Shown here: positions 1 to 31,250 of the stretch, piece by piece
Layout: the number at the start of each line of letters is the position of its first letter
Position numbering within the stretch: position 1 is the stretch's first letter
DNA from: Chthonomonas calidirosea
GTDB taxonomy: Bacteria > Armatimonadota > Fimbriimonadia > Fimbriimonadales > Fimbriimonadaceae
DNA length: 31,250 bases
Assembly (NCBI GenBank): GCA_945859975.1
Contig: CAMAPH010000035.1
Coordinates: 1 to 31,250, forward strand
Reading direction: 5' to 3'
The notes under the pieces: generated by a model
The model's input: only the letters and a program-made list of their open reading frames with translations
The model's database searches: none
What the model was told of the DNA's origin: nothing
Translations under genes and position numbers: made by a program

Positions 1-77
1 ACGTCGCCTTCGAGAGTGAATTCGGTTTTATCCGCAAAGGTCTTGAAACCGATGATGCGGACGCGCTTCAAACGCAT
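1..77 (-). CDS. smc: Chromosome segregation protein SMC, 5' end only (gene runs off the left edge)
   Basis: Not in the ORF track. The reverse complement from the ATG at 77 reads MRLKRVRIIGFKTFADKTEFTLEGD, matching the SMC N-terminal GFK(S/T)FAD motif that precedes Walker A. Only 25 codons are visible. Confidence 0.75.
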   Translation of the reverse strand, partial: MRLKRVRIIGFKTFADKTEFTLEGD

Positions 78-120
78 GCGTTATTGTGACGGCCCACGGG
101 CAGTTTTTGGCTCACGGTTC

Positions 121-708
121 TTACGGCCTCGGCAACTCAAAGCTTTCGACCGTGCCCAAATCCAGATACCCCGGCCCGCCCAAGCGAGCTATCAACCCGC
201 CCCCGGCTTCCTCGAAGTGAGCCATCAGAACCTCGCCAATTACGTACCGGGCGGCGTTCGGCCCCTGACCATGCTCAACGACCTCAAACAGCTTGCACTC
301 CAAGTGCACCGGACTCTCCAAGACACGCTCCGGCGCAATCATCGAAGAGGGAAGAGCCGCAAACTTCGTCCAAGACCACTCCGACTCGTTCGCTGGCAAA
401 TTGCGACTCGTCTGATTCATATCGTCCGCCATCTCTCGAGTCACGAGGTTAACAACAAACTCGCCCGTCTCGCGAATGTTGCGGAGCGTGTCCTTCATCA
501 GCCCTTTCCCTGTGAGAGTAGGGGAGATCATGAGGCTGGCCGGATTGCTCCCGCCAAGCATAAAGAAGCTGAACGGCGCCAAATTTGGCACCCCATCCGC
601 CCCGATCGTAGAAACCAGAGCGATCGGCCGCGGCACCACCAAATTGGTGAGCAGCTTGTATCCGTCAAGCGGAGAAATGGATTTGAGTTCAATCGACTGG
701 TGCGCCAT
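121..708 (-). CDS. Flavin reductase-like FMN-binding protein (DIM6/NTAB family)
   Basis: 195 aa with family motifs VVPRPIALVST, NLAPFSFF, KDTLRNIRETGEFVVN, ESPVHLEC and IARLGG. It starts 1 nt after the trpA stop. Confidence 0.85.
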   Translation of the reverse strand: MAHQSIELKSISPLDGYKLLTNLVVPRPIALVSTIGADGVPNLAPFSFFMLGGSNPASLMISPTLTGKGLMKDTLRNIRETGEFVVNLVTREMADDMNQTSRNLPANESEWSWTKFAALPSSMIAPERVLESPVHLECKLFEVVEHGQGPNAARYVIGEVLMAHFEEAGGGLIARLGGPGYLDLGTVESFELPRP

Positions 709-709
709 C

Positions 710-1501
710 TCAGCCTCGCGTCGCGGCCTTTAGCTCGGCCACCGCGTCATGAATCTCCGCCGCCCCCGCTCCGCCGTCCCACTTCTTATGCAGCAGATTT
801 ACAAGGTAAGAACCCACCACCGCGCCATCCGCGACCTGACACACCATCCGAACATGGGTCGGCGATGAGATCCCGAACCCGACGCAAACCGGCTTATCGG
901 TCCGCAACTTGATCGCGCTTACCAGCCCCTGAACCTCCGGTGGAGCCGCGTTCTCTGCGCCAGTGACTCCCGTTCGGCTCACCGCATAAACAAACCCCGT
1001 CGACCGCGCCGCAACCTCGTCCATTCGAGACTGCGTGCTCGTCGGCGCGACGAGAAAAATCGTCTCAAGGTCGTTCGCCGTACAGGCCGCGCACCACTCA
1101 TCCGCCTCTTCCGGAACAAGGTCGCTAATGATCGTGCCCGTAACCCCCGCCGCCCGACTCCGTTCCGCAAAAGTCGACCATCCCATTCGCATCACCGGAT
1201 TCACGTAGCCCATCGTGACAATTGGAATGGTCCGCGGAAGATCAGAAAGAGCATTCAAAATATCAATCGGCTTCGTGCCGTTATCCAAGCTCCGCTGACT
1301 GCTAGCCTGAATCGTCGGACCTTCACCGAAAGGGTCGCTAAACGGAATTCCGATCTCAATCGCATCTGCTCCCGCCGATTCGAGGGTGCTAACAATCGCG
1401 GGAAGTTGCGACAAAGGCTGGTCACCTGCGGTGAGAAACAGAACCAGTGCCTTTTCCTGCTTCGACTTTAACTGAGAGAACCGGTCCGAGAGGGTAATCA
1501 C
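710..1501 (-). CDS. trpA: Tryptophan synthase alpha chain
   Basis: Motifs EIGIPFSDP..GPTIQ, MGYVNP, FLVAPTS, FVYAVSRTGVTG, VGFGIS and ADGAVVGS. The start was moved to the GTG at 1501 because the ORF-track start (1528) lies in the upstream terminator's U-tract. Confidence 0.95.
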   Translation of the reverse strand: MITLSDRFSQLKSKQEKALVLFLTAGDQPLSQLPAIVSTLESAGADAIEIGIPFSDPFGEGPTIQASSQRSLDNGTKPIDILNALSDLPRTIPIVTMGYVNPVMRMGWSTFAERSRAAGVTGTIISDLVPEEADEWCAACTANDLETIFLVAPTSTQSRMDEVAARSTGFVYAVSRTGVTGAENAAPPEVQGLVSAIKLRTDKPVCVGFGISSPTHVRMVCQVADGAVVGSYLVNLLHKKWDGGAGAAEIHDAVAELKAATRG

Positions 1502-1509
1502 CGTGTGCG

Positions 1510-1515
1510 AGTTTA
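1510..1515 (-). promoter_or_regulatory. Putative -10 hexamer (TAAACT) for a leaderless or near-leaderless trpA transcript
   Basis: Minus strand reads GCCGG-TAAACT-CGCACACG-GTG with no SD motif. It lies just downstream of a terminator, so trpA needs its own promoter. Confidence 0.45.
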
Positions 1516-1526
1516 CCGGCGAGCCC

Positions 1527-1562
1527 AAAAAATCCCGCCTTCCGAAAACTCGAAAGGCGGGA
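1527..1562 (-). terminator. Rho-independent terminator of the 1571..4762 gene
   Basis: Minus-strand hairpin UCCCGCCUUUCGA-GUUU-UCGGAAGGCGGGA: 13 bp including one G-U that only forms on the minus strand, followed directly by UUUUUU. Confidence 0.85.
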
Positions 1563-1570
1563 AAGAGCGA

Positions 1571-4500
1571 CTAAGGAGGCGTGACCGTAACAACCGCCGC
1601 TTTCACGCTGTCCGTACCGATGGATGCGTAAATGTTGCTGGTAGCTGAGGTGCCGGTTCGAGGGAAGGTCGTGATCGTGAAGTTGACTGTGGTTGCTCCG
1701 GCCGGAACCGTAACAGTCAGCGGAACCGAAGCCAAAGTTGGCTTTTGGCTACTCAACTTCACCACCAAACCACCCGCCGCCGCTGGTCCATTCAGCGTCA
1801 CTGTTCCGGTCGTCGTCGTGCCGCCGACCACCGTGCTCGGCGAAATGCTCACCGTTGTTACAACGGGCCTAACCACCCTAAGCAGCTTGCCCTGTGTCCC
1901 CATCCCGGGGAGGTTGGCGTAGATGTAGAACGAGATCGGGTCTCCGTTCCGAGCCGCTGTCGGAATCGGCACTGCGATCGTATCTGATCCTGCGGGAATG
2001 GTCACCGTCGCTGGTACCGTCGCCAGTGTCGGCTTTTGGCTTCGCAACTCCACGACCGTGCCACCAACCGGGGCTGGGTAGTCAATCTTCACAACCGCAC
2101 TGCTTGCCGTTCCTCCCGTCACCGTAGCCGGAGAAAGAACAATACTCTTCAGGTTTCGAATCTTGATGGCAACGTACTGGCGCAGGTTTAGGACGGCAGT
2201 TCCGGCATAGACGTAAATCGTCTTCGCGGTATTCCCAATCGAAGTTACGGTGAACGTTGCGGATGTTCCACCCGCCGGAATCGTTACCGTTGCCGGAACT
2301 ACCAAGTCCGCATCAGTCGAGCTTAGCCGCACGACTTGGCCCCCCACTGGCGCAGGCCCATCAATTCCCACCGTGCCCTGCGCCGACTCAAGAGTGCGCA
2401 GAACGGGGAAGGGGTGTAGGAAGTTCAGATTCCTTCGAACCACGTTGATCGTGACCGTCTTGTCTCGGTAAGTTGGGCCAGCAGTGAGGTTGAGTGGGCC
2501 AGCCGGCGCAGAAGGCAAGAAGTTAACTGGAACCGTCAATCTCGACTGCCCTTGAGGCACCACCAAAGAGGAAGGAAAGGTCACCGCTCCCGGATTACTG
2601 GAAGTCAAAGTGACCGGTACGCCGCCCGGCCCCGCAGCCGCTTGTAATGTAAAGGTCACGCTCACCGTGCCGTTAACGCCAACTTCCGTTGCGCTCGCCG
2701 CAAATCCACCCACTCGAGGTGTCCGAATCTCGAACGGAGTTCGAACAACGCCGGAAACCGCGCTGCTCGCGATCACGTCAACGAAGCCGTCTGCGGTCAC
2801 TGGCAGGGTGCTCGCCGTAAAGCTGACAGAAGAAGCTCCCGCCGGAACCGTCACCGAACTCGGAACCGTCATATTCGGACTGTTCGTGATCAAGTTCACG
2901 CGCATTCCGCCCGCAGGCGCCGGAGCATTCAAGTTCAACGTGCCAGTGACGTTCTTGCCCCCAACTTCATAAGTTCCGCCAAAGGTGATGTTTAGTCCAG
3001 GGACGGTTAGGTCGTAAAGGTTCACCCAGTTCGTGTTTTGATACTCGGAAAAGTCCTGAGTCCAGATTCCAACCAGCATTCGGCCCGACTGCAACTGGAA
3101 AAGCGGCGGCCGTCGCGTGTACTCAGCGAAGAATAGCTGGAAGTAGTCGGTAAAGTTTGCTGTCGTATTAGTGATCCTAAACAGCGCTACGTTGCCGTAG
3201 ATGTTGAAGTTGCCCGGCGACTCGTACTCTTCTGAAAGGTCAACGCCAAGCACATCTCCCATGAGATCAACGTACCAACCAAACCAGTAGGAATCCTTGG
3301 TTCCTATTTCTCCCCCGCCATAATCGATCGTTTCTGGATCTCCGTTATATGGGCTAAGAATGGTCTGCGCGAGCGAGAAAGTCGCTCCGCTGGGCGTGTA
3401 AATTCGAACAACGCCATCTCCCTCTAGCGGGAACCCGACCGCGATTCGATCCCCGCTAACGTCCGTACTCGTCGCATCAGCTGGAATCGGAACGGTCGCC
3501 GCAAGCGTGAGCGTTGTTGCTCCTGCGTTATAAACCTGAACGGTGTCACCGGCGAGAACGACGACGCGATTTCCATCAAAGCCAATGCTTCTTCCAAGGG
3601 CTTGACCGTCAGCACCTAGCACCGAGAACGTCTCTTGCCAGACCCCGCCAACCGGGGCGAACATGTACAACTTTCCTTTGTTCAAGTGACCAGGCGCACC
3701 GACGATAAGTCGGTTTCCGACCAACTTGAAGAATCGGTTATCCGCGGCGAAGTCGCTAAAATCAACACCGTTCTCAGCGAGTTCGGCTATCTGATTCCAA
3801 GTCGATCCTGTTCGTTCGAAGATGTAGACCAAGCTTCCCGCACCCACCGCGAGCCGATTCCCGTCCAAGCTCACCGTGCGGCCAAAGGGCAGGACGACGG
3901 CTGTGTTACTTTGCTGTATCGCTTGCTGCAGCACCCAATCCGTACCGTTGTAGACAAAGATGTAAACCTTCCCCTGGTTCGTCCCAAGCCAGTCATCGCG
4001 CTGAGCGCCGATGGCCACCGTAAATCCGTCGACGGCAAAGGCGGAACCAAAAACGGTGTCCACCTCAGAATCGGTCGGGTGATTGAATCGTTTCGTAAAT
4101 GACCAATCCGGATCGATCGATACCGGATAGGCCGCGACTCGGTCATCAATCGAGATGAAGTATCCGTCCTTCGCTGGCACCAACTTTGCCGGCAAGCGGC
4201 GGTTCTTGGCGTCCCAAACCGTGAGATTTGAATATTGGAACGTCGATCCGCCTACCTGGAATTGAAGGGCAGTCTTTGCCAAAGCTTCGATTTTCGTGGC
4301 TCCAGAAACGGCAACCTTCACGAAGGCATTGCCCGTCTCGCCCGCTGGCCGAGCTTGAATCTGAAACGTATGTCGCATCCCGCCCCGTGCGCTCACGTAC
4401 TGCTCGGTCAGGCCAGACCGCTTCAATTCGAGCGTTGGCCAACCAAATCGGTCCGTTCCGGTTTTGAGTAAGGCGGGAGTTCCGACCGGCGACGCGCTTG

Positions 4501-4762
4501 CGTACCCTTGCCGGCCAACTTGCTTCGCAACGACGCTTAATCGGTTTGAACCAGACTGCACCGTTGCCACGCCCGACTCGGAGAACGTGAACTTCGCACC
4601 AGAACGAGAATGACTGGCCCGATACCCGCCCTCCGGCGCTCGCTCAAAGCTCTGGAACGTTTGCTGAACCACGGTTCGCAGACGCGTGCTATTCTCGATT
4701 TCCGTTGCATGCGTCACCGCTGCACAACCCATCACAGACAAAGCCAACAAACAGCGCTTCAT
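1571..4762 (-). CDS. Large secreted protein, paralogue A: signal peptide, N-domain ending YPVSIDP, FG-GAP-like beta-propeller, five Ig-like PAPAGG repeats
   Basis: N-terminus MKRCLLALSVMGCAAVTHA resembles a signal peptide. Repeated FG-x-x-V/A-x-x-DG...L-x-VGA...G-K-V-Y-I-F blades follow. The C-terminal half has five ~90-aa repeats of G-x-V-x-L-x-x-PAPxGG-x-x-V-x-L-x-S...VP-x-x-VT(V/I)PAG. Confidence 0.8.
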   Translation of the reverse strand: MKRCLLALSVMGCAAVTHATEIENSTRLRTVVQQTFQSFERAPEGGYRASHSRSGAKFTFSESGVATVQSGSNRLSVVAKQVGRQGYASASPVGTPALLKTGTDRFGWPTLELKRSGLTEQYVSARGGMRHTFQIQARPAGETGNAFVKVAVSGATKIEALAKTALQFQVGGSTFQYSNLTVWDAKNRRLPAKLVPAKDGYFISIDDRVAAYPVSIDPDWSFTKRFNHPTDSEVDTVFGSAFAVDGFTVAIGAQRDDWLGTNQGKVYIFVYNGTDWVLQQAIQQSNTAVVLPFGRTVSLDGNRLAVGAGSLVYIFERTGSTWNQIAELAENGVDFSDFAADNRFFKLVGNRLIVGAPGHLNKGKLYMFAPVGGVWQETFSVLGADGQALGRSIGFDGNRVVVLAGDTVQVYNAGATTLTLAATVPIPADATSTDVSGDRIAVGFPLEGDGVVRIYTPSGATFSLAQTILSPYNGDPETIDYGGGEIGTKDSYWFGWYVDLMGDVLGVDLSEEYESPGNFNIYGNVALFRITNTTANFTDYFQLFFAEYTRRPPLFQLQSGRMLVGIWTQDFSEYQNTNWVNLYDLTVPGLNITFGGTYEVGGKNVTGTLNLNAPAPAGGMRVNLITNSPNMTVPSSVTVPAGASSVSFTASTLPVTADGFVDVIASSAVSGVVRTPFEIRTPRVGGFAASATEVGVNGTVSVTFTLQAAAGPGGVPVTLTSSNPGAVTFPSSLVVPQGQSRLTVPVNFLPSAPAGPLNLTAGPTYRDKTVTINVVRRNLNFLHPFPVLRTLESAQGTVGIDGPAPVGGQVVRLSSTDADLVVPATVTIPAGGTSATFTVTSIGNTAKTIYVYAGTAVLNLRQYVAIKIRNLKSIVLSPATVTGGTASSAVVKIDYPAPVGGTVVELRSQKPTLATVPATVTIPAGSDTIAVPIPTAARNGDPISFYIYANLPGMGTQGKLLRVVRPVVTTVSISPSTVVGGTTTTGTVTLNGPAAAGGLVVKLSSQKPTLASVPLTVTVPAGATTVNFTITTFPRTGTSATSNIYASIGTDSVKAAVVTVTPP

Positions 4763-4768
4763 GAGCCA

Positions 4769-4777
4769 AGTCTAGGC
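4769..4777 (-). promoter_or_regulatory. Putative leaderless promoter -10 (GCC-TAGACT) of paralogue A
   Basis: TAGACT lies 6 nt before the ATG with no SD. The same GCCTAGACT-N6-ATG occurs upstream of paralogue B. Confidence 0.6.
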
Positions 4778-4859
4778 TGATTCAACGAAAAGAACAGCAA
4801 AAACTCGAAAGTATTTTTGCTGGGTTATTGTCCGAGACTTAAGACAATAGAAGGTCAAC

Positions 4860-4887
4860 TCGCCTCCCGACCGCAATCGGGAGACAA
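4860..4887 (-). terminator. Hairpin after paralogue B (probable terminator or 3' stabiliser)
   Basis: CUCCCGA/UCGGGAG core, extended by G-U pairs on the minus strand, just after a triple stop TGA-TAA-TGA. The U-tract is weak. Confidence 0.55.
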
Positions 4888-4897
4888 TCGCTCATTA

Positions 4898-7800
4898 TCA
4901 CGGCGCGGTAACGGTGACAACCGCCGCTTTCACGCTGTCCGCGCCAATGGAAGCATAGATGTTGAACGTGATTGGCGCGCCTGTTCGCGGGACCGTAGTT
5001 ATTGGGAAGGTAACCGAAGTTGCCCCGGCAGGAACAGTAACCGTCGCCGGAACCGCGCCAATTGTAGGCTTTTGGCTCGAGAGTTTCACCACCAAACCGC
5101 CCGCAGCCGCCGGACCACTCAGCGTCACCGTTCCGGTAGTAGTGTTGCCACCAACCACCGTGCTCGGCGATATGCTAACAGTCGATACCACCGGTCGAAC
5201 GATCCGAATCTTTGCTCCCTTAGTTCCTTGACCCGTCAAGTTTCCATAGATGTAGAACTCGATCGGATCACTATTCCGAGCAACGGTTGTGACCGGAACC
5301 GAGACGGACATTGCGCCGGCCGGCACCGTCGCCGTAGCTGGAACACTCGCCAGAGTCGGCTTCTGGCTCTTGAGATTGATGATCATCCCTCCTTGCGGGG
5401 CCGGGTAGTCAACGGTTAGGATCAAGTTCGCCGTTTTTCCACCCGTGACAACGTTCGGCGAAACGGCAATGGTGGCGAGACGGCGCGCCTCAATCCGGAT
5501 CCACTGGCGCAATGTAAGGGTAGAAATCCCCGCCCGAATATACGTGATTTGGGCTGTCAGTCCGACGGAAGTGATCGGAAACTCAACGTAATGCACCCCG
5601 GCTGGAATGGTTACCGTGGAAGGAACTGAGAGCTCAGGACTATCGCTAGTGAGCTTAACGATTTGGCCACCGGCCGGAGCGGGTCCGTCAAGCTCCACTC
5701 GTCCGGTGGTCGATTCAGAAGTCTTTAACAAGGTTTGGTTTACAACGATGTAGGTTAAATTCCTCTTGACGACATTGATGGTGACCGTCTTCTCTCGATA
5801 GCTCGGGCCCGCCGTAAGCGAGATCGGTCCCGAAGGCAACGAGTTTGAGAACTGAACCGGAACCACCAACCGCGATTGCCCCTGCGGTACTACCATCGAG
5901 GTCGGAATGGTCACTCCGGCAGGATTTGTAGATGTTAGCGTCACCGGAACGCCGCCTGGACCGGCCACCGCCTGCAGCGTAAAGGTCAAGTTGACCGCTC
6001 CACCAGGCGCGAGCTCCGTGGCACTCGTTGAAAGACTTCCAACTCGCGGGCTACGAACTTCAAAAGCAGTCCGGAAGTTGCCGGATACTTCACTTGTTGC
6101 CATCACATCAACGAAACCGTCTGTCGCAACCGGAAGGGTTGTGGCGGTGAAGGTCGCTGAAGTCGCTCCTGCCGGAACCGTTACAACCGCCGGGACGGTC
6201 ATGTTTGGGCTCGTCGTCATCAGATTGACCCTTGCGCCGCCGGCAGGTGCCGGTTCCGCTAAGGTTATCGTCCCGGTAACGTTCTTACCTCCGACTTCAT
6301 AAACAACACCAAAGGTCACGCTTAGCCCACCTGCGCTGCTGGTAAAGATATCGGCTGCACTTAAATCTTGGAAATCGGTAAGCAGGTCCTGCCAAAGGCC
6401 CGCAATCATCTGGCCCGATTGAAGGTGGAATAGCGGCACTTCGCCGCGATACGCGTAGAATCCGAATCCCAGACGGTCCGTAAACGCGGCTGTCGTATCG
6501 GTGATTCGAAAGAGCAATGCTTGCCCTTCGGTCACGTAATCACCCGGTGCGGTATAGAGTCGATAGATGTCAGATCCGAGCAAGTCGCCCATTAGGTCCA
6601 CGTAACCGCCAAACCCAAACCAATCTCGTTGCCCCATTTCACCGCCAAGATCAACATCTTCTGGCGGGCCATCGTAAGGGCTAATGATCGTCTGTGAGAG
6701 CGCAAACGTGCCTCCACTTTGCGTGTAAATCCGAATCACGCCGTCACCCTCCGAAGGGTAGCCCACTGCGATTCGATTGCCGTTGATGTCAACCGACTTC
6801 CATCCGGCGGGAATCGGCACGGTGGAGGCGAAGGTTAGTGTAGTGGCACCTGCATCAAAAACCGTGATGTTGTTGCCCGTTCCTAAAGCGACGACTCGGT
6901 TGCCGTCGAAGCCCATGCTCTTTCCAAGGTTTTGTCCGGCCGCGCCAACCACCGAAAAGGTCTCCTGCCATACCCCGGCGACGGGAGCAAACACGTAGAG
7001 CTTGCCGGTGTTTAGGTAATCAGGTGCAGCAACGATCAGTCGGTTGTCAATGAGTTTGAAGTACCGATTATCCGCTGCAAAATTGCTGTAAGGGTCGTCT
7101 GCGCTCGCGGAAAACTGGGCGACTTGGTTCCACGTGGTACCCGTCCGCTCAAACATGAATGCCGTGTTTCCCGCTCCGACTGCTAAGCGGTTACCGTACA
7201 GACTAACTGCCTGACCAAATGGCAACATCACCGAAAGGTCGCTTTGTTGGATTACTTGTTGCGACACCCAACTCGCTCCGTTGTAAACAAAGATGTAAAC
7301 CTTGCCCTCCTCATCACCCGGAGCCCCTACCGCAACCGTGAAGCCATCAATGGCAACCGCCGCGCCGAATAGCGTGTCGTGGTACGGATCCGTCGGGTGG
7401 GTAAGTCGCTGCGAGAAGGACCAGTCAGGATCGATCGTTACCGGATACGTCGCATTCCGATCGTCCACCGAGATAAAGAAGCCGTCCTTTGCTGGCACCA
7501 GCTTCGCCGCCAACCGCCGATTCTTAGCGTCCCAAACCGTCAGCTCGCTGTATCGGAACGAGGAACCTCCAACTTGAAATCGCAGTGCCGTTTTGCCGGA
7601 CGCTTCAATCTTGCTCGCACCCGAAACCGCGACTTTAATGAACGCATTGCCTGTCTCGCCCACAGGACGAGAAAGGATCTGGAAGGCATGCCGCATTCCT
7701 GCTCGCCCGTTCACGTATTGCTCTGAGATTCCTACCCGCTTAAGCTCGAGGGTTGGCCAACCGAACCGATCTTCCGACGAAGAAATTGCGTTTGGACTAC

Positions 7801-8080
7801 CGATGGGCATCGTGCCGGCATATCCCTGCCGACCCAGTTCCTTTGCCACTACCTTGAGTTGATCAATGCCGGATTGCACCGTCGTGACCCCGGAGGCAGA
7901 GAAGCTGAACTTCGCCGCAGAACGAACCGGCGCGGCCCGGTATTCGCCGGTGGATGTCTTTTCAAACGACTGACGCACTTGCTGAACAACGGTCACAAGG
8001 CTAGCCCGATTCTCGATCTCCGTTGAAAGCGCGATCGCGCAACAACAGAACCACGTCAAAACCAAAAGCAACCGCTTCAT
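4898..8080 (-). CDS. Large secreted protein, paralogue B (same architecture as 1571..4762)
   Basis: 1060 aa, collinear with paralogue A along its full length. Shared segments include DRFGWPTLELKR, VWDAKNRRL, YPVxIDPDWSF and GPAAAGGLVVKLSSQKPT. Confidence 0.8.
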   Translation of the reverse strand: MKRLLLVLTWFCCCAIALSTEIENRASLVTVVQQVRQSFEKTSTGEYRAAPVRSAAKFSFSASGVTTVQSGIDQLKVVAKELGRQGYAGTMPIGSPNAISSSEDRFGWPTLELKRVGISEQYVNGRAGMRHAFQILSRPVGETGNAFIKVAVSGASKIEASGKTALRFQVGGSSFRYSELTVWDAKNRRLAAKLVPAKDGFFISVDDRNATYPVTIDPDWSFSQRLTHPTDPYHDTLFGAAVAIDGFTVAVGAPGDEEGKVYIFVYNGASWVSQQVIQQSDLSVMLPFGQAVSLYGNRLAVGAGNTAFMFERTGTTWNQVAQFSASADDPYSNFAADNRYFKLIDNRLIVAAPDYLNTGKLYVFAPVAGVWQETFSVVGAAGQNLGKSMGFDGNRVVALGTGNNITVFDAGATTLTFASTVPIPAGWKSVDINGNRIAVGYPSEGDGVIRIYTQSGGTFALSQTIISPYDGPPEDVDLGGEMGQRDWFGFGGYVDLMGDLLGSDIYRLYTAPGDYVTEGQALLFRITDTTAAFTDRLGFGFYAYRGEVPLFHLQSGQMIAGLWQDLLTDFQDLSAADIFTSSAGGLSVTFGVVYEVGGKNVTGTITLAEPAPAGGARVNLMTTSPNMTVPAVVTVPAGATSATFTATTLPVATDGFVDVMATSEVSGNFRTAFEVRSPRVGSLSTSATELAPGGAVNLTFTLQAVAGPGGVPVTLTSTNPAGVTIPTSMVVPQGQSRLVVPVQFSNSLPSGPISLTAGPSYREKTVTINVVKRNLTYIVVNQTLLKTSESTTGRVELDGPAPAGGQIVKLTSDSPELSVPSTVTIPAGVHYVEFPITSVGLTAQITYIRAGISTLTLRQWIRIEARRLATIAVSPNVVTGGKTANLILTVDYPAPQGGMIINLKSQKPTLASVPATATVPAGAMSVSVPVTTVARNSDPIEFYIYGNLTGQGTKGAKIRIVRPVVSTVSISPSTVVGGNTTTGTVTLSGPAAAGGLVVKLSSQKPTIGAVPATVTVPAGATSVTFPITTVPRTGAPITFNIYASIGADSVKAAVVTVTAP

Positions 8081-8086
8081 AGCTTT

Positions 8087-8095
8087 AGTCTAGGC
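8087..8095 (-). promoter_or_regulatory. Putative leaderless promoter -10 (GCC-TAGACT) of paralogue B
   Basis: Minus strand reads GGGCC-TAGACT-AAAGCT-ATG, the same motif and spacing as upstream of paralogue A. Confidence 0.6.
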
Positions 8096-8198
8096 CCATT
8101 GGAGCTCATTCGGACGGTATCGTGACCAGCATTTTTGCCTGATCCGAACCAAGCCAGATTTCTGTTAAGAGGTCGTCGCCTAGGTACTCTCAAACTTC

Positions 8199-8909
8199 AT
8201 GCGACCCAGTGGCCGAACTCCCGACACCATGCGACCCGTTAGCTTCGAACGGGGATTTTCTAAGTTTGCGGAGGGATCGTGCCTGCTCAAAATCGGCGAA
8301 ACCCACATGCTGGTCACCGCCACCGTCGAAGATCGCGTGCCCCCGTTCATGAAAGGCAAGGGAAGCGGCTGGCTCACTGCCGAATACTCCATGCTCCCAC
8401 GCTCCGGTCGCCAGCGAAATCAGCGCGACCTGATGAAGCCAAATGGCCGCTCCATGGAAATCCAGCGCCTCATCGGCCGCGCGCTCCGAACCGCCATTGA
8501 CCTCGAAAAGCTCGGTGAGCGAACCATTACTCTCGACTGCGACGCGATCCAAGCCGACGGCGGTACTCGTTGTGCCGCCATCACCGCGGGCTATGTTGCC
8601 GCCTATGACGCCGTCCGCTGGATGCTCAGCAAGCGAATGCTCAAGGAGAACGTGATGCGAGAACCCATCGCGGCGATCTCGGTCGGCGTCTACCGTAACA
8701 TCGAAGTGCTTGACCTCGATTACGACGAAGACAGCAACGCCGGAACGGACATGAACATCGTCATGACCGCGTCCCAAAAGTTTGTTGAAATCCAAGGCAC
8801 CGCCGAGGCCGCCCCCTTTGGCGTTGATGTCTTAGGAAAACTGCTGAAGCTAGGACAAAAAGGAATTCTGGAGCTCGTTGAGGGCCAAAAAGAAGTCCTC
8901 GAAATTTAG
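8199..8909 (+). CDS. rph: Ribonuclease PH
   Basis: Motifs MRPSGR, AEGSCL, GWLTAEYSMLP, GRSMEIQRLIGRALR, QADGGTRCAAIT, DLDYDEDS, DMNIVMT and EIQGTAE. Confidence 0.97.
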   Translation: MRPSGRTPDTMRPVSFERGFSKFAEGSCLLKIGETHMLVTATVEDRVPPFMKGKGSGWLTAEYSMLPRSGRQRNQRDLMKPNGRSMEIQRLIGRALRTAIDLEKLGERTITLDCDAIQADGGTRCAAITAGYVAAYDAVRWMLSKRMLKENVMREPIAAISVGVYRNIEVLDLDYDEDSNAGTDMNIVMTASQKFVEIQGTAEAAPFGVDVLGKLLKLGQKGILELVEGQKEVLEI

Positions 8910-8928
8910 TTCTGTTGTAGTGTTAAGC

Positions 8929-9714
8929 ATGCGTCGAGCATTTACTCTGATCGAGCTCCTCGTGGTGATTGCCATCATCGCGATCTTGGCGGCAATCCTC
9001 TTTCCTGTCTTTGCGCAGGCAAAACTGAGTGCCATCAAGACCCGAGCGCTCGCCCAGTCGAAGCAGCTGGCAACCGCGCTCGTGCTCTACGCGACTGATC
9101 ACGATGATAACTTCGTCCCCGCGTCGCTTCGCTCGGCCCAGCCGGGCGATCCCGAGATCTGGCCGCCGAAGCTTCTGCCGTACGTAAAGAGTAAAGACCT
9201 CTTTGTCGCGGCAAACACCGACGCCCGATTCGCAGAAGACTGGACAACTCGCCGCAACCAGAACATCGGCTACAACGATGCAACCGGAATCGACCTGGCT
9301 TCCACCGCCGTGCCGGGGGCAGCACCAGCCGGAACCGAAGGATTCACTACCGCCGCCTCCTTCTCGCTCGCGGAAGAATCGGCGAGAACCGGCCTCATCG
9401 CCTTCACGCCAAATTCGGTGAACGGCAAAGAACGCGGGTACGTGTTCAACCCCTACAACGGACCAAACGACCCGAATGGATCCTACAACTTCGGACTCCC
9501 CCTTATCGGCGACGTGAACCTTTGCACGACGCCATACAAAGGTGTGAACCACTCCACAAAAGTCCCGGGCGCACTGAAGCCAATCTATGCTCGATACGGT
9601 GGCGACGGGACTGGAAACGGCCAAACCCCCGTTATCTTCGCTGACGGCCACGCCCGGCTTTACTCCGCCAATCGACTTCAAGTCTTCGGCGAAGTCATCT
9701 GGCGCTTCCGGTAA
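8929..9714 (+). CDS. Prepilin-type N-terminal cleavage/methylation domain protein (DUF1559/H-X9-DG-like)
   Basis: [32 protein letters not shown] at the N-terminus and FADGH near the C-terminus. The start is set at the ATG at 8929, since the longer ORF overlaps rph. Confidence 0.9.
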   Translation: MRRAFTLIELLVVIAIIAILAAILFPVFAQAKLSAIKTRALAQSKQLATALVLYATDHDDNFVPASLRSAQPGDPEIWPPKLLPYVKSKDLFVAANTDARFAEDWTTRRNQNIGYNDATGIDLASTAVPGAAPAGTEGFTTAASFSLAEESARTGLIAFTPNSVNGKERGYVFNPYNGPNDPNGSYNFGLPLIGDVNLCTTPYKGVNHSTKVPGALKPIYARYGGDGTGNGQTPVIFADGHARLYSANRLQVFGEVIWRFR

Positions 9715-9778
9715 TCGATCATCAAATCGACCCAATCAACATCACCAAGGATAATTTCTATTCTTGACGAAAGAGTAT

Positions 9779-9814
9779 ATTTTGATCCGTCAAACATTTT
9801 TGACGGATCAAAAT
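9779..9814. promoter_or_regulatory. Perfect 16-bp inverted repeat overlapping the start codon of the second prepilin gene
   Basis: ATTTTGATCCGTCAAA-CATT-TTTGACGGATCAAAAT. The last 2 nt are the AT of the ATG at 9813. The function (operator or RNA hairpin) is inferred. Confidence 0.6.
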
Positions 9815-10577
9815 GAAGAAAGCATTCACCCTCATCGAACTGTTGGTTGTCATCGCCATCATCGCGATTCTTGCGGCGATCCTTTTCCCCGTCTTCGCCC
9901 AGGCTAAAGTTGCCGCCAAAAAGACGGCGAGCATCAGCAACCTGAAGCAGATCGGACTCGCCGGGGTGATGTACGTGACCGATAACGAGGCGTACCCCTT
10001 CATGTCCTCGCCAAGCTCCCAAACCCCGCGCACCCGCTGGCCGGACTATCTCTACCCATACATCAAGAACGAAGACGTCTTCCTCGCTCCAAACGCTGAT
10101 CCTGTGATCTTCGGAAAAATCTGGGCCCATAATCCCGCCAAGAAGTACGGAGGATACGGATACAACTTCCAGTACCTCGGCAACTCCCGATCCGTCGCTG
10201 GCAACGCCAATTTCCCGTTCACCGCCACCGAAACCCAGGTTTCAACTCCCGCCCAAACCATCTTTGTTGCTGATACCAACGGCGTCCGACGTGATAACAA
10301 CACCGTCGGCGCGGGCGAATACACCCTTGATCCACCGCTATCGTCAACCCGAGGTAGCGGCAAAGCCAGTGGCTATTACGGCGAAGGAACGGAGTGCGGC
10401 TCCGGCCCCCGAGGTTGCCGATCCACCCCGGCCGAGCGCCATGCCGGCCGAGTTGCCGTCCAGTTTGCCGATGGCCACGCAACCACCATGAAGCTCGCCG
10501 CCATGGACGACTTCAACGGCGACGGAACGCTGGATAACGGCTGGTGGAACGGCAACGCCGATCCAACCAGCCGGTAA
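9813..10577 (+). CDS. Prepilin-type N-terminal cleavage/methylation domain protein with H-X9-DG motif
   Basis: [45 protein letters not shown] and an exact H-X9-DG in [14 protein letters not shown]. Confidence 0.92.
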
Positions 10578-10584
10578 ACGAACC

Positions 10585-11772
10585 TCAATCCTTGTAAGGA
10601 TCAAACTCGTTCTCGCCCGCCATTGCAACCCCGAACGGGGTCAACGTGTGCAGGATTTTCACCGTTTCCGCGTGAAAATCCAGCACCTCATCCAGCCGCT
10701 TGTAGCAGTGCGGAGACTCATCGCAACCCGCACCGCGAAGCGTTACTCCGGCAGATCGAACCCAGTCGTTCATCATCTCCTGCGTAATCGACCCGCCCAC
10801 CCTTCGGCGCTGACCGTCGACACGCTTGAGCTTTCCGGCCGCCTGAGTTCGGCTCAATACTCGTCCCGCGCCGTGGACCGTCGAGTACAACGCGGCCTCG
10901 GACCGCTCCGATTCCACGCCCTCCAAGATCACGCTCGGCTCGCCCATGCTGCCACCGACAAACCCTCGCTGACCCGGGAAAGCCGGCGTTGCCCCCTTTC
11001 GGACCACAAACAGGTTCTCACCGTCATGCGTTTCCTGCCAAGCAAAGTTGTGGTGGTTGTGAACCTCGTCCACAGTCTCCGCCCCTAGCAAACTCGCCAC
11101 GCGCTGGCAAACCCAGTCTCGGCCGGCGTAGGCGTACCGCCCCGCCAGCAACATGCTTCGCCAGTAATCCTGCCCTGCCTGCGTCTGCATCGAAAGAAGC
11201 ACCGGCGCGGCTATCATTCCGCCATCGCTCGGCGCTCCGGCGAGTTCAAGAAAGTGCGTTGCGATGCCGTGTCCGAATCCACGGCTACCAAAGTGCACGC
11301 CCACCCAAACCTGGCCGTTCTCATCTCGGAACAGGTCCACGTAGTGGTTGCCCGAGCCAACCGTGCCCAACTGGTTTCGCGCCTTGTCGCGAACGCTCGC
11401 CTGATTCAAGTACGCAATGTCCTTCCACGCGCTATCGTCAAACAACTCGTGATCGACCGTTTCCTTATTGCGTAACCCAACGCCGAACGAGATCGTGTTC
11501 CAAACCTCGTCCATGATCCGCTCAACATCGTTCTCGATGTCCGAAAACGCCAGATTCAGCCGAACCGCCTTGTTTCCACAAGCAATGTCGAACCCAACGC
11601 CTGCCGGGCTGATATGGTCACGGTAGGCCACCACGCCACCAATCGGCATGTTGTAACCCACGTGGCCATCCGCGCAAAGCACCGCCGACTTGGCGTGCTC
11701 ATTGCTCGCACAGCTCTTCATTTGAATCAACGTGTTTTCGTCGTGATTCCCAAAGACCAAAAAGTCTTTCAT
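10585..11772 (-). CDS. rtcB: RtcB-family RNA 2',3'-cyclic phosphate/3'-P:5'-OH ligase
   Basis: Motifs ADGH, GFDIACG, LGTVGSGNHY, HFGSRG, HNHHN, RKGATPA, GSMG and STVHGAGR (guanylylated His). The true start is MKDF at 11772, preceded by SD AAGGAG; the 106-aa extension in the ORF track is rejected. Confidence 0.95.
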   Translation of the reverse strand: MKDFLVFGNHDENTLIQMKSCASNEHAKSAVLCADGHVGYNMPIGGVVAYRDHISPAGVGFDIACGNKAVRLNLAFSDIENDVERIMDEVWNTISFGVGLRNKETVDHELFDDSAWKDIAYLNQASVRDKARNQLGTVGSGNHYVDLFRDENGQVWVGVHFGSRGFGHGIATHFLELAGAPSDGGMIAAPVLLSMQTQAGQDYWRSMLLAGRYAYAGRDWVCQRVASLLGAETVDEVHNHHNFAWQETHDGENLFVVRKGATPAFPGQRGFVGGSMGEPSVILEGVESERSEAALYSTVHGAGRVLSRTQAAGKLKRVDGQRRRVGGSITQEMMNDWVRSAGVTLRGAGCDESPHCYKRLDEVLDFHAETVKILHTLTPFGVAMAGENEFDPYKD

Positions 11773-12062
11773 TCGGTATCTCCTTTTTGAGGCAGCCTGG
11801 CGCTGAGCATCCGATTGGAGGGCAGAAACCCTACGCCGAGCCACTGGAATGGGAGCAACCCCGCCTCCAAAACGCGGTAGCTCCAAAAGGAAGTCTGGGG
11901 GTCGGAAGACTTTTTGCGTATTCGCGACCCGAAGTGTTCGAGGGTCGCGAAGCTGAGAAATTAACTCAATCGAACTGGACCCATAGACAAACCGAGATAC
12001 AGACTGCCGGCAAAAAGCCCGCAATCCGTACTGTGTGTTTGTATGGGACGAATTCGTCGCAT
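11773..12062 (-). ncRNA. Structured 5' leader of rtcB (putative cis-regulatory attenuator)
   Basis: Rod hairpin at 12056-11971, a perfect 10-bp hairpin at 11951-11921 with a competing strand at 11907-11899, and an anti-SD strand at 11892-11881. The G-U pairs favour the minus strand. Confidence 0.55.
11961..12062 (-). CDS. Putative leaderless leader peptide, 33 aa (MRRIRPIQTHSTDCGLFAGSLYLGLSMGPVRLS)
   Basis: The ATG lies 7 nt after an extended -10 (TGG-TACCTT), the same geometry as other apparently leaderless genes in this window. It is the 3' part of track ORF 11961..12158. Translation is not demonstrated. Confidence 0.4.
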   Translation of the reverse strand: MRRIRPIQTHSTDCGLFAGSLYLGLSMGPVRLS

Positions 12063-12069
12063 CGCGCTC

Positions 12070-12106
12070 AAGGTACCAGAGCCGATACAAATAGAGTCAA
12101 GTATCG
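12070..12106 (-). promoter_or_regulatory. Putative rtcB promoter with overlapping palindromic operator
   Basis: TTGACT (12100-12095), a long 19-nt spacer, then TG-n-TACCTT (12075-12070). The palindrome CGATAC-N12-GTATCG (12083-12106) brackets the -35. Confidence 0.5.
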
Positions 12107-12148
12107 TGCTGACTTTGTGATGCGGATTGCGTCTATCCTTAAAAGAGT

Positions 12149-13924
12149 TTGAGATCATTCCGCCGCACCCTGGAATTTCTCATGCCCTACAGGGCGCGAG
12201 TGATCGGTGCCGTTATCCTCACGTTGCTGGTTACGGTGCTGCAGATCGTGCCGCCCAGAATTTACCAAGCCGCCATTGACGGACCGATCAAATCCGCCCT
12301 CCGCGACAAATCGGACGCGAACATTGCTGCCGCGAACACGACCTTGTTCTGGATCGCGATGGGCCTCATTGCCGTCATCGCCGTCCGGAACATCTTCAGC
12401 TTCGTCCACAGCAACCTGCTCAACTGGATAGGGCACCGGTTCGTCTTCGATCTCCGCTTCAAAACCTGGCAGCACCTGCAACGCCTGAGCCTTGCCTTTC
12501 ACAACCAGACCCAAACCGGAAAGATCATGGCCCGCATCACCGCGGACATCGAGCTCATTCAGGGTCTCATCCAGGGCCAGCTCGTCACTTTCATCAGCGA
12601 CATCGTGACCCTCGTCACCGTCCTCGGAATGCTCTTCTTCCTGGAATGGCGACTCGCCACGGCCATCCTTTTGCTGGTCCCCTTCTATGTCGTCTCGTAC
12701 CTGTTCTTCCTAAAGCACATTCGAGAAGTCAGCCAGGAGCAGCGAAAGTATTACGACGAAATGCTCGGCAAGCTGGCTGAAAAGATCGCGGGAATCCAAG
12801 TCGTCAAGGCGTTCGTCCGAGAAGACACGGAGCGCGAGAGCTTCATGGCTTCGGTTAGAAAGAAGTTCTCGGTGGACATGCGTCAGGTTCACCTGAACCG
12901 GCAGCTCGGCCTTGTTAGCGGCGCAATCTCCGCCCTCGGCACTGGCGCGGTTTATGCCTTCGGCGGCCAGATGGTGCAAAACGGAGAAATGACGACCGGA
13001 AAGCTGGTCGCGATGACCTTCTACATCGGCTTCATCTTTAACCCTGCCGTCCGGGTCGTCGACTTCAACAACGCTCTCCAATGGGCGGTCAGCGCGATGG
13101 ACCGCGTATTCCAAACCCTCGACACTCGGCCAGAAATCGAGGACAGTCCGAACGCCATCAACCTCCCGCCGATTCACGGCGTCGTCGAGTTCCGCGATGT
13201 CACCTTCGCCTACCAAGATGCTCGCCCGGTGGTTGAGGGACTCAACCTGACCGTGCAGGAAGGGGAAGTGGTCGCCCTGGTCGGTCCTAGCGGATCGGGC
13301 AAAACCACCCTAATGAACCTGCTGATGCGGTTCTGGGATCCCACCCGCGGGCAGGTCCTCATCGATGGCCAAGACATCCGAGACGTAAGGCTAGAATCGC
13401 TGCGACGCCAGGTCAGCATGGTCGCGCAAGAGAACGTTCTCTTTAGCGTCTCTATCCTCGAGAACATCAAGTACGGCAAGCGGGACGCTACCGACGAAGA
13501 AGCCCTCGCCGCCGCGCGCACCGCCGACCTAGATAGCTTTGTCGAAACATTGCCGGACGGCTACGAGACGATGATCGGCGAAGAAGGCATTAAGCTCTCT
13601 GGCGGTCAAAAGCAGCGCCTCGCGCTTGCCCGTGCGCTCGTCACCGACCCAAGGATCCTCATCCTCGACGACGTCACTAGCGCCCTCGATGGCGAAACCG
13701 AAGCACGTGTTCAAGACGCCTTGCGCCAAGTCATGCGGGGCCGCACGACCTTCATCATCGCCCACCGCCTTTCGAGCGTCGTTGCTGCAGATCGTATTCT
13801 CGTGATCGAGAACGGCAACATCGTAGACATGGGCACGCACTTCGAACTGATCGAGCGTCCCGGAATCTACCAAGAGACATACCAAGAACAGTTCCGGTCG
13901 GCGCTCGATATGGTCCGCGCCTGA
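12149..13924 (+). CDS. ABC exporter half-transporter (fused TMD-NBD, MsbA/MdlA-type)
   Basis: N-terminal TM helices, Walker A GPSGSGKT, Q-loop VAQE, signature LSGGQKQR, Walker B ILILDD, D-loop SALD and H-loop IAHRLS. The TTG start is uncertain; the alternative is the ATG at 12182. Confidence 0.92.
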   Translation: MRSFRRTLEFLMPYRARVIGAVILTLLVTVLQIVPPRIYQAAIDGPIKSALRDKSDANIAAANTTLFWIAMGLIAVIAVRNIFSFVHSNLLNWIGHRFVFDLRFKTWQHLQRLSLAFHNQTQTGKIMARITADIELIQGLIQGQLVTFISDIVTLVTVLGMLFFLEWRLATAILLLVPFYVVSYLFFLKHIREVSQEQRKYYDEMLGKLAEKIAGIQVVKAFVREDTERESFMASVRKKFSVDMRQVHLNRQLGLVSGAISALGTGAVYAFGGQMVQNGEMTTGKLVAMTFYIGFIFNPAVRVVDFNNALQWAVSAMDRVFQTLDTRPEIEDSPNAINLPPIHGVVEFRDVTFAYQDARPVVEGLNLTVQEGEVVALVGPSGSGKTTLMNLLMRFWDPTRGQVLIDGQDIRDVRLESLRRQVSMVAQENVLFSVSILENIKYGKRDATDEEALAAARTADLDSFVETLPDGYETMIGEEGIKLSGGQKQRLALARALVTDPRILILDDVTSALDGETEARVQDALRQVMRGRTTFIIAHRLSSVVAADRILVIENGNIVDMGTHFELIERPGIYQETYQEQFRSALDMVRA

Positions 13925-13988
13925 CCAGTTCTTCCCAGATTTTCCCAGTCCGCCAGTGTTTTCCCGGCTTTTTCCCAGCTCGGCCCAG
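13925..13988. repeat. ~10-bp-periodic TTCCCAG array (TGGG repeats on minus strand), candidate MraZ-binding repeats
   Basis: CCAG/CCGG cores at 13925, 13935, 13945, 13953, 13964, 13975 and 13985, upstream of mraZ. Confidence 0.55.
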
Positions 13989-14125
13989 CATGGCCGCCAG
14001 TGCGTCTACATAAATGTCTACTATTTTTAGTCTAACTGGTAAACAAAGAGTAGTATTCGGATAGGTTTACTCCTTAATGGCGGACCAACTTTTCCCAAAT
14101 TTCCTCAAAAAAGAGGAAAATTTCC

Positions 14126-14154
14126 TTCCGCTAGACCAATGATTCCCGTATAAT
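14126..14154 (+). promoter_or_regulatory. Putative sigma70 promoter of the dcw operon
   Basis: TTCCGC-N17-TATAAT, with a perfect -10 at 14149-14154, ~140 nt upstream of mraZ. Confidence 0.6.
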
Positions 14155-14296
14155 CCCAGCAGAAGGATAAGGACTACGGATGGTCTGGAAACTTCGAAGC
14201 GGCGGGGTAACCCAGATACCGGGGCGGTGAGCAAGATGCGGAAGCCGTCCCAACACTTGATATTGGCACACGTTCAGATTTTTTAAGGAGTGGTGA

Positions 14297-14806
14297 TTGT
14301 TCATGGATCGAACAGAAATGGAAACGGATTTCCAGCACCACTTCGGAACTGACGACTCAGCCGTTGATGGTAAAGGGAGACTCCCGCTAAGTAAGAAGAA
14401 GCGAGAGTGGTTAGCCGACGGCTTCCGCTTCATGAAGGGGGATTTAGGCGTGCTCACTATTTATCCAGAATGGTCATTCCAGAAGAAGAAAAACTGGGTG
14501 ATGTCATTTGACGAGCACAACGAAGGCCGCCAACTTTACCAAAGCATGGTTCTTGGAAGCGCCGAAGGCCCGTTCGTCGCAGATGGCGAAGGCCGCGTTG
14601 TCATCCCTTCCTCGCTCCGAAGAGATGTACCTCTAGAAGGTGCCCTTATCCTTCGCGGCGTCGGTGAGTACATCGAAGTCTGGCCACTTACGGAATACGA
14701 AAAGTGGAAAACTGACCGCGAGAACTACAACCGAGCCTGGCGAGATTCCGTTCGCGAATCCATCCGCATGATGAAGGCAGACGCCCTGCCGGGGAGCAGC
14801 AACTAA
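14297..14806 (+). CDS. mraZ: Division/cell wall cluster transcriptional regulator MraZ
   Basis: Two SpoVT/AbrB-type DxxGR motifs (VDGKGRLPL, ADGEGRVVIP) and IEVW. It is the first gene before rsmH. SD AAGGAG lies 6 nt before the TTG. Confidence 0.9.
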   Translation: MFMDRTEMETDFQHHFGTDDSAVDGKGRLPLSKKKREWLADGFRFMKGDLGVLTIYPEWSFQKKKNWVMSFDEHNEGRQLYQSMVLGSAEGPFVADGEGRVVIPSSLRRDVPLEGALILRGVGEYIEVWPLTEYEKWKTDRENYNRAWRDSVRESIRMMKADALPGSSN

Positions 14807-14807
14807 C

Positions 14808-15755
14808 ATGGAGCACGTTCCCGTCATGGTGCAAGAGATCATGTCCCACCTAGACCCGAAGCCCGGCAACGTCGTTGCCGACGGCACCCTCGGTCTTGGC
14901 GGCCACGCACTCGAGTTCTGCAAGCGAATCGCCCCCGGCGGACACCTGTTTGGGTTCGATTGGGACGAAAAGATGTTCGTCGAGGCGACAAATCGTCTTT
15001 CTGTCGTGAAGGACGTCAAAGTCACCTTGACCGCCCAAGACTTCCGCCAAGCCCCCGCCGTGCTGGATCGCAATCAGGCTCGCCCGAATGCGGTTCTCTT
15101 GGATCTTGGTCTGAATAGCGGGCAAGTGGACGACGCCGAACGCGGTATGAGCTTCCGAGAAGTCGGTCCTTTAGATATGCGCATGGACGTTCGGGTAGGC
15201 GAACCTGCCAGCGCATGGCTCAATCGAGCTACGCTGGACGAAATCGATAATGTTCTGCGAGACTACGGTGACGAGCGCTGGGCCCGCGCTATCGCCAGAG
15301 CTGTTTTAGCTCGAAGAAAGGAACAACCACTACGAACTACGGAAGATTTAGTAGAGTGTGTCTTAGCGGCCATTCCCGTAGGAGCACGCGATAAGCGGCT
15401 TCATCCGGCTACCCGCACCTTCCAGGCAATTCGCATTTTCATCAATGGTGAGTTAGAGGAATTGAGTGAAGCCATTGTCGCATTAGCCGAAAGACTAGCC
15501 GACGGTGGAGCAATCGCTGTCCTCAGCTATCACTCTGGCGAGGACCGCGTGGTCAAGGGTGCCTTTAGAGAATTAGCGAAAGAAGGATTCCGTGAAGAGT
15601 TGCGAAAGCCGCAACTTCCAACCGATGCCGAAATCGCACGCAATGCCCGAAGTCGAAGTGCTCGACTGCGAGTTCTGCGCAAGTTAGATCGTGAAAGTGT
15701 GGGTCAGCAGGAAGCTGACCGTGGGGAGACTCAAGATGAGTATCAAACTAATTGA
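14808..15755 (+). CDS. rsmH: 16S rRNA m4C1402 methyltransferase RsmH (MraW)
   Basis: Motifs HVPVM, DGTLGLGGHA, LLDLG, GPLDMRMD, YGDER, HPATRTFQAIRI, SYHSGEDRVVK and RSRSARLR. Confidence 0.97.
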   Translation: MEHVPVMVQEIMSHLDPKPGNVVADGTLGLGGHALEFCKRIAPGGHLFGFDWDEKMFVEATNRLSVVKDVKVTLTAQDFRQAPAVLDRNQARPNAVLLDLGLNSGQVDDAERGMSFREVGPLDMRMDVRVGEPASAWLNRATLDEIDNVLRDYGDERWARAIARAVLARRKEQPLRTTEDLVECVLAAIPVGARDKRLHPATRTFQAIRIFINGELEELSEAIVALAERLADGGAIAVLSYHSGEDRVVKGAFRELAKEGFREELRKPQLPTDAEIARNARSRSARLRVLRKLDRESVGQQEADRGETQDEYQTN

Positions 15756-16254
15756 AGCAAAGCCAGAATCTGCCACTTCTGCCACGCCAAACGTGGTGCC
15801 GTCCTCCCGTACCCGGCGCGTAGCCCGACCCCAGTCAGCGCCCCAGGCTGAAACTCGTCCGCAGCCGGCAGTCCGCCCGCAACCTGCGGTCCGACCTCAA
15901 CCCGTTGCGAAGCCGCAAGTCAATCCAGAAACGGTTGCTGAGGCCAAGCTCCGAGCCAAGCGAAAGCGCGGATCAGTGGTCGGTTGGACGGTGATGAACA
16001 GCCTCCTCCTCGGTGTCACGTGGGTCCTCAGCTACGGCGCAAGCTCGCTTCTCGCAAGCGTCCAAACCGAGGCGGTCCGAAACACCGCTCTCACCGCCGA
16101 CTCCGTCGCGAAGACTGCGAATCGGTCCACCGATCTCACCAAGCAGCGAATGGCCGCAATGGATTCCGCTTCAGAATCCGTCTTCGGTACGTCTCAACCT
16201 TGGAGCCCGGCAACAACTGCGCGGACCAACGGATATGTCGCAAGTCGCCGCTAG
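15736..16254 (+). CDS. Single-pass membrane protein in the ftsL position (FtsL-like)
   Basis: Lies between rsmH and ftsI, with SD GGGGAG before the ATG at 15736. It has a Pro-rich cytoplasmic N-terminus, a basic KRKR patch, one TM segment and a helical tail. The assignment rests on synteny and topology only. Confidence 0.6.
   Translation: MSIKLIEAKPESATSATPNVVPSSRTRRVARPQSAPQAETRPQPAVRPQPAVRPQPVAKPQVNPETVAEAKLRAKRKRGSVVGWTVMNSLLLGVTWVLSYGASSLLASVQTEAVRNTALTADSVAKTANRSTDLTKQRMAAMDSASESVFGTSQPWSPATTARTNGYVASRR
15856..15921 (+). repeat. 18-nt coding tandem repeat (RPQPAV-RPQPAV-RPQPVA-KPQV)
   Basis: CGTCCGCAGCCGGCAGTC / CGCCCGCAACCTGCGGTC / CGACCTCAACCCGTTGCG / AAGCCGCAAGTC. Confidence 0.8.
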
Positions 16255-18007
16255 ACCGCTGAATCACGGACTCATCAAAGGGTTGTTAGGGGTTTGCGCC
16301 CTCGCAACCGTCATGTCACAGGCGAAAATCCAAACCTGGGCCGCAGAAGACACTAAGGCTCAAGCACGAAAAGCGAACCGATACGGAGTCACGAAGGCAG
16401 TCGTGGCTTCGCGCGGTCGCATCCTAGATCGAAATCGCGCCCCCCTCGCACAAGATTCTCCCATCACCGAACTCGTCGTCGACTACCGCAAAGCCCCAAG
16501 CAGCCCTGGCTTCTGGGCTGCCCTCAGCGACGCCACTGGCATTCCCGCGAACGAATTCACCGCCATCGGCTCCGTGACCGAAAAGAGCCGAAGCTGGGTC
16601 GTCTCCCTCTCCTCCGACCAGCGCAACCGAATCGCCGCGATCCGAAAATTCTGGCGACCCGATGGCGTCTCGATCTCCGGAAAAGGTGAGCGCGAAAACG
16701 TCCTCGGCGACGCCACCTCCCCCATCATCGGCGGCTTCCGGCATCAATTGGCCAAGGACAACAAAACTAAGGTCACCGTTGCCACCGGCCTAGAAAGCAC
16801 TCAAGACGCATTGTTGAAAGGGAAGGACGGCAAACAAGTCGGCTTCGCGGATAAGAACGGCAACCTCTTGCCCAACCGTCTCATTGAGTCCCTTTGTATC
16901 CCGAAGGCAGACGGTCAAGATATTGAGACCACCATCGACGCCACCCTCCAAGCTTCCGCCTATGCAGCCCTAAAGGAAACGGTCGTAGCCAATGGTGCGA
17001 ACGAAGGAAGCGCCGTCGTCCTAGACCCAAGAACCGGCGACGTGCTCGCCCTTGTCACCTACCCAACCTTCAGTTCCAGCGAATTCGCCAAAGGAACCGG
17101 CGTTCCATTCGGTGCCAATCCCGCCACCAAGAACCGCTTCGAACCGGGTTCCACCTTCAAAATCCTGACCCTCGCAAAAGCGCTCGACGCGGGCAAAACC
17201 TCCATGTCCGAGCACTTCTACTGCCGCCTAACGATGCAAGTCGGTAAGCGCACCATTGGCTGCGACCGCAAACACGGCGCGCACGGCGACGTCGACGCAA
17301 CCAAAGCCATCGCCAAGAGCTGCAACGTCGCCGCCGCAACCTGGGCGATGCGCGTTGGGCACCCAGCGTTCACCAAATACATGACCGACCTCGGCCTCTT
17401 CGAACCAACCGGCGTCGAACTCGGCGGAGAAGTCGCGGGTTCCTATAACAAGAAGGAGTACTCAAAGATCCTTCAGCTCGCAACGTTCGGCTTCGGCCAG
17501 TCCCTCACCTGCACCCCCATCAGCCTCGCCAGCGCCTTCTCGACCATCGCTAACGATGGAAAGCGCGTCCCGCCGCGACTCATCCGCCGCCTCGGAGATG
17601 AAACCGTCGAACGGCCCAAAGCGAAGCAAATCATTTCCGCCGAAACCGCGCGAGAAGTCCTCGAAACAATGGAAGCGGTCATCGAAACCAAAGCCGGCAC
17701 CGGCTACAGCCTCCGCATCCCCGGTTATCGCCTCGCCGGAAAGACCGGAACGGCTGAGAAGATCGGCTCCGTTGACCCGATCACCAAAAAGAAGATCAGC
17801 GGCTACGTCGCCAACTTCATCGGCTTCGTTCCCGCCGTTCGACCCCAAGCCGTCGTGTTGGTGATGGTCGATAATCCGAAGAAGCAAATCTACGGCGGCG
17901 CAGTCGCAGGCCCTGCCTTCCGTCAGATCGCTCTGTCGGTTATCAAGAGCATGCGCATCCCGCCCGATCGAAGCGAGCAGCCGGTAAGGGAAGGTGGCGA
18001 CACGTGA
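16235..18007 (+). CDS. ftsI: Class B penicillin-binding protein (FtsI/PBP3-type transpeptidase)
   Basis: RGRILDRN, GLE and TTIDATLQ, with catalytic SxxK (EPGSTFK), SxN (SCN) and KTG (GKTGTA). The start is set at the ATG at 16235 (MSQVAAR), just before the TM segment. Confidence 0.92.
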   Translation: MSQVAARPLNHGLIKGLLGVCALATVMSQAKIQTWAAEDTKAQARKANRYGVTKAVVASRGRILDRNRAPLAQDSPITELVVDYRKAPSSPGFWAALSDATGIPANEFTAIGSVTEKSRSWVVSLSSDQRNRIAAIRKFWRPDGVSISGKGERENVLGDATSPIIGGFRHQLAKDNKTKVTVATGLESTQDALLKGKDGKQVGFADKNGNLLPNRLIESLCIPKADGQDIETTIDATLQASAYAALKETVVANGANEGSAVVLDPRTGDVLALVTYPTFSSSEFAKGTGVPFGANPATKNRFEPGSTFKILTLAKALDAGKTSMSEHFYCRLTMQVGKRTIGCDRKHGAHGDVDATKAIAKSCNVAAATWAMRVGHPAFTKYMTDLGLFEPTGVELGGEVAGSYNKKEYSKILQLATFGFGQSLTCTPISLASAFSTIANDGKRVPPRLIRRLGDETVERPKAKQIISAETAREVLETMEAVIETKAGTGYSLRIPGYRLAGKTGTAEKIGSVDPITKKKISGYVANFIGFVPAVRPQAVVLVMVDNPKKQIYGGAVAGPAFRQIALSVIKSMRIPPDRSEQPVREGGDT

Positions 18008-19488
18008 CGCTCCGCGAGCTCTGTGCCCGCTCTGGCATCGCCGAATCCGGCACTGGGCAGAGCCCAGAAATCAAACATCTCACTTTAGATTCCCGGCTGG
18101 TCCAGCCGGGATCGTTGTTTGTTTGCATGCCGTCAAATCGGCAAGACAGCCACGCCTTCCTGCCCACCGCTGCCGCCGCGGGAGCCGTCGCCACCATTGT
18201 CCATAAAGAATCTGCCGTAGCGGAAGCACGAGCGCTTGGTCTCGAAGCCATCTATCTCCCCGCCGAGAGCTACCCAGACACCCTCTGGCAACTCGCCCGC
18301 GCCTTCTATAACTCCCCAACCGCCAGCTACAAGCTCATCGGCGTCACCGGAACCAACGGCAAAACCACCACCGCTTGGATCATGCGCCAGATGCTCACCG
18401 CGCTCGGCCTGCGGGCTGGCTATCTCGGGACCCTCGGTTTCACCCTCCCCGAATCCAGCATCGAACTCAACAACACCACGCCGTTCGCCCTCGAACTCTA
18501 TGCCCGACTCGACGAAGGCCGCACCGCCAACCTCGATGCCCTGTGCATCGAAGTCTCCAGCCACGCCCTCGCCGAAAAGCGCGCCGATGGCCTCGAGTTC
18601 GACGCCGCGATCTTTACCAACCTCACCCAAGACCACCTCGATTTCCACGGGACGCTAGAGGCATACGCCGAAGCCAAATTCCGCCTCTTCTCCGAGCTTC
18701 CGCTCCAGTCGGATAAGCCGTTCAAGGCCGCCATCAACGTCGCCGACCCGGTCGGGCAAGCTTTCGCGAATAGGATCACCCAGCCCGTCCTGACTTTCTC
18801 CACCGAAGCAAAAATCGAAGCCAACTACCACTTCACGGCAACCGACGTCCAACTCGACTCCATCACCTTCGACCTAAAGACCCCCACCGGCAACCACCGC
18901 CTAACCGCCGGGCTCGGCGGACTCTTCAACGTCGAAAACCTCGCCTCCGCCATCACCGGCCTCATCGCCGCTGGCTACCCCCTGGAAGACCTTCTCACAA
19001 CAACGCAGAACCTAATACCCGTACCAGGCCGGTTCGAAAACGTCCCCATCGAAGCCGATTTCCGCGTTATCGTCGACTACGCCCACACTCCCGACGCGCT
19101 GGAAAAGCTGCTCGACTCCGTCCGCCCCCTCACCGCCGGCCGCGTCATCACCGTCGTCGGCTGCGGAGGGGACCGAGACAAGACCAAACGCCCCCTCATG
19201 GGCTTCGCCGCCAGCCAGCGCAGCGATCTCACTATCGTCACCAGCGACAACCCTAGGACCGAAGACCCGGAAACGATCGTCGCCGAGGTCCTCGACGGCA
19301 TCGCCCCCAATCGGCCCGCAATTGCCATCGTAGACCGAGCCGAAGCCATCGCTCACGCCGTCGGCTTCGCATCGGAAAACGATGTTGTCGTCATCGCCGG
19401 GAAAGGGCACGAGAACTACCAGATTATTGGTCACGAAAAATTCCCCTTCGATGACCGCGACTTTGTGAGAGAGGCACTGAAAAAATGA
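18004..19488 (+). CDS. murE: UDP-MurNAc-tripeptide synthetase MurE (meso-DAP type)
   Basis: Motifs GVTGTNGKTTT, EVSSH, FTNLTQDHLDFH, DYAHTPDAL, GCGGDRD and AGKGHENYQ. DNPR is the established meso-DAP specificity motif. Confidence 0.97.
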   Translation: MTLRELCARSGIAESGTGQSPEIKHLTLDSRLVQPGSLFVCMPSNRQDSHAFLPTAAAAGAVATIVHKESAVAEARALGLEAIYLPAESYPDTLWQLARAFYNSPTASYKLIGVTGTNGKTTTAWIMRQMLTALGLRAGYLGTLGFTLPESSIELNNTTPFALELYARLDEGRTANLDALCIEVSSHALAEKRADGLEFDAAIFTNLTQDHLDFHGTLEAYAEAKFRLFSELPLQSDKPFKAAINVADPVGQAFANRITQPVLTFSTEAKIEANYHFTATDVQLDSITFDLKTPTGNHRLTAGLGGLFNVENLASAITGLIAAGYPLEDLLTTTQNLIPVPGRFENVPIEADFRVIVDYAHTPDALEKLLDSVRPLTAGRVITVVGCGGDRDKTKRPLMGFAASQRSDLTIVTSDNPRTEDPETIVAEVLDGIAPNRPAIAIVDRAEAIAHAVGFASENDVVVIAGKGHENYQIIGHEKFPFDDRDFVREALKK

Positions 19489-20831
19489 AACCAATTTCCG
19501 CCAAAAACCTCGCCGAAAGAATGGGCGGCACGTACCACGGAGAACCCACCCGAATCCAAGGTTTTGCCACCGACCATCGCGAAGTCAAACCCGGCGACGC
19601 CTTCCTTGCCATCAAAGGCGCCCGAGTAGACGGTCACGATTTCGCCGACCAGGCAATCGCCGCGGGAGCCCTTCTGGTCGTCAGCGAAAAGGAACTTGAC
19701 GTGCCGCACGTTCGGGTGGCAAACCTCGTCGCCGCCCTCTCAAGCCTGGCCCTCAGCTTCCGAATTGCCTTCGATGGCCCGGTAGTCGGCATCACCGGTA
19801 GCGCTGGAAAAACCATGACGAAAGAGTTCGTCGCCGCCGCCCTCTCTCCCCTCGGCCCGATCAAAAAGACCGATGGCAACCGCAACACCGAATACACCGC
19901 GCCCCTCCTTTGGCCCGAAGTCACGACGGGAGACGCTGCCGTGGTTGTTGAACTCTCCATGCGTGGAATGGGGCAAATCGCCCACCTCGCGGAATTCTGC
20001 CGCCCCACCCACTCCCTCATCACCAACATCGGCTGGGCCCACCTCGAGCAAGTCGGCTCCCGTGCCGCCATCGCCCTGGCCAAAGGCGAAATCCTGGAAG
20101 CCCTGCCGCAAGACGGCGTCGCCGTGCTCTGGAAAGACGACGAGTTCTTCGATTCCCTCAAAGCCCGTGCCTGGCCGCGCTCGACCATCACTTTCGGCTA
20201 CGGCGAAGGCTGCGACTGCCGCATCATCGGCTACGAAGCCGTCTCCTGGCAAAGTTGCCTCGTCCGCGGGTTCTATCTCAACCTCCCGTGGGAAGCTGAG
20301 CTACCGGTGGTCGGCCGACACCTGGCCCTAAATGCTGCCGCCGCAATCGCCGTCGCCGCCAGCGTCGGCATCTCACCCCAAGAAGCCTCCGGCGAACTCT
20401 TCGGCGCCGAAATCCCACCGATGCGAATGGAGATTCGCGACTACAACGGCGCCCTGATCCTTCTCGACACCTACAACGCCTCCGTCCCCGGAACCCTCGG
20501 AGCCATCGAGACCCTAAGCGAAATGCCCTGTGACGGGAAGCGCCGCGCTGTACTCGGAGAAATGCGCGAACTCGGTGCCTTCGAAACAGAAGCACACGAA
20601 ATGGTCGGCAAGACCCTTCTGAACTCGAAAATCGACGAAGTCTGCTTCATCGGCGAACCGATGGTGAAAACGACCGCCGAAATGTTCCGAGCCTCCGGAA
20701 AGCCCTTCACCCTTGCGGCCAACATTGAGGAAGTCCGAGCCTTCGTCGCGGCAAGCCAGCCTGGCGATACCGTTCTGATCAAAGGATCGCGAGCCCTCGA
20801 ACTTGAACGAGCCTTGGAGACCTTGCAATGA
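19485..20831 (+). CDS. murF: UDP-MurNAc-tripeptide:D-Ala-D-Ala ligase MurF
   Basis: Motifs DGHDF, GITGSAGKT, TNIGWAHLE, DTYNA, LGEMRELG and LIKGSR. Confidence 0.95.
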   Translation: MKPISAKNLAERMGGTYHGEPTRIQGFATDHREVKPGDAFLAIKGARVDGHDFADQAIAAGALLVVSEKELDVPHVRVANLVAALSSLALSFRIAFDGPVVGITGSAGKTMTKEFVAAALSPLGPIKKTDGNRNTEYTAPLLWPEVTTGDAAVVVELSMRGMGQIAHLAEFCRPTHSLITNIGWAHLEQVGSRAAIALAKGEILEALPQDGVAVLWKDDEFFDSLKARAWPRSTITFGYGEGCDCRIIGYEAVSWQSCLVRGFYLNLPWEAELPVVGRHLALNAAAAIAVAASVGISPQEASGELFGAEIPPMRMEIRDYNGALILLDTYNASVPGTLGAIETLSEMPCDGKRRAVLGEMRELGAFETEAHEMVGKTLLNSKIDEVCFIGEPMVKTTAEMFRASGKPFTLAANIEEVRAFVAASQPGDTVLIKGSRALELERALETLQ

Positions 20832-21886
20832 TTCTCGCGATCAAGGCGTTCTGGATCACCCTTTGTGTTGCGACGCTCGTATCGCGACCGGTCTACCAAT
20901 TCCTGCTTGGTCTCAAGTCGCGGCAAGTCATTAGCGCCTTCGTTCCCGAAGGTCACCAAGCCAAGGTCGGCACGCCAAACATGGGCGGCTGGATTCCCGT
21001 AATCGGCATGATTTTCATGTTCGTTTACTTCCTCTTCCTGCCCACCAGCAGCATGATTGAGGCCCTCGGCTACAGCAGCACGACGACGCTCATGACGGTT
21101 ATCACGCCGAACTACGTTTATGGCGTGCTCAGCCTTCTCATTGGCTATGCGCTTCTTGGTTTCGCCGACGACTACCTCGTCCCAAAGATGAAGCCCGGCA
21201 AGCGCGGCATCGACTGGCTGCCAAAGCTAGGGCTCCAAATCATCCTCGCCCTCCCGTGCGCCTGGCTCACTTCGAACTGGAACCTCCCGAACGCCGGTGC
21301 CACGCTGTTCATGATCCTGTTCTTCGCCAACGCCTACAACTTCTCCGATGGCCTCGACGCTCTCGCCGGAAGCTTGCTGATTGGTATCTGCGTGGGAATG
21401 CTCGTGATGGGCGTCATGGCTAGCAGCGGAATCACGATGCTAATTTCGGCCGGATTGCTTGGCGGCATCATCCCATTCCTGTTCTTTAATGCCCCTCCGG
21501 CCAAAGTGTTCATGGGCGATACCGGCTCACTCCCAATCGGCGGACTGCTCGGCGTCGGGTTCTGGAAACTCGCGATGATCGGCCAGCAAAACATGGTCCT
21601 CAGCTTCTGGGGCACCCCCAAGCTCTCCCTTTGGCTCGTCGGCCTTGTCCTGCTAGCCGGAATGATGATCGCGGAGCTTGTGCCGGTTCCTCTCCAAATT
21701 CTCAGCGTCAAGCTCTTCAAACGAAAGCTGTTCCCATTCACACCGATTCACCACGCGTTCGAAAAGGCTGGTTGGAAGGAAACGCGGGTCGTCTGGAGTT
21801 TCGCCCTCGTCCAGCTTCTTCTCACCGTTGCCGCCTTGACCTTCGCCGCCATCGCCTTCAATCCGTCCATGGCTCCGACCCCCTAA
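20828..21886 (+). CDS. mraY: Phospho-N-acetylmuramoyl-pentapeptide transferase MraY
   Basis: Multi-pass membrane protein with GTPNMGG, GFADDY, NFSDGLDAL, NAPPAKVFMGDTGS and PIHHAFE. Confidence 0.95.
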   Translation: MILAIKAFWITLCVATLVSRPVYQFLLGLKSRQVISAFVPEGHQAKVGTPNMGGWIPVIGMIFMFVYFLFLPTSSMIEALGYSSTTTLMTVITPNYVYGVLSLLIGYALLGFADDYLVPKMKPGKRGIDWLPKLGLQIILALPCAWLTSNWNLPNAGATLFMILFFANAYNFSDGLDALAGSLLIGICVGMLVMGVMASSGITMLISAGLLGGIIPFLFFNAPPAKVFMGDTGSLPIGGLLGVGFWKLAMIGQQNMVLSFWGTPKLSLWLVGLVLLAGMMIAELVPVPLQILSVKLFKRKLFPFTPIHHAFEKAGWKETRVVWSFALVQLLLTVAALTFAAIAFNPSMAPTP

Positions 21887-21893
21887 ATCCGCT

Positions 21894-23342
21894 ATGCCGC
21901 ACTCGATTGAAAACCAAACCATTGCCATATTCGGCCTCGGCCGATCTGGCCTGGCCGTGGCAAAGGCCGCGCGAGATCGTGGTGCGTTCCCAACCGTCTA
22001 CGATCAAAGTTCGCTAGAAAACCTCGCGAAGCCGGAGATCCTGACTGAAGCCGAAGGTCTTGGCTTGCCCGTCGTTCTGAACTGGGATGGCACTCTGCCG
22101 AAGTCGGACCTGCTCGTCGTAAACCCCGCCGTCCGCAAAGATCATCCACTGATCCTGAAACTCAAAGACGAACTCGAAATCATCAGCGAGGTCGAGTTCG
22201 CCTACCGCATCAGCCGCGCACCGATCCTCGCCATCACCGGCACCAACGGGAAAAGCACCACCACCGTCATGCTCTACCGTTGCCTTCTCGCCGCCGGTGA
22301 AGAAGCGATTCTGTGCGGCAACATCTTCGGCAGCGGCTACCCCGAAATGGCCCTAACTGACGCCGCCGCAAACGCAACCGAAGACCAAGTCCTCGTCGCC
22401 GAGATCAGTTCATTCCAGCTCGAATGGGTCCGAGAGTTCCGCCCCAAAGTCGCCGGAATCACGAACATCACGTCGGACCATCTCGACCGATACGAAGGCG
22501 TCAACGATTACGCCAAAACCAAACTCCGAATTTTCACCGCTCAACAAGAAGATGACTTCGCTGTGATCCGTGGCCACGATCCCGTCGTGCCCAAACCGAA
22601 AGGACCTCAAGTCCTCACCTTCGGTGCCACTGCCGAACACGCTCACATCGACGAGGACGGCATCTCCTTCTTCGGCGAGCGCTTCCTCACCGCCAACTGG
22701 TCGCTCCAAGAAGCCCACAACCGCGCCAACGCCGCCATGGCCGCGCTCATGGCCTACGCGTTCCTCAAGCAAAAGAACGCGCCCGTCGTGCAGGAAGCCA
22801 TAGAGAACCGAAAAGCAAAGTTGAACGCCAAACGAACCGTCTATTCCGGCCGAACCGCCGAAATCACCGATTCCATGCCGGCCGTCCTACTCGAACCGTT
22901 CGAAGACATGGCGCCCTTGAAGCACCGAATGCAGCTCCTCGGTGCAAGAAACGGCATTCGGGTCATTAACAATTCCATGTGCACCAACCCCGACGCCGTT
23001 GTGAAATCGGCTCAGTCCGTGCGCGACTCCGTCCACCTTCTTCTTGGCGGTGTCAATAAAGGCCTCAGCTTCAAACCCGTCAAAGCTTTTCTCGCCAACC
23101 AGCGGCATCGCGGCTATCTCTTCGGCCGCGATGCGGCAGAAATCAATGCCGAGCTCGGCGGAGATATCCCGATTTTTGACACCATGCAAGAAGCATTCGC
23201 CGCCGCGACCGTCGCCGCCGTCAATGGAGAAGTCATCATGCTCGCTCCCGGCTGTGCGAGTTCCGATCAGTTTCGCGACTTTAGACATCGGGGCGACGTC
23301 TTTACTGAATTAGCCAAGGAGTGGCTCGACCATGCGAACTAG
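21894..23342 (+). CDS. murD: UDP-MurNAc-L-Ala:D-Glu ligase MurD
   Basis: Motifs GLGRSG, ISEVE, AITGTNGKSTTT, GNI, EISSFQL, DHLDRY and APGCASSDQF...RGDVF. Confidence 0.95.
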   Translation: MPHSIENQTIAIFGLGRSGLAVAKAARDRGAFPTVYDQSSLENLAKPEILTEAEGLGLPVVLNWDGTLPKSDLLVVNPAVRKDHPLILKLKDELEIISEVEFAYRISRAPILAITGTNGKSTTTVMLYRCLLAAGEEAILCGNIFGSGYPEMALTDAAANATEDQVLVAEISSFQLEWVREFRPKVAGITNITSDHLDRYEGVNDYAKTKLRIFTAQQEDDFAVIRGHDPVVPKPKGPQVLTFGATAEHAHIDEDGISFFGERFLTANWSLQEAHNRANAAMAALMAYAFLKQKNAPVVQEAIENRKAKLNAKRTVYSGRTAEITDSMPAVLLEPFEDMAPLKHRMQLLGARNGIRVINNSMCTNPDAVVKSAQSVRDSVHLLLGGVNKGLSFKPVKAFLANQRHRGYLFGRDAAEINAELGGDIPIFDTMQEAFAAATVAAVNGEVIMLAPGCASSDQFRDFRHRGDVFTELAKEWLDHAN

Positions 23343-24546
23343 GATTGTTCCGGATATCTGGCTGTTTATCTTTGCTGTTTCAGCGACCCTGATCGGTCTG
23401 TTGTTCATCTTTGATGCCGGCTACGCGCGCAGCATCCAAGAAACGGGCTCCATGATTCCGGCGGAGTTCACGACTCAAATTCGTTTACTCTTGGTCGCCA
23501 TGGTTGGGTACGTCATCTGCCGCTACCTACCGATTGATTTCTTCAAGCGATCCGCAGGTTGGCTTTGGATTGTTTCGCTCATCGGGCTCGGCCTGGTCGA
23601 TGTGATCGGAAAGAGCCAAAACGAAGCGAAGCGCTGGATTGCCATCGGAAGTGTGACCATCCAGCCTTCAGAGTTCGCCAAGCTCACGCTCGTACTCTTC
23701 CTCGCTGCCGTCCTTGCCGAAAAGAAAGAATGGAACCCGGCGAAACGTCGCCGCAACTTTGCCCTCTGGTTCGACAATGTCCTCGTGCCCCAATTTAAGC
23801 GGTGGGTGCCCGGCTTTCTCGTCCTCGTAGGCATCTTCTTCATCGAGCTTGGAAAGGACCTCGGCACCGCCGGCGTCTTGTTCGCCATCTTCCTCGCGAT
23901 GTGTGCGACCGGCGGCGTCGGTCGGCGTAGCTGGGCGACCATCGGCGTGGTCGTCCTCATCTTCTTGCCCGCGCTCTTCATGAAGCAGGCGTACCGAATG
24001 GAGCGCCTGACGACCCACACCGCACGTTGGGAGACCCAAAACGTCGACGATAAAGGGTTCCAAACCACCCAGGCCGAACGAGGCATGGCCGATGGCGGCC
24101 TCTTTGGCGTCGGAATCGGGTCCGGCCAGGTGAAGCACATCATTCCCGCGCCGACGACCGACTACATCATGGCGACTATCGCCGAAGAGACCGGATTGGT
24201 CGGAGCACTCATTGTGCTGGGCGCCATTGCTGGTCTTGTTCTTCGGCTGATTAGCCTGGCCCAAAGGGCGACCGAACGCTTCGCCGCGCTCACGTTCTAT
24301 GGAATTGCCGCTTGGATCGGAATCCAAACTGCGGTGAACGTGATGATGGCGAACGCAACCCTTCCGTCCATCGGAATCCCGATCCCGTTCATTTCCTCGG
24401 GCGGGTCAAGTCTCGTTGCGCTTTGGATGGCTATCGGCGTGGCTCAACGGCTTGCCGCCGCCCCGGCTCTCGCTCCCCAGGAGGACGAAAATGCGAATCG
24501 CAATCACCGGCGGTGGAACCGGCGGCCACATCTATCCGGCGCTTGA
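23332..24546 (+). CDS. ftsW: SEDS peptidoglycan polymerase FtsW
   Basis: Motifs AKRWI, QPSEFAK, DLGT, GGLFGVG, TDYI (catalytic Asp), AEETG and PFISSGGSSL, in the dcw position. Confidence 0.93.
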   Translation: MRTRIVPDIWLFIFAVSATLIGLLFIFDAGYARSIQETGSMIPAEFTTQIRLLLVAMVGYVICRYLPIDFFKRSAGWLWIVSLIGLGLVDVIGKSQNEAKRWIAIGSVTIQPSEFAKLTLVLFLAAVLAEKKEWNPAKRRRNFALWFDNVLVPQFKRWVPGFLVLVGIFFIELGKDLGTAGVLFAIFLAMCATGGVGRRSWATIGVVVLIFLPALFMKQAYRMERLTTHTARWETQNVDDKGFQTTQAERGMADGGLFGVGIGSGQVKHIIPAPTTDYIMATIAEETGLVGALIVLGAIAGLVLRLISLAQRATERFAALTFYGIAAWIGIQTAVNVMMANATLPSIGIPIPFISSGGSSLVALWMAIGVAQRLAAAPALAPQEDENANRNHRRWNRRPHLSGA

Positions 24547-25561
24547 AGTCGGCCTCGCCGCGCAAGCCGCCGGGGCGGAAGTCATCTACCTCGGGTCCTT
24601 CCGAGGGATGGAGCGAACCATTGCCGAGGCAAAGTCGATCCCGTTCTTTGGCGTCGATGCCCAGCCCCTTTGGTCACTCAAAACCCTCAAGGGCTGGCAG
24701 TCCCTTGTTAAGCTCATTCTTGGCGCGCAGAAGGCGAAGGGAATCCTGCGCGACCGTGGCGTTGACGCCGTTTTCTCGACTGGCGGTTACTCGGCCGGTC
24801 CCTTTATGCAAGCGGCGAAGTCGCTTCGAATCCCGTACGTTGTCCACGAGTCGAACAGCGTTCCCGGACGGGCAAATCGCCTCTATGGCAAAACGGCGAC
24901 CGCTTTCACCTACGTCTTCCATGGCACTGAGAAGCACGTTCCCGAGAAGAATCGAATCAGAACGGGTCAGCCCATCCGCGGCGAACTACGAGACGCCGCC
25001 ATCGCGAAAACCGAACCTTCGGAGCGCGCATCCGTGCTCGTTATGGGCGGTTCCCAAGGCGCCAGATTCGTCAACACCATCGCCGTTGATGCGGCAAAAA
25101 TTTTGCCCGACGTCCACTTCACAATCGCCGCAGGCGAGAAGCTGTTTGAAGAAGTGCAAAAAGTCGCCAACGGGTTGCCGAACGTGGTTGCCGTCCCGTA
25201 CCTGAGCGGCCACGATCTTACCGATGCCTACTCAACTGCCGGCGTGTTTGTCGGACGCAGTGGCGGCACCTTGGCCGAAGTCGCCGCGTTCGGGCTCCCG
25301 AGCGTCCTGATCCCTCTGCCAACCTCCGCCGATGACCACCAGTACTTCAACGCCACCGAGTTCAAAGAGCGTGGTTTTGCCGAAATTCTTTGGCAAGGGG
25401 CAAAGCACCCGCAGGGGCACGAAGAGGCGATCGGAGACTCGCTAGCCCAAGCCATCATGAAGCAACTGTACGGCCCAACGAAAGAGCAATTCACTGGGCT
25501 TCGAAGCTGGGATTGTCCCAACGCCACCCAAGAAATCCTCGGCATCATAATGAGGTCTTAA
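24491..25561 (+). CDS. murG: Lipid II GlcNAc transferase MurG
   Basis: Motifs TGGGTGGHIYPAL, GGY, HESNSVPGRAN, GQPIR, GGSQGA, RSGG and HQYFNA. The start is the ATG at 24491 with SD GGAGG, overlapping the ftsW 3' end by 56 nt. Confidence 0.96.
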   Translation: MRIAITGGGTGGHIYPALEVGLAAQAAGAEVIYLGSFRGMERTIAEAKSIPFFGVDAQPLWSLKTLKGWQSLVKLILGAQKAKGILRDRGVDAVFSTGGYSAGPFMQAAKSLRIPYVVHESNSVPGRANRLYGKTATAFTYVFHGTEKHVPEKNRIRTGQPIRGELRDAAIAKTEPSERASVLVMGGSQGARFVNTIAVDAAKILPDVHFTIAAGEKLFEEVQKVANGLPNVVAVPYLSGHDLTDAYSTAGVFVGRSGGTLAEVAAFGLPSVLIPLPTSADDHQYFNATEFKERGFAEILWQGAKHPQGHEEAIGDSLAQAIMKQLYGPTKEQFTGLRSWDCPNATQEILGIIMRS

Positions 25562-25568
25562 CGAAATC

Positions 25569-27854
25569 ATGCGAACGCCTCAAGAAATTCAAACCGCCTT
25601 CTCCCCGCGAGAAGCGATGGACGGCAGTTCGCGATTCTTCCTCGTGGGCATCGGCGGTGCGGGCATGTCTGCGCTAGCCCGCATGCTCCATGCGCTCGGT
25701 ATCCCCGTTGCTGGAACTGATAGCACGGAAACGGACGAAACAAACCGCCTTCGCGCTGAGGGAATTGATGTCACGATCGGCCACTCGGGTGTTGCGCTAA
25801 CAGCCTTTGCCGTCGATAAAACCGCTGTCGTCCTTACTGATGCGATCGATCTCAAGATCAGTCCCGAAGTCGCCGCCGCTCGTGAGTTGAACCTGAATTT
25901 GTTCCGCCGTAGCCAGCTTCTCGGCTGGCTCCTCAAAGATCGCCGCGTGATTGCCGTCACCGGAACCCACGGCAAAACTACTACCACCGGAATGCTCGGC
26001 TCGGGCCTAACCGCCGCCGGTCTAGACCCGTTAGTGATCGTCGGGGCCAACATCCCCGCCTGGGGCTCGCCCGTTCTTTATGGCAAAGGCGAATGGGCGG
26101 TCGTAGAAGCCTGCGAAGCCTACGACAGCTTCCACGATCTCGACCCAGAAATCGTGATCCTCACGAACCTAGAGCTCGACCACGTCGACTTCCACGGTTC
26201 GTGGGAAAACTTGAAAGCCAGCGTCGGCCGGTTCGTAAGCAAAATCCCCGCGAAGGGTGCCTTGGTTTACTGCCAGTCCGATCCAGGTGCCGCAGAGATT
26301 GCGGAAGAATTCCAAGGCAAAAAGTTGCCCTATTCCGAAGCAGACTTCCCGAGTACCGTTGCGCGCAGCACCTCCGGCGATCATAACCTGCGTAACGCTG
26401 CGGGTGCCCTCCACGCGTCAACCACCACCGGTGCCGATCCCGGTCTTGCCGCGAACGGAATCGCTGCCTTCACCGGTGCGGAGCGTCGACTAGAAGTGCT
26501 TCAAGATGCCGAGATCGCCGTGGTCGACGACTACGCCCATCACCCGACCGAGATCGCGGCCTCCATCCAAGCCATCCGCGCAAGATTCCCCAACCGCCGC
26601 ATCGTCGTCGCCTTCCAACCGCACCTTTATTCGCGAACCGAAGGGCTAATCCCGGAATTTGCTGCCGCCCTTTCCGATGCCGACGAAGTCGTCCTAACCG
26701 ACATCTATCCTGCTCGGGAAAATCCCATCCCCGGCGTCAGCGCCGCTCGGATTGCGGAACTTGTAACCGTCCCCGTACGCTACGTCCCGAGCCGACACCT
26801 TTTGCCACGCAAAGTGGCCGCCTGGCTCCAACCGGGTGATGTTGCCGTGGGAATGGGGGCAGGGAACATCAGCGCCTTTGCGCCCGCCCTCATCGCGGAG
26901 CTGAAACGAGCTCGAAGCGGACCCTATCACGTTTGGGTTGCTTACGGCGGCGATAGCGCCGAGCGCGAGGTCTCGATCCTCTCCGGCCGTGCCGTTGCAA
27001 AAGCTCTCCGAGAACGCGGGCACCAGGTCGACCTAGTTGACATCTCCGAGCTCCTTTTGTCCAAAGGCGACCTCAGCAAGCTCATCGGCCCGAATCGACC
27101 GGATGTGGTCTTCCTTGCCGTCCATGGCACCAACTCAGAGGATGGCGCGATGCAGGGAGTCTTGGAAACGCTCCACGTCCCGTACACCGGCAGCGGCATC
27201 CAAAGCAGTGCCATCGCGATGGACAAGAACCTCACCAAGCAGATTTTGGAAAGGGAAGGCATCCGCGTTCCAAAGGGTGTCCACGTCACTTCTGCCACCC
27301 AATCGGTTGATCTAACCGGCCCGGTCGTTGTTAAACCGAACGCTCAAGGCTCCACCGTCGGACTTTCGTTCGTCTCCGACCCCGCCGAAGTCCCCGCCGC
27401 CATCGCTCGTTCTCTCAGCTACGACGCATCCGTGCTCGTGGAGGAATGGATCACCGGCATGGAGATCAGCGTTCCGGTGTTAACCGACGAGGCGCTCCCG
27501 CCCGTCGAGATTGCTCCGGCCAGCGGAAAGTACGACTTTGCCAGCAAGTACACCGTCGGCGCGACCGAAGAAGTCTGTCCGGCCCGCTTATCCGAATCGG
27601 CACTGGCTGAAGCTCAACGTATCGCTCTCGCCGCCCACCGAGCCCTTGGCTGCCGAGGCGCAACCCGAACCGACATCATGGTTCGCGATCCTCACGGTGC
27701 CGCGGAGATGTTCGTCCTTGAAGTGAACACTCTCCCCGGAATGACCGGAACCTCGCTTCTCCCCAACTCCGCCCGAACGGCTGGCATCCCGTTCGATGAG
27801 CTCTGCGAACGCATTCTTGTCGATGCCCTAAGGAGTCATGAGACCACGGCGTAA
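25569..27854 (+). CDS. murC-ddl: Bifunctional MurC / D-Ala-D-Ala ligase fusion
   Basis: The N-part has MurC motifs GIGGAGMS, GTHGKTTT, DHVD, DDYAHHPTEI, FQPHLYSRT and MGAG. The C-part has Ddl motifs GGDSAEREVS, HGTNSEDG, PYTGSG, MDK, VVKP, GST, YDFASKY and EVNTLPGMT. It is one continuous ORF. Confidence 0.95.
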   Translation: MRTPQEIQTAFSPREAMDGSSRFFLVGIGGAGMSALARMLHALGIPVAGTDSTETDETNRLRAEGIDVTIGHSGVALTAFAVDKTAVVLTDAIDLKISPEVAAARELNLNLFRRSQLLGWLLKDRRVIAVTGTHGKTTTTGMLGSGLTAAGLDPLVIVGANIPAWGSPVLYGKGEWAVVEACEAYDSFHDLDPEIVILTNLELDHVDFHGSWENLKASVGRFVSKIPAKGALVYCQSDPGAAEIAEEFQGKKLPYSEADFPSTVARSTSGDHNLRNAAGALHASTTTGADPGLAANGIAAFTGAERRLEVLQDAEIAVVDDYAHHPTEIAASIQAIRARFPNRRIVVAFQPHLYSRTEGLIPEFAAALSDADEVVLTDIYPARENPIPGVSAARIAELVTVPVRYVPSRHLLPRKVAAWLQPGDVAVGMGAGNISAFAPALIAELKRARSGPYHVWVAYGGDSAEREVSILSGRAVAKALRERGHQVDLVDISELLLSKGDLSKLIGPNRPDVVFLAVHGTNSEDGAMQGVLETLHVPYTGSGIQSSAIAMDKNLTKQILEREGIRVPKGVHVTSATQSVDLTGPVVVKPNAQGSTVGLSFVSDPAEVPAAIARSLSYDASVLVEEWITGMEISVPVLTDEALPPVEIAPASGKYDFASKYTVGATEEVCPARLSESALAEAQRIALAAHRALGCRGATRTDIMVRDPHGAAEMFVLEVNTLPGMTGTSLLPNSARTAGIPFDELCERILVDALRSHETTA

Positions 27855-28563
27855 GAAGCCAAAATTCAATTGGACTCCGGTGCTGATTGCCGCCCTGGTT
27901 CTGAACCTTGGGCTTGGCCTTTTTTACAGCCCCTTAACTGCGGTGACCAAGGCCCGAGTGGTTGGAGTGAAGCCAGACGACATGGTTGGAGTCCGCACGG
28001 TGCTTAAGAGCATCGAAGGGAAGCCGGCCCTCCAGATCAACGGCAACAACTTGTCCAGCCTCATGCTGTACAACACGGCATTCGAAACCGCGACGTTCGA
28101 AGCGAACCCCTTTGGCCGTGCTGTCGTAACTGTCACTTATCGAAATCCGGTTGGCCGACTCTCGGGCGCCCCGGGCACCTATCTTGCCGAAGACGGAACC
28201 ATCTACCAAAGCAAGGAAGTGCTTACCGGTCTCCCTCTGATCCAAATCAGCCAGGCCAGCCAAGAGCGCGACGGCACCATCGTCGGCCGGATCCCGACCT
28301 CGGCGCTTGCCTATCTGGCGCAAGAGCTGCCGAGCATCGCCGACGGTGAGAACGGAACCGTCATGTATGCCGACGATGGCGGTCTCATCCTCGTCCTTGG
28401 TGGAGCGGAAATCAAACTTGGCCAGGCCGTCCAACTCGAAGCCAAACTTAACTCCTTACGCAAGTTAATGGATGCGGACCCGGAACTCCTGAGCAAAGTT
28501 TTGGTCTTGAATTTATACGCGCCCGAAAAACCAGCGGCGCGATTCCGGAAACCGTCAAACTAG
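27838..28563 (+). CDS. ftsQ: FtsQ/DivIB-like cell division protein
   Basis: Short basic N-terminus, one TM segment, a YSPL...V.G POTRA-like start and a C-terminal LNL..P. It lies after ddl. Confidence 0.7.
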   Translation: MRPRRKKPKFNWTPVLIAALVLNLGLGLFYSPLTAVTKARVVGVKPDDMVGVRTVLKSIEGKPALQINGNNLSSLMLYNTAFETATFEANPFGRAVVTVTYRNPVGRLSGAPGTYLAEDGTIYQSKEVLTGLPLIQISQASQERDGTIVGRIPTSALAYLAQELPSIADGENGTVMYADDGGLILVLGGAEIKLGQAVQLEAKLNSLRKLMDADPELLSKVLVLNLYAPEKPAARFRKPSN

Positions 28564-28571
28564 GAAAGTTA

Positions 28572-29330
28572 GTGAGCATTTTTAACGCCCGTTCAGAGTC
28601 TCAAAGTTGGGTCTGGCCCGTAAGCCTCATGAGCCTGATCCTTGGGTTTATGTGTGCGTTGGCTTGGGTCACCCAAGAGAATCGAAAGTCTCGCCGACCC
28701 TTCGCGAACCAGCAACAAACCACCCGCATCAACGAAGGCCAGGTGGATATTGACGCCTTCGATCAGCTTCAAGCCCGCGTCCAAGAGTTGCTCAAAAAGA
28801 ACGACGCCCTAGAAAAGTCTCTATCTGGCAGTTCTTCGCAGGCAAAGACCCTCAACGAAAGCTTGCAAGAGGTCAAGAGCTTCTCCGGCCTCACCGAACT
28901 TGAGGGCCCCGGAATCGTGATTTTTCTTAAGGATAGCGGCCGTACCGCCGGGTCCGGATTCGGCAACGCAGAGACCGGCGACATCATTCACGACACCGAC
29001 GTCCTCCGCGTCGTCAACGAGCTCCAGGCCTCCGGTGCCGAAGCCATTGCGGTGAACGAACACCGCATCACTGGCCGCGCCAGCTTCCGCTGCGTCGGAC
29101 CGACCATCCTCGTCAACGACATCAAAATTTCTAGCCCAATCGAGATCCGCGCGATCGGCGACCCCAAGACCCTTCTGGGCGCAATGAACCTCCCGGGCGG
29201 CATTCTCGCCGATATTCGCCAAACCGACCCCAGCATGGTGGAGATCAACGAGGTCAAGAAAATGACCCTGAAGCCTTACACCGGTTCAACTTCGGCACGA
29301 TTCGGTAAAGTCCCGGTTGTTAAGAAGTGA
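28572..29330 (+). CDS. DUF881 family protein (YlxW/YlxX-like)
   Basis: TM segment plus coiled coil, then GLTELEGPGI, IHDTDVLRVVNEL..SGAEAIAVN..RI and P..I.AIGDP. Confidence 0.92.
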   Translation: MSIFNARSESQSWVWPVSLMSLILGFMCALAWVTQENRKSRRPFANQQQTTRINEGQVDIDAFDQLQARVQELLKKNDALEKSLSGSSSQAKTLNESLQEVKSFSGLTELEGPGIVIFLKDSGRTAGSGFGNAETGDIIHDTDVLRVVNELQASGAEAIAVNEHRITGRASFRCVGPTILVNDIKISSPIEIRAIGDPKTLLGAMNLPGGILADIRQTDPSMVEINEVKKMTLKPYTGSTSARFGKVPVVKK

Positions 29331-29734
29331 TATTTCTTCCCGTCATTGCTTTGATTATTGGTGCCGCGATTGCGATTGCAATCCGGCTTGAGCCGGTTGG
29401 CGGCGCGGGAGGGCAATATCTGGCCGTTGCGTGCCTTGCCGGAATCGATAGCGTCTGCGGCGGATTCCGCGCCGGACTCGAAGGCAAGTTTCGGAACGAC
29501 GTTTTCATCACCGGATTCGTCTCGAATATCCTGATCGCGTTCTTTTTGGCGTGGCTCGGAGATCGAATCTACATCGACCTCTTCTTGGCCGTCGCCATTG
29601 TCTTTGGCACAAGAACGTTCCAAAATCTAGCGCTGATTCGTCGGCAAGCCCTCACGATGTTTAACGACTACCAAACCCGCAAACAGCGAAACAACCCGGC
29701 AGCGCCTGCCGCGCCTTCGGATGGAAACTCATGA
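29327..29734 (+). CDS. sbp: Small basic protein Sbp (DUF1290) family
   Basis: Motifs YLAVACLAGIDSVCGGFRA, F...VFITGF..N, LGD.I.IDL..A and FG.R.FQNLA.IRR. Confidence 0.9.
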   Translation: MIFLPVIALIIGAAIAIAIRLEPVGGAGGQYLAVACLAGIDSVCGGFRAGLEGKFRNDVFITGFVSNILIAFFLAWLGDRIYIDLFLAVAIVFGTRTFQNLALIRRQALTMFNDYQTRKQRNNPAAPAAPSDGNS

Positions 29735-30900
29735 GCTTTGTCGTTGCATTAGATATCGGTGGCTCGCAAATGAGCTGCCTCGTCGCATCCGGAGATAAAA
29801 AACTTCGGTTAGAAGGCGTTGCCACCGTACCGTTCGCCGGGGCAAAAAAGGGCCTGATCGTAAACCGCGAGGAAACCATCCAAGCGATCAAAGAGGTCGT
29901 TCCCGATGCCCTTCGCCAAGCTGATCGAAAGGGAACCGAGCTCGTCGTCAACGTCTCCGGCTCGCACATTGAGTGCGTCAGTGGCCAAGGGATCAAGATG
30001 ATCATCCCGAAAGGGCGGCACATCACGACCCAAGATGTCCTTGAAGTCGTCAATCACAGCCGCGCGGTGCTGCTGCCAAATGACCGCTCCCCCATCCACG
30101 TCCTTCCCAAGACCTTCAAAGTCGATGGCCAGCGCGGCGTTCGAAAACCCGTCGGCGTCGCTGCCGGCAAGCTGGAGGTTGAAACCCTCATCGCCACTGG
30201 CTCGCCCAAGCCGCTAGAATTGCTCGAGCAGTGCGTGAAGGAAGCTGGATTCTCGGTCAGCCAAATGGTCTTCACTCCCCTCGCATCCGGCCTCGGCATC
30301 CTGAGCCAAGCCGAACTTGAGCAAGGCATGATCGTCATCGACCTCGGTGCCAGCACCACCGATCTCGGAATCTTCATGGAAGGATCGATGGTCTACGGCG
30401 TTTCCCTTCCCGTGGCCGCTGGTCACATCACCTCCGACCTTGCCGCCCTCCTCAAAACCACGCTTGAAGAAGCGGAGCGCATCAAGAAGCTAGATGGCCA
30501 CGCGCTGGCCGATCAAGTTGGCGAAAACGAGACCGTCGAAATCCAGCAACTCGGCCAGCTGGGTTCCCGCCCGATGGCGCGCAAAGTGCTTTCGGAAATC
30601 ATCCAAAGTCGAGCGAAAGAAATCGCCGCCATGACCAAAACCGCTTTCGACCAGTCCGGCTACGCCCGCCTCGTCAGCGGAGGTGTCGTTCTCACCGGAA
30701 ACGGTGCTCGGCTCGCCGGCACCCCCGAGCTTTACAACAACACTTTTGGCCTATCTGTCCGCTCCGAGTTCACCCCGCGCACAACGTCAACTGCGGTGGG
30801 TTTGGCTCGATATGCCATCCAGTGCGCCGACGATATGAGTCCCGTCGGAGAGCCGACCAACTGGAAAGACAAGGTTCGCCGCCTCATCATGGGCGGCTAA
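29731..30900 (+). CDS. ftsA: Cell division protein FtsA
   Basis: Motifs LDIG, G.KKG.I, F.VDG, P.G..., IDLGASTT, IT.DL, AERIK, II.SR..EI, GVVLTG and TAVGL, with a C-terminal amphipathic helix WKDKVRRLI. Confidence 0.93.
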   Translation: MSFVVALDIGGSQMSCLVASGDKKLRLEGVATVPFAGAKKGLIVNREETIQAIKEVVPDALRQADRKGTELVVNVSGSHIECVSGQGIKMIIPKGRHITTQDVLEVVNHSRAVLLPNDRSPIHVLPKTFKVDGQRGVRKPVGVAAGKLEVETLIATGSPKPLELLEQCVKEAGFSVSQMVFTPLASGLGILSQAELEQGMIVIDLGASTTDLGIFMEGSMVYGVSLPVAAGHITSDLAALLKTTLEEAERIKKLDGHALADQVGENETVEIQQLGQLGSRPMARKVLSEIIQSRAKEIAAMTKTAFDQSGYARLVSGGVVLTGNGARLAGTPELYNNTFGLSVRSEFTPRTTSTAVGLARYAIQCADDMSPVGEPTNWKDKVRRLIMGG

Positions 30901-30905
30901 CCCTT

Positions 30906-31250
30906 TTACTCTGCGTCGACTTGGTGGCGAATATTCGCCACCACCACATTGCTCCGCTTCGACAGCGCATTGCGCAACTGCAGCGCCACGTTCTCCGAAA
31001 GCAGGTCGTGATACCACTTGTTCGAGTCGGCGTCCGAAACAATAACCGTAATCACCATCTCCGGATGCTCGGCAATCAGCTCGTCCACGTAGTCCAAAAC
31101 GGGTTCCAGGAGCGACCGGTACGGGGAAGGCAAGATAACCAGCGGAATGTCCTGGCTCACCAGCTCCCAATTCCGCTGAAGCTCCGGCAGCTTCTTCTCG
31201 TTCAGCGTAACGTGGACCGCCTTGATATCGCCCTTCAAATTCCGAGCGTA
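30906..31250 (-). CDS. C-terminal cytoplasmic domain of an APC-family permease (KimA/YdaO-like); gene begins beyond the right edge
   Basis: AVHV...W....IPLVIL.SPYRSLLEPVLDYV...ITVIV....WY..LL....L...L....VVV pattern. The frame is open to the window edge. Confidence 0.75.
   Translation of the reverse strand, partial: YARNLKGDIKAVHVTLNEKKLPELQRNWELVSQDIPLVILPSPYRSLLEPVLDYVDELIAEHPEMVITVIVSDADSNKWYHDLLSENVALQLRNALSKRSNVVVANIRHQVDAE

Follow-up and report, generated by a model that had tools for sequence, protein, structure and literature searches.

In E. coli and Salmonella, the rtcBA genes are under the control of RtcR and sigma-54, and the timing of rtcB expression in bacteria without RtcR is largely unexplained. 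To our knowledge, no riboregulation has been described in the phylum Armatimonadota. The RtcB-like gene armZ (PA5471) of Pseudomonas aeruginosa is, according to the passages of PMC12057347 that deal with it, controlled by the leader peptide PA5471.1 and induced when ribosomes are impaired. Mycobacterial attenuators with polycysteine coding stretches, as summarized by Canestrari et al. (10.1101/834739), are leaderless short ORFs in which a run of Cys codons serves as the sensor and a stalled ribosome blocks the duplex that sequesters the RBS. In erm-type translational attenuation, as outlined in PMC8298421, arrest occurs on the motif Arg/Lys-X-Arg/Lys in short leaders, with the stall site beside the helix that masks the SD. 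Our literature search for rtcB together with a leader peptide, a uORF or attenuation returned no such leader beyond the armZ case.

Here we describe the region upstream of rtcB on contig C35 of the genome G000 (3.1 Mb, 95.8% complete); the window is the whole stretch of this DNA that was analysed, 31,250 nt long. The spacer between rtcB and a divergent ABC exporter gene covers 409 nt (11773-12181), and the rtcB leader within it is a real cis-regulatory leader. We lean towards the reading that a stand-alone rtcB mRNA carries a lineage-specific 5' leader, about 305 nt long and encoded by the spacer, and that this leader would hold rtcB translation low in cis. This mRNA would be leaderless with respect to a 33-codon uORF lying inside the first hairpin, its default state would be OFF, or at least low, and remodelling of the leader would raise expression. 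The features listed by an earlier sequence-only reading are all present, with the correction that the uORF ATG lies at 12062 and not at the implied 12061; the complementarity of 11916-11906 to rtcB codons 2-5 (11/11) and the position of the uORF within a long hairpin were absent from that list. The elements of the locus are the following:

12182..13924, plus strand: MsbA-like ABC exporter gene, divergent upstream of rtcB, ATG at 12182
12083..12106, minus strand: inverted repeat CGATAC (12106-12101) / GTATCG (12088-12083), enclosing TTGACT; helix 2 of the predicted fold
12100-12095, minus strand: TTGACT, inside the inverted repeat CGATAC-N12-GTATCG
12070..12077, minus strand: putative -10 element GGTACCTT, of the GGTAnnnT type of this genome, 7 nt before the uORF ATG
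11961..12062, minus strand: uORF MRRIRPIQTHSTDCGLFAGSLYLGLSMGPVRLS, 33 codons plus TAA (ATG 12062-12060, TAA 11963-11961), without an SD
11971..12056, minus strand: module I, an imperfect long hairpin made up of helices 4 and 5, within which most of the uORF lies
11968-11954, minus strand: small hairpin with the uORF stop codon in its loop
11921..11951, minus strand: module II, a perfect 10-bp GC-rich hairpin TTCGCGACCC / GGGTCGCGAA with an 11-nt loop, 9 nt after the uORF stop
11903..11917, minus strand: anti-start strand, pairing in helix 8 with 11771-11758 (rtcB start codon and codons 2-6)
11886..11893, minus strand: anti-SD strand CUUCCUUU, pairing with 11787-11780 in helix 9
11792..11884, minus strand: inner hairpins of the 3' domain, P2 (11884-11852) and P3 (11844-11792)
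11780..11785, minus strand: rtcB SD AAGGAG, kept in G014 and G036, with the ATG 7 nt further on
10585..11772, minus strand: rtcB, 395 aa, ATG at 11772, stop at 10585, PF01139 (E 3.9e-67)

The gene rtcB is monocistronic, with a DUF1559 gene convergent on its downstream side. Its start is fixed at 11772 because the frame upstream of the ATG is closed in the close relatives G014 (57 nt up) and G036 (120 nt up), both of which keep the SD, and this rules out an N-terminal extension of RtcB into the leader. The protein scores under the cut-offs of all NCBIfam RtcB subfamily models. A 65-aa ORF from the ATG at 12158 was discarded, as it has no NCBIfam match and overlaps the start region of the ABC exporter gene, which is kept in G014 and G036. 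Elsewhere in the window, two neighbouring genes at 8878-10577 (plus strand) carry a prepilin-type N-terminal methylation motif, one of them also DUF1559, in keeping with an Armatimonadota-type genome, and a 16-bp AT-rich perfect palindrome at 9779-9814 (ATTTTGATCCGTCAAA...TTTGACGGATCAAAAT), which could be an operator or a hairpin, adjoins the start (9813) of the DUF1559/N-methyl gene.

The proposal that rtcB is controlled independently of RtcR is supported by a PF06956 search, which gave no match in this 95.8%-complete genome and detected PF06956 in an E. coli control. No gene for archease or Ro60 was found in the genome, nor a PrfH-type factor above cut-off. The best match to a sigma-54 promoter in the spacer (11869-11854) has three mismatches, which is chance level, so that an RtcR/sigma-54 Rtc system, lacking both an rtcR gene and a credible sigma-54 promoter, was rejected. 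In sister species of the genus, a conserved ECF-sigma-type promoter, GAAC-N16/17-CGTCTA, is located 12-20 nt before the rtcB ATG (loci L009-L017, from G032, G016, G027, G004, G018, G011, G003, G002 and G025; similar in L028-L030), and an SD-less rtcB start follows directly after it. To judge by this arrangement, rtcB in these species would belong to an ECF stress regulon and its mRNA would be almost leaderless; no ECF sigma gene was found among the 5 flanking ORFs of 2 relatives' loci. Such a promoter was rejected for the spacer studied here, where the best score is 8.2 and lies below the 95th percentile of the null (10.7); the nine real sites score 22.5-26.1, values that are circular since the matrix was built from the same nine sites. 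In the clade of the window, the ECF promoter appears to have been replaced by the long leader. As the sister species apparently use the ECF-type promoter for the same task, the pair would show regulatory turnover of an RNA-repair gene.

A standard sigma-70 scan of the spacer found no promoter, because TTGACT and TACCTT, taken as -35 and -10, are 19 nt apart. Genome-wide, TANNNT stands 12 nt before the candidate starts of 7.9% of 2219 long ORFs, as compared with about 0.8% at other offsets, which corresponds to an enrichment of about 10-fold at -12 and about 3-fold at -13, with -14 also enriched, and the aligned leaderless consensus of G000 is GG-TA-n-n-n-T, without a -35. There are 60 instances of GGTANNNT-N6-ATG in the genome, 54 of which open ORFs of at least 100 aa, and 49 of GGTANNNT-N7-ATG (36 opening such ORFs), as against 8 each with N3 and N4. 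GGTAnnnT thus precedes ATG by 6-7 nt at more than 100 sites in G000, with 90 of 109 opening ORFs of at least 100 aa. The element GGTACCTT is invariant in G014 and G036 and is the only one of the GGTAnnnT type in the spacer. Because it fits the genome's own leaderless-promoter signature, transcription probably starts at, or 1 nt before, the uORF AUG at 12062; the uORF would then probably form the extreme 5' end of the mRNA, in support of the promoter proposed by the sequence-only reading, and the long leader would be transcribed together with rtcB. Among the N7 instances, 13 precede short ORFs, most of which are expected by chance, and the promoter call for the uORF therefore rests on context and conservation as well. 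Seven other short leaderless ORFs with the same promoter spacing were listed and have no common theme. A 23-aa ORF, MRRSPRA..., stands behind GGTAnnnT-N7 at position 28930 of contig C27 of the same genome (plus strand), with no long ORF within the next 900 nt. The absence of an SD before the uORF does not count against its translation, given how seldom SD-like motifs occur here: on a crude estimate they accompany 20% of first candidate starts, versus a background of 13%. The inverted repeat at 12083..12106 occurs once in the genome and is a candidate operator or -35 region. This Fimbriimonadaceae-type genome appears to use leaderless mRNAs widely, with a GGTAnnnT promoter that has no -35, which aids annotation of the group.

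By DNA search, the leader was found in 3 of 175 family genomes including G000, the other two being G014 (98% identical), which falls into one GTDB genus with the window genome, and G036 (88%); of 46 genus genomes, 3 were matched by a covariance model built on the 3' domain. RtcB is 98% identical in G014 and 93% in G036, and the next best identity among 61 genomes of the genus and its order is 66%. The spacer differs at 51 of 408 positions (12.5%) from G036 and at 9 of 408 (2.2%) from G014, while the four-fold sites of rtcB diverge by 37.6% from G036 and by 12.7% from G014, and those of the ABC gene by 39.9% and 11.6%, respectively. The spacer thus evolves about three times more slowly than synonymous sites (12.5% versus 38-40% for G036). 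Divergence from G036 by segment is as follows:

12181-12101: 3.7%
12100-12062: 5.1% (2 of 39 positions)
uORF: 23.8%
perfect hairpin region: 5.0%
3' domain: 13.6%

On these figures, the whole spacer is constrained, most tightly near the promoter, the most conserved stretch being 12181-12062 (5 of 120 positions differ in G036). As judged from these alignments, the spacer is shown to be under strong purifying selection. Outside the three genomes, the best 80 metagenome RtcB loci, all with at most 65% identity, gave no leader match by nhmmer, and the covariance model of the 3' domain returned nothing from 100 rtcB loci apart from one match at E 5.3, and nothing else in its own genome. The hairpin pattern matched 21 stretches across species genomes, of which 2 belong to the known relatives and 19 are unrelated palindromes from other phyla. 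The suggested comparison with the covariance models of Rfam gave no match at gathering score in the window and, for 11600-12400 with E up to 10, only two unrelated eukaryotic/archaeal small-RNA families (E 6 and 6.8). The leader therefore has no Rfam family and its novelty holds at the level of sequence.

The predicted fold of the leader is specific to the minus strand (z = -3.78, versus -1.56 for the plus strand, in the shuffle control) because of its G-U pairs. Of the pairs in the fold predicted from G000 alone, 6 are broken by the 47 G036 substitutions, as against an expectation of 16.6, and none of 5000 permutations gives so low a number. What the substitutions preserve is a fold of three thermodynamically independent modules, namely two hairpins, one very stable and one perfect, and a three-way junction. 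Module I has a predicted energy of -45.3 kcal/mol (z -6.45) in G000 and of -45.0 kcal/mol (z -4.68) in G036, partly by way of re-registered pairs, while the same 25 substitutions placed randomly give -30.0 +/- 4.1 kcal/mol and reach -45 in 2 of 1000 trials (0.2%, P = 0.002). The stems of module II are invariant in the three genomes, its loop is variable, and the hairpin is unique in the genome. The 3' domain alone is not significant (fold z -1.82; random-substitution P = 0.13). In P3, 7 of the 19 pairs are G-U and the loop CCUCCAAUC is invariant. The word UUUUGGAG occurs twice in the 3' domain, 16 nt apart, at 11865-11888 (minus strand), and the P3 loop carries CCUCC; these SD-like and anti-SD-like words might be decoy or standby sites. 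In addition, GGGUC / GACCC segments have four invariant occurrences, in the uORF 3' arm, in both hairpin arms and in the loop between the anti-start and anti-SD strands, and a CCGACCC is conserved and unpaired. The covariation check proposed for relatives was answered in part: pairs are spared, as described above, but 1 pair in 114 shows a two-sided change and the shuffle control is not significant. This formal signal is weak, since the comparison covers three genomes that amount to a single informative divergence (G000/G014 versus G036). The alternative pairings 12131-12123/12028-12020, 12008-12000/11897-11889 and 12017-12010/11917-11910 are at chance level or not kept in G036. No terminator-like site was found in 11600-12400, and no U tract follows the module II hairpin, so that control must act on translation or stability, and a transcription attenuator of the trp or PA5471.1-armZ type was rejected.

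At the other end of the leader, the closing helices of the three-way junction pair the rtcB SD, the start codon and codons 2-6 in the predicted fold. All 13 pairs of the anti-start helix are kept in the three genomes, a synonymous AAA>AAG change in codon 2 turning U-A into U-G, and variation affects 4 of the 7 pairs of the anti-SD helix, none of which loses its pairing, with one two-sided change (U-A / U-G / C-G). The SD and codons 2-5 are both this closed in 1 of 150 shuffles, SD pairing alone being matched by 26%. The predicted cost of opening the start site is 14.6 kcal/mol, as compared with a median of 10.0 in 80 crude SD-led control genes, 17.5% of which are at least as closed; on this modelling, the rtcB start site is closed, not extreme. 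An RNA thermometer was rejected, the probability of an unpaired SD being 0.03-0.19 over 10 to 65 C in the three species.

Several explanations other than a leader that holds rtcB low were considered. The uORF might be a ribosome-stall sensor, responding to macrolide-type arrest at R-x-R, to shortage or cleavage of tRNA-Arg or to damaged ribosomes, in which the stall refolds the leader and opens the rtcB start; we regard this as unlikely. The leaderless promoter geometry, which puts the uORF AUG at the 5' end, is consistent with such a sensor, and so is the retention of M-R-R-x-R-P in all three genomes, a stretch that is also part of a helix and a palindrome. However, only MRRxRP and DCGLFAGSLY are conserved in the peptide, and both coincide with RNA helices. 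As for conservation of the uORF, its frame stays open in 3 of 3 genomes, but 12061-11969 holds no stop in any of the three minus-strand frames, a 33-codon open frame is not unusual here, and the ATG and open frame survive in 26% of trials that place the G036 substitutions at random. In G036, 12 of the 33 residues differ (14.2 +/- 1.8 expected at random) and the 24 substitutions split 7/8/9 across codon positions, without bias, so that the peptide seems to evolve as if unconstrained. Rare-codon stalling at CGA-CGA was rejected, since CGA accounts for 30% of the Arg codons and the genome has a gene for tRNA-Arg(UCG). From +7 onwards, moreover, the uORF is buried in the -45 kcal/mol hairpin, which should hamper its own translation. 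We masked a 28-nt ribosome footprint at 34 P-site positions, or the whole uORF, in the three species, using models restricted to equilibrium folding. The sequence-only reading had held that ribosome progress through the uORF decides whether the rtcB SD is exposed, and this is not supported by the models, in which the SD stays paired under every mask (probability unpaired 0.08-0.20 in all three species); mutually exclusive structures that free the SD did not appear in equilibrium folding. With footprints at P-site codons 2-10, and not beyond codon 15, rtcB codons 2-5 do loosen in all three species (probability unpaired rising to 0.3-0.6 from about 0.1), and the 3' arm released from the first hairpin pairs elsewhere in the 3' domain; the four invariant GGGUC / GACCC segments also speak for the sensor. 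Against this, the predicted stalled structures differ among the species, and the cost of opening the start site stays the same in G000 and G014 and drops, by 1.3-4.3 kcal/mol at codons 2-8, in G036 alone. As the uORF stop lies 9 nt before the perfect hairpin, which the sequence-only reading had called switchable, a terminating ribosome would merely abut it. When the 5' arm of this hairpin is masked together with the uORF, its 3' arm pairs with CCGACCC and loops out the anti-start strand.

That the leader senses nothing and is a constitutive element of mRNA stability or processing seems improbable to us; its 5' hairpin would then shield the mRNA or serve as a target of the RNase III type, and its 3' domain would only set a low rate of translation. 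This reading would suit the position of module I, the most strongly selected part, at the 5' end, the independence of the modules and a start-site closure within the range of other genes, but 300 nt of conserved structure is long for such a purpose, the invariant perfect hairpin and the conserved unpaired CCGACCC are given no role, and the stress-type rtcB promoter of the relatives suggests that the gene is normally regulated. Control at the level of DNA, with the palindromes (CGATAC-N12-GTATCG; GACGAATTCGTC at 12058-12047; TTCGCGACCC-N11-GGGTCGCGAA) as operators of repressors for the divergent rtcB and ABC promoters, is more improbable still. Conservation does peak at 12181-12062, the palindromes lie at and just past the promoter, and the hairpin stems are invariant in sequence rather than covarying; yet a genome search for the three palindromes found no recurrence beyond chance, the centre of GACGAATTCGTC is broken in G036, and the strand-specific G-U pairs and the stability kept through re-registered pairing point to RNA. 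Finally, modules I and II might make up a small RNA in its own right, some 140 nt long and with the perfect hairpin as its end, while rtcB would have its own start further down; we consider this very improbable. The order of promoter, long hairpin, small AU-rich hairpin and GC hairpin resembles that of a small RNA, but the hairpin is without a U tract, although canonical U-tract terminators exist elsewhere in the window (e.g. 1562-1533), and downstream there is no second GGTAnnnT element, no ECF-type promoter and, as the sole sigma-54-like match, the chance-level site with three mismatches mentioned above.

For the leader that holds rtcB low, which we prefer, the single likeliest trigger would be a delay of the pioneer ribosome in the first ~10 codons of the uORF (M-R-R-x-R-P), itself a tentative and rather unlikely choice, which would bear a likeness to the leaderless short-ORF attenuators of mycobacteria; about as likely, taken together, are a protein, helicase or RNase that acts in trans and mere constitutive tuning of translation and stability. 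Here we speculate, with slightly less confidence again, that the Arg-rich leaderless mini-ORF might gauge the health of translation, that is, the supply or cleavage of tRNA-Arg, damaged ribosomes or R-x-R-arresting drugs, and that a delayed pioneer ribosome might free the 3' arm of the first hairpin, whose GGGUC would invade the loop that carries GACCC and separates the anti-start from the anti-SD strand, thereby opening the rtcB start. If true, translation damage would feed back on RNA repair through the ribosome and without RtcR. The locus in any case offers a compact and testable cis-element, which combines a promoter and a 5'-terminal AUG with three RNA modules and an occluded start.

With regard to known systems, the locus shares the ligase RtcB with the RtcR/sigma-54-controlled rtcBA operons, and differs from them in having neither RtcR nor a credible sigma-54 promoter, with rtcA unlinked on another contig. 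As in erm-type attenuation, at least in the features outlined in PMC8298421, there is a leader ORF with R-x-R and the SD of the regulated gene lies in a helix; here, however, R-x-R occupies codons 3-5, 270 nt from the SD, and the gene is not a drug-resistance gene. Unlike the mycobacterial attenuators as summarized in 10.1101/834739, the rtcB leader has no Cys run, its uORF pairs with itself, the RBS lies 190 nt past the uORF stop and the modelling shows no coupling, whereas both have a short ORF at the 5' end of the mRNA, a duplex over the next RBS and a terminator-free translational control. The view that the leader belongs to no described family is thus correct for its sequence, which has no Rfam match, but not for the idea, since PA5471.1 is described in PMC12057347 as the leader peptide controlling the RtcB-like armZ. 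The mechanism of the latter is given as transcription attenuation with predicted intergenic terminators (PMC12057347), whereas the rtcB leader has no terminator-like site and no sequence similarity outside the three genomes. What the two have in common, as far as the description of PA5471.1-armZ in that source goes, is a leader ORF upstream of an RtcB-family gene and control that is independent of RtcR.
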